Virus record (IMG/VR): IMGVR_UViG_3300030433_000856
Span: 1 to 59,509 of that record
Length of the DNA: 59,509 bases
Source of the DNA: a virus
Lineage: Duplodnaviria; Caudoviricetes
Direction: 5' to 3' (one strand)
A program made the position numbers and the translations under genes. The notes under the pieces were generated by a model. That model did not search any database. It saw only the letters and a program-made list of their open reading frames with translations, and was not told the DNA's origin. Shown here piece after piece: positions 1 through 59,509 of the stretch (position 1 is its first letter; each line of letters begins with the position of its first letter).

Positions 1-153
1 ATAGTTGAGCAACGCAAAAAGTATTTTATGGATAAAACTACTGACCAAATGAAAGCAGTTGACAATGATGTTCTAAGGGAACAACGACCAGAGATGCCAA
101 TAAATGTAGATAGGCAATCTCGTGTTACTTTTGGTGGTGGTCGCAAATCTTAA
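1..153 (+). CDS. 3' fragment of conserved head-associated protein (allele A of 57233-57697)
   Basis: Frame 1 reads IVEQRKKYFMDKTTDQMKAVDNDVLREQRPEMPINVDRQSRVTFGGGRKS*, nearly identical to the C-terminus of 57233-57697. Confidence 0.9.
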   Translation: MVEQRKKYFMDKTTDQMKAVDNDVLREQRPEMPINVDRQSRVTFGGGRKS

Positions 154-198
154 TTTGTTACCACTTTATTTTGAACAGCCCTAATAAGGAGATATTTT

Positions 199-789
199 AT
201 GGCGAATGTAAGTGAAAAATTTGGTCTTAGACCTTATAAGAATCTTAATGGTGCGTCTTGGAATAATGCTCAAAATAGATATACCATAGCTTCTAATTAC
301 GGAACTGCTATTTTCCAAGGTGATTTAGTGATACCTCATACTGATGGTACTATTAGAAGACACACAGCTGGAAACGCAACTCCTGTACTTGGTGTATTTA
401 ATGGAGTGTTTTACACAGACCCAACCACTAAGAAACCAACTTTTAGTAATTACTATCCAGGTAGCATAGTTGCATCTGATATAGTTGCTAATGTTATAGA
501 CGACCCAAGCACATTATTTTTAGTTGATGCTGACGCAGCTTTTACTAGAGATGACTGTTTTATGAATTACTCAGTAACAAATGTTAGTGGTAATACAGAC
601 ACAGGTATTTCAAAAGTACAACTAGATGTAAGTGAAACTAGTAGCTCATTTACTTTTGCATTAATGGCAGTAGACATCTGTCAAGATGTTAACAACGAAG
701 ACACAACAACTGCAAATGCAAATATAATTGTGCGTATCAATAACCACTTTTATCAGCCTAATAATCAAGCTGATACTGGTAAGAATTAA
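199..789 (+). CDS. Putative minor capsid/cement protein (allele A)
   Basis: Directly upstream of MCP, beta-rich 196 aa, SD GAGGAG; homologue at 57750. Confidence 0.65.
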   Translation: MANVSEKFGLRPYKNLNGASWNNAQNRYTIASNYGTAIFQGDLVIPHTDGTIRRHTAGNATPVLGVFNGVFYTDPTTKKPTFSNYYPGSIVASDIVANVIDDPSTLFLVDADAAFTRDDCFMNYSVTNVSGNTDTGISKVQLDVSETSSSFTFALMAVDICQDVNNEDTTTANANIIVRINNHFYQPNNQADTGKN

Positions 790-799
790 GGAGTAAATT

Positions 800-1711
800 A
801 TGGCAATATCTAGAAGTCAATTAGTGAAAGAGTTAGAGCCAGGTTTAAATGCCTTGTTCGGACTAGAGTATAATCGTTACGAAAATGAACACGCAGAAAT
901 TTTTGTAACTGAAACCTCTGACAGAGCTTTTGAAGAAGAAGTAATGTTAAGTGGTTTTGGTTCAGCTCCAGTAAAGTCAGAAGGTGCAAATGTAACTTTT
1001 GACCAAGCTACTGAATCATTTACAGCTAGATACACACACGAAACTATCGCAATGGCTTTTGCAATTACTGAAGAAGCTATTGAAGATAATTTGTATGATA
1101 GACTAGCTGGTAGATACACAAGAGCTTTAGCTAGAAGTATGGCAAATACTAAACAAGTTAAATCTGCTAATGTTCTTAACAATGCTTTCAACAGCAGTTT
1201 TACTGGTGGAGATGGTGTGGAGCTTTGCTCTACTTCTCATCCATTGGCGAGTGGAGGTGTATTAGCTAATACATTAAGCACCGCTGCTGATTTAAGCGAA
1301 ACATCATTGGAACAGTCATTAATAGACATCGCTGCATTCATTGATGAGAGAGGTTTGAAGATTGCTCTTCAAGGTGTGAAGTTAATAATTCCTAAGGAGT
1401 TACAATTCACAGCAGAGAGAATTATGAAGTCTCCTCAAAGAGTGGGTACTGCTGACAATGACATTAATGCTTTAGCCAATATGGGGATGATACCTCAAGG
1501 CTATAGAGTTAATCATTATCTTACAGATACCGATGCTTTTTTTATTATGACTGATGCTCCTAATGGATTAAAGATGTTCGTTAGAAGCCCAATTAAAACT
1601 GCAATCGAAGGGGACTTTGATACTGGTAATGTTAGATTTAAAGCAAGAGAGAGATACTCTTTTGGTTTTTCTGACCCAAGAGGTATTTTTGGTTCTCCAG
1701 GTGCAGCATAA
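800..1711 (+). CDS. Major capsid protein, Mu gpT-like HK97 fold (allele A)
   Basis: MAISRSQLVKELEPGLNALFGLEY...KARERYSFGFSDPRG is typical of uvMED/pelagiphage MCPs; SD AAGGAG; followed by a terminator. Confidence 0.92.
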   Translation: MAISRSQLVKELEPGLNALFGLEYNRYENEHAEIFVTETSDRAFEEEVMLSGFGSAPVKSEGANVTFDQATESFTARYTHETIAMAFAITEEAIEDNLYDRLAGRYTRALARSMANTKQVKSANVLNNAFNSSFTGGDGVELCSTSHPLASGGVLANTLSTAADLSETSLEQSLIDIAAFIDERGLKIALQGVKLIIPKELQFTAERIMKSPQRVGTADNDINALANMGMIPQGYRVNHYLTDTDAFFIMTDAPNGLKMFVRSPIKTAIEGDFDTGNVRFKARERYSFGFSDPRGIFGSPGAA

Positions 1712-1730
1712 ATTCATAGATAAATCTCTA

Positions 1731-1761
1731 AAGGAGGGGGGAGTTATTCCCCCCTTTTTTA
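1731..1761. terminator. Intrinsic terminator between convergent units
   Basis: G6/C6 stem (GGGGGGAGTTATTCCCCCC) followed by a T run. Confidence 0.85.
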
Positions 1762-1896
1762 TTCGTCTTCTTTTTTTGCTCTAGCATTATCGTATTCAAG
1801 AATCATATTACGAATAAACCCAGAGTGTTTATCGACCATATTTTCATCGTAGGTCTTTTCCCACATTTCAATTATTTCTTTTAAAGTGAATTTCAT
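1759..1896 (-). CDS. Small hypothetical protein, 45 aa (not in ORF track)
   Basis: MKFTLKEIIEMWEKTYDENMVDKHSGFIRNMILEYDNARAKKEDE; SD AGGAGG; reading frame conserved in the 59308-59448 allele. Confidence 0.85.
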   Translation of the reverse strand: MKFTLKEIIEMWEKTYDENMVDKHSGFIRNMILEYDNARAKKEDE

Positions 1897-1906
1897 TTTA
1901 TTCCTC

Positions 1907-2212
1907 CTAAAGTTTTACGACTTGATAAATTTTCTTAGTCTTAGGTTTAACTATTAAATAGTTTTCAATAGCCATTCTTGCTCTAACACCTTTACCTATA
2001 AAAATAGCTCTTGGTAAATAATTCTTTGAAGCATATTTCAAACCAGCTTTTAATTCTCTATCTTCATATTGTGGTAATACTTTTTTTAACTTATAAAATG
2101 TATTGTTACCTTTTTCTATAAATGGTTTTATATCTAAAGCTACTCTTTCTTTAAATGCTTTAGTTAACTTCATGGTTCGTTGTTTGTCGTTTATAAACAT
2201 GTTTACCTCCAC
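1907..2212 (-). CDS. Hypothetical basic protein (start probably 2200)
   Basis: Part of the leftward operon; GGAGG precedes the second Met. Confidence 0.75.
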   Translation of the reverse strand: MEVNMFINDKQRTMKLTKAFKERVALDIKPFIEKGNNTFYKLKKVLPQYEDRELKAGLKYASKNYLPRAIFIGKGVRARMAIENYLIVKPKTKKIYQVVKL

Positions 2213-2478
2213 TTCTTTATAAATTTTTCTAACTGTCTTTTTTCTCTCTTGATGGTTTTGTATTCTACATCCCCTTCTTCATAACCAAAGGTATCTTCTA
2301 AATTTTCATTAGCCATATCCAACCTGTTCTTGGCTTCAGCTATAATAATATCTTTAGTGTAGTAGCCTAACATACCTTCAAATGAACCATCATGAAATCC
2401 ACATTCATGGTCAACTTCTTGTAATTGATTTACTAACTCATCTACTTTCATTGCGTCTTTTAATACTTCTTTTAACAT
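2203..2478 (-). CDS. Hypothetical protein, first gene of a leftward early cassette
   Basis: AACAAAGGAG leader and a consensus promoter upstream. Confidence 0.8.
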   Translation of the reverse strand: MLKEVLKDAMKVDELVNQLQEVDHECGFHDGSFEGMLGYYTKDIIIAEAKNRLDMANENLEDTFGYEEGDVEYKTIKREKRQLEKFIKKWR

Positions 2479-2504
2479 ATTTAACTCCTTTGTTGTTATA
2501 TACT

Positions 2505-2532
2505 ATTATAGCATACTGACCATTAAAGTCAA
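2505..2532 (-). promoter_or_regulatory. Strong sigma70-type promoter
   Basis: TTGACT-16-TATAAT with extended -10 TG. Confidence 0.8.
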
Positions 2533-2638
2533 AAAGCCTAGTTTTCTGCATATTTAAAAACTAAAAAAAAGTAAAAAGATGTGATATTTGATACCTAAAC
2601 CGAATCGATTCGTTATAATTTTAAGAATAAACTAAATC

Positions 2639-2670
2639 AAAAGAGGACTTACATAGTCCTCTTTTTTTTT
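2639..2670. terminator. Bidirectional terminator hairpin
   Basis: AAAAGAGGACT-TACAT-AGTCCTCTTTT followed by a T run. Confidence 0.85.
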
Positions 2671-2677
2671 GTATACT
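2649..2677 (+). promoter_or_regulatory. Putative promoter embedded in the terminator hairpin
   Basis: TTACAT-17-TATACT; predicted start about 2684, at the 5' edge of the structured RNA. Confidence 0.45.
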
Positions 2678-2683
2678 GTTATT

Positions 2684-2755
2684 ACCAAGAATTAATAACG
2701 GATATAGACTGGCTTGGCAGACAACCCTAGAGGACTATATCTACAACTAGGAGAT
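2684..2755 (+). ncRNA. Structured leader RNA with two potential pseudoknots (Mu-gpT-DE-like context)
   Basis: GATATAG(2701)/CTATATC(2735); CTG/CAG; CCAAG(2685)/CTTGG(2713); CCTAG(2726)/CTAGG(2747, overlaps the SD). Confidence 0.65.
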
Positions 2756-2759
2756 AATT

Positions 2760-3380
2760 ATGGGAACTACAACTTTTTCAGGTCCAGTCCGTTCTGAGAA
2801 CGGATTTCAAACTATAACAAAAAACGCAACCACTGGTGCAATCACTGTAACTAGTGGAGATAAGATGGCAGTGGAAGCTACTGGTGGTGCTGGTATTGAA
2901 GGCACTGCTGCGGTTTATGTTACACAAGTAAATAGATTAAAAAGCGATGTTACTACAAATGTTAATATTGTAGAAACTAAAATTATGATTGATTTGACTG
3001 GTCTTAAAGATGGAGGCACTGCTGGTGATATTATCGGTAAAGATGGATCTGGTGTTGCTTTTATTGGGCAAGTAACAACTGCAAACCAAGGAACTGTTTT
3101 TGGGGTAACGATGGCTTGTCTTGAAACACCTGCTGGTGGTAGCACAGATATTGATTTATTTTCGGCAACTGAAGGCACTGGTGTTAATGACACTGCAATC
3201 GGTGATCTTACTGAAACACAAATTATTAATGCTGGTGCAGCATCTGCTGGTACAGTAGTCGCTGGTGGTGATATAGCCGCTGACCAGTTTTTATATTTGG
3301 TAAGTCAAGGTACTGGCGATGCTACTTATACTGCTGGTAGATTTTTAATAACGATTACTGGTTTTGATGCAGCTAGTTAA
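2760..3380 (+). CDS. Putative virion/capsid decoration protein
   Basis: MGTTTFSGPVRSENGF N-terminus typical of post-MCP genes in this group; G/T/A-rich. Confidence 0.65.
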   Translation: MGTTTFSGPVRSENGFQTITKNATTGAITVTSGDKMAVEATGGAGIEGTAAVYVTQVNRLKSDVTTNVNIVETKIMIDLTGLKDGGTAGDIIGKDGSGVAFIGQVTTANQGTVFGVTMACLETPAGGSTDIDLFSATEGTGVNDTAIGDLTETQIINAGAASAGTVVAGGDIAADQFLYLVSQGTGDATYTAGRFLITITGFDAAS

Positions 3381-3392
3381 TAGGGGAATATT

Positions 3393-3701
3393 ATGAACTC
3401 AGATATAGGAGCAAAAACTTTAACTAGCACTGGAACTATTCAGTCTGGTCGAACAAGGTTGCTATCTATTTATTATGTGGGTCATGCGTCAGCAGGTAGT
3501 TTAACATTTAAAGATGGTGGTGGAAGTGGCACACAAAAACTTGTTATAGCTACACCAGCTTCAAGTGCTGCTGACCAATATCAAGTGGATATGCCTTTAG
3601 ATGGAATACTATTTAAAACTGATATGCACTTGACTATTAGCAATGTAACCTCTGTTACTGTTTTTGTAACACCGATTACTGCTGATACTGATAATGGATA
3701 G
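3393..3701 (+). CDS. Small virion structural protein
   Basis: Beta-rich 102 aa in the structural operon. Confidence 0.55.
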   Translation: MNSDIGAKTLTSTGTIQSGRTRLLSIYYVGHASAGSLTFKDGGGSGTQKLVIATPASSAADQYQVDMPLDGILFKTDMHLTISNVTSVTVFVTPITADTDNG

Positions 3702-4002
3702 TTATACGGAAGAATTACTTGGACTAAAGCGAGGTGGGATGCCACCTCGCAACAAGAAGTATTTTAGAAGCACAAAGTCTGGAGCTGGTATGACGAAAGC
3801 TGGTGTTGAAAAATATAGAAGAGATAATCCTGGTTCTAAATTAAAAACCGCAGTTACTAAAAAGAAAAACTTAACAAAAAAAGAGAAGGCTAGAAGAAAG
3901 TCATTTTGTGCTAGAAGTTTAGGACAGATGAAAAAATTTCCGAAAGCAGCTAAAAATCCTAATTCTAGATTACGACAAGCTAGAAGAAGATGGAGATGTT
4001 AA
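3694..4002 (+). CDS. Basic Cys-containing protein (ARRKSFCAR motif)
   Basis: K/R-rich; LKRGG near the N-terminus; ends WRC; motif common in marine phages. Confidence 0.75.
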   Translation: MDSYTEELLGLKRGGMPPRNKKYFRSTKSGAGMTKAGVEKYRRDNPGSKLKTAVTKKKNLTKKEKARRKSFCARSLGQMKKFPKAAKNPNSRLRQARRRWRC

Positions 4003-4461
4003 ATGAAATTATCTGATAATTTTAGTTTGCACGAATTTACTAAATCTCAAACTGCAATAAGACATAACATAGATAATACACCAACAGAAAAACAAATATT
4101 TAATTTAAGAAATTTGTGTGTACATGTATTACAACCAGTTCGTAATAATTTTTTGCAACCAGTAATAATTTCATCTGGTTTTAGATGTGCAGAGTTAAAT
4201 ATTAAAATTGGTGGTAGTATTAAATCACAACATGTGCAAGGTCAAGCAGCAGATATTGAGGTAGTTGGAGTAGATAATTCTCATTTATCTAGTTACATAA
4301 AAGATAATTTAAAATTTGACCAATTAATTTTAGAATTTTATGATGGGGTAGATCCACACTCTGGATGGGTGCATGTATCGTATAGTACAGAAAACAATAG
4401 ATTAAAATACATGGAGGCTTATAAAAACGAAGAAGGCAAAACAAAATATAGAGTTAAATAA
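4003..4461 (+). CDS. Peptidase M15 family endolysin
   Basis: SSGFR...SQH...AADI...WVHVS zinc peptidase motifs. Confidence 0.9.
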   Translation: MKLSDNFSLHEFTKSQTAIRHNIDNTPTEKQIFNLRNLCVHVLQPVRNNFLQPVIISSGFRCAELNIKIGGSIKSQHVQGQAADIEVVGVDNSHLSSYIKDNLKFDQLILEFYDGVDPHSGWVHVSYSTENNRLKYMEAYKNEEGKTKYRVK

Positions 4462-4620
4462 ATGCCCATAGGTAGAAGTCAAATGAGACAACAAGTTTCT
4501 AAACCACCACAGAAAAAAAAGTGGTCGATGAAACGCAAGAAAAAAATTAACTGTGCTAGACCAAAAGGGTTTAGTGAGAGAGCTTATTGTCAAGGTAAAA
4601 AGAAGAGACAACGCAAGTAG
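4462..4620 (+). CDS. Small basic protein, 52 aa (not in ORF track)
   Basis: MPIGRSQMRQQVSKPPQKKKWSMKRKKKINCARPKGFSERAYCQGKKKRQRK; abuts the endolysin stop. Confidence 0.8.
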   Translation: MPIGRSQMRQQVSKPPQKKKWSMKRKKKINCARPKGFSERAYCQGKKKRQRK

Positions 4621-4646
4621 ACAAGTAAGGTCTAGATTGGTATTAT
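4618..4646 (+). promoter_or_regulatory. Putative sigma70 promoter
   Basis: TAGACA-17-TATTAT. Confidence 0.55.
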
Positions 4647-4662
4647 AAGGAAAGGATAAAAA

Positions 4663-4938
4663 ATGACAAAATTATGCAAAAGAGGAAAAGAAGCAGCTAA
4701 AAGAAAATTTAAAGTTTATCCAAGTGCCTATGCAAATGCCTATGCTTCAAAAATATGTGCTGGTAAAATAAAAGACCCTAGTGGTGTAAAAAGAAAAGAT
4801 TTTAAAGGACCAAAACCTGCAAAGACTGGAGCTTTAATTAGCACTTATGAAGGACATGAAGTAACAAAAAGTCCTTTACAAGGAGAGTATGGGATTAATA
4901 AAAGTGCACAACTGTATTATAAAGATTTACTTGGCTAA
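4663..4938 (+). CDS. Small basic protein (YPSAYAN motif)
   Basis: K-rich, two Cys, ends YYKDLLG. Confidence 0.75.
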   Translation: MTKLCKRGKEAAKRKFKVYPSAYANAYASKICAGKIKDPSGVKRKDFKGPKPAKTGALISTYEGHEVTKSPLQGEYGINKSAQLYYKDLLG

Positions 4939-5231
4939 TGGCAAAGAGTGGGTTAAAAAAATGGTTTGCCCAAAAGTGGGTAGACATAGGAAGTAAAAGA
5001 AAAGATGGTTCATTTGCACCTTGTGGAAGAAGTAAACAAAAAGCAGATGCGAAAAGAAAATATCCTAAATGTGTTCCTTTAGCAAAAGCTAGAAGAATGA
5101 CAGAAGGACAAAGAAAAAGTGCAGTGAGTAGAAAAAGAGCAAAAGCTCAAGGTGTTGGTGGTAAACCAACAAATGTTAAAACTTTTGCAGTCGAAGGTGG
5201 ACTAGCAGATTATTATAAAGGAATATTATGA
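4938..5231 (+). CDS. Small basic protein (GLKKWF..KWVDI motif)
   Basis: K/R-rich; PCGR and PKCVP; ends AVEGGLADYYKGIL. Confidence 0.75.
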   Translation: MAKSGLKKWFAQKWVDIGSKRKDGSFAPCGRSKQKADAKRKYPKCVPLAKARRMTEGQRKSAVSRKRAKAQGVGGKPTNVKTFAVEGGLADYYKGIL

Positions 5232-5896
5232 TGAGTGTACTAGATTATATAGATAAAGCTAAAAAGAAAATAAAAAAAACAAAGGAAGATGCAAAAAAAA
5301 GAGGGGAAAGAGAACGAAAAACTGGCTCTGGTCTATTAACTGGTACAGACCCTAAAAGAAAAACAACTTTAGCAAAAGGTATGAAAGATGGTGATACTGT
5401 AGTTGTAGATGGTAAAAGAATACCAGTGATCAAACCAGAAAGTGAATTTATTAAAAGAAAACCAACAAAAAAAGAAATGCAAGAAGATAGAGCTAAAAAT
5501 AGACCCTCTCGTAATATAACAGGCGACAGAGCTAAACAGAGAAAAAGAAAAAAATTAATAAGTGATACGTTAAAAGCAAGTAGAGCTGGTTTTGGTCTTG
5601 GTAGAAAGTTTGGAGTTGAAAAACCACAGCAACTAGGACCATTAGGACCTGGTGTTTTGACTGAAAGAGAACAGCAAAAAGCCTTAGAGGAATTAATAGG
5701 AAATAGCACAGGTGGTATGAAACTTTCTCCTAAAGCTGATTTAGATGGAGATGGTATGTTTAGTGAATACGAAAAGAAACGAGGTATGGCGATTCAAAAA
5801 GCTATGGCAGAAAATAGTAAACCAGTAAAGGTTGCTAAAGCAAGTCAAGGTGGTGGTATAGCTATTCGTGGAACTAAATTTAAAGGTGTATTTTAG
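5228..5896 (+). CDS. Basic low-complexity protein with EF-hand-like loop, putative internal protein
   Basis: K-rich; DLDGDGMFSEYE; ends GGGIAIRGTKFKGVF. Confidence 0.7.
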   Translation: MMSVLDYIDKAKKKIKKTKEDAKKRGERERKTGSGLLTGTDPKRKTTLAKGMKDGDTVVVDGKRIPVIKPESEFIKRKPTKKEMQEDRAKNRPSRNITGDRAKQRKRKKLISDTLKASRAGFGLGRKFGVEKPQQLGPLGPGVLTEREQQKALEELIGNSTGGMKLSPKADLDGDGMFSEYEKKRGMAIQKAMAENSKPVKVAKASQGGGIAIRGTKFKGVF

Positions 5897-5904
5897 GATA
5901 AACT

Positions 5905-6594
5905 ATGGCAACTTCTGGAACTACAGCATTTGATTTAGACATAGATGACATCATTGAAGAAGCATATGAAAGATGTGGTGTTCGTACTAACAGTGGTAAA
6001 GATTTAAAATCTGCTAGAAGAAGTTTAAATATATTATTTAGTGAATGGGGTAATAGAGGTGTACACTTATGGAAAGTAGAATTAAATGAGCAATTACTAA
6101 CAGCAGGTACTCCTACCTATACAGCACCAACAAATACTAATGATATATTAGAAGCCTACATTAGTACAACAACTGGTACAACAAGTTCTACTAATGATGT
6201 TTCTTTAACAAAAATAAGTAGAAGTGAATATGCTGCTTTACCTAACAAAGGTTCTCAAGGTCAACCAAGTCAATATTATGTTGACAGACAAACAACACCA
6301 ACTATTACTTTGTATCAAACACCAGATGCAAGTACCTACACTTATGTAAAATATTATTATTTAAAAAGGATAGAAGATGTCGGTTCATATACTAATCAAG
6401 CAGACGTGGTATTTCGATTTTTACCATGTATGGTCGCTGGTCTCGCATATTATTTAAGCATGAAAAAAAATCCACAATTAGTACAACAAAATAAATTGTT
6501 GTACGAAGATGAATTACAAAGAGCTTTAACAGAGGATGGACAAAGAACTTCTGTGTACATAACACCACAGAATTATTTTCCACAAGGTGCATAA
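5905..6594 (+). CDS. Head-tail adaptor/connector-type protein
   Basis: MATSGTTAFDLDIDDIIEEAYERCG family; position in the neck module. Confidence 0.65.
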   Translation: MATSGTTAFDLDIDDIIEEAYERCGVRTNSGKDLKSARRSLNILFSEWGNRGVHLWKVELNEQLLTAGTPTYTAPTNTNDILEAYISTTTGTTSSTNDVSLTKISRSEYAALPNKGSQGQPSQYYVDRQTTPTITLYQTPDASTYTYVKYYYLKRIEDVGSYTNQADVVFRFLPCMVAGLAYYLSMKKNPQLVQQNKLLYEDELQRALTEDGQRTSVYITPQNYFPQGA

Positions 6595-6975
6595 ATGCCT
6601 TATGCAAGAGGTAAATATGCAAAAGCAATATCGGATAGGTCTGGTATGGCATTTCCTTATAATGAGATGGTAAAAGAATGGAATGGCTCTTTAGTTCACA
6701 AATCAGAGTTTGAGGCAAAGCATCCTCAAATAAAAAGAAAACATATCAAAGGTGATGCTGTAGCTTTAGCTAATGCTAGACCAAGACCTAAAGATGATGA
6801 TAAACAATTCGTTTTATATGTAAGTAGTGGTTTTTTTGCACAGACAGGTGATGGTGGAATTAATAGTGGTGCTAATATGACAGTAGAAGATAGTAAAGAT
6901 ATTTTAGGAACTACACTAACATCATTTGAATTAACGAGTGCAGTAGGAACAAATTTTTCTGTGGTTATATCATGA
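6595..6975 (+). CDS. Conserved virion-associated protein
   Basis: ARGKYAKAISDRSG...KHPQ motif. Confidence 0.65.
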   Translation: MPYARGKYAKAISDRSGMAFPYNEMVKEWNGSLVHKSEFEAKHPQIKRKHIKGDAVALANARPRPKDDDKQFVLYVSSGFFAQTGDGGINSGANMTVEDSKDILGTTLTSFELTSAVGTNFSVVIS

Positions 6976-7619
6976 GTATTACACATGCAAACTTTTTAAC
7001 ACAAGTTAGAAATTACACAGAAGTAAGTTCTAATGTTTTATCAGATACTTTGTTAGACCAATTTATAAGAAATACAGAATTAGATATTGCAAACAAAGTA
7101 GACTACGATGATATAAGAGAGTATGTTACAGCAGTAACTGGTACTTTACGATACTTAAATGTACCAGATGATTGTTTAGTCATTCGTTCTGTTCAAATTA
7201 TAAATAATAATGTCAGAGACTTTTTAGAAAAAAGAGATACGTCTTTTATAGCAGAGTTTAATCCTAATGATTCTACTGGACAACCAAAATACTATGCTAA
7301 CTGGGATGATAAAAATTTAGTCTTTGCTCCTATACCAGATCAAGCATATGATATACAACTAAATTACATAAAAGATCCAGAGCATTTTAATTCTACAACT
7401 GATACTTTTTTATCGAAGCATCAAGAGGCTTTGTTATTACATGGTGTATTGACAGAATGTTTTAGTTATTTAAAAGGTCCTGTTGATATGTACAACTTAT
7501 ATAAAACAAAGTATAATGAAGAGATACAAGACTTTGCATTGCAACAAATGGGTCGAAGAAGAAGAGCCGAGTACGATGATGGTGTACCTAGAATACAAGT
7601 AGCTTCTCCTTCACCTTAA
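6972..7619 (+). CDS. Adaptor/tail tubular protein A-like
   Basis: GQPKYYA...APIPDQAY motif; neck module. Confidence 0.6.
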   Translation: MSITHANFLTQVRNYTEVSSNVLSDTLLDQFIRNTELDIANKVDYDDIREYVTAVTGTLRYLNVPDDCLVIRSVQIINNNVRDFLEKRDTSFIAEFNPNDSTGQPKYYANWDDKNLVFAPIPDQAYDIQLNYIKDPEHFNSTTDTFLSKHQEALLLHGVLTECFSYLKGPVDMYNLYKTKYNEEIQDFALQQMGRRRRAEYDDGVPRIQVASPSP

Positions 7620-7636
7620 TAACAAGGAGAAAAAAT

Positions 7637-8077
7637 ATGGCAATAACAACAAGTGCAGTGTGTAATGTTTTTAAGACAGATGTTTTAAAAGGAGTGCACA
7701 ATTTCACAGCAGCACCTACTGGAAACACTTTTAAATTAAGTATGTACACTAGCTCTGCTACTTTAGGAAAATCAACGACATCTTTTACATCCGATGCTCA
7801 AGTATCTTCACCATCTGGTTACACCAGTGGTGGAAAAGCCTTGGTTGCGGTAACACCTGTGTTAAGCAGTGATACAGCAGTAGTGGATTTTGCTGATTTA
7901 TCTTTTGTGGGTGTTTCACTTACTGCAAGAGGAGCTTTAATTTATAACGATTCTGCTAGTGGCGACCCAGCAGTCGCAGTTTTAGATTTTGGTGGAGATA
8001 AAACAGCTACCTCTGGAACTTTTACAATACAATTTCCTACTGCTAATTCATCAAGTGCTATTATAAGAATAGCTTAA
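7637..8077 (+). CDS. Tail structural protein
   Basis: ARGALIYN...AVLDFGGDKTA motif family. Confidence 0.65.
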   Translation: MAITTSAVCNVFKTDVLKGVHNFTAAPTGNTFKLSMYTSSATLGKSTTSFTSDAQVSSPSGYTSGGKALVAVTPVLSSDTAVVDFADLSFVGVSLTARGALIYNDSASGDPAVAVLDFGGDKTATSGTFTIQFPTANSSSAIIRIA

Positions 8078-8093
8078 ATAGGAGATTTGTTCA

Positions 8094-9176
8094 GTGACTA
8101 CTAGAACTTTTACAGTTACAGTAGTAAATGTTAGTGGGTATAATAAATACTTTATTGACGGAGTACAACAACCCACTCTTACACTAGCTGAGGGTGGTAC
8201 GTATGTATTTAACTGGTCAGCAGCAACTGGTCATCCTGTTAGATTTTCTACCACTTCAAATGGCACACATAGTGGCGGAACTGAGTACACCACAGGTGTT
8301 ACAAAGGATGATGGTAATTATCTTACAACTATTCAGGTAGCAGATTCTGCTCCTACATTATATTATTATTGTCAATACCATTCCAATATGGGTGGGCAGA
8401 TTGATACTGAGTTAGCTACCACATGGGGTTTATTAGCATGGGGTGATGGAGCTTGGGGTGATCAAAATGATACATCAGTATCTGTTACTGGTGTTGCTTC
8501 CACTACTGCTGTAGGTTCTGTTACTATTGATGCAGAGATAGGAGAAGGTTGGGGTAGAGGAACTTGGGGTAATAGAGTTTGGGGTGGTGCTTATTCTGTT
8601 ATAGCTACAGGTGTAAGTGCAACTAGTGCAGTGGGTTCTGTAACAGCTTCTACATCAGTAACTGTTGCAGTATCTGGTGTAGCAACAACCTCTGCGGTAG
8701 GTAGTGTAACTACTACACAAGGTGTAGAAATAACTCCTACTGGATTAGCTCTAACTGGCTCAATAGGTACAGTTGATTTTGATGGAGATGCTTCAACTGG
8801 AGTAACAGGAGTTGCTATGACATCTGCACTAGGAGAGGCAATCGTTGCACCTATTACTTTAGTAGATATTACTGGAGTAGCTCTAACAAGTTCTGTGGGT
8901 GATGTTGTATTGTTAATGACAGGCACAGTGAATGTAACAGGTTTATCTTCTACAGCATCGGTTGGCTCAATAACTCCAGTGTCTGGATATGATGTTACTG
9001 GAGTAACTATGACCTCCGCAGTGGGCACACCAGCAGAAATAACTGGTACAGGCACAGTTGATGATGTTACTGGTGTAGCATTGACTACTAGTGTTGGAAG
9101 TGTAATAATAATTTCATGGAACAAAGTAGACACTGGAACTCCAGTGACTTGGACTAAAATAACAACAGCAGCATAA
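8094..9176 (+). CDS. Tail/virion protein with N-terminal cupredoxin-like domain and VTG repeats
   Basis: GHP...YYYCQYHSNMGG; WG repeats; VTGV..T..VG repeats; GTG start with SD GGAG. Confidence 0.7.
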   Translation: MTTRTFTVTVVNVSGYNKYFIDGVQQPTLTLAEGGTYVFNWSAATGHPVRFSTTSNGTHSGGTEYTTGVTKDDGNYLTTIQVADSAPTLYYYCQYHSNMGGQIDTELATTWGLLAWGDGAWGDQNDTSVSVTGVASTTAVGSVTIDAEIGEGWGRGTWGNRVWGGAYSVIATGVSATSAVGSVTASTSVTVAVSGVATTSAVGSVTTTQGVEITPTGLALTGSIGTVDFDGDASTGVTGVAMTSALGEAIVAPITLVDITGVALTSSVGDVVLLMTGTVNVTGLSSTASVGSITPVSGYDVTGVTMTSAVGTPAEITGTGTVDDVTGVALTTSVGSVIIISWNKVDTGTPVTWTKITTAA

Positions 9177-9189
9177 TAAAGGATAAAAT

Positions 9190-10155
9190 ATGGCTTCAAC
9201 ATACTCATCAGATTTAAAACTGGAACTCATGGCTACTGGTGAAAATGCTGGTACATGGGGAACAAAAACAAACACAAATTTAAATTTAGTACAACAAGCA
9301 ATCGGTGGATTTGAACAAGTAACAGTTGGAGATGGAGCTACAGTTGCACTAGTAATGACTGATGGCACTATATCAAACGCAAGGAACATGGTAGTCAAAG
9401 TGGCTACAGTTACTTTATCTGGAGCAACAGTTTTAACTGTGCCAGACAGTATTGAAAAAATGTACATTTTTGATGTAACTGGAGTAACTAATCCAACAAA
9501 CTTAACTATTAAAACTGCAAGTGGTTCTGGCTTTTCTCCAGACCAACAAAAAATATATTTTGCTTACGCAGATGGAACGAATATTGTTGAAGTATCACTT
9601 GATAGTTTGGGTGGTGCAATAGGTACAGCAAGTCTACCAACAGTACCGATTACAAAAGGTGGTACAGGTTTAACAGCAGCAGGTTCAGCAAATCAAGCAT
9701 TAAAAATGAATAGTGGTGGTAGTGCATTAGAGTTTGGAACATTACCTATAGCTGGTGGAGGAACTGGTGCAACAACTTTAGCTGGTGCTAATATTGTAGC
9801 ATCAAATGCAAACACAACTTTTACAAAAGCACTTAGAGGTAGCACACAAACTGCTGGTTCACAAACAGGTAGTGTCACATTAGATTTTGACACCTATCAG
9901 CATTTTGTGCTGACTGCTACAGGTAATGTTACTTTAGCTAATCCAAGTACAGAGTCAGTGGGTCAATCTGGTATAATAGTATTTATTCAAGACGGTACTG
10001 GCAGTCGTACATTAAGTTTAGGAACTGATTATGAAACTGCTGGAGGTGCTGGTTTAACAATATCAACTGCTGCTAATGCAGTCGATGTCATACCATATTT
10101 TGTCAAGGCTTCTTCAAGTATTCAATTAGGAGCACCACAACTTGCATTTGCATAG
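9190..10155 (+). CDS. Tail fibre proximal protein
   Basis: MASTYS.LKLELMATGENAGTWG N-terminus; GGTG repeats. Confidence 0.75.
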   Translation: MASTYSSDLKLELMATGENAGTWGTKTNTNLNLVQQAIGGFEQVTVGDGATVALVMTDGTISNARNMVVKVATVTLSGATVLTVPDSIEKMYIFDVTGVTNPTNLTIKTASGSGFSPDQQKIYFAYADGTNIVEVSLDSLGGAIGTASLPTVPITKGGTGLTAAGSANQALKMNSGGSALEFGTLPIAGGGTGATTLAGANIVASNANTTFTKALRGSTQTAGSQTGSVTLDFDTYQHFVLTATGNVTLANPSTESVGQSGIIVFIQDGTGSRTLSLGTDYETAGGAGLTISTAANAVDVIPYFVKASSSIQLGAPQLAFA

Positions 10156-10167
10156 GAGACATAAGTA

Positions 10168-10983
10168 ATGCCAGTACAAGGCGAATTTTTTCAAAATCCT
10201 AGTAGTGGAGCTAGTGGTTTTTATTCACATCAAATAAATTTCTCGGCTAGGCTCGATGATGGAAGCAGTAGTTATTTATCACGCACTAATAGTGGAACAG
10301 CTACTAATGAAGATGTAGGGCTTTTATCATTTTGGTTTAAAAGAGGAAATAATATTGGATCTACCACTAATGAATCTATAGCAGGAGGTAGTAGCCCACA
10401 ACATAGAATAGAATTTAACACAAATAATCCATCTGGATATAGTGATGCAATAGTATTTGTTTTTAATGATGCTTCGTCTGGATACACAACACAAGCAAGG
10501 TATCGTGACCCTACTAGTTGGACAAATTTTATTATGGAATATAATTCAGATGATTCTACTGCTGCTGATAGAATAAAATTATATATTAATGGTGTTAAAT
10601 TAGGTGCATTTAGTGATAGTAGTGTTTGGAGTTCAAACGGAGCAAATACTGAAGCATCTGGTAGAGATTTTGGTTTTACAGCTAATGGTTCTACTGTAAA
10701 TTTTGGTAGAAATCCTAATAATACTAGTTCTTACTATGATGGTTATATAGCAGAAGTAATATGTGTAGATGGTTCAGCATCTTATACAGACGTAGGAGAA
10801 TTTAAAAATTCTGTCTGGATTCCTAAACAATACACAGGCAGTTTTGGAAATAATGGATACAGGTTAACATTCTCAAATGCCAGTTCACTAGGTGCAGATT
10901 CTAGTGGTAATAGTAATGATTTTACAGCAAACAACATGGGTGCAGACCATCAAGTTCTTGATAGTCCAACATTTGGGAGTTAA
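10168..10983 (+). CDS. LamG/ConA-like lectin-domain fibre protein
   Basis: SFWFKR...RIKLYING...DGYIAE pattern. Confidence 0.7.
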   Translation: MPVQGEFFQNPSSGASGFYSHQINFSARLDDGSSSYLSRTNSGTATNEDVGLLSFWFKRGNNIGSTTNESIAGGSSPQHRIEFNTNNPSGYSDAIVFVFNDASSGYTTQARYRDPTSWTNFIMEYNSDDSTAADRIKLYINGVKLGAFSDSSVWSSNGANTEASGRDFGFTANGSTVNFGRNPNNTSSYYDGYIAEVICVDGSASYTDVGEFKNSVWIPKQYTGSFGNNGYRLTFSNASSLGADSSGNSNDFTANNMGADHQVLDSPTFGS

Positions 10984-10985
10984 TT

Positions 10986-12770
10986 ATGGCAAGTAGTGGA
11001 AATTTTGCAACATGGAATCCTTTAACTATAGGAAGTAGAGCTTCTTTAGCAGATGGTAATTTAACTATGAAAGGAACAAGTGTTGATTTAGTTGGAGTAA
11101 CTTCAACTATAGGTATAACATCTGGTAAATGGTATTGGGAAATATATATTGCTAGAGGATATGATACATATATGTATGCAGGCATAAATTCTGGTTATGA
11201 AGGTGGTGGATTTTATTCAGGATATGCTCATTTAAATGGTATGACGCCTGGTGCTATAAGAATAAGAAATAATGGTACTTTATCTGATTCTTCAAGTAGT
11301 GATGACCCTGATAGATGGGGAACAATAACTCTTAATAGTACAAATGTTCAAACTTTTGATGATGGTGACATACTTATGTTTGCATTAGACTATGATAATA
11401 AAAAATTATGGATTGGTAAAAATGGAACATTTATGAACTCTGGAAATCCTGCTGGAGGTAGTAATCAACAAGCAAGTTGGGATGGAGATGTTCCTATAAT
11501 TTATCCATGTGCTGAACCTTATTATACTAATAATAATGAAACAGCTAATTTTGGACAAGATAGTAGTTTTTCAAATAATAAAACAAGTGGTTCTGCAAAT
11601 GCTTCAGATAGTAATGGTTTTGGTGATTTTTATTATACACCACCTACAGATTATTTAGCATTAACAACAGCTAATGTGCCTATATCAAATGACATAGACC
11701 CAGCACAGACTGATGATAATATTCCAACAAAACAATTCAACACTATTCTTTATACTGGTATTGGTGGAACAAGTGCAAATAATGTAAGCGGAGTTGGATT
11801 TTCCCCTGATCTCATATGGATTAAAAATAGAGAACAAAGTGCAAATTTTTCAAATTGTTTAGTAGATTCTTCAAGAGGTCGTGCAGGTGTTTTATATAGT
11901 CAAAGAACTGATTCAGAAGCAACTTCAGCAGTAAATAGAGATATATCTTCTATTAATAGTGATGGTTTTACTATACAAGATACAAGTAATATAGATGGAA
12001 ACCAAAGTGGAATAGGATATGTTGCTTGGTGTTGGAAATGTAATGGAGGGACAACCACGTCAGATGGTTCAGGAGATATAACAGTTACAAGACAAACAAA
12101 TGATGTTGCAAAATTTAGTATATTAACTTATACAGGAAGTGGTTCTTCAGGAAACACAATAGCACATGGACTAGGAGTAAAACCTGCTATGACAATTATT
12201 AAACAAAGAAATTCTAGTAATGGGTGGAATGTATGGCATCAAGGAAACAATAATGGAGATTATGATTCTTTTGGAGAATTAAATAGTAATTCTGCTTGGT
12301 ATCAAAATCAAGGTTCTAATGGACCATACACAGCAGACCCAACGTCTAGTTTATTAACACTCTCAGCATATGGTCAAGTAAATGGAAGTGGTAATACTTA
12401 TGTGGCGTATGTTTGGGCAGATGTTGAAGGTATGCAAAAGTTTGGTTCATACACAGCTTCAGGTAATGAAGATGGACCATTTATCTATCTAGGGTTTAGA
12501 CCTAGATTAATATTTATAAAAAATGCTGATACTGGTGGTAGAAGATGGACAGTTTTAGATAGTGCAAGAAATACTTCTAATCTTGTAGATTCAGTAATAA
12601 ATTGGGACGATGCTCAAGCAGAATATGATTCAAGTGCTAGAGGTGTAGATTTTTTATCAAATGGTTTTAAAATAAAAGGTAATGATACTGATACAAACCA
12701 ATCTGGAAATACAATGCTTTATGGAGCTTGGGGTGACGTGCCCTTTAAATATGGAAATACATTTGGATAA
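10986..12770 (+). CDS. Tail fibre/receptor-binding protein with SPRY-like domain
   Basis: SGKWYWE, ALDYDNKKLWIGKNG, GFSPDLIWIKNR, HGLGVKP. Confidence 0.75.
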   Translation: MASSGNFATWNPLTIGSRASLADGNLTMKGTSVDLVGVTSTIGITSGKWYWEIYIARGYDTYMYAGINSGYEGGGFYSGYAHLNGMTPGAIRIRNNGTLSDSSSSDDPDRWGTITLNSTNVQTFDDGDILMFALDYDNKKLWIGKNGTFMNSGNPAGGSNQQASWDGDVPIIYPCAEPYYTNNNETANFGQDSSFSNNKTSGSANASDSNGFGDFYYTPPTDYLALTTANVPISNDIDPAQTDDNIPTKQFNTILYTGIGGTSANNVSGVGFSPDLIWIKNREQSANFSNCLVDSSRGRAGVLYSQRTDSEATSAVNRDISSINSDGFTIQDTSNIDGNQSGIGYVAWCWKCNGGTTTSDGSGDITVTRQTNDVAKFSILTYTGSGSSGNTIAHGLGVKPAMTIIKQRNSSNGWNVWHQGNNNGDYDSFGELNSNSAWYQNQGSNGPYTADPTSSLLTLSAYGQVNGSGNTYVAYVWADVEGMQKFGSYTASGNEDGPFIYLGFRPRLIFIKNADTGGRRWTVLDSARNTSNLVDSVINWDDAQAEYDSSARGVDFLSNGFKIKGNDTDTNQSGNTMLYGAWGDVPFKYGNTFG

Positions 12771-12789
12771 TTTTAGGAGGTGAAATAAT

Positions 12790-13431
12790 ATGTGGGGATA
12801 TGTAAAAAATAACAAAGTAGAGGAAATTATAAGATTTCCAAGAACATTTATAGATACAGATAATATAAAACACCCAAGAGCAATATTTAATACTTGGACT
12901 TGGGAACAACTAAACTCAATAGGACTTTATGAAGTTGTAGATAGTGGTAAAAAAGCAGATAATAGATTTGAATATCAATCACAAGCTGAATACAGCTACA
13001 GCAGTAAGAATAAAAATATTACTACTAGCTACACGATTCATGAAAAAGCTATTGAAGATTCTGAAGCAAAAGATGATGATGGTAAAAATATTTTAGATGA
13101 AGATGGAAACAAGATTATTAATTATGGATTAAAAACACAAGCTATAAATCAATGTAAAAGTCAAGCTAATCAATTAATATCAAGATTTAATTGGTTAGTA
13201 GAACGTAGTATTTATGATAGTAGCAAAGCTATACCTGATGAAATCAAAACTTACGTTTCTGCTATACGCAAAGACTGTGATGACATTGAAACTGCGATTA
13301 CTAATGCAAGTAACATGACTGAGTTTAAAGCATTGTATACAGATGAACTAAATAGTGATGGTTCAGTTAAAACTGTAAATAGAATAAATAGGTGGACATC
13401 AGATTCTACTGTAACCGATTACATAAGATAA
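12790..13431 (+). CDS. Putative tail fibre chaperone
   Basis: Follows the fibre; helical C-terminus (FNWLVER...YVSAIR). Confidence 0.55.
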   Translation: MWGYVKNNKVEEIIRFPRTFIDTDNIKHPRAIFNTWTWEQLNSIGLYEVVDSGKKADNRFEYQSQAEYSYSSKNKNITTSYTIHEKAIEDSEAKDDDGKNILDEDGNKIINYGLKTQAINQCKSQANQLISRFNWLVERSIYDSSKAIPDEIKTYVSAIRKDCDDIETAITNASNMTEFKALYTDELNSDGSVKTVNRINRWTSDSTVTDYIR

Positions 13432-13435
13432 TGTT

Positions 13436-15616
13436 ATGCTTAGTGAAATCCAGATTGTTGGAGGTATAAACAAACAGGTAACACCGACAGGTGCACAAGG
13501 TAAATGGATTGATTGTGATAATGTTCGTTTTCGATACGGATATCCAGAAAAAATAGGTGGTTGGGAACAAATTACCTCTAGTAAATTAGTAGGTGTGGCT
13601 AGAGACATGCACATTTGGAGTGACCTTACTGGTAAAAGATATATAGCTATAGGAACAAACAAAGGTTTGTTCATATATCATGATGGTTCAATGTATGATG
13701 TATCTCCACTAGATACAAATATAACTTCTTGTACTTTAACTACTACAAATAATTCAGCTACTGTCACAGTTAACAAAGCCTCTCATGGATTAGAGGTAGG
13801 GGATTTATTTTTATTTTCTAGTGTTACATTACCTGGTGGTAGCACTGGTTTTGTTGGTGCAGATTTTACACAAAACACCTTTGAGGTAATTACCAGAACT
13901 TCAGACACTTTTACTGTGACAGCAGGTAAAGTTGAGTCAGGTTCTGGTTTTAGTGCTGGTGGCAGTGTTACTTTATCTCCTTATTTTAAAGTAGGAGATG
14001 CAGTGCAAGTTACTGGTTATGGTTTTGGTTCTGGGTTGTATGGTGGAACTAATCCATCTATTACAAGCACAACCTTAAATGGTGCTTTGCTTGATGATAC
14101 TAATGGAACTGGTGGTTCTGGAACAACTATAACTTTAACATCTGTATCTGGTTTTAGTAGTAGTGGAGGCACATTAAAAGTAGGAGGAGAATTAATAACA
14201 TACACTGGTGTAGCAGGTAGTACAGTTACTGGCATATCAAGAGGAGCTTCTGGCTCTACTCGTTCTGCACATAGTGATGGTGCAGTTGTAGAGGAAGCAT
14301 CTAATTTTACAGGTTGGGGTGATGCCTCACCTACTGGAGAGGTTACGTTAGAGCCAGGTAATTGGTCACTGGATAATTTTGGTGAAATTTTAGTAGCTAC
14401 TGTAAAAAATAATAAAACTTTTCAATGGAATCCTAGTAGTAGTTCATCTTTGTCTACTAGAGCAACTGTCATATCAAATGCTCCTATTCAAAGTGTTATG
14501 ACAGTAATCTCAGATAGAGATAGACATTTAATCCATTTAGGAACAGAAACTACTATAGGCACATCTAGTCAAGACAAAATGTTTATACGTTTTTCTGACC
14601 AAGAAAATTTTTCTGATTATACCCCCACTTCTACTAATACTAGTGGCACATTTAGATTAGATAGTGGAACAAAAATAGTAGGTGCAGTAAATGCTGGTAG
14701 TTACATATTAATACTTACCGATACTTCTGCATATATTATGCAGTTTGTAGGACCACCTTTTACTTTTAGTATACGACAAGTTGGAGCAAACTGTGGTTTA
14801 ATATCTCAACATGGATTGGTTGCGGTAAATGGAGTTGTTTATTGGATGGGTCAAGCTGGTGGTTTTTATTTGTACGATGGTACTGTTAAAAAAATAGCAT
14901 GTTCTGTTGAAGATTTTGTTTTTACTACTCAAGATACAGATGACTTAGGTTTAAACTTTGATGCTTCTGATGTTGTCTATGCTGGTTACAATTCTTTATT
15001 TAGTGAAATTAATTGGTTTTATCCAAAAGCAGGATCTACACAAATAGATAGAGTAGTAAGTTATAACTATGCCGAGGGGTTGTGGACTATAGGCACATTA
15101 CCAAGAACTACTTATTACGATAAAACAATTTTTGATAATCCATATGCCACTGATTATGACACATCTGCTGTACCAAACTTTCCAATCATACAAGGAGTAA
15201 CAAATACGAATGGTGCAACTACTCTATATGCACATGAAAAAGGTAATAATCAAGTTTTAGCAGATGGCACTCAATCAGCGATTATAGGGAGCATACAAAG
15301 TGGTGACTTTGAAGTAAGAGGTCAACAAAATAATATGAATGTTACTGGTGAGTTTTTTATGAAGATTAGTCGTTTTATACCAGACTTTAGAGCTTTAGTA
15401 GGGAACGCAAAAGTAACAATTAATTTAAAAGATTTTCCAAGTGATACAGAAGCTAGTAGTAGTTTAGGACCTTTTACAGTAAGCAATTCAACACAAAAGG
15501 TAGATACCAGAGCTAGAGCTAGAGCTTTAAATTTAAAAATAGAAAATGAAACAGTAAATGAAAACTGGAGATACGGAACTTTTAAAGCTGATGTTCAAGC
15601 GGATGGTAGAAGATAA
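13436..15616 (+). CDS. Tail nozzle / tubular protein B / gp10-like DNA stabilisation protein
   Basis: WIDCDNVRFRYGYPEKIGGW N-terminus; ends ADGRR; beta-propeller-like composition. Confidence 0.8.
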   Translation: MLSEIQIVGGINKQVTPTGAQGKWIDCDNVRFRYGYPEKIGGWEQITSSKLVGVARDMHIWSDLTGKRYIAIGTNKGLFIYHDGSMYDVSPLDTNITSCTLTTTNNSATVTVNKASHGLEVGDLFLFSSVTLPGGSTGFVGADFTQNTFEVITRTSDTFTVTAGKVESGSGFSAGGSVTLSPYFKVGDAVQVTGYGFGSGLYGGTNPSITSTTLNGALLDDTNGTGGSGTTITLTSVSGFSSSGGTLKVGGELITYTGVAGSTVTGISRGASGSTRSAHSDGAVVEEASNFTGWGDASPTGEVTLEPGNWSLDNFGEILVATVKNNKTFQWNPSSSSSLSTRATVISNAPIQSVMTVISDRDRHLIHLGTETTIGTSSQDKMFIRFSDQENFSDYTPTSTNTSGTFRLDSGTKIVGAVNAGSYILILTDTSAYIMQFVGPPFTFSIRQVGANCGLISQHGLVAVNGVVYWMGQAGGFYLYDGTVKKIACSVEDFVFTTQDTDDLGLNFDASDVVYAGYNSLFSEINWFYPKAGSTQIDRVVSYNYAEGLWTIGTLPRTTYYDKTIFDNPYATDYDTSAVPNFPIIQGVTNTNGATTLYAHEKGNNQVLADGTQSAIIGSIQSGDFEVRGQQNNMNVTGEFFMKISRFIPDFRALVGNAKVTINLKDFPSDTEASSSLGPFTVSNSTQKVDTRARARALNLKIENETVNENWRYGTFKADVQADGRR

Positions 15617-15619
15617 TGT

Positions 15620-15964
15620 ATGGATGTCAAAAAGGTAATAAGTTTTGACAAAGGTGTAGTATGGAAAAGTGATCACACTTCAAACCCTTATGCAATTGTT
15701 TTAAAAGCAAAAAAAATATGGAAATTTACTAAAACAGAAAATCCTAAATCTTATGATTTTTTTGTTAAAATAATAAATGAAAACGCAGTAATATTTAAAT
15801 GGGGATTACAAAAACAAAAATCATTCAAAGTATTCTATCACAATGAATACTGTTATTTTTACTCTCCTAATGATACAATATATAGAGTTGTTATTAAAGA
15901 AGAAGAAAAAAAGAAAAAAGTAAAGAAACAGAAAAATAATAAAAAAAATAAAATGGTGTATTAA
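15620..15964 (+). CDS. Hypothetical protein with Lys-rich tail
   Basis: Fills the gap exactly; very AT-rich; family not recognised. Confidence 0.5.
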   Translation: MDVKKVISFDKGVVWKSDHTSNPYAIVLKAKKIWKFTKTENPKSYDFFVKIINENAVIFKWGLQKQKSFKVFYHNEYCYFYSPNDTIYRVVIKEEEKKKKVKKQKNNKKNKMVY

Positions 15965-16257
15965 TGAATAAAAAAGACCCAATAAAAGGTACAGGCAAAA
16001 AACCAAAGGGAAGCGGTAGAAGATTGTATACTGATGAAAACCCAAAAGATACAGTACGAATAAAATTTGCAACACCTACTGATGCAAGAGAAACTGTTAA
16101 AAAAGTAAAAAAATTAAAAAAGCCTTTTGCAAGAAAGATACAGATATTAACAGTTATGGAACAAAGAGCAAAAGTTATGGGAAAATCTAAGGTAGTGGAA
16201 ATAGCAAAAAAAGGTAAAGAGTCAATTAGAAGAGCAAAACAAAGGAGCACTGCATAA
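15964..16257 (+). CDS. Small basic protein (RRLYTDENPKDT motif)
   Basis: Motif common in marine phages; K-rich. Confidence 0.75.
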   Translation: MNKKDPIKGTGKKPKGSGRRLYTDENPKDTVRIKFATPTDARETVKKVKKLKKPFARKIQILTVMEQRAKVMGKSKVVEIAKKGKESIRRAKQRSTA

Positions 16258-16421
16258 TGTCTAAAATTATTACTTTCATACCAGAGCCTAAAGAAGAGTA
16301 TAATTTAGAAAATCAAAGATTGATAAATTTAGCGATTACACAAATTATAAATAAATTAAATACTTCTTATCAGCAAGAAATTAAAAACGAACAACAAGCA
16401 TTTGAGTTTTTTTTATCATGA
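16257..16421 (+). CDS. Small tail-associated protein, 54 aa (not in ORF track)
   Basis: MSKIITFIPEPKEEYNLENQRLINLAITQIINKLNTSYQQEIKNEQQAFEFFLS; SD AAGGAG; ATGA overlap with the next gene. Confidence 0.8.
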   Translation: MSKIITFIPEPKEEYNLENQRLINLAITQIINKLNTSYQQEIKNEQQAFEFFLS

Positions 16422-16759
16422 CAATACAATATAAAAATGTTGGTTTTAATTTAACCACTACTGGTACAACTTCTGTTTTGACAGCACCTACTAATGGGAG
16501 ATGTTTAGTAAAACAAATACAAGCACATAATGGTTCAACAGGAAATGTAAATTTATCAACGCAAGTAACTGATACGAGTGCTACAGCAACTTTTAGAATA
16601 GATAATGCATCTATTGCAGCTAATACAACAAGACAAATAATATCGCAAACTTTAGTATTAGAAGAGGGTGATATTATAAAAATGACCGCTGGTACAGCAA
16701 ACGAAATACAAGGTATTATATCGTATGCTTTATTAGATAGGTCGCAAGAAAATGGTTAG
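16418..16759 (+). CDS. Small beta-rich virion protein
   Basis: LVLEEGDII motif; structural context. Confidence 0.6.
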   Translation: MTIQYKNVGFNLTTTGTTSVLTAPTNGRCLVKQIQAHNGSTGNVNLSTQVTDTSATATFRIDNASIAANTTRQIISQTLVLEEGDIIKMTAGTANEIQGIISYALLDRSQENG

Positions 16760-17321
16760 CAAACTTTCAGATTCTATTTTTTTATTAAAAAGTTTTGTCA
16801 CAAAAGATTGGGCAGACAACATTGTTCAATATGCTGATTTAGTTTGCAAACAAAAAGCAACAGTCTTAGGAGAAAAAAAACATATAAAAGATACTAAAGT
16901 CAGAGATGTTTTAACATATGGTTTTAGTGAAAATGTTGAACAAGATATGGTGTATTTAAATTATTTAGTAGATGTAATATCTAAAGCACTAGAAGAATAC
17001 ATGAAGTTTTTTACTTATATAAATCCTCGTATGCGTATGGACAGTGCTAACCTTTTAAAATATGAAGTTGGTAATTATTATAAAACACATATAGATGTTC
17101 ATACCTCTGTAAACCGAATCGTTTCTGTAATTATTAATTTAAATCAAGAATACGAAGGCGGTGGTATAGTTTTTTATGAAAATAAAACGAGAGTGCCATA
17201 TACAAAATGTGACTTAAAAACTGGGGATTTGCTTATGTTTCCTAGCACTTTTCTATATCCACACAGTGTGCAACCCATAACTAAAGGTAATCGATATTCT
17301 ATAGTTGCGTGGTTGAATTAA
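16752..17321 (+). CDS. 2OG-Fe(II) oxygenase (prolyl-4-hydroxylase-like)
   Basis: HID...YEGG...FPS...H...RYSIV. Confidence 0.9.
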   Translation: MVSKLSDSIFLLKSFVTKDWADNIVQYADLVCKQKATVLGEKKHIKDTKVRDVLTYGFSENVEQDMVYLNYLVDVISKALEEYMKFFTYINPRMRMDSANLLKYEVGNYYKTHIDVHTSVNRIVSVIINLNQEYEGGGIVFYENKTRVPYTKCDLKTGDLLMFPSTFLYPHSVQPITKGNRYSIVAWLN

Positions 17322-17328
17322 TATCTTG

Positions 17329-17358
17329 TTGACATTATGTGATATGATTTGATATAAT
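17329..17358 (+). promoter_or_regulatory. Strong early-type promoter with TGTGATAT operator
   Basis: TTGACA-18-TATAAT with extended -10; 21 bp identical to 46298-46318. Confidence 0.85.
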
Positions 17359-17385
17359 AAGTTATAACAAAGGAGAAAAATTAAA

Positions 17386-18252
17386 ATGACAAACAATTAT
17401 TATTACATTACAACTGGGCAGTTACAAAGAGTTGAACTTTATGATATAGCTAATGCTAAATCGCATTACTATACATCTGGTGGCAATAAAATGTATGTTT
17501 TGAGACATTCATTTGAAGGTGATAATGGTACTGTTAGAGATTGGTATGTTAAAACTTTATCAAAAAATATAGATGTTGCAATTGAGAAAGCTAAAGAATG
17601 GGTAAAAGAAAATGGTGAAAAAAATCACGATTTAATTATTAATAGCGATTATCAAGAAGTAGACCCTAATGACACAATACCTCAATGGGTCAAAGATATT
17701 AAAAAAAGCAATGAAATAGAAAAGGATAAAACAAAAGAACGAGTAAAAAAGTGGAAAGCAGAGAGAGAAAAAAAACTGTTAGAGCAAGAGAAAAGAAATA
17801 AAAAGATTTTATTAGAGTTATCTCAATCTGAGTATGTGGGTCAACCTAAAGATAAATTAGAAAAAAAATTAACTATTAAATCGTGGTTTACAAAAGAAAT
17901 TACACCTTATTGTTATGGAGCTGATGATCATATGAATATTATTACTCTAGAAGATGAGGACAAAAATCAATATACATATTTTGGTAGTGCAAGTATTGGC
18001 ACTGACCTTGAAAAAGATTATGAAACTAGAGATAAAAATAATAAGTTAATAAATTTTGTAGAGCCAAAAGATAGAGTGGGTAATACTTATACAATTAAAT
18101 TTACTGTAAAAAAACATTCTTTATATACTCCTAAATTTGCTAGAATTTTTGAAAACCCACATTTTAAAGATAAGTACACAATAAATGATTACGGAGTAGA
18201 TTTTAAAGGTGCAAAGCAAACTGTAATACAAAGACCTAAAGTAATAAATTAG
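17386..18252 (+). CDS. Hypothetical early-type protein with OB-fold-like C-terminus
   Basis: Own promoter, RBS and terminator; SEYVG...TIKFTVKKH...KQTVIQRPK pattern. Confidence 0.75.
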   Translation: MTNNYYYITTGQLQRVELYDIANAKSHYYTSGGNKMYVLRHSFEGDNGTVRDWYVKTLSKNIDVAIEKAKEWVKENGEKNHDLIINSDYQEVDPNDTIPQWVKDIKKSNEIEKDKTKERVKKWKAEREKKLLEQEKRNKKILLELSQSEYVGQPKDKLEKKLTIKSWFTKEITPYCYGADDHMNIITLEDEDKNQYTYFGSASIGTDLEKDYETRDKNNKLINFVEPKDRVGNTYTIKFTVKKHSLYTPKFARIFENPHFKDKYTINDYGVDFKGAKQTVIQRPKVIN

Positions 18253-18266
18253 GTCTTTTATTTTTT
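18230..18266 (+). terminator. Intrinsic terminator
   Basis: AAAGACCTAA/TTAGGTCTTT followed by a T-rich tail. Confidence 0.65.
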
Positions 18267-18315
18267 ATTATGTGTGATATTATTTAGTTGTTTTTATTCA
18301 AAAATTCTCCAATTC

Positions 18316-18343
18316 AACCCTAACTAATCAGTTAGGGTTTTTT
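18316..18343 (+). terminator. Second terminator hairpin
   Basis: AACCCTAACT-AATC-AGTTAGGGTT-TTTT. Confidence 0.75.
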
Positions 18344-18380
18344 GTTGATATGTCATGAATTTTATGCGATATTAAGTGCT

Positions 18381-18575
18381 ATGAAAATAATTCACTGTGC
18401 ATCTGAAACCACTTATCGTAATAAAAAAACAAATACTGTATACAAAACTAAAGAAGATGCCGAGCATGATGTCAACAATCCTAACACAGATACAAAGCAA
18501 GAGGATATAGCAGTAGACACAAAAATTATAGTACCACCAGAAGCATTACAACTTAAAAGTGACACAAAAAAATGA
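18381..18575 (+). CDS. Small conserved hypothetical protein (start revised from 18342)
   Basis: MKIIHCASETTYRNKKT...; TTGATA-17-GATATT just upstream. Confidence 0.7.
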   Translation: MKIIHCASETTYRNKKTNTVYKTKEDAEHDVNNPNTDTKQEDIAVDTKIIVPPEALQLKSDTKK

Positions 18576-18889
18576 AAGTAAAATACGATAGGTTTTACTA
18601 TAAACCATTACCAGAAGAGGTGTACATAGACAAAAGTAACATAGAAGGACATGGTATATTTGCATCTTGTGATTTAAAAGCAAAATATGATTTAGGAAGC
18701 ACACACATTAAAGTACCTATGATAGTTGGATATATAAGAACACCTTTAGGTGGGTTTATAAATCATTCTAGTAAGCCAAACTGTTATTTATGTATTACAC
18801 AAGATTGGGATGATTATATAATTTACAATGTAATAACATCTAAAAAAATAAAAAAAAATGAAGAAATAGTATTGGAGTATGGAAGATGA
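18572..18889 (+). CDS. Minimal SET-domain lysine methyltransferase
   Basis: GHGIFA, GFINHSSKPNC, IKKNEEIVLEY SET motifs. Confidence 0.9.
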   Translation: MKVKYDRFYYKPLPEEVYIDKSNIEGHGIFASCDLKAKYDLGSTHIKVPMIVGYIRTPLGGFINHSSKPNCYLCITQDWDDYIIYNVITSKKIKKNEEIVLEYGR

Positions 18890-19815
18890 CACCACAAGGC
18901 GGAACAGAAATTCAACACCGACTTTTAGAACATTATGTAGATGAGGACTTACTAAAACATTTTCAGATATGTACTTCTATACCAGATAAAATTCCATTAG
19001 ATAATAATAAAATAAATATATTGTGGCAAAAAAATAGTTATGACCAACCTAATATAGCACCTTGGTTTAAAGACAAAGCTAATCATAGTAAATACGATTG
19101 GTATATTTTTAATTCACATTGGAACTATGAAAAGTTTCGATACATGTTTGATGTGCCAACAGATAAATGTCACGTTATAAAAAATGGTGTTAATAATTTT
19201 CCAGTGCGAACAGAATTTAAAGAAGGCAATAGAGTGCGTATGTTGTTTCATGTTACACCTTGGAGAGGACTAAATGTTTTATTAGGTGCAATGTCTTTAC
19301 TAAAGGATTGTAATGTTGAAGTAGATGTATTTAGTTCTTGTAAAATTTATGGAGAAGATTTTGCCAATCAAAATGAAAGTGCGTATGAGCCATTGTATGA
19401 ACAAGCTAGAAAGTTAGAGAATGTAAATTATATTGGGTACAAGGAACATTCTTTTATACAAAAATTTATGTATCGCTATCATATGTTTGCATATCCTAGT
19501 ATCTGGGAGGAGACTAGTTGTAACTCAGCATTAGAAGCTATGGCGAGTGGTTTGTATTGTATTGTAACAAATTATGGTGCACTATATGAAACTTGTTCTG
19601 AGTTTCCTATCTATGTTACATACGATAAGAATTATAAAAACTTGTCTCTTGCATTTGCTCATGCGATACGAGAAGCAGTGGACATGATGCACGAACCAGA
19701 GATACATAAACATTTAATTATGCAACAAGAATTTGTTAAACGATTTTACAGTTGGGAAAAGAAAAAGTTAGAATGGACTAATTTTTTACAAGGAGTGTTG
19801 AGTGCAAAAAAATAG
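18886..19815 (+). CDS. Glycosyltransferase, GT-B (GT4-like)
   Basis: GGTE, PWRGL, YPSIWEETSCNSALEAMASG. Confidence 0.9.
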   Translation: MTPQGGTEIQHRLLEHYVDEDLLKHFQICTSIPDKIPLDNNKINILWQKNSYDQPNIAPWFKDKANHSKYDWYIFNSHWNYEKFRYMFDVPTDKCHVIKNGVNNFPVRTEFKEGNRVRMLFHVTPWRGLNVLLGAMSLLKDCNVEVDVFSSCKIYGEDFANQNESAYEPLYEQARKLENVNYIGYKEHSFIQKFMYRYHMFAYPSIWEETSCNSALEAMASGLYCIVTNYGALYETCSEFPIYVTYDKNYKNLSLAFAHAIREAVDMMHEPEIHKHLIMQQEFVKRFYSWEKKKLEWTNFLQGVLSAKK

Positions 19816-20614
19816 CGAAGTTATTGACTTTCAAAAAAAAGATATTCGTTTATTTGTTGCAACACCAGTGCATAGCGATGTAACTATACACTACATGCAA
19901 TCTGTAATTAAATTACAAACTATGTGCCATCAAAAAAATGTATCGTTTACTTTACAATTAATGAAATCAAGTTTAGTAACACAAGGTAGAAATTTATGTG
20001 TAGCACAATTTTTAGATAGTGATTTTACACATTTACTTTTCATAGATAGTGACATTCTTTTTAGTGCTGATTCTATATTTAAAATGATAGAAAAAGATAT
20101 GGATTTACTTAGCATACCTTATCCTATGAAAATAGTGCAATGGGAAAAAATATTTAATAAACATAAAGATTATCCTAATAGGACTATATTAGAAGCTAGT
20201 ACGAGTGGTAATATGTTTCCAGTAAGAATAAAAGATCAAGAACACGATATTAAAGTAGATAATGAAATGATTGAATTATCACATACACCTACTGGATGTT
20301 TAATGTTACAAAGAAGTGTATTAGAGAAAATGATTAAACACTATCCAGAGTTGAATATCCGCCAAGAAACTGTAGTTGACGGAGAGAAGGTGTTAAAACC
20401 TAATCTCTATAATTTTTTTGATACTTACTACGATAAAGAAACTAAGCGATACTATGGTGAGGACTTTGCTTTTTCTAGGCTATGGAATAAAATTGGTGGT
20501 AAGTGTTATGCTCTAATAACAGAATATATTACCCATGTCGGTGAGTTCCAATACACTGGTAGACTTATTGACGAAATGATTCCCCAAAGTATTGATACTT
20601 CGCCTAAGAAATAG
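19802..20614 (+). CDS. Glycosyltransferase, GT-A-like
   Basis: SLVTQGRN, HLLFIDSD, GEDFAF, THVG. Confidence 0.85.
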   Translation: MQKNSEVIDFQKKDIRLFVATPVHSDVTIHYMQSVIKLQTMCHQKNVSFTLQLMKSSLVTQGRNLCVAQFLDSDFTHLLFIDSDILFSADSIFKMIEKDMDLLSIPYPMKIVQWEKIFNKHKDYPNRTILEASTSGNMFPVRIKDQEHDIKVDNEMIELSHTPTGCLMLQRSVLEKMIKHYPELNIRQETVVDGEKVLKPNLYNFFDTYYDKETKRYYGEDFAFSRLWNKIGGKCYALITEYITHVGEFQYTGRLIDEMIPQSIDTSPKK

Positions 20615-20620
20615 TAGAAT
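20592..20620 (+). promoter_or_regulatory. Putative sigma70 promoter for the ejection-protein module
   Basis: TTGATA-17-TAGAAT. Confidence 0.6.
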
Positions 20621-20650
20621 ATACCTAACAAATATATATAGGAGAAATTT

Positions 20651-21445
20651 ATGACACCTTTAATACCTATAGCTGCTGGAGTAGGAAGTTTTCTATTAGC
20701 AAAAGCAAGTGGAGCAAGTAATAGAGATGCGTTAATAGCTGGTGGAATAGGAGCATTAGGTGCTTATGGTTTAGCTGGTGGTACATTCGGAGGTACAGCT
20801 TTAGTTGGTAGTAAAACTGCTGCTGGTGGACTTTTAGGAGTAAAAGCAGCAGGTACAGGTACAGCAATAGCAGGAGGATTAGGAGCAGGAACTTTAGTAA
20901 GTGCAATGAACGCACCAAAACCAGCACCAGTGGATATGTCTGGGCAACAATTTAAAACAGGTTTTGAAGGAACTGACCCACAAGCATACGCAAGAGCTAC
21001 GGAAAATTTACAAGGAATTACACAAACCGCATCTTACGCACCAGACCCCTCGCAACAAGGTACAGTGACACCTAGTGTATATGATTTTGATAATACACAA
21101 ATGTACACAGCGAAAGAAGGTGGGTTAGCTGAGATAAAAAGATTTAAAGAAGGTGGAATAAATTACTTACCTAGCAAAAAAGAACACGATGAGGGCGATG
21201 TTAATAATTATGTAAGAGCTACTGGATATGTAGAAGATGGTAGTGGAACTGGTGACAAAGATACAGATACCATGTTAGCACAATTAGCAGATGGTGAATT
21301 TGTCAGTAGAGCAGATGCGGTATTAGGTGCTGGTATTATGGAAGGAGCAAACCCAGAAGATTTTAAAGAGATGAGAAAAATGGGAGCAAAGTTTTTTTAT
21401 AAGCAACAAGACCAGTTGAAGAGAATATACGATATTACTTCATGA
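20651..21445 (+). CDS. Putative internal/ejection protein
   Basis: G/A-rich hydrophobic N-terminus; AKEGG, FKEGG; AQLADGEFV. Confidence 0.65.
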   Translation: MTPLIPIAAGVGSFLLAKASGASNRDALIAGGIGALGAYGLAGGTFGGTALVGSKTAAGGLLGVKAAGTGTAIAGGLGAGTLVSAMNAPKPAPVDMSGQQFKTGFEGTDPQAYARATENLQGITQTASYAPDPSQQGTVTPSVYDFDNTQMYTAKEGGLAEIKRFKEGGINYLPSKKEHDEGDVNNYVRATGYVEDGSGTGDKDTDTMLAQLADGEFVSRADAVLGAGIMEGANPEDFKEMRKMGAKFFYKQQDQLKRIYDITS

Positions 21446-21855
21446 TTGACATAAAAGCATTAGATGTTGATTCTTGTTGGAGTGATGCATCAGAAGTTTT
21501 AAAAGATGCAATAGATATGAGTAATGGTCGCCACACGTTAGAGACGACCTACGAAGGATGTAAATTAGGTACAATGAGTTTGTACGGAGTTTTTTATGGA
21601 GATGCAATTTTGAGTTATTTTGTAACATCACAAGTAATTTACCCAAACAAAAAAATATTAGGAATTATATTTTGTGGTGGTGATAGAGTAATAAAATTTA
21701 TTAAAGAGATAGAACACTTTTTTAAATTAGAAGCTATCAAAGAAAACTGCAAAGGATTAGAAATTATAGGAAGAAAAGGTTGGGATAGAATAATAAAAAA
21801 TACACCTAATCTTGAGTTCAAAGCTAAAGGAATATTTTATGAAATGGATGCTTAA
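21442..21855 (+). CDS. GNAT-like protein of the podovirus core module
   Basis: FCGG...GRKGWDR pattern; sits among ejection genes. Confidence 0.5.
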   Translation: MIDIKALDVDSCWSDASEVLKDAIDMSNGRHTLETTYEGCKLGTMSLYGVFYGDAILSYFVTSQVIYPNKKILGIIFCGGDRVIKFIKEIEHFFKLEAIKENCKGLEIIGRKGWDRIIKNTPNLEFKAKGIFYEMDA

Positions 21856-22924
21856 ACTTCTACCGAATAAGTTTAAAGTTTGGTTATATAAAAAACTATA
21901 TTGTGATATTGCACAACAAGGAGAATATGAAGATACAGAACTAGCTCATGTCAACCCTTATGAAGTTAAGATATTAAAACAAATAGGTGGTAGTGGAGAA
22001 GTAAATAATAAGACTGGATTACAAGGTTACTTTGGTGGTGGCGGTTCAGCTCCAGCACCTGCTCCATCTGGAGGTTCTGGTAGACAAGAAACTATCTCAA
22101 GAGAAGCTCCAGAAATAGAAGCAAGAAAATTAGCATTATACGATCAAGCTATAGAACTAGCTAGACAACCTATGACTATACCAGAATATCAAGTGGCAGG
22201 TCCTTCACCATTAGAAAGACAAGCCTTTACACAATCTGGGCAGACTGGTATTGGAGCAGTGCCAGTACAAGCTGGTATTGGTAGCACAGTAGCTGCTGGT
22301 CAAACAGCGATGCAAGATATAACACAACAAGGTGGATTGATTGATTCTTTTATGAACCCTTATCAACGATATGTGATTGATGAAATAAATAGACAAAGTG
22401 CTATCAAACAAAACCAACAAGCTGCTCAAGCAATAGAGGCAGGTGCTTTTGGTGGTGGTAGAGAGGGTATACAAAGAGCAGAAGAAGAAAGATTACGATT
22501 AGGATTAATAGGTCAAGCACAAGCGGATGCGTTTAAAGATGCACGAGCCTCGGCTCAAGCTCAACAACAGTTCCAAACACAAGCTCTGTTAAATCAAGCA
22601 AGTGCATTTTCTAATCTAGGACAGACACAACAACAAATGGCTCAGAAAGATATAGCTCAACAGTTATCTGCTGGTCAGTTGCAAAGAGACATAGCACAAA
22701 AAGGTTTAGAAGCTCAAAGAGCTACAGAAGTTGCAAGACAAGCTGAACCATTTCAAAGAGTTGAATTTGCAAAAGGTATTATGACTGCTTTACCAACTAC
22801 AGCATCACAGATTACTGCAACAACAGGACCAGGTGCTAATCCACTAGCACAAGCAGCAGGTGCTGGAATAGGTGCATATGCAGCTTACAATTTATTGAAA
22901 CCAACTGGACAAACACCGACTTAG
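21839..22924 (+). CDS. DNA transfer/pilot (ejection) protein (start revised from 21812)
   Basis: FMNPYQ, GAFGGGR, Q/A-rich coiled coil; SD AAGGA before 21839. Confidence 0.7.
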   Translation: MKWMLKLLPNKFKVWLYKKLYCDIAQQGEYEDTELAHVNPYEVKILKQIGGSGEVNNKTGLQGYFGGGGSAPAPAPSGGSGRQETISREAPEIEARKLALYDQAIELARQPMTIPEYQVAGPSPLERQAFTQSGQTGIGAVPVQAGIGSTVAAGQTAMQDITQQGGLIDSFMNPYQRYVIDEINRQSAIKQNQQAAQAIEAGAFGGGREGIQRAEEERLRLGLIGQAQADAFKDARASAQAQQQFQTQALLNQASAFSNLGQTQQQMAQKDIAQQLSAGQLQRDIAQKGLEAQRATEVARQAEPFQRVEFAKGIMTALPTTASQITATTGPGANPLAQAAGAGIGAYAAYNLLKPTGQTPT

Positions 22925-22931
22925 GATAGAT

Positions 22932-24353
22932 ATGGCAATAGATAACGAAACATCTTTATATACAGCAGATAATGTTTTGGGCACTGTACCGAATGAAGAG
23001 CTACGAAACCAAAACAAAGATACAACTACGGAAACTGTTACACAATCAACAGTTGTTACACCTACAACCACGACTAGTGCACCAGTGTTCAACAGAGACC
23101 AAAGAGTTGCTCTAACTTTATTACCTTTAGCGAGTGCATTGTTACAAGGTAAAACACAAGGTGGTCAATCACAACTATCTGGTTTATTAGCATCAACTGG
23201 TCAAGGACTTGCTGGTTCAGCAAATGCTGCCTTACAAATTGCACAACTAGAAGCACAAAGTGCAAAAACAAAAACCACTACTCCTAAACAATATGTGCTA
23301 CAAGAGGGTTTTGAAGGTAAAGTAGATGTGGGTGGTACACAATATAGTAAAGCAGATAACATAATTTTTAATTTTACTCCAGAACAAATTAATGCTTACC
23401 CTCAAGGTACATTTGTTGAATACACTAAACCTAAAACGGACAAAGCAACTTCTAAAGAAATGTTTGTTGTAAAAGAATTTGAGATTGATGGAGTTAAATA
23501 TGAAAAAGGCACTAGAGAGATACCACAGTCGGTTATAAACAAACAATTATCTATACAACCTAATGTGTTTGGAAAAGCACCTACCGAAGACTCTGACAAA
23601 GCTACTTTTAGAAATTATGTATTCTTAAAAAAGAAAAAAACTTTTAAAAACAAAGAAGGAGAAGAAGAAACTAAAATGGTTAATGACACATCTCAAGCAT
23701 ATGGAGTTTTTGATAGAGATGGTGAATTATTCGTAAGTGTTGGTGGTGAGTTGATTCCTCAATCAAAACTAATTGAAGAAGATAAATTAGGAACTATTTT
23801 TACAAAAAGTCAATTTACTGGATTACAAGATAGACTTGATGTAAAAGCATTTCAAAAGTTACAAGAAAAAGCTAGAGACAATCAATTAAAACTTCGAGCA
23901 TTTAATGATTTATACAGAGCATTACAAGATACAGGAGAGGGATTAACTGGTAGACTAAATCAAATAAGAGCAGGTATTAAATTAAAAACTGGTCAGCAAT
24001 TAAATGATTCTGAAAGAGCTGCATTAGAAAAAGAAGGAGCTTTAAGAAAATTAATTGGACAGTCAAGACTTGATTTGTTCGGTCCTGGTGTTTTAACAGA
24101 ATTTGAACAAGAATTAGCAAAACAAGCATTAGTAGGAAACGATAAATTTATAAATCTTGATGTAGCTAAATCCTTACTGCTCAAAGCAGCTCGTAAAGGT
24201 ATATCAGAATATGAAGCATCTTTGGCAGAGGTACATCAACAAAATGACATAAGAGGACAAGACTATCAATATTTAGACTTTGACTACAGAACTTTACCTT
24301 TGTTTGCTGATGATATTATTGAACAGAAAAAAGATCAAGGAGATAGTTTTTAA
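22932..24353 (+). CDS. Putative ejection protein
   Basis: Position and helical composition. Confidence 0.55.
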   Translation: MAIDNETSLYTADNVLGTVPNEELRNQNKDTTTETVTQSTVVTPTTTTSAPVFNRDQRVALTLLPLASALLQGKTQGGQSQLSGLLASTGQGLAGSANAALQIAQLEAQSAKTKTTTPKQYVLQEGFEGKVDVGGTQYSKADNIIFNFTPEQINAYPQGTFVEYTKPKTDKATSKEMFVVKEFEIDGVKYEKGTREIPQSVINKQLSIQPNVFGKAPTEDSDKATFRNYVFLKKKKTFKNKEGEEETKMVNDTSQAYGVFDRDGELFVSVGGELIPQSKLIEEDKLGTIFTKSQFTGLQDRLDVKAFQKLQEKARDNQLKLRAFNDLYRALQDTGEGLTGRLNQIRAGIKLKTGQQLNDSERAALEKEGALRKLIGQSRLDLFGPGVLTEFEQELAKQALVGNDKFINLDVAKSLLLKAARKGISEYEASLAEVHQQNDIRGQDYQYLDFDYRTLPLFADDIIEQKKDQGDSF

Positions 24354-26701
24354 TGACTTACTTAACTAATCAAAGAACGATAGTGCCAGAAAGTGGCACA
24401 GAGTTTAATGGTAAAAAAATTAAATTAGATACAAGCTCAGGTGCTCCCACTCAAATAAGAATGTTGGTAGGTAATAGAAATGACCCAAAAGAAAGACTAG
24501 AGTTATTAAGAAAATATTATCCTGATGCTATAAGTTTTAATGAAAATGATGCTTTAAAAGAAATAGCTAAAAAAAGAGGCTTTGGAGAAGATAATTTTAT
24601 TTATACTGTAATTGATGATAATGGTAATGAAGTACAAACTTTATATAACAACCAAACTTTAGATATACAAGATGTTTCTTCTTATGGTAGAACTATAGCT
24701 GAAAATATCGGAGGTAGTCTAGGAGCAATTGTTGCAACTGTTGGTGGTCAACTAGGACCTCAAGCTGCTACTCCTGAAGAAATATTCACAGTGCCTATTG
24801 CTATAGGTCTTGGTTCTGAAATGGCAGGTCAAGCATACGACAATGCTATGAATATATTAGTCAATCTATCAGGCAAAGAATTAGTAAGTAGAGGTAAATT
24901 ATCTAAACAAATAGTAGATGCTTTTGCTAATATAGGTATTGAAGCCAGTGGTATTAGGTCTATTGATGCTCTCACAAAAGCCTTAAAAAATGTAGGTCTA
25001 ACTAAGTTTGTTCAACCTTTAGTTGGTATAGGAAAACAATCTAAAGAAAAAGCCAAAACTTTAGCAAAACAAGCAGCATCTTTAGGTTTAAAAATACCTA
25101 CATTAGGATTACTTACTCAAAACCCAACAGTACAATTTTTAGAGAAAGTAATGATACAGTCTCCAGTGGGAGTAAAACAATTTGTTAATAAAATAGAAGA
25201 GTTTAACACAGGTGTTGGTGATGCTGTAAAAACAATAAGTCGTAAATATGGAAAAGGTGTTACTGAAAAAGAGCAAATAGGAAAAATAATATTTAAAGGC
25301 ACAGAGGATTATAAACAAAGGTACACCGATATTGCAAATAAATTATATGGTGAAGTAGACCAATTATTTCCAAACAAAGTAAATCTTAAAAATGTTAAAG
25401 AATTAGCAACTGAATTACAAACTAAGTTAGACGAAGGTAACATACCAGCAGCTATCAAACCAACATTAACGGAAACTTTGAGGTTAATAAAAACAGCGGA
25501 AAAAAACCAAGGACTTAAAATAGGTGTCTTACACTCTAATAGAAGTGATATTTTAAAATTAGCAAGAGAGTATAAAGCATCTGGCACTAAAGATACTTTG
25601 GCAGTTAATACATTAAGAGATTTAGCTGGTGCAATAACTAAAGATATGGATGCAGGTATTGAAGCATTTGGTGGCAAAGAGGCAGTAAAAAAATATAAAG
25701 AAGCAGCTAGGTTTGTAGCTAACAAAAAAGAAGATTTTGTAAATTACTTAGATGATATTTTAGCAAAAGAAAAAGATGCAGATAAAATTTTCAATTTTGC
25801 TTTTGGTTCTGTTAAAGATGGAGGAACTAAAATCAACACTATTTTAAAAAATTTAACTGAGGATGAAAGAGGAGATATAGCCTCTTCTATGATATTGAGA
25901 CTAGGTTTAAAAAACCCAAGTGGTGAAGTGCTAGATGAAAGTTTTAACCCTAGAACTTTTATAACGAATTGGTCTAAAATATCTCCATCAGCTAAAGATG
26001 CTATTTTTGGAAAAGGAGGCAACAGAAAAAACTTAGATGATTTATCTAATGTTTTAAAAAGTTATTTAAAAGGTGAAAGATATACAAATTTTTCTAATAC
26101 TGGAAATAGTGTTATGACTGCTGTTTTAATGACACCTGTTTTGACTGGTAGTGTGATGGCTTTGGGAGCAAAGGGAGTTGCTTCTGGTGCATTAATGACT
26201 GCTCCTTATTTGGCTAGTAAATTATTTACTAGTGAAAGTTTTATGAAAGCTATAATTGAAGGAGCACCCAAAGTTTATACGAAACCTAGTTCATTAGGCA
26301 CATGGGCAGGAAGATTACTAGATGATGCAAGAAAAGAAGCAGAAAGAAAAAATGATACAACTATAGTGGATGCAGTGGAATTTTACTTACATGATTTGTT
26401 ATCAAGTGACCCAGTAGAGGCAGAGGATGTATCTGAAGTTGACACAAATATACCAGTAGCTATGGCTCAAGCAGATGTACCAAAAGAAACACCACAACAA
26501 ACAATAGGAAACATACAACCTTCACGACCCAAAATTAATATTCAACCACCTACTAGAACAACGGAACAACCAGTACAGACTGCTTCCCTACCTATCACTC
26601 CTAATACGAAAGGTATTGCGTCTCTCAATAAAGGGGAGCAGTTTGGGGGTTTATTTCCGCAAGATAATCTAGGTCAGTTAATCGCTAACAGGAAAGCCTA
26701 A
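24353..26701 (+). CDS. Large putative ejection/DNA transfer protein
   Basis: 782 aa, helical, hydrophobic segments, NFSNTG motif. Confidence 0.65.
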   Translation: MTYLTNQRTIVPESGTEFNGKKIKLDTSSGAPTQIRMLVGNRNDPKERLELLRKYYPDAISFNENDALKEIAKKRGFGEDNFIYTVIDDNGNEVQTLYNNQTLDIQDVSSYGRTIAENIGGSLGAIVATVGGQLGPQAATPEEIFTVPIAIGLGSEMAGQAYDNAMNILVNLSGKELVSRGKLSKQIVDAFANIGIEASGIRSIDALTKALKNVGLTKFVQPLVGIGKQSKEKAKTLAKQAASLGLKIPTLGLLTQNPTVQFLEKVMIQSPVGVKQFVNKIEEFNTGVGDAVKTISRKYGKGVTEKEQIGKIIFKGTEDYKQRYTDIANKLYGEVDQLFPNKVNLKNVKELATELQTKLDEGNIPAAIKPTLTETLRLIKTAEKNQGLKIGVLHSNRSDILKLAREYKASGTKDTLAVNTLRDLAGAITKDMDAGIEAFGGKEAVKKYKEAARFVANKKEDFVNYLDDILAKEKDADKIFNFAFGSVKDGGTKINTILKNLTEDERGDIASSMILRLGLKNPSGEVLDESFNPRTFITNWSKISPSAKDAIFGKGGNRKNLDDLSNVLKSYLKGERYTNFSNTGNSVMTAVLMTPVLTGSVMALGAKGVASGALMTAPYLASKLFTSESFMKAIIEGAPKVYTKPSSLGTWAGRLLDDARKEAERKNDTTIVDAVEFYLHDLLSSDPVEAEDVSEVDTNIPVAMAQADVPKETPQQTIGNIQPSRPKINIQPPTRTTEQPVQTASLPITPNTKGIASLNKGEQFGGLFPQDNLGQLIANRKA

Positions 26702-26702
26702 A

Positions 26703-26933
26703 ATGGATAATATGATGTTATGGAACATCTTGCTAACACTGTTAGCCACTGGATTTGGTTGGGCATTTAATAAAATGTTTCAAGAAATAAAACGATTACA
26801 AATACTTCTTAATAAAACTAGAGAAGAGTATCTTCCTAAAAAAGATTTTAATTCTGATTTTAAAGAAGTCTTAAATTATCTTCGTAGGCTAGAAGATAAA
26901 CTAGATAGGCACATGGAGAATAATCGTGGATGA
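26703..26933 (+). CDS. Single-TM coiled-coil protein (possible lysis accessory)
   Basis: N-terminal TM; ILLNKTREE. Confidence 0.65.
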   Translation: MDNMMLWNILLTLLATGFGWAFNKMFQEIKRLQILLNKTREEYLPKKDFNSDFKEVLNYLRRLEDKLDRHMENNRG

Positions 26934-29900
26934 AGAACAAGGTATTACTGCCCTAGGACCAGAGGATTTAGGTACTGTAGAGGTTACTTCAAATGTTGAA
27001 GAGACAGAACAAAAAGAATCTGCGTTTTCACAATTTACAGATGAAGCTAAAGCAAGTAGAGGTATTGAAGATTTTAAAAATTTAAAAAAAGGTTTTAAAA
27101 AGGCTTTGCCATATATAGGACAGTTAGGTTTAGATCTAGTACCTGGCTCTGGTATAACAGAAATATTTGGTAAGCAACCAGACATAGTTGAAGGTGGTCA
27201 GAGACCATCATTTGCAGGTCAAGTTGAAAGAACTACAGAATTAGCTAAAGAGGGTAAAACTACTGAAGCAGTGGTTAGTGGTGTTGACACAGCACTAACA
27301 GGAGTAGCAGGAGTTGGTGAGGGTATTATGGTCGCTGGAGCTATGACAGGTCCTCTTGCTCCGTTACTTGTTGGTGCAGGTTTTGCAATCAAAGGATTAG
27401 CAAAGGGTGGTAAATTAATTTTACAATCTACAAAAACTGGTAAAAAAATATTAGCTAATTATGATGGTAATGAAAAAATAGGTTTTTCTATTAAAGATGT
27501 AGAAGTGCCAAAAGATGTTGAGTCAGACCCAGACATACAAACTTTAGAAGATACTATAGATATACCTACAACAAAGACAGAGGACACCGATACAGAAGTT
27601 GCTATACCTGAAAACATAAAAGACTTAAATAGCACAGAAGCGATTACCTCTTATGTTATAGCACCAGAGGATGTAAATAGAAATCAATTAATTGCAAAGA
27701 TTGAAAACGACCCAGAAGTAAAAACTAAGACAGATAAATATTTAGAGGAAAAAGGTTTTACGGAAGAAACTGTTCCAGTATTTAGATTAATCACTCCTAA
27801 TAAAAAAGGTGCAGAAATAGGAGAAGAAAGTTTGATATCTGGTTCATTAACACCAGAATCTAACATAGCCACTATGAGATATTTTCAAGGAAGAGGTGGA
27901 GGTCAAAAACAATTAGTTCGTTATGATGTGCCTAAAAGTAAAATAAAATTAGCTATGGGTGGTGTTAAAAATGACATCAAACAAAGCTCAAATAAAATTA
28001 TAAAAGAAAAAGGTATTGGTCAAACAGAACCTAAAAGGACTATAGCTGATTTGAGAGCAGAAGCTATGGGTGGTGGTAGATTGAGTAGTAAAGTTACTAA
28101 CCCAAGCAAAACAGCAAAAGAATTAATCGATATGCAAGATGAAGTAATTGCTGATGTTACTGGTTTAGAAAAAAATGTTTATGAAGGCAATCCGAATGAA
28201 ATATTTGCAAATCCTGAGTTAGAAAATATTACAAAAGGTAAGTATAAAAACTACAAAGAAATGCAATCTGATATGCCTGATAATAGAGACTATACCACAA
28301 GTAAAGATCTTAATGATTTGTTTAGTAAAAAAGTTACAGCAGAAGAGTTTAGAAAAAGAAAAGATGACAGAGCAAAAGAGGCTTTTGACAAAGTAACAAA
28401 CTTTTACAAGTTAAGTGCACCTAAACAAGATGAAGGTATCAAGGCTCTAGGACCTAAGACGATAGAAGATATAATCAAACCTAAAGGTGAAATAAGAAAC
28501 CAAGGAGGTTTTAAATTTAATCCAGAAGTAACACAAAAGAACTTACGACTCCAAAAGACAAGACTAAAAAAATTGAAAGAAGGGGTGCAAACAGCAGGAG
28601 AACCAAAAAACAAAAGAATAGTTTTAAAATCAGATAATCCAGACAATCCAGATTTTGCTATTGGTAAAATTAATTTTGACGATTGGACTAAAAGAGTAGA
28701 AAAAGTTTTATCAGATGATGAAATAAAAGGAGCAACTAATTGGTATAGTGAAGTTTATGATTATTTTAAATCAGCTCCATATATTAAAAGTGAAGAAGAA
28801 GCAAAAACTTTAGCTCAAGCATGGTTTGCTGGTGCACAAAGAAAGTCTCCACAAAAAGCATTAGCTAATGTTCTGTCAATAAGAAGTTTATTAAGACAAG
28901 GTAAAACTCCAGAAGAAATATTGGCAATGGACAAGATAGAAGAAGGTGGATTAGAGGGTGCTACTAAAGCCATACTATCTGTGCTTACTGGAAGAGAAGC
29001 ATCTGGTGTAGGTTTTAAGATAGCAGATTTTAGAGATAACTTAGATAATAAAAATGTAAGGTCTGTTATGGGTAATGACCCAGAGGGTGGACAACCTTTT
29101 ACAGTTGATGTTCACACAGCAAGAGATATGGGTTTAGTTGACCCATCTTTGTTAAGTTTATTGAAAGACAAGGGATATAAAATACCAGATAATATTATAA
29201 ATGATTTTGGTGAAGGTGGATTATCAAATGACTTGTATCAAAATAGAGCAATATTTGGTCTTGAGTTGACAGACCATTTAAATAAAATTAAATGGAAAGG
29301 TAAAGACGATTGGCAACCCTCTGAAATACAAGCGATAGGGTGGACTACTTTGACTAATCTTTATGGAGGTGTAAATACTGCTGGTAATATTAAAGATGCT
29401 TTAAATTTAAATGTGCGTAGAGTCTCAATGGAAGTAGCACCTGGTTCTGGCTCACCTTGGGATAGAATGTTTGGAAAAGATTACTCTGAATTACCTATAA
29501 GTGACCAAATAAAAATTAACGATGAAATTACTAATGAAGCAATAAACGACATAGCAAAAAGTGAAAATGTAGATTTATATAATAATGTATTTGGCACTGG
29601 TGGTTGGCAGACTTATGTTAACCCTAGCACAGTTCAAGAAATTTTAGGTATTAAAAGTGAAGCAATAAGAATTGGAGCTAAATTAGGATATGTGTTAAAC
29701 CAAACAGAAATTTTTATTAATGGCTCTAAAGCAATGACTAAAAATCCTCAAGCATATTCTTATGATATTATTGAAAACAATACATCAAATTTAAGAGACT
29801 CTAAATATGTAAATGATTTATTCACAAAAATATATGAAAAAACAAATGGTGTTATAGTTGGTTTTCAACCAATAGAAACTATAGATAATAAAGTGGGTAT

Positions 29901-30375
29901 TAGAATAATTGTAGGACAAGATACAGTTAATGATTTTTATAAAAAAAGAAAAATACCTAAAAAAGGTAATGAAAATAAAAAAAATCAATTCTTTGAAAAA
30001 GATTTGATAAAACAAGTAGAAGATGTTATACCTAAAGATGTTAATTTTGAATTAAATGTTAGTGAATCAGATTTAACAGTTTTAACAAACGACTGGAAAA
30101 GCAAAGGAGGAAAAGATGGGCAAGTTTACAAAGGTTACTTTCGCAAGGACACCAGCTCAACTGACACAACTAAAAGCGACAGGGTACTCGATAATATTAG
30201 GCAAAAACTTACGGACAGCTTCAGAGACAAAATCAGAAATGCCCAAGGAACAAAAAGACCAGACACAGAAGAAGTCTTAGTACCAGAAGATATAGAAACT
30301 GAAAATATACCAAAAAAATCTATTGGAGGTTTTATAGAACGAAACACCTACGACTGGGTGTATCTCGATGGTTGA
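26926..30375 (+). CDS. Large multidomain (polyvalent-type) protein with ART-like and HhH-glycosylase-like regions
   Basis: VPVFR...ISGS...QDEVI; NWY...FTVDVHTAR...EIQAIGW; ends with KKSIGG. Confidence 0.65.
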   Translation: MDEEQGITALGPEDLGTVEVTSNVEETEQKESAFSQFTDEAKASRGIEDFKNLKKGFKKALPYIGQLGLDLVPGSGITEIFGKQPDIVEGGQRPSFAGQVERTTELAKEGKTTEAVVSGVDTALTGVAGVGEGIMVAGAMTGPLAPLLVGAGFAIKGLAKGGKLILQSTKTGKKILANYDGNEKIGFSIKDVEVPKDVESDPDIQTLEDTIDIPTTKTEDTDTEVAIPENIKDLNSTEAITSYVIAPEDVNRNQLIAKIENDPEVKTKTDKYLEEKGFTEETVPVFRLITPNKKGAEIGEESLISGSLTPESNIATMRYFQGRGGGQKQLVRYDVPKSKIKLAMGGVKNDIKQSSNKIIKEKGIGQTEPKRTIADLRAEAMGGGRLSSKVTNPSKTAKELIDMQDEVIADVTGLEKNVYEGNPNEIFANPELENITKGKYKNYKEMQSDMPDNRDYTTSKDLNDLFSKKVTAEEFRKRKDDRAKEAFDKVTNFYKLSAPKQDEGIKALGPKTIEDIIKPKGEIRNQGGFKFNPEVTQKNLRLQKTRLKKLKEGVQTAGEPKNKRIVLKSDNPDNPDFAIGKINFDDWTKRVEKVLSDDEIKGATNWYSEVYDYFKSAPYIKSEEEAKTLAQAWFAGAQRKSPQKALANVLSIRSLLRQGKTPEEILAMDKIEEGGLEGATKAILSVLTGREASGVGFKIADFRDNLDNKNVRSVMGNDPEGGQPFTVDVHTARDMGLVDPSLLSLLKDKGYKIPDNIINDFGEGGLSNDLYQNRAIFGLELTDHLNKIKWKGKDDWQPSEIQAIGWTTLTNLYGGVNTAGNIKDALNLNVRRVSMEVAPGSGSPWDRMFGKDYSELPISDQIKINDEITNEAINDIAKSENVDLYNNVFGTGGWQTYVNPSTVQEILGIKSEAIRIGAKLGYVLNQTEIFINGSKAMTKNPQAYSYDIIENNTSNLRDSKYVNDLFTKIYEKTNGVIVGFQPIETIDNKVGIRIIVGQDTVNDFYKKRKIPKKGNENKKNQFFEKDLIKQVEDVIPKDVNFELNVSESDLTVLTNDWKSKGGKDGQVYKGYFRKDTSSTDTTKSDRVLDNIRQKLTDSFRDKIRNAQGTKRPDTEEVLVPEDIETENIPKKSIGGFIERNTYDWVYLDG

Positions 30376-31018
30376 ACCAGTTACAGCAGTTTTAACTGGT
30401 ATAGCTCTAGTAAAACAAGCCACTTCATTTATTAAAGACAATATCAATACAGTAAATGATATTTCTGGTATTGCAAAACAGATAGACCAAATGTTTGAAG
30501 GTCAACAGCAAATTAACAAAGAAAGGTCTAAACAAGCTAATAGCACAGCTAATGAGTTAGGTTTATCTAATGTTGCTGATTCTATAATAAATGCTAAATT
30601 AGCACAGGAACGCATAGCAGAAATTAGAACCCTTATAAATTATAGATTCCCAGTGTCTAACGGACCTAGCACTTGGGATCAAATCTTACTAGAAAGAAAA
30701 AGAAGAATAGAAGAAAGAAAACAAGCTATACAAAAGGCTAAAGCTAAAAAATTAAAACAGCAAAAAGAAATGTACGACATGATACGCATGGGTTTTATAG
30801 TGTTAGCAGTGATAGCTTTTATTGCGGTAGCTGTAGGTATTACAGTAAAGATAGTTTTAGCACACACGATACTCAACCAAAATGACCAATCCTGTCGAAT
30901 TTTTGAGCCTAAATATTTTTTAGTGTGCATGTCTGAGGGTAAAGATGCAGCTCTGATAGAGTTTGAATTAGACCAAAAAAAAAATAGAGGTAACTGGATT
31001 GTCGATGACGATGAATAA
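30368..31018 (+). CDS. Membrane-anchored coiled-coil protein
   Basis: EPVTAVLTGIALVK N-terminus; TM segment GFIVLAVIAFIAVAVGI. Confidence 0.7.
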   Translation: MVEPVTAVLTGIALVKQATSFIKDNINTVNDISGIAKQIDQMFEGQQQINKERSKQANSTANELGLSNVADSIINAKLAQERIAEIRTLINYRFPVSNGPSTWDQILLERKRRIEERKQAIQKAKAKKLKQQKEMYDMIRMGFIVLAVIAFIAVAVGITVKIVLAHTILNQNDQSCRIFEPKYFLVCMSEGKDAALIEFELDQKKNRGNWIVDDDE

Positions 31019-31051
31019 TAGTATACTATAATTTTAACCAAGGAGAAACAC

Positions 31052-31318
31052 ATGAGAAAAAGTAAAGGTATGAGAAGAATGGCTAAAGGTGGCATGAAGA
31101 TGATGAGAGCTTCCAAAGGTGGTACAAAAATGATGAAAGCTAGAGGTGGTAGAATGGCATCAAAAGGCGGTACTAAAATGATGGGAGCTATGAAAGGTAG
31201 AATGGCATCTAAAGGTTATGCAAAAGGCGGTGTAAAGATGATGAAAGCATCTGTAGGTAATCTAGCTGATATTCGCAAAATGGCTGCAAAGAAAGGCTAT
31301 AAACTAGTTAAAAAATAA
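31052..31318 (+). CDS. Met/Lys/Gly-rich repeat protein (KGG array)
   Basis: Five K/R-G-G motifs; 16 of 88 residues are Met; SD AAGGAG. Confidence 0.85.
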   Translation: MRKSKGMRRMAKGGMKMMRASKGGTKMMKARGGRMASKGGTKMMGAMKGRMASKGYAKGGVKMMKASVGNLADIRKMAAKKGYKLVKK

Positions 31319-31354
31319 AAGTTGATTTCTTATCATATTACATTACCATAAGGT

Positions 31355-32044
31355 ATGGCATATTTAACTGCAAACATACCTTACTTTAAATGTTGGGTAA
31401 GAAAAGAATTTACACACAATCATAGACAGTATCATGGCGAGTTCGTACACGCACTTGCCATTGCGGTTACTTGTATTCCAGATAGGTCTTTATCTTTTCA
31501 AGTGGTGTTTACTGGTTGTGAAGATGAAGATACAAGAACAGAGAGTCCACATGGTGGTGCTATGTGGGCAAGGATGCCAATACAAAGTTTGGTAGCTGAT
31601 GAAATGCTAGATGATTATCCTCCACGAATTCAGAATCATTGGGTACAACCTTGGGATTGTAGCAGCAGATATTTTAGTATTATAAAATACGATAGAGCAA
31701 GTAGTTCTCCTTGGATTACAAAAATAGATGGTGACTTTTATAATGCTAAATATTATTTTACTATCGACTACACAAACGGAGATGACATGAACGCATTAGG
31801 TGATGATGTAGCACAACACAAACAATCTCATGTACTAGCGATAACTAGTGGTGAGTTCAAAGGTCAGATAGTGGCACAACCAAACAACAGAGTAAGAGCA
31901 ACCAACCCAGCTTTATGGGTAACAGGATCTGGTGCTCCAGATTTCATTCCTAGTCAATATGAGTTTAGTGCTGAAGATGATGAGTCTTACTTAGACCCTG
32001 AATATACATTTGACAATCTCTACAGCGATAAGAAAAAGAAATAA
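31355..32044 (+). CDS. Conserved hypothetical globular protein
   Basis: NIPYFKCWVRKEFTHNH..YHGE, HGGAMWAR, PWDC, HKQSH, PNNR; promoter TTGATT-16-TACCAT 5 nt upstream. Confidence 0.85.
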   Translation: MAYLTANIPYFKCWVRKEFTHNHRQYHGEFVHALAIAVTCIPDRSLSFQVVFTGCEDEDTRTESPHGGAMWARMPIQSLVADEMLDDYPPRIQNHWVQPWDCSSRYFSIIKYDRASSSPWITKIDGDFYNAKYYFTIDYTNGDDMNALGDDVAQHKQSHVLAITSGEFKGQIVAQPNNRVRATNPALWVTGSGAPDFIPSQYEFSAEDDESYLDPEYTFDNLYSDKKKK

Positions 32045-32051
32045 TTATCAT

Positions 32052-33458
32052 TCAATCTAGAAACTGTAAAACCTCCTCTCCTAAAGTTTGAGCAGATATT
32101 TGTATTTTGTTCTTTAATGCCTTTAGTATAAATTCATCAATAGTTTTAATTGCTACTAAATCTATGTAAGTAACTTTATCAGCAGTCTGACCTTTGCGGT
32201 GGTTTCTAGCTTCTGCTTGTAGTCTCTCTTCTAAGTTGTAAGAGTTGTTAAAAAATATTTGTATGCTACTAGCATTTAAAGTTAATCCATATCCGCCTAC
32301 ACTAGGATTGCTAACTAAATATTTACAGTCTTTATCTTCATTAAATTTTTTTACTACACTGGGTCTGTCTTTTGTATCTCCATATAAAGTCACTACTATA
32401 TTGTTATTTTTATATTTCTTAGCTATCTCTTTTGCTATCAGTTCAATAGAGTATCGAAAAGTAGACCATATAATAACTTTACCATCTATCTCATCTAAGA
32501 TATTTAGTAGCTCTCTTAACTTAGCATTATCTAATTCAACCAACTTACCATCATCACTATACACGAACCCAGAACAAACTTGTTGCAGCTTAGATATTTC
32601 TGTTAACTTGTTTGTGATTGATGCTTGTTTATCTTGTATTATTACTCTTGCTTGTTCTTTTAAAATTTCATATGTATTGCGTTGTTGATTAGATAAAAAT
32701 ATATTTCTTCTCTGCCAAACTTGTGGTGGTAAATCTAAACAATCTTTTTTTAAACATCGATAAGTAAAAGACTCCATCTTTTGTTCTAACTCATCTAGGT
32801 TTATAAATTTAATAGGTATCTCTATCTTTCTATTACCAGATACTGATATTCTATTCATTAAACTATATCTTGCCTGAAAAGAATAATACGATTTAAAACC
32901 TAATAGATCCTCATCTAAAAATCCTATCTGACTCCATAAATCCAAAGGTGATTTAGTTATTGGTGTTCCTGTAAGTATTCTTTTGTATCTGCATCCTTTA
33001 GAAAGTTTTGATAAATTTTTACTTCTCTTTGCGGTTCTATTTTTTATAGTAGTGCTTTCATCAACTACTATCATAGTTTTCAATCCGTAAAACTTTATTA
33101 ATTCGTATGCAGTCTCATATCCAGACTTATGACTAAATGCCTCTACATTCATTAAATACCATGTTAGACAGTCTGGTCTAGGTGCAAAAGTTTTGTGTAT
33201 CTTATGCATGAAAATATAATTTTTAGAACTAGCATGTTTATCTATCTCTTCTTCCCAATTTGTATAAACACTATTAGGAGCAATCACAAATACAGTATCG
33301 ATATTGTTGGTGTCATACAAGTATACTGCATTGTCGATAATAACTTTCGTCTTGCCAGTTCCTTGCTCCATGAACAAACCAAAAACTCGTTGTGTTGCTC
33401 CTTTTTTCAAAGCATCTCTTTGATGCTCCATAGGTTGTGTTTTATAATTATGAGACAT
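32052..33458 (-). CDS. SNF2-family (SF2) helicase
   Basis: MEQGTGKT, VDES, LTGTP, GYGLTL, QAEARNHRKGQ. Confidence 0.92.
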   Translation of the reverse strand: MSHNYKTQPMEHQRDALKKGATQRVFGLFMEQGTGKTKVIIDNAVYLYDTNNIDTVFVIAPNSVYTNWEEEIDKHASSKNYIFMHKIHKTFAPRPDCLTWYLMNVEAFSHKSGYETAYELIKFYGLKTMIVVDESTTIKNRTAKRSKNLSKLSKGCRYKRILTGTPITKSPLDLWSQIGFLDEDLLGFKSYYSFQARYSLMNRISVSGNRKIEIPIKFINLDELEQKMESFTYRCLKKDCLDLPPQVWQRRNIFLSNQQRNTYEILKEQARVIIQDKQASITNKLTEISKLQQVCSGFVYSDDGKLVELDNAKLRELLNILDEIDGKVIIWSTFRYSIELIAKEIAKKYKNNNIVVTLYGDTKDRPSVVKKFNEDKDCKYLVSNPSVGGYGLTLNASSIQIFFNNSYNLEERLQAEARNHRKGQTADKVTYIDLVAIKTIDEFILKALKNKIQISAQTLGEEVLQFLD

Positions 33459-33758
33459 TTAAGATACAGTTGGTTTTTTGTATATATAATCAGAATAGTC
33501 TACTACTTCACAATTTGTATCTTCTAAAACAGTTGTGTAAATAGGAATTACCTTTATTGCTTTAAAAAGATTTCTACCATTATTTGCTTCTATTCGTTTT
33601 ACTAAATTATTTATGTAAAATTTTTTTGCTTTATCTACTGCTTTTGCCTTGTCTTGCATAACAATAGCTTGATCTACACCATGAATAGTAGGCAAATCAG
33701 AATCTATTACTTCTGAAAATCCTATTTCTTTTATTACTAAATTTACTAAATATTTCAT
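33459..33758 (-). CDS. Hypothetical protein
   Basis: SD AAGGA; abuts the helicase. Confidence 0.65.
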   Translation of the reverse strand: MKYLVNLVIKEIGFSEVIDSDLPTIHGVDQAIVMQDKAKAVDKAKKFYINNLVKRIEANNGRNLFKAIKVIPIYTTVLEDTNCEVVDYSDYIYKKPTVS

Positions 33759-33892
33759 TTTTTTTTCCTTTTAATTATGGTTTATAAAATCTTCTATATA
33801 TTAATAGTAGTAAGAGTTAAGATTTTTTCATAAGCTCTCATATATAAATACACTTCTCAATTAAATTTTTGTCATATGATTGTGTTTTATAA

Positions 33893-34924
33893 TTATGTAG
33901 TATAATCTTTTTCTATTATTCCTCTACTTATGTCTCCTCTCCATTGACTGTTTATCCACACCCTTTTACCAGATTTGTAGTTTCTCCAAAAACCTATTAC
34001 TTCGTGATATTTATTAGTGTTAACACTTCTTTCATATCTTGTTGTGGTCAATATTTTCTTGTTTAAATCAACTATTCTATAAGAATAAAAAGGAGTGTCC
34101 GTTTCGTTTCTTTTAATAGCCTCATCTCTATAATCAAAATATTTAATCTCTTCTCTTTGATACTGATTATTAATATTACGAACTATGTGCATAATATACA
34201 TAGGTAACAATGTTATTTGATTGTAAGACAATCTATGTATTATTCTATTTACTGCTCTCTGATAATCTTTTCTGTACATCTTTGGATGTCTTAAAATAAA
34301 ATTTGGAGCAGGAGTTGTATTTTGTATGTAAAAAGGCAATACTTTTTCTATATCTATTTTACCACTTTCATGTTTAATATTATTATTGTGGCTTGTAAAA
34401 GATTTTATAAGTTGCTCTTTTATCATATCTGTTTGCAATGACTCATTTGTATGAAAAAACCAATCGACAGGAAAGAAACTTAGTTTATTATTATGTACTA
34501 CAAAACTACTAACACGAGTATTTTTTTCACCAGTTTTGTCTGTACCTTTCTGAAACCAATATCCATGTATATGAAATAAGTTTCCTAGCCAAGGTAAGAT
34601 TAAAACATAATTATCTAACATTGGTTTGAAGTCATTCATATCTAAATTTTCACTTAAATTTTTTGATCCATGATTTCTTTGCATAATGTGAGTAGCAGAT
34701 ATAGTATCGTTAATTACAACTCTTGTAGCATTTGTAAATTTTAAAAAAATATCATTCATAGCCTCTTTACCCATAATGGTATTAGTATCTACATACTCAT
34801 CTTTATTTAATTTAATAGTGTTATTAAAAATTCTAAAATGTGTCCTTCTAGGATTTTTAATATAATGTTCAATGTTCTTGAAATACACATTGGCATCTAC
34901 TCCTAATATTTTTAGTTCATTCAT
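33893..34924 (-). CDS. Hypothetical protein with C-terminal H-x-V-x-G-x-W-R motif
   Basis: SD GGAGGTG; YHEVIGFWRNYKSGKRVWI. Confidence 0.75.
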   Translation of the reverse strand: MNELKILGVDANVYFKNIEHYIKNPRRTHFRIFNNTIKLNKDEYVDTNTIMGKEAMNDIFLKFTNATRVVINDTISATHIMQRNHGSKNLSENLDMNDFKPMLDNYVLILPWLGNLFHIHGYWFQKGTDKTGEKNTRVSSFVVHNNKLSFFPVDWFFHTNESLQTDMIKEQLIKSFTSHNNNIKHESGKIDIEKVLPFYIQNTTPAPNFILRHPKMYRKDYQRAVNRIIHRLSYNQITLLPMYIMHIVRNINNQYQREEIKYFDYRDEAIKRNETDTPFYSYRIVDLNKKILTTTRYERSVNTNKYHEVIGFWRNYKSGKRVWINSQWRGDISRGIIEKDYTT

Positions 34925-34951
34925 ATTTTTATCACCTCCAAGAAAGTGGCA

Positions 34952-35884
34952 TTAAGCCACCTTCTTTTTTTCTTCCTTCTTTTGTAATCCATCCAAGAAG
35001 TCGATTGCTTGAGTAGACTTTGTGATTGCTTGTAAAACTTGCTCTGGTTTATTTTCAAGTTGTTCAATCCAACCATTAATATATTGAGCATGGTCACTTC
35101 TTACTGTTGGTGAAATACCAAGTAATGCACTCAATATTGCTGAACCAGATTCTGCTACCAACTCTTCTATAGCATAAGCATTATCTCCAAACCTACCAGA
35201 GAAATCTCTTTTTAATCTTTTCTCACTGCCTGTCCAATGAACTAATTCATGCAGTAATGTTCCGTAATAAGATTCTGTGTCATGAAAATCTTCGACATTA
35301 GGAAGTTTAATAAAATCTCCTTTAGGAGAATAAAAAGCTCTACTACCACCAAAAGTTATTTTTGCTTTTGTGTTTGCAACATATTTCTCAACATCTTTTA
35401 ATATATCTACTTTAGAAACTTTAACTTCTTCAGTCTTTTTCTCAATCACATAATCTTGAATTTGACTAGCATTGAAAACAGGATATGCAGTAAAGAACCA
35501 AATCTTTTTCTTAATATCTTTTAATTCTCCACTATCAGTGATAATGCCAAAATCTCTATCCTCTACTTCTATTTGTTTAGTAAAAAAAACATGATGAGCA
35601 GTTTCACCTTTTTTAATATAGTAACCTTTATCTTTCCATGCTTTAGAAGTACCCCACAGATTACTTTCGTAACCATTCTCTTGAGCCTCTATTGCTAAGT
35701 TAATGATATTAAAACCATTGTAAGTTTTACCATCAGATATTTTTATTGGAAGTTGTAGTTGAGCTATTTTAGATGACCAACCTTGTTTCCAGTTCTTGCC
35801 TTCAGTTTTTAATAGTTGCTTTAATCTATCAGCAGCTTTGTTAATGATTTCTTTTCTTGTTTGTTTTGCTTTATATTTCTTCAT
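34952..35884 (-). CDS. ardC: ArdC-family antirestriction protein (start revised from 35923)
   Basis: YNGFN, WGT..AW, VFNASQ ssDNA-binding domain; LHELVHWTG...YAIEELVAE zincin domain. Confidence 0.88.
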   Translation of the reverse strand: MKKYKAKQTRKEIINKAADRLKQLLKTEGKNWKQGWSSKIAQLQLPIKISDGKTYNGFNIINLAIEAQENGYESNLWGTSKAWKDKGYYIKKGETAHHVFFTKQIEVEDRDFGIITDSGELKDIKKKIWFFTAYPVFNASQIQDYVIEKKTEEVKVSKVDILKDVEKYVANTKAKITFGGSRAFYSPKGDFIKLPNVEDFHDTESYYGTLLHELVHWTGSEKRLKRDFSGRFGDNAYAIEELVAESGSAILSALLGISPTVRSDHAQYINGWIEQLENKPEQVLQAITKSTQAIDFLDGLQKKEEKKKVA

Positions 35885-35929
35885 CGTTTTTTCCTTTGTT
35901 TTATTATGAGAAAAATGTCTCACGAATCA

Positions 35930-35967
35930 TTTATATAATATTTTATTATAAATGTCAACATATCACA
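35930..35967 (-). promoter_or_regulatory. Early-type promoter with adjacent TGTGATATG
   Basis: TGTGATATG-TTGACA-17-TATAAA on the minus strand. Confidence 0.7.
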
Positions 35968-36036
35968 ATATATTTATTATATCTTATTATCATAAGTTAT
36001 ATTTTGTTTAGGTATTTCACCTATTTATTTTTTTAT

Positions 36037-36065
36037 TTGACTTAACCTGTTTTATTTTGTAAAAC
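36037..36065 (+). promoter_or_regulatory. Putative promoter of the replication operon
   Basis: TTGACT-17-TAAAAC. Confidence 0.5.
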
Positions 36066-36090
36066 AAAAAAATACTGAAAGGAGTTATTT

Positions 36091-36639
36091 ATGAATTTAG
36101 AAGAAGAAGCAAAGAAGATTTCAGAGCTCAGTACAGACAGTATCTCGGACATTGCTACTCAGTGTGATTCATTAATATTACTTCAAGATAAAATTAAAAA
36201 GACTGAAGAATCATTAAAAGATTTGAAAGAACAAGAACGAAAATTATCTGAGGAAGTAATACCTAATTTATTACACGAAAGTGGAGTGACTGAGATTAAG
36301 ACCACTGATGGTACTACAGTTCAAGTGAAACCTTTTATCAAAGCATCTATTACAAAAGCGAATCAAGAAAAGGCTTTTGCATGGTTACGAGATAATGGGT
36401 TTGAAGATATTATCAAAAATCAACTATCTGTAAACTTTAGTCGTAGTGAGGACAATCAAGCTAACGATATTTTTGAAGATTTAAAATCTAAAGGACTAGC
36501 AGTTAGTCGAGACGAAAAGGTAAATACAAACACATTGACTGCCATGATGAAAGATTTAATCTTAGTAAAAAACGAAGCAGTTCCTATGGATGTATTTTCA
36601 ATTTATCAATCAAACAAAACTAAAATAATAAGGAGTTAA
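36091..36639 (+). CDS. Conserved replication-module protein
   Basis: AFAWLRDNG..DIIKN...VNTNTL; precedes the SSB-like gene. Confidence 0.7.
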   Translation: MNLEEEAKKISELSTDSISDIATQCDSLILLQDKIKKTEESLKDLKEQERKLSEEVIPNLLHESGVTEIKTTDGTTVQVKPFIKASITKANQEKAFAWLRDNGFEDIIKNQLSVNFSRSEDNQANDIFEDLKSKGLAVSRDEKVNTNTLTAMMKDLILVKNEAVPMDVFSIYQSNKTKIIRS

Positions 36640-36640
36640 C

Positions 36641-37480
36641 ATGCAAAAAGAAATAGCAACCAAGAAACAAAATTTACCAACCAAAATAAATTTAGAGGAG
36701 TTTGCCGACCAAGGCACAGAGGACATTACTGCCAAAGACCAAAAACTGCCTATCTTAAAAATACTATATGCTAATAGTCCAGTGTTGGATGAAAGCGATG
36801 GTAAGTTTATTGAGAAAGCAAGACAAGGTGATATATATAATGAGGTCACTGGTTCATTGTATAAAGGCAAAGATGGAATTTATGTTGTGCCTTGTTACTA
36901 CAAAAATTCTTATAATGAATGGGCAGACAGAGGAGACTCACCAGGTAGACCCATAGCAATCCATACAGACCCAAATGTAATGAACAGAACACAAAGAGGT
37001 GATGATGGAAAAGACAGAATTATGGAAGGCGAAGGTCAGGGTAATTACATAGAAGATTCTGGTAATCACTTTGCTTATATTTTAAATGATAAATTTGAAC
37101 CAATAGAGTCTGTTCTAATTGTTATGAAATCTACACAAAAGAAAAAATCTAAAGTGTGGAATAGCATGATGAAATCTCGAATGGGTACTGGTACTAATGG
37201 AAGATTTGTTATGCCAAGTTGGGCGACTGTTTATAAACTTTCCACGACAAAAGAATCTAATTCACAGAACTCTTGGTATGGATGGGTTATTGAATATGTA
37301 GAAACTTTAGATGTAACAAAAGACAATGATACATTACAAGCTACGAAAGAATTTTATGAAGCAGCTAGACAATCAGATATATTTGGAAAGGTGGATTTTG
37401 AATCTGAAAATGTTGAAAAGACAGTAGAAGAAAAACCTACTAAAAAACAACAAACTAATTCAGACGATACTCCTTTCTAA
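36641..37480 (+). CDS. Putative ssDNA-binding protein
   Basis: Acidic DDTPF C-terminus; MKSTQ.KKSK.WN motif. Confidence 0.65.
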   Translation: MQKEIATKKQNLPTKINLEEFADQGTEDITAKDQKLPILKILYANSPVLDESDGKFIEKARQGDIYNEVTGSLYKGKDGIYVVPCYYKNSYNEWADRGDSPGRPIAIHTDPNVMNRTQRGDDGKDRIMEGEGQGNYIEDSGNHFAYILNDKFEPIESVLIVMKSTQKKKSKVWNSMMKSRMGTGTNGRFVMPSWATVYKLSTTKESNSQNSWYGWVIEYVETLDVTKDNDTLQATKEFYEAARQSDIFGKVDFESENVEKTVEEKPTKKQQTNSDDTPF

Positions 37481-39027
37481 TGCATGAGGAATTGTCGGAG
37501 TTATTTAAAGGTAGCTCTGACTCTTTTATCAAGTCTACCACAGATGGTAGGCTTGATGAGAGAGGTAAGAAAGTAACAACTTACACTACTGTAAATAAGT
37601 CCATAACCAAGAGAGATTGGAAGGCTCACTTAGACGGAAAAGTTCGTATAGGTGTTCGACCAGAAAGAGAGGGTAAGTGTCGGTGGGGATGTATTGACAT
37701 AGATCCTAGCTCTTATAAAAATTATTCACAGAAAAAATATGTGGATATAATAAGAGATTTTAAATTACCGCTAGTGCCAGTAAAATCTAAATCTGGTGGT
37801 CTACACATTTTTGTTTTTTTAAATGAGTGGGTAGATGCAAATAAAGTAGCGGATAAATTATCAACCATAAATAATAAATATTTTTTAGCTCAAGAAATAT
37901 TTCCATGTAATAAAGCATTGAACATGCCTTATCAAAATATGAATAGTAGTATGGAGTTTGCATATAACGACAATAACAATCCAGTATTAATACAAAAGTT
38001 TATTCAAATAGCAAAAGAAAAAACATTATCACCAGAAGAGTTTTTTAAATTACAGATAAAAGAATATGAACCAGAAAAGTCTTGGAAACATTTTCCGCCT
38101 TGTGTGCAAAAGTTAATACAAGAGCAATGGACAGGTAATAATCGAAACAATTATTTATTTAATGTGTTGGTACTAGAAATGAAAAAGAATAATGCTAACA
38201 CAATGCAAACTTTAGAAGAGATTGCACAAAGTAGAAACACACAAATATTTCATAATCCATTACCACGAAACGAAGTTACACAACTAACAAAGAGTGTACA
38301 CAAAAGTAGTTACGATTATCAGTGTCCGCCAAAGCATCCAGAGTATGCACCAATATGTAATAAAGAATTATGTAAACAAAGAAGGTTAGGAATTGGTGAA
38401 GCTACACCAGAGGTGATAGAAGATTTTTCTGACATAACTTTTATACGAGATACAAAAACTATTTACTATGAGTTTAGTTATCAAGGACAACGAGTCACGA
38501 TACAACCAGAGGATATGAAAGATGAAAAAACTTTTCGCACTAGATTATTACGATATAGAATTTTTTGGATGACATTACCCAAAAGTAAAAAAGGTCCTTC
38601 ACCATTTGAACTATTAATGAAAGGTATTGTCGAAAGATCAGTAGAAGATTCGCAACACAAGTTTGAAGATACAGTAGAAGAAGAAAAATATAATACATTA
38701 AAAAAGTTTTTTGAGAGTCACATTGAACAAGATAATTATGAGAGATTAAAAGATGGCTATGTCGTGTTAGATACAAACACTAACACTTGTTATTTTAAAA
38801 AAATAACTTTGGATAAATTTATTAAGAAAAATGCAGCACGAATATTTAACACTACTACCGATGCTTTGCGTTTGTTAGGATGTAGAAGAAAAGATTATCA
38901 TGAAGGAGAAAAAAATATCTGGCATGTAACATTACCAGAATTTATTAGTCACGAAATTATTAAACAAAAACCAAAAGAGAAAGTAACAGAATTAGACGAA
39001 GAGTATCATGACAAGTTTAAAACATAA
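37480..39027 (+). CDS. AEP-superfamily primase with PriCT-like domain
   Basis: WGCIDID, SKSGGLH, NMPY, PPC...RNN. Confidence 0.85.
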   Translation: MHEELSELFKGSSDSFIKSTTDGRLDERGKKVTTYTTVNKSITKRDWKAHLDGKVRIGVRPEREGKCRWGCIDIDPSSYKNYSQKKYVDIIRDFKLPLVPVKSKSGGLHIFVFLNEWVDANKVADKLSTINNKYFLAQEIFPCNKALNMPYQNMNSSMEFAYNDNNNPVLIQKFIQIAKEKTLSPEEFFKLQIKEYEPEKSWKHFPPCVQKLIQEQWTGNNRNNYLFNVLVLEMKKNNANTMQTLEEIAQSRNTQIFHNPLPRNEVTQLTKSVHKSSYDYQCPPKHPEYAPICNKELCKQRRLGIGEATPEVIEDFSDITFIRDTKTIYYEFSYQGQRVTIQPEDMKDEKTFRTRLLRYRIFWMTLPKSKKGPSPFELLMKGIVERSVEDSQHKFEDTVEEEKYNTLKKFFESHIEQDNYERLKDGYVVLDTNTNTCYFKKITLDKFIKKNAARIFNTTTDALRLLGCRRKDYHEGEKNIWHVTLPEFISHEIIKQKPKEKVTELDEEYHDKFKT

Positions 39028-39598
39028 AAATTTAAGACATTTACAAAAAATTAATTCTAATAGTCATCATCATCCTTTAGAAAAAGTAAATCAACTTAAA
39101 GAATTTAAAAATTTCATCTATGGAGATATATTAGAGGTTTTTGCTGGTCAAGGTAATTTAACTAATTTTTATAAAAAGTTAGGTAATGTTACTCCTTTAA
39201 CAAAAGAGATAACTGGAGACAGTTTTGAATACATTTATAAATTAAGAAGTCAGAAAAAAGTATATGATGTAATTGACATAGATGGTTATGGTTATCCTTC
39301 TAAATTTTTTCCAATGATAATTGAAATGATAAAAGATGACGGATTGTTAATTTTTACATTTCCTATTTTAGGAGTACAAAATATTAATGGAATAACTGAG
39401 CAACATTTTATAAATTTTTGGGGTAGTTATAGACCTACAGTAGGAGATGTAACTGGTAGAGTTACAGATTATGCACTAAGAGATTGGAAATTAGCAAGTT
39501 TATTATCTTGTAGAAAAATTAAACCCATATGGAGATTTATTTTTAAAATTAAACAAGAAAAAGCTACTCTATTTTGTAATGTGAGAAATAGAAAATGA
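39008..39598 (+). CDS. Class I SAM-dependent methyltransferase-like protein
   Basis: ILEVFAGQG (motif I-like); YDVIDIDGYG (motif IV-like). Confidence 0.6.
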   Translation: MTSLKHKNLRHLQKINSNSHHHPLEKVNQLKEFKNFIYGDILEVFAGQGNLTNFYKKLGNVTPLTKEITGDSFEYIYKLRSQKKVYDVIDIDGYGYPSKFFPMIIEMIKDDGLLIFTFPILGVQNINGITEQHFINFWGSYRPTVGDVTGRVTDYALRDWKLASLLSCRKIKPIWRFIFKIKQEKATLFCNVRNRK

Positions 39599-41202
39599 GT
39601 TTAGGACTACAGAAACAAAAAGAGATACATAAAAAAACTATAAAGATTTTTGGACCGCCAGGTACTGGAAAGACTTATACTTTAATTGAACGCATCTTAA
39701 AAAGATATTTAGCAAAGGGTGTGCATCCTAATGATATTGCTTACATAAGTTTTACAAACAAAGCGGTCAATGAAGCAGTAGATAGAGCTATCAATACTTT
39801 TCCTAATTTTAGTATTAAAGATTTTGAAAGATTTAAAACACTACATAAATATTGTCGTAGATATTTTGAAGAAGAAATATTTGACCCAAAAAACTGTATG
39901 ATAGATTTTGCATTACAAAGTAAAATTATTAAAACATCAGATAATCGTTTAGCTGACGATGGTTTTATATATAAAGATTGGTCACTAGGAGTGTATGACA
40001 AAGCACGAAACACGATGCAAGATCCAGTGTTAACGTATAAAAAAGAAACATATAAAAAAGATTCCTTAGAAATATATTTAAGAAAAATATCAACCTACCA
40101 ACACTACAAAAAAGATAGCTTTATAGATTTTACTGACATGATAGAACGAGCTATTGATGAAGTAGATTTTCCAAAACTTAAATTATTAATACTAGATGAA
40201 GCTCAAGACTTTACTCCACTACAATGGTCATTGATATATAAAATGGTAGATAACATAGACCGCATTTACATAGCTGGTGATGATGACCAATCTATTTATT
40301 CTTGGAGTGGAGCAGACTCAAAATATTTTACACACTATTTTTCTGGTAGAAAAGTTGTGCTACGACAAACAAAAAGATTTGGACAAGCTATCTATGACTT
40401 CTCACAAATTATTCGCAGAGGTATTATCGATAGTTTGGATAAAGAATATTATCCGTCTGATAAAGATAGTTATGTAAAACGATATTTAAATTTTCGAGAG
40501 ATACCATTACATTTAGAAGGAACTTGGTACATCTTAGGTAGAGTTAATTCTACAGTAAATGAATTACGAATGATGGCTAAAGATGCTGGTTTATATTTTG
40601 CGGATAATCGAGGGAATAAATCTTTTGACCAAAAGCAATGGGATGCTATTAAAAGTTGGACTAAAATTAGTAATGGTAAAAGCATCACGAAACACGAAGC
40701 AGAAAACATGATGAAATATATTCGTGAAGTAAAAGACAGTTCTTTTCGTTCTGTAAAATTTTGGGTGAGCTTACCAGATACACAAGAGTATGACTTTGAT
40801 GGGTTAATTGATTGGTGTGGGTTAAATTTAAATGACGATAGTGCTACTAAACCTTGGTATGAAATATTGAAAAGAAATTTTCATCCACCACAGGTTACAT
40901 ACTTTGTAAGATTGTTACAACGATATGGTCAGAAAACTTTGGATAACGAACCACAAATAATTATTGATACTATTCATTCTGTCAAAGGTGGACAGAGTGA
41001 AAATGTATTAGTATATAGTCGCACTAATTGGATAGCTTCTTTTCAAAACAAAACACCTTTTGAAAAAAGTGAAGAACGAAAAGTTTTTTATGTTGCAGTA
41101 ACAAGAGCTAAAAAAAGATTACACATACTAAGCACTGACCATAAATATAATTATCCGATTGGTGAAAATTATCTTACTTATTTAAGGGAGAAAAAAAAAT
41201 GA
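39595..41202 (+). CDS. UvrD/Rep-like SF1 helicase
   Basis: GPPGTGKT, DEAQD, GDDDQSIY, TIHSVKG, YVAVTRA. Confidence 0.93.
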   Translation: MSLGLQKQKEIHKKTIKIFGPPGTGKTYTLIERILKRYLAKGVHPNDIAYISFTNKAVNEAVDRAINTFPNFSIKDFERFKTLHKYCRRYFEEEIFDPKNCMIDFALQSKIIKTSDNRLADDGFIYKDWSLGVYDKARNTMQDPVLTYKKETYKKDSLEIYLRKISTYQHYKKDSFIDFTDMIERAIDEVDFPKLKLLILDEAQDFTPLQWSLIYKMVDNIDRIYIAGDDDQSIYSWSGADSKYFTHYFSGRKVVLRQTKRFGQAIYDFSQIIRRGIIDSLDKEYYPSDKDSYVKRYLNFREIPLHLEGTWYILGRVNSTVNELRMMAKDAGLYFADNRGNKSFDQKQWDAIKSWTKISNGKSITKHEAENMMKYIREVKDSSFRSVKFWVSLPDTQEYDFDGLIDWCGLNLNDDSATKPWYEILKRNFHPPQVTYFVRLLQRYGQKTLDNEPQIIIDTIHSVKGGQSENVLVYSRTNWIASFQNKTPFEKSEERKVFYVAVTRAKKRLHILSTDHKYNYPIGENYLTYLREKKK

Positions 41203-41357
41203 AATGTTATAACTGTGGAACAGAATTAATATGGGGTGGAGACCATGATTGTGAAGATGATGAGGAGCATGAGATAATGACAAATTTATCTTGTCCTAAT
41301 TGTGATGCTTTGCATTTAGTATACTGGGGTAAAAAAGAAGATGAAAAGAAAAAATAA
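41199..41357 (+). CDS. Small zinc-finger protein, 52 aa (not in ORF track)
   Basis: MKCYNCGTELIWGGDHD...LSCPNC. Confidence 0.8.
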   Translation: MKCYNCGTELIWGGDHDCEDDEEHEIMTNLSCPNCDALHLVYWGKKEDEKKK

Positions 41358-41520
41358 AAAGTATGCAGTGTACGCAAAAAAAATTATTTATTACAAGAGA
41401 CAAGCATTAGGAAGAAGTGAAGAAGAAGTGAAAAGCAAGATGGAAAGATTAAAAACAAAAGACACTTATGATATAATAGACACAGAGTTTTTTATAAGTG
41501 AAATTTTACAGGAGGAGTAA
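41341..41520 (+). CDS. Small hypothetical protein, 59 aa (not in ORF track)
   Basis: MKRKNKKYAVYAKK...ILQEE; tightly packed. Confidence 0.55.
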   Translation: MKRKNKKYAVYAKKIIYYKRQALGRSEEEVKSKMERLKTKDTYDIIDTEFFISEILQEE

Positions 41521-41589
41521 ATGACATATATAATAGCTTATACAATTATCAGTACCATAATTGGTTTACATAATGCAGGAGTAATATGA
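41521..41589 (+). CDS. 22-aa hydrophobic peptide
   Basis: MTYIIAYTIISTIIGLHNAGVI; SD GGAGGAG. Confidence 0.5.
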   Translation: MTYIIAYTIISTIIGLHNAGVI

Positions 41590-41771
41590 TGAGTAAATAT
41601 CAAATTAATTATAAAATGGAATTTAAAACTAGACCGAGCAAATTTGAAGTAGAATGTAAATTATTTGATTTGCTAAAAAATGGTTTTACTTTAAAATCAG
41701 TAGAAGAGACAAATACTTTCGTAAGAAAAAAACACATACAGGAGAAAAATATTGAAAGAAAAATTAAGTAA
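41586..41771 (+). CDS. Small hypothetical protein
   Basis: SD AGGAG; coupled to neighbours. Confidence 0.6.
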   Translation: MMSKYQINYKMEFKTRPSKFEVECKLFDLLKNGFTLKSVEETNTFVRKKHIQEKNIERKIK

Positions 41772-42078
41772 AACTTTATTAGATTTTTTTGAGAAAAATA
41801 AAGACATACCAGAAGAGACAGTAGAAGAGTTACAGTTAGTCTTGAATAAAGTATATGATAATGCTTCTGATGAGGAGGATGAGTTATGGAACAAAGGTGG
41901 AGATTATTACAAAGAATATAAAATACAACCTTCACAATTTATTAACAAAAACGAATTAGGTTTTGCTGAAGGCAATGTTATTAAATACATTTGTAGACAT
42001 AAAAGCAAAGGCAAAAAGTCTGACATACTAAAAGCAATTCATTATTGTGAAATGATTATTGAAAGAGATTATGAATAG
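41752..42078 (+). CDS. DUF3310/SaV-like protein
   Basis: GGDYY...IQP...FAEGNVIKYICR..KG...DILKAIHY. Confidence 0.85.
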   Translation: MKEKLSKTLLDFFEKNKDIPEETVEELQLVLNKVYDNASDEEDELWNKGGDYYKEYKIQPSQFINKNELGFAEGNVIKYICRHKSKGKKSDILKAIHYCEMIIERDYE

Positions 42079-43942
42079 TGGTGTACAATTAGTTTTTCCG
42101 TTACAACAAACCAACATGTGGTCACCACCTACAGAGTATGTAGATTTATCAGATTGTGATGAGGTAGCGATAGATTTAGAAACAAGAGATGATGGTATTA
42201 ACAATGGGCTAGGAGCTGGTTGGGCATTAGGTAAAGGTGAGATTATTGGTTTTGCAGTGACCTCGAAACATGGTAGCTTCTATTATCCGTTTGGACATTT
42301 AGGTGGTGGTAATCTTATCAAGGAACAAGTCTTACGATACATGAAAGATATTTGTGCATTACCTTGTCGTAAAATATTTCACAACGCATCTTATGATGTT
42401 GGATGGTTACAATCGTATGGAATAAAAGTAGAAGGTGAGATCGTAGACACAATGATCGCTGGTTGTTTAATCGATGAAAATAGATACTCTTATTCTTTAA
42501 ACGCATTAGCAAAAGAATATCTTGGTGAGATAAAAGCGGAACAAGGATTACGAGAGTCTGCTCAACTGTATGGTGTTGACCCAAAAAATGAAATGTGGAA
42601 ACTACCCTCTGAGCATGTTGGACATTATGCAGAACAAGATAGCAAACTTACTTATAATTTATGGCAACGATTTAAACATGAAATAGTAAAACAAAACTTA
42701 ACAACTATTTGGGAACTCGAACGAGATTTATTACCACACTTAATTGAAATGAGAAGTCGAGGTATACGAGTAGATACTGATGGTGCAGAAAAATTAAAAA
42801 TAGATTTTAAACAAAAAGAAAAAACTATATTACAAAATATAAAAAAGTTAGTTGGTAAAGATGTAGACATATGGGCAGCAAGAAGTATCGCTACAGCTTA
42901 CGATACACTAGGTATTGAATATCCTAAAACAGTAAAGACTAAAGAACCAAGTTTCACGCAACAATGGTTAAACGATGATACGAATGATATTTCAAAATTA
43001 ATTGTACAAGCAAGAGAGCTTAATAAATTTCATAATACTTTTATTAATAGTATTTTAAAATACACACACAAGGGTCGAATACATGCAGAGATAAACCAAC
43101 TACGAGGAAACAATGGTGGCACAGTAAGTGGTCGATTATCTATGAGTAATCCAAACTTACAACAACTACCAGCAAGAAATAAAGACTTTGGTAATTTAAT
43201 ACGAGGATTGTTTTTACCAGAGGAAGGTGAGAAGTGGGTAGCCTTAGACTACTCGCAACAAGAACCAAGGGTCGCTGTTCATTATAGTTTAGCTTTAGAC
43301 TTCGATGGTGCAAAAGAAATTGCTAAAGCATATGAAAGCGGTGATGGAGACTTTCATCAATCAGTTGCAGACTTATGTGGTATTGATAGAAAAAGTGCGA
43401 AAAGTATTTCATTAGGTTTAATGTATGGTATGGGCAAAAGTAAATTAGCGAATATGCTAGGTTTAACTTTTGATGAAGCAAGTTCTCTTATTGATAAGTA
43501 TAATCGCAAAGCACCATTTTTAAAAATGCTATCTGATAAGTGTATGGATAAAGCACAAAACGAAGGAGTAATACGAACTAAGTTAGGAAGGAAATGTCGT
43601 TTTGATTTATTTGAACCGAAAGACTTTGGAGTACATCAAGCAGAAAAATTTGAAAATGCCAGTGCAAAGTATGGAGCTAAAAACATTAAACGAGCTTACA
43701 CATACAAAAGTCTTAATCGATTGATACAAGGAACAAGTGCAGACTCTACAAAGAAAGCAATGTTGGATTGTGCAACCTTGGGTCACTTGCCTCTATTACA
43801 GGTTCACGATGAATTGTGTTTTAGTATAAAAGATAAAAAAGATATTGAGATTATAAAAAAAACTATGGAGAATTGTGTAGAGTTTTTAATTCCAATGAAA
43901 GTGGATGTAGCAATAGGTGATAATTTTGGTGAAACAATATAA
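42071..43942 (+). CDS. polA: DNA polymerase family A with 3'-5' exonuclease
   Basis: IDLET, FHNASYD, YAEQD, SGRLS...PNLQQ, DYSQQEPR, KSISLGLMYG, QVHDEL. Confidence 0.96.
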   Translation: MNSGVQLVFPLQQTNMWSPPTEYVDLSDCDEVAIDLETRDDGINNGLGAGWALGKGEIIGFAVTSKHGSFYYPFGHLGGGNLIKEQVLRYMKDICALPCRKIFHNASYDVGWLQSYGIKVEGEIVDTMIAGCLIDENRYSYSLNALAKEYLGEIKAEQGLRESAQLYGVDPKNEMWKLPSEHVGHYAEQDSKLTYNLWQRFKHEIVKQNLTTIWELERDLLPHLIEMRSRGIRVDTDGAEKLKIDFKQKEKTILQNIKKLVGKDVDIWAARSIATAYDTLGIEYPKTVKTKEPSFTQQWLNDDTNDISKLIVQARELNKFHNTFINSILKYTHKGRIHAEINQLRGNNGGTVSGRLSMSNPNLQQLPARNKDFGNLIRGLFLPEEGEKWVALDYSQQEPRVAVHYSLALDFDGAKEIAKAYESGDGDFHQSVADLCGIDRKSAKSISLGLMYGMGKSKLANMLGLTFDEASSLIDKYNRKAPFLKMLSDKCMDKAQNEGVIRTKLGRKCRFDLFEPKDFGVHQAEKFENASAKYGAKNIKRAYTYKSLNRLIQGTSADSTKKAMLDCATLGHLPLLQVHDELCFSIKDKKDIEIIKKTMENCVEFLIPMKVDVAIGDNFGETI

Positions 43943-43977
43943 TATCACTTGACTTATTTTGTAATATCACATATTTA
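43942..43977 (+). promoter_or_regulatory. Promoter flanked by two inverted GTGATAT boxes
   Basis: ATATCAC(43942)-TTGACT-...-ATATCACA(43964). Confidence 0.6.
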
Positions 43978-43984
43978 ATAAGAC

Positions 43985-44062
43985 ATGGCAAAAATACTTT
44001 TAATAACTATTTTTGGAGCTAATACAATCGTTTGGTTGTATTTAATATTATTAACTTTATAG
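43985..44062 (+). CDS. 25-aa single-TM peptide (not in ORF track)
   Basis: MAKILLITIFGANTIVWLYLILLTL; no SD, possibly leaderless. Confidence 0.45.
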   Translation: MAKILLITIFGANTIVWLYLILLTL

Positions 44063-44071
44063 GAGATTATT

Positions 44072-44269
44072 ATGGACACGACTAAATGGAGAACAGTAGC
44101 AATACGAGTAGAAGATTTTCAATTACTAAAAGGATTGTGTGAAAAGAAATACCGCAACCCAGCAGCTATGATTGGTAAATTAGTAAATGATTACATTACT
44201 TACTTATCTAAAAAAGAACAAATTAAAATAGAAAAATTAAAGAAGCAGTTGATGAATGGACAGAAATAG
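44072..44269 (+). CDS. Putative ribbon-helix-helix DNA-binding protein
   Basis: WRTVAIR strand followed by two helices; SD AGGAG. Confidence 0.6.
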   Translation: MDTTKWRTVAIRVEDFQLLKGLCEKKYRNPAAMIGKLVNDYITYLSKKEQIKIEKLKKQLMNGQK

Positions 44270-44274
44270 TGGGT

Positions 44275-44445
44275 ATGATGGATGATGCCTGGAAAGAAGC
44301 GATAGCTTCTGTAGGAAAAAAAACTCTCGACAAAAAACAACAAGGCGAATATGTTATCTGTAATGTTTGCAAAGGGGAAGGTGTTGTATTAGTCGATGAC
44401 AAAGAAGACTCCAAAGACAGTTCTGTTTACAGAGATAAGTTATGA
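44275..44445 (+). CDS. Small protein with CxxCxGxG (not in ORF track)
   Basis: MMDDAWKEAI...CNVCKGEG. Confidence 0.55.
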   Translation: MMDDAWKEAIASVGKKTLDKKQQGEYVICNVCKGEGVVLVDDKEDSKDSSVYRDKL

Positions 44446-44653
44446 GGATTTTGAAGAGTTCTTAAAACTGCATCTCGATAATATAAAAGAGTTGATGGAG
44501 AACCTTGATCCACGAACCTTGATGCCAGACGATAGACATTTATATATTGATACTATCTATGCTCAATATATATTACATAAAAACAAGGGAAGTCCGTTAA
44601 CAAAAACATATAAGGAATTTTTAGTTGATGCTATTAAGTTATACGGACATTAA
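44396..44653 (+). CDS. Hypothetical protein
   Basis: ORF in operon. Confidence 0.6.
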   Translation: MTKKTPKTVLFTEISYEDFEEFLKLHLDNIKELMENLDPRTLMPDDRHLYIDTIYAQYILHKNKGSPLTKTYKEFLVDAIKLYGH

Positions 44654-45117
44654 TGTATTTACCGCAACCAAATGTATTGGCAGTTTTAGGATATTATAAT
44701 AGTAAGCAAGTTTTGTTCACAGAACGCAATCCAGAAGAACAATTATTTTGTTATGTGGTTTTAAATTGTATTGAAGATGTTCTCGTACCACACAGTGATA
44801 GAAAATCTGCTCTATTGAAATGTGAAGCTCACAACTGGTTAGTAGGAAATAGTAGAGATTTTAATTTAGTGTGTGATTGGGCATTATTAGATCCAGAACA
44901 TATTAGTCAATCGTACATCAAAGCATTAAAAAAAGGTCTCGTTAAATTTACCACGAGACAAGTAAAATGGCAGAAGTATTACAACAATTATCTAGAATTA
45001 AAATCTATTAACATTCGTGAAAAGAGAAGAAGAAAAGGTGAACTCAAAAGACTACGAGAAGAGATACACCAATCAACGACCACGTTTACTTCTACTATCT
45101 ATATGAGTGTTATCTAA
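44653..45117 (+). CDS. Hypothetical protein
   Basis: PEEQLF...EAHNWL...DFNLVCDWA pattern; coupled to the upstream gene. Confidence 0.7.
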   Translation: MYLPQPNVLAVLGYYNSKQVLFTERNPEEQLFCYVVLNCIEDVLVPHSDRKSALLKCEAHNWLVGNSRDFNLVCDWALLDPEHISQSYIKALKKGLVKFTTRQVKWQKYYNNYLELKSINIREKRRRKGELKRLREEIHQSTTTFTSTIYMSVI

Positions 45118-45535
45118 AATATTCGAAATTGTAACTAGTTTCATTATCCGATATTAATTTAGCTCCGTTTCTTAAATGAAACCTTTTAGCCATTTCTGTT
45201 TTTGGTGATAATGTTACAAATCTTTCAGTTTGTAATAATGGTAACAATTCGTTTAATATAGTTCGACCATAACCTTTTTCATATGACCACACTGTATAAA
45301 ATATTGTAAATTCTTTTGCATCCTTTTGTGAATACATTTCTAATTCTTGCATACTAATTGGCAGCTCAAATGTATTAGCAATGCACACAACTGCTTTGTC
45401 TTGTATTGTATAGATCTTTCTACCCTGTGTTGTTCTAAATCTATAACTAACATCTCGCACTGGGTCGTCTTTAATTTTTACTTGTGCTTGGTTCGTTACT
45501 TTACTTAGTTTCAATTTTGTCTGGTGTAACATCAA
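45110..45535 (-). CDS. GNAT-fold / malonyl-CoA-decarboxylase-like small protein
   Basis: IFYTVWS..KGYGR, FVTLSP, RFHLRNGA; exact start uncertain. Confidence 0.6.
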   Translation of the reverse strand: MMLHQTKLKLSKVTNQAQVKIKDDPVRDVSYRFRTTQGRKIYTIQDKAVVCIANTFELPISMQELEMYSQKDAKEFTIFYTVWSYEKGYGRTILNELLPLLQTERFVTLSPKTEMAKRFHLRNGAKLISDNETSYNFEYFR

Positions 45536-46016
45536 TTATGTTTTTTGCTTCGCCAATCTTAGACTCTAATTCTTCTAGTCTTTTTTCTAATTGGTCTCTA
45601 CTCATTCCTTCCAAAGTAGAATGGGTTATCTGTTTGTGGTCTACATATAATCCTGCTAACTGACCAGAACGATATTCCGCATTAATAGATGCAGTAAATT
45701 GTCCTTTGGCAGAAGATTGGTCTCGTAAATCATCTAGTATTTTGTATCTTCTTAATTTATCTTTCTCGTACTTTTCTTTTTCTTCTAAGAGTCTCTTTTC
45801 CATGTATCGGCAAACATGAGGGTTTGTATCTGGGTTCGTTAACTTCGATGCAAGGACAAAGGCACTTTCTCTTGTCTTAGGAGTGTACCCAGCTTCTAAC
45901 AATGCATCGGTCTTTGTTATTTGACCCCACTTCATAACAAGTATATCAATAAACCTTTTTTGTTTGTCTGTAAGGTCTTTAGATGTACGAACCAATTTAC
46001 TTCTTTGAGGCATCAC
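45501..46016 (-). CDS. terS: Terminase small subunit
   Basis: LTDKQKRF...ALLEAGY...ASKL HTH; GQLAGLYVD. Confidence 0.8.
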   Translation of the reverse strand: MMPQRSKLVRTSKDLTDKQKRFIDILVMKWGQITKTDALLEAGYTPKTRESAFVLASKLTNPDTNPHVCRYMEKRLLEEKEKYEKDKLRRYKILDDLRDQSSAKGQFTASINAEYRSGQLAGLYVDHKQITHSTLEGMSRDQLEKRLEELESKIGEAKNIIDVTPDKIETK

Positions 46017-46041
46017 GAATCACTTTCTATTTTTAGAAATA

Positions 46042-46282
46042 CTATATAGCACTTCCTTAGAAAATAAAAATAAAAAAAAAATTTGCACGAAAAACAATCC
46101 TAGAAACAGTATTTTTCCCAAAATCTAGGAATTTTTCCCAAAGTTTTCCCAAAACTTTTTCTCTGTAATGGTATGTTTTCTGGGTTTTTTTCCATTTTCC
46201 CAGAAATATGGTCTTCTTAGAACTTTTTTTTATTTTTTTTTTTCTAAGCAACGACTATATAGGAAAATTGGGAATCTAGGAA
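46042..46282. repeat. Inverted-arm element with TTTTCCCA iterons (ori/pac candidate)
   Basis: CTATATAG-6-CTTAGAAA ... TTTCTAAG-6-CTATATAG; four TTTTCCCA; two AATCTAGGAA. Confidence 0.7.
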
Positions 46283-46292
46283 AACTAATTGT

Positions 46293-46320
46293 TTGACTAT
46301 GTGATATGATTTGATATACT
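46293..46320 (+). promoter_or_regulatory. Strong early-type promoter with TGTGATAT operator
   Basis: TTGACT-16-TATACT with extended -10; shares 21 bp with 17336-17356. Confidence 0.85.
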
Positions 46321-46346
46321 TATTATATAACAAAGGAGAAAAGAAA

Positions 46347-47408
46347 ATGACAAACTTAAACTTAAAAGAAGAAACACAAAGACAATTAGATGCTAGAGTG
46401 TTCCACACAAAAGTAGCTAAACAAGAAGTTCTTGATGCAATACAAAATCAATATAGAGTTGTTGTAAAAGAAAACGACCACCTTACAAAAAATCTTGATG
46501 GTATTAAAGTAACTTATAGAAAAGATTATGGCTATAAAATTAAGTCTGGTGATATTAGATGGAACTATACAGGAACTTGGTCTAAAGAAGAAGTTGTTAA
46601 AATTATAGAAAACAACAAAGAACACTATACTGATGAGGATTATGAAATAGTTGAAGCTACCATTAAGAGATACAATGGAGTAGATGTTAACAACGATTTA
46701 TACCCTAGTAAAGAAGCAGTTTATGTACCAGATTCTTTACATCAAGTATCAGAGAAAAAATTATGGACCTTAAAGTATAACAATGTAGATGTTGAGAAAG
46801 TTCTTAATCTTAAAAAATTAAGAGAAGAAGTAAAAGGCTTACCAATTAAGAAGTTAACTACTCAACAAAGAGCAGAAGCAAAAATTGCTGATATTTTTTC
46901 ACCAGAAAATTATGAGACTTGGAAAGATATTATCAAAACTTTAAAAACTGATTTTGTTGATTATGATAAAAGATATGTTGATGGAGTGATTGAACATTAT
47001 AAAAATAAATATGTAGCATTGCAAAACTTTAAAGAAAATAATAATAGTAATTCTTTTGCTACTTATGGTGCTTACATCAATAAGTTAGTTGAGATAGCAG
47101 GTGGTAAAACTTTATATAAAACTTTTGAATGGAGAACTTTAGAAGATGTTTTAGCAATTGCTAAAAAAGATGCAGAGGCTAAATTAAATGCTAGAAATAA
47201 TAGTATAGCAACTAAACTTACTAAAGTTGGTATTACAGAAGTTTTAAAATCAACTGTTACTAGAAGCACAGATGGGTTTCATGGTTTTTATAAAGTTAAT
47301 ACTACTAACGGAATACAAACTGTTGAAATTGATACTATCATTGCAGGTGGTTACAACATTCAATGTATACATTATAGAACACTTGTAAAAGTAAAGGAGA
47401 GTGCTTAA
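46347..47408 (+). CDS. Hypothetical early protein (start revised from 46311)
   Basis: AACAAAGGAG leader; C-terminal TIIAGGYNIQCIHYRTLVK. Confidence 0.8.
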   Translation: MTNLNLKEETQRQLDARVFHTKVAKQEVLDAIQNQYRVVVKENDHLTKNLDGIKVTYRKDYGYKIKSGDIRWNYTGTWSKEEVVKIIENNKEHYTDEDYEIVEATIKRYNGVDVNNDLYPSKEAVYVPDSLHQVSEKKLWTLKYNNVDVEKVLNLKKLREEVKGLPIKKLTTQQRAEAKIADIFSPENYETWKDIIKTLKTDFVDYDKRYVDGVIEHYKNKYVALQNFKENNNSNSFATYGAYINKLVEIAGGKTLYKTFEWRTLEDVLAIAKKDAEAKLNARNNSIATKLTKVGITEVLKSTVTRSTDGFHGFYKVNTTNGIQTVEIDTIIAGGYNIQCIHYRTLVKVKESA

Positions 47409-47420
47409 CAGCACTCTTCT
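47396..47420 (+). terminator. Hairpin at the gene end (terminator or processing site)
   Basis: GAGAGTGC-TTAACA-GCACTCTT. Confidence 0.5.
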
Positions 47421-47445
47421 CTAAATAATAACAAAGGAGAATAAA

Positions 47446-47760
47446 ATGATTAACACTATTAAATTACCTAAATTTTTATATTTTGATTATTTAGAAATAG
47501 CAGAAGAGGAAAATAGACCTTTTCCAAAAATAATAAAAGAAACTAAACAAAATATATTTGTAGAAAAGGTTTATAACAATTCTTTGAGATCTTTATATTA
47601 TGAAGCATGGTATTGGTCGCAGCCACATTGGTCTTTGCAAGTAGGAGACCCAGACCAAGCAAAACACATATCAGCAAGATATACAGTCAAAGCTATCAAT
47701 AAACATTTTAAACATTTAACTGACTTAGAAGATTGGAATAAATTTATTAAGGAGAAATAA
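47446..47760 (+). CDS. Hypothetical early protein
   Basis: AACAAAGGAG leader. Confidence 0.75.
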   Translation: MINTIKLPKFLYFDYLEIAEEENRPFPKIIKETKQNIFVEKVYNNSLRSLYYEAWYWSQPHWSLQVGDPDQAKHISARYTVKAINKHFKHLTDLEDWNKFIKEK

Positions 47761-47964
47761 ATGACTAAAGATTATGATTTTATAATTAATGACAATGGTA
47801 GTATTGTAGAGTTTATACCACAATCTACTGAGGCAGAATATTTTTGGGAAAACAAAGTTGATGCAGAGATAGGTTTTTTTGCTGAGAAGAATTATGCTAA
47901 TGATATTTTATGTGGTATTCTTACAGAAGGATTAAGTTATAAGTTAAATACTTTATGGAGATAG
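47761..47964 (+). CDS. Small acidic hypothetical protein
   Basis: SD AAGGAG. Confidence 0.7.
   Translation: MTKDYDFIINDNGSIVEFIPQSTEAEYFWENKVDAEIGFFAEKNYANDILCGILTEGLSYKLNTLWR

Positions 47965-59509: not shown

Follow-up and report, generated by a model that had tools for sequence, protein, structure and literature searches.

The window analyzed here, i.e., the whole stretch of 59,509 nucleotides, is a complete 59.5-kb virus record and represents the genome of an HTVC023P-type pelagiphage. Its major capsid gene shares 74.5% nucleotide identity with gp40 of Pelagibacter phage HTVC023P, while its score against PF10124 (Mu-like_gpT), 19.3 bits, falls under the cut-off of 20.1. A structured leader element lies between this gene and the post-capsid ORF, in a region with the following features.

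800..1711, plus strand: major capsid gene (PF25209, Pfam Phage_capsid_4, 48.6 bits)
1729-1761: terminator-like hairpin, 3′ of the capsid gene
1907..2532, minus strand: inserted cassette of two ORFs (1907-2478) of 101 and 91 aa that overlap by 10 nt
2639-2665, scoring on both strands: terminator-like hairpin, directly 5′ of the -10-like box
2672-2677, plus strand: -10-like hexamer TATACT, with a predicted transcript start at about 2684
2685-2751, plus strand: leader element, upstream of the ORF's ATG at 2760
2749-2753, plus strand: Shine-Dalgarno sequence AGGAG
2760..3380, plus strand: ORF of 206 aa, the putatively regulated gene

The cassette stands here between the capsid gene and the leader, within an insert of 966 nt, and is flanked on both sides by hairpins that score as terminators. 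It carries a near-consensus and strong promoter-like site at 2532..2505 (TTGACT-16-TATAAT, with TG in front), and no family match was found for its ORFs apart from one NCBIfam match far below threshold (16.1 bits against a cut-off of 400).

Fold of the leader and its conservation among relatives

The proposed fold comprises a main helix, a small hairpin and two pseudoknots, PK1 and PK2, built from the following segments.

2685-2689, plus strand: 5′ strand of PK1, CCAAG, pairing with CTTGG at 2713-2717
2700..2707, plus strand: 5′ strand of the main helix, GGATATAG, whose closing G pairs with C2735
2708..2722, plus strand: core, consisting of A2708, the hairpin, its loop and AC at 2721-2722
2726-2730, plus strand: 5′ strand of PK2, CCTAG, followed by the junction AGGA at 2731-2734
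2735..2742, plus strand: 3′ strand of the main helix, CTATATCT
2747-2751, plus strand: 3′ strand of PK2, CTAGG, sharing three bases with the Shine-Dalgarno sequence AGGAG

In the main helix, GATATAG (2701-2707) is complementary to CTATATC (2735-2741), and addition of G2700-T2742 brings the total to eight pairs. The hairpin has only 3 bp (CTG/CAG, 2709-2711 and 2718-2720), and its loop consists of a G followed by CTTGG, the latter serving as the 3′ strand of PK1. The four pairings described in an earlier note on this DNA can thus all be read directly in the window's sequence. Folding of the window's element by itself gives a nested minimum free energy of -12.4 kcal/mol (z = -0.80), a value equaled by 39 of 200 shuffled sequences; the program considers nested structures only, with pseudoknots not modeled, and single-sequence folding is uninformative here. 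The case that the fold is more than chance is based instead on the comparison of relatives.

One such relative is the cultured phage HTVC023P, where the same arrangement follows the capsid terminator, with compensating changes in three of the helices. A covariance model of the two nested helices (R1) was built on 24 instances, drawing upon 80 capsid-anchored loci collected from viral contigs, and a search with it recovered both the window's element and copies in 55 of 81 loci. Two other, weak matches proved to be false and were discarded. A scan of viral contigs with the core pattern returned at least 120 stretches, with 68 true instances among the 80 loci listed. The same scan of cellular genomes yielded one true instance among 80 listed loci (L236), the rest being chance matches. 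In total, at least 122 instances, comprising 112 distinct sequences, were found among the matches listed. The cellular instance is a capsid-leader-gene module on a contig of 83.8 kb that was assigned by binning to a Chitinophagales metagenome-assembled genome, and it could represent a prophage, a mis-binned phage or a phage group that reaches beyond SAR11.

The nested helices were assessed in an unfitted MAFFT alignment of 51 relatives. Here, 89.3% of the paired cells hold complementary bases versus 62.7% in shuffles, and the covariation score of 0.725 (0.212 in shuffles) was reached by none of 500 shuffles; controls in which the structure was slid along the same alignment gave 22-40% paired. 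Every one of the nine aligned main-helix pairs shows changes on both sides, with 94.3% of the cells complementary. The first C-G pair of the hairpin is invariant, while pairs 2 and 3 covary (CUG/CAG, CAG/CUG, CCG/CGG and CGA/UCG). Outside of the helices, A2708 is invariant and AC 2721-2722 near-invariant among the relatives.

The pseudoknots were evaluated by a structural parse with shuffled controls and by equal-length subsets, because the MAFFT alignments (A1 and A4) hold the 5′ strand of PK1 and the 3′ strand of PK2 out of register between clades. PK1 forms perfectly (5/5) in 103 of 105 parsed instances, compared with 6.3% when the upstream sequence is shuffled, and a PK2 of 6 bp or more forms in 67 of 105, compared with 11% in shuffles. 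The parse also revealed 25 sequence types for PK1 and 40 for PK2. In gapless, equal-length subsets, every cell pairs (100%) for both PK1 (24 distinct sequences; 5/5 pairs double-changed) and PK2 (11 distinct sequences; 6/6 pairs double-changed); these subsets, like a 37-sequence alignment of the shorter leader discussed below, were picked by helix-derived spacing and are therefore fitted to the model. Permutation of loops between instances proved to be a poor control, as many loops share CTAG and 21% of permutations still gave 5 bp. Covariation had been set as a test in the earlier note, and compensatory changes are seen in all four helices across more than 100 distinct relatives.

Within the main helix and hairpin, G-U combinations outnumber A-C combinations by 31 to 4 in the unfitted alignment, an excess that fits an RNA of plus-strand sequence. 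A DNA palindrome or protein-binding site was rejected as an explanation in view of this excess and of the interleaved helices, which cannot form a DNA cruciform. A coding-level cause of the conservation was also rejected, since no ORF lies over 2520-2759 and synonymous sites vary freely. The latter was observed in codons 2-16 of the downstream ORF and argues that constraint at the RNA level ends near the start codon.

Several variations on the fold were encountered in individual clades. In three loci (L001, L019 and L020), PK1 is CCUAG:CUAGG and PK2 is GUAUAG:CUAUAC, while in three others (L017, L024 and L027) PK1 is CUAUAC:GUAUAG and PK2 is CCUAG:CUAGG, so that the two duplexes have swapped roles. 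In GC-rich relatives (L038, L056, L064, L110 and L160), the CCGGG strand of PK1 could alternatively pair with the 5′ start of the main helix (CCGG/CCCGG), and this alternative hairpin, absent from the window, may conceivably act as a switch. In a further clade (L065, L100, L104, L142, L144 and others), the second main-helix pair is a retained C-U mismatch (13 C-T cells in alignment A4), where a relative, L075, has G-U.

Attachment to the post-capsid gene and its start region

Among the matches listed, the end of the element coincides with the start of an ORF in 124 of 124 rows, and nothing is ever inserted between the two. The ORFs of these rows begin with M-(A/G)-x-T-T-F-x-G-P-V, and an HTVC023P-type capsid gene lies upstream in 118 of the 124; two rows have no upstream DNA, in three the large ORF that precedes the element is another one (portal-like in two of them), and in a further row (L093) only the capsid C-terminus is present at the edge of the locus, followed by ~1.1 kb with an HNH-like ORF. 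The distance from the capsid gene to the element is 26-133 nt in most rows and 330-966 nt in 21 of the 118 listed capsid-matched rows (19 contigs). Likewise, in HTVC027P, which like HTVC023P is in culture and carries the element in the same form as the window (hereafter the long form), the distance is ~550 nt and two small ORFs lie in between. The earlier observation that the element stayed with its downstream gene despite an insertion therefore extends to the relatives, as the inserts always lie upstream of the element. Considering the unrelated inserts of 330-724 nt in 19 other contigs and in HTVC027P, together with the HNH-like ORF of L093, the capsid-to-leader gap looks like an insertion hot spot.

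The protein encoded by the post-capsid gene has a conserved N-terminus, MGTTTFSGPVRSENGF in the window, and a hypervariable remainder. Across the family, the N-terminus follows the pattern M-A-N-T-T-F-x-G-P-V, with a conserved stretch of 16-30 residues and a hypervariable rest of 130-315 aa. Database relatives of the window's protein number 1928, all of them unnamed and marine. It gave no match to Pfam, NCBIfam or PADLOC, its only PHROG match is a family of unknown function, and no tblastn match was obtained in isolate phages. An AlphaFold model of the protein is all-beta and of moderate confidence (mean pLDDT of 61.8); a Foldseek search of the PDB with this model returned nothing at E<=0.001, and its matches in BFVD were limited to uncharacterized phage proteins and weak, tail-fibre-like rows. 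A conserved N-terminus joined to a variable rest would suit a virion protein that is both anchored and exposed, and such a role is predicted here.

The earlier note also placed a promoter at the element's 5′ edge. In the window, TATACT ends 7 nt before CCAAG and the promoter match is 9/12, but a promoter scan of the window found nine promoter-like sites when 8.9 were expected, so that alone it is no evidence. What gives the box its weight is the conservation of its position, not its scan score: a hexamer matching TATAAT in at least five of six positions lies upstream of PK1 with a spacing of exactly 7 nt in 33 of 102 relatives, and of 6-10 nt in 54 of them, with each of the other offsets from 0 to 34 accounting for four relatives at most. 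In roughly half of the relatives, transcription from such a box would begin on the fold's first base. An extended -10 reading was dropped, since the TG directly adjoins the hexamer and leaves no base between them. One clade lacks a -10-like box altogether and its element abuts the capsid terminator, which means that the leader is not always 5′-terminal. With regard to transcripts, one contig from a metatranscriptome library covers 2699-2944, across the leader/ORF border, although contigs from RNA libraries cannot prove transcription. In contigs assembled from four sequencing runs (small word shares), positions 1728-2687 are uncovered, which proves nothing.

The 3′ strand of PK2 is without exception located in the region of translation start, at a position that varies. 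Among the 104 listed instances, it overlaps the Shine-Dalgarno sequence by 1-4 nt in 42 (3 nt in the window). In 23 and 15 instances it stops short of that sequence by 0-3 and 4-9 nt, respectively, and in another 23 it falls on the start codon; one instance has no recognizable Shine-Dalgarno sequence. The Shine-Dalgarno sequence is thus formally free, with PK2 falling 0-9 nt short, in 38 of 104, and simple occlusion is not the conserved feature. The occlusion originally proposed for the window is real in that three of five Shine-Dalgarno bases are paired, but it is partial and not uniform across the family. One clade with the long form keeps a GCCA paired with AUGGC.

Relationship to the Mu-gpT-DE motif

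The Mu-gpT-DE motif (Weinberg 2017) was reportedly named for its position downstream of Mu-gpT-like capsid genes, and it is said to have been an orphan in Rfam since 2017. Its model, RF03012, has 53 positions, is typed "Gene; sRNA" in Rfam, and has a consensus that ends in GGAG...AUG of the next gene. A literature search found no functional study of the motif, and the name was met only in versions of the CaCoFold paper, where the available portion of the supplement lists two extra covarying pairs for it, of loop/non-Watson-Crick types, not new pseudoknots.

The earlier note suggested that the window's element is a member or an analogue of Mu-gpT-DE and proposed a cmscan against Rfam as a check. 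That scan gave no RF03012 match in the window at or above the gathering score (49 bits), and none on the element, or anywhere in 1600-2900, at E<=10; three matches at E<=10 lie elsewhere in the genome, the best with 13.5 bits. RF03012 also misses the loci of nine relatives with the long form. Membership is accordingly not borne out, but the analogy is, and more strongly than had been claimed. At the same position in phages with capsids 77-79% identical, RF03012 does match (73.9 bits in L039 and 65.9 bits in L035). Moreover, the capsid-anchored loci that lack an R1 match include five missed variants of the long form, five with a shorter leader and three with other hairpins; of the remaining 13 R1-negative loci, seven are cut within 120 nt and six have 252-613 nt with no recognizable ORF start. 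The pattern drawn up for this shorter leader matched at least 80 loci, representing 77 distinct sequences among the matches listed. When 20 of these loci were tested as a positive control, RF03012 matched all 20, 16 of them at or above the gathering score. The shorter leader, or short form, is Mu-gpT-DE, as judged by the scores of RF03012; model R1, for its part, does not score it.

The short form also contacts its translation start. Rfam's own structure pairs CCUG with CAGG of CAGGAG, so that the outer helix covers the Shine-Dalgarno sequence. In addition, an internal NCCA is complementary to AUGGN at the start codon. The variable base is concordant in 76 of 76 listed instances (GCCA/GGC in 68 and CCCA/GGG in eight), with one further instance having a UUG start, and in the fitted 37-sequence alignment the corresponding pair is GC in 32, CG in five and unpaired in none. 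The base after AUGG lies beyond the RF03012 model, which ends at AUG. The start-codon pairing appears to be a previously unmodeled part of the short form, and the long form represents a second architecture at this locus.

The two forms share their genomic setting, with the same capsid family before them and the same M-A-N-T-T-F-x-G-P gene after them. They also share the order of parts at the junction, namely a helix-closing G, a single A, a hairpin closed by C-G and an AC, followed by a strand that pairs downstream, an AGA-type step and the C of the outer helix. The junction of Mu-gpT-DE reads AC-A-N2-5-NCCA-(A/C)GA and that of the window AC-AAC-CCTAG-AGGA, with the pairing strand in the same slot. 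Both forms pair with their own translation start region, and the 3′ end of the Rfam model itself holds the Shine-Dalgarno sequence and AUG. The forms differ in how the helices are completed. With only 3 bp, the window's hairpin relies for completion on the 5′ tail that forms PK1; PK1 is absent from Mu-gpT-DE, where the hairpin is self-sufficient. The window's outer helix has 8 bp and does not include the Shine-Dalgarno sequence, unlike that of Mu-gpT-DE, and its downstream partner is CTAGG at the Shine-Dalgarno sequence, whereas the partner in Mu-gpT-DE is UGGN at the start codon.

In a capsid tree, the two forms interleave. The short form requires at least three changes, and one phage with the short form is sister to two with the long form, with support of 100/99. 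Homology of the forms is argued from the locus, the order of parts and the shared bases, not from a model score, and we infer on these grounds that the long form is a larger, double-pseudoknot variant on the three-helix plan of Mu-gpT-DE. Leaders can differ even behind identical capsid proteins: in a comparison of L046 with L049 (and of L080), one of two contigs with identical capsid proteins has the long form, while the other has only a hairpin with a UUCG tetraloop, flanked by GA...AC, before the Shine-Dalgarno sequence.

Some of these elements may already have been recorded without a name. PMC10690425 presents a catalogue of 8,495 unnamed viral RNA candidates from intergenic regions of IMG/VR, the collection from which relatives of the window's element were found in part. 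In its table, ~43 entries have Pelagibacterales hosts, e.g., DNAVirus_3569 (88 nt, 359 sequences) and DNAVirus_3568 (57 nt, 297 sequences); in the accessible text, entries of this kind come with neither a structure nor a context or function. The long form is perhaps among them. The terms intergenic, pseudoknot, noncoding and promoter do not occur in what is available of PMC9599517, a genomics paper on HTVC023P-type phages, and the available part of PMC12753301, which covers the abundance of the group and an RNA-seq series of HTVC027P infection, does not mention the element.

Proposed function and significance

The comparison of relatives establishes the structure, its conservation and strand, its fixed attachment to one gene family and its pairing with the start region. 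Taken together, these properties make it probable that the element is a cis-acting leader that ties up bases of the start region and limits or gates translation of the post-capsid gene. The 5′ translational regulator proposed at the outset is thus the best-supported reading, on grounds that are comparative. In such a scheme, the leader would form the 5′ end of the mRNA of the post-capsid virion gene in HTVC023P-type phages and fold into three helical units: the main helix, the 3-bp hairpin stacked longer by PK1, and PK2 reaching to the start region. The folded state would hinder 30S binding and set or gate the output of the downstream protein, a repressive role suggested by the geometry. By analogy with other phage assembly genes, a trans-acting factor might stabilize or open the fold; candidates are the capsid protein and the protein encoded by the gene itself.

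Pseudoknots at the ribosome-binding site are well known from the leader of T4 gene 32 and from the operator of E. coli rpsO (S15). The window's element resembles these systems in having a 5′ leader pseudoknot next to or over the ribosome-binding site of a gene whose product is needed in controlled amounts. Those operators are bound by their own gene products, a role that is only a candidate one for the window's element, and the likeness is topological. Similarly, preQ1-II, SAM-II and SAM-V are pseudoknot riboswitches that sequester the Shine-Dalgarno sequence. They are likewise small, with a pseudoknot helix made from bases of the ribosome-binding site; in the window, however, the gene is a predicted virion protein gene, not a metabolic one, and no Rfam match was found for the element. 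The T4 gene 32 leader is also mentioned in the accessible text of PMC10690425.

Several points weigh against the preferred reading of a translational gate, among them the 38 instances with a formally free Shine-Dalgarno sequence, the clade that lacks a -10-like box and the unremarkable stability of the window's nested fold. A structure beside the Shine-Dalgarno sequence could equally enhance initiation or position or entrap the ribosome, and a plain attenuator needs neither invariant unpaired bases nor a double pseudoknot. So elaborate a fold, with unpaired bases that do not vary, hints at a binding partner; given the association with a single structural gene, this would more probably be a virion protein than a metabolite. 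A bolder proposal, which we advance tentatively and regard as doubtful, is that the long form and Mu-gpT-DE act as an assembly-state switch, in which binding of a virion protein would lock the Shine-Dalgarno sequence or start codon in the pseudoknot. The binder may be the conserved N-terminal anchor of the gene's own hypervariable product or free capsid protein. A new ligand-sensing or self-cleaving class would be a comparably bold reading. Covariation is uninformative on autogenous binding, since neither the conserved 16 aa at the N-terminus nor the invariant bases of the RNA vary.

Enhancement would follow if the leader instead were an mRNA-stabilizing or translation-enhancing 5′ structure that protects the 5′ end and GGAG or presents the Shine-Dalgarno sequence. 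The predicted start at the fold's first base in about half of the relatives and the unpaired Shine-Dalgarno sequence just 3′ of PK2 in the 38 instances noted above are what one might expect from such a structure. The short form, however, pairs both the Shine-Dalgarno sequence and the start codon, which is hard to fit with enhancement, and the clade whose element abuts a terminator does not have it in a 5′-terminal position, so that we consider this account unlikely. Quite unlikely, in our estimation, is a metabolite or ion riboswitch, whose ligand would stabilize the double pseudoknot and close the ribosome-binding site. The small pseudoknotted fold, the unpaired and invariant A2708, the AC at 2721-2722, the AGA-type junction and the pairing with the start region all recall riboswitches, yet the element is tied to a single family of structural genes with no metabolic link, no Rfam riboswitch model matched the element or the loci of nine relatives, and no ligand can be inferred.

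A self-cleaving ribozyme or processing site, splitting the downstream message from the capsid transcript, is brought to mind by the double-pseudoknot topology, by three repeated G-A-C junction steps and by the location between a very highly expressed gene and a neighbor likely needed less. It is nonetheless very improbable, considering that no Rfam ribozyme matched (E<=10 in the window and E<=1 in the relatives), that no cleavage site can be named, and that many copies apparently have a promoter of their own and would not need processing. Finally, a trans-acting small RNA, as implied by the Rfam type "Gene; sRNA" and by the terminator-like hairpin nearby, is scarcely credible, given that no terminator follows the element, which runs into a Shine-Dalgarno sequence and ATG in all listed rows, and that the Rfam model itself ends in GGAG...AUG.

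The family is therefore best read as a cis-acting translational leader and not as a free sRNA, and both of its forms look like cis control of the translation of a hypervariable virion gene. The interchangeable forms also constitute a natural case in which a tail-loop pseudoknot appears to have taken the place of a hairpin without a change in the overall plan. With HTVC023P and HTVC027P in culture and carrying the long form, experiments are within reach. Were the assembly-state switch true, the most abundant pelagiphage group of the ocean would be tying the output of a surface protein to the assembly of its capsids.
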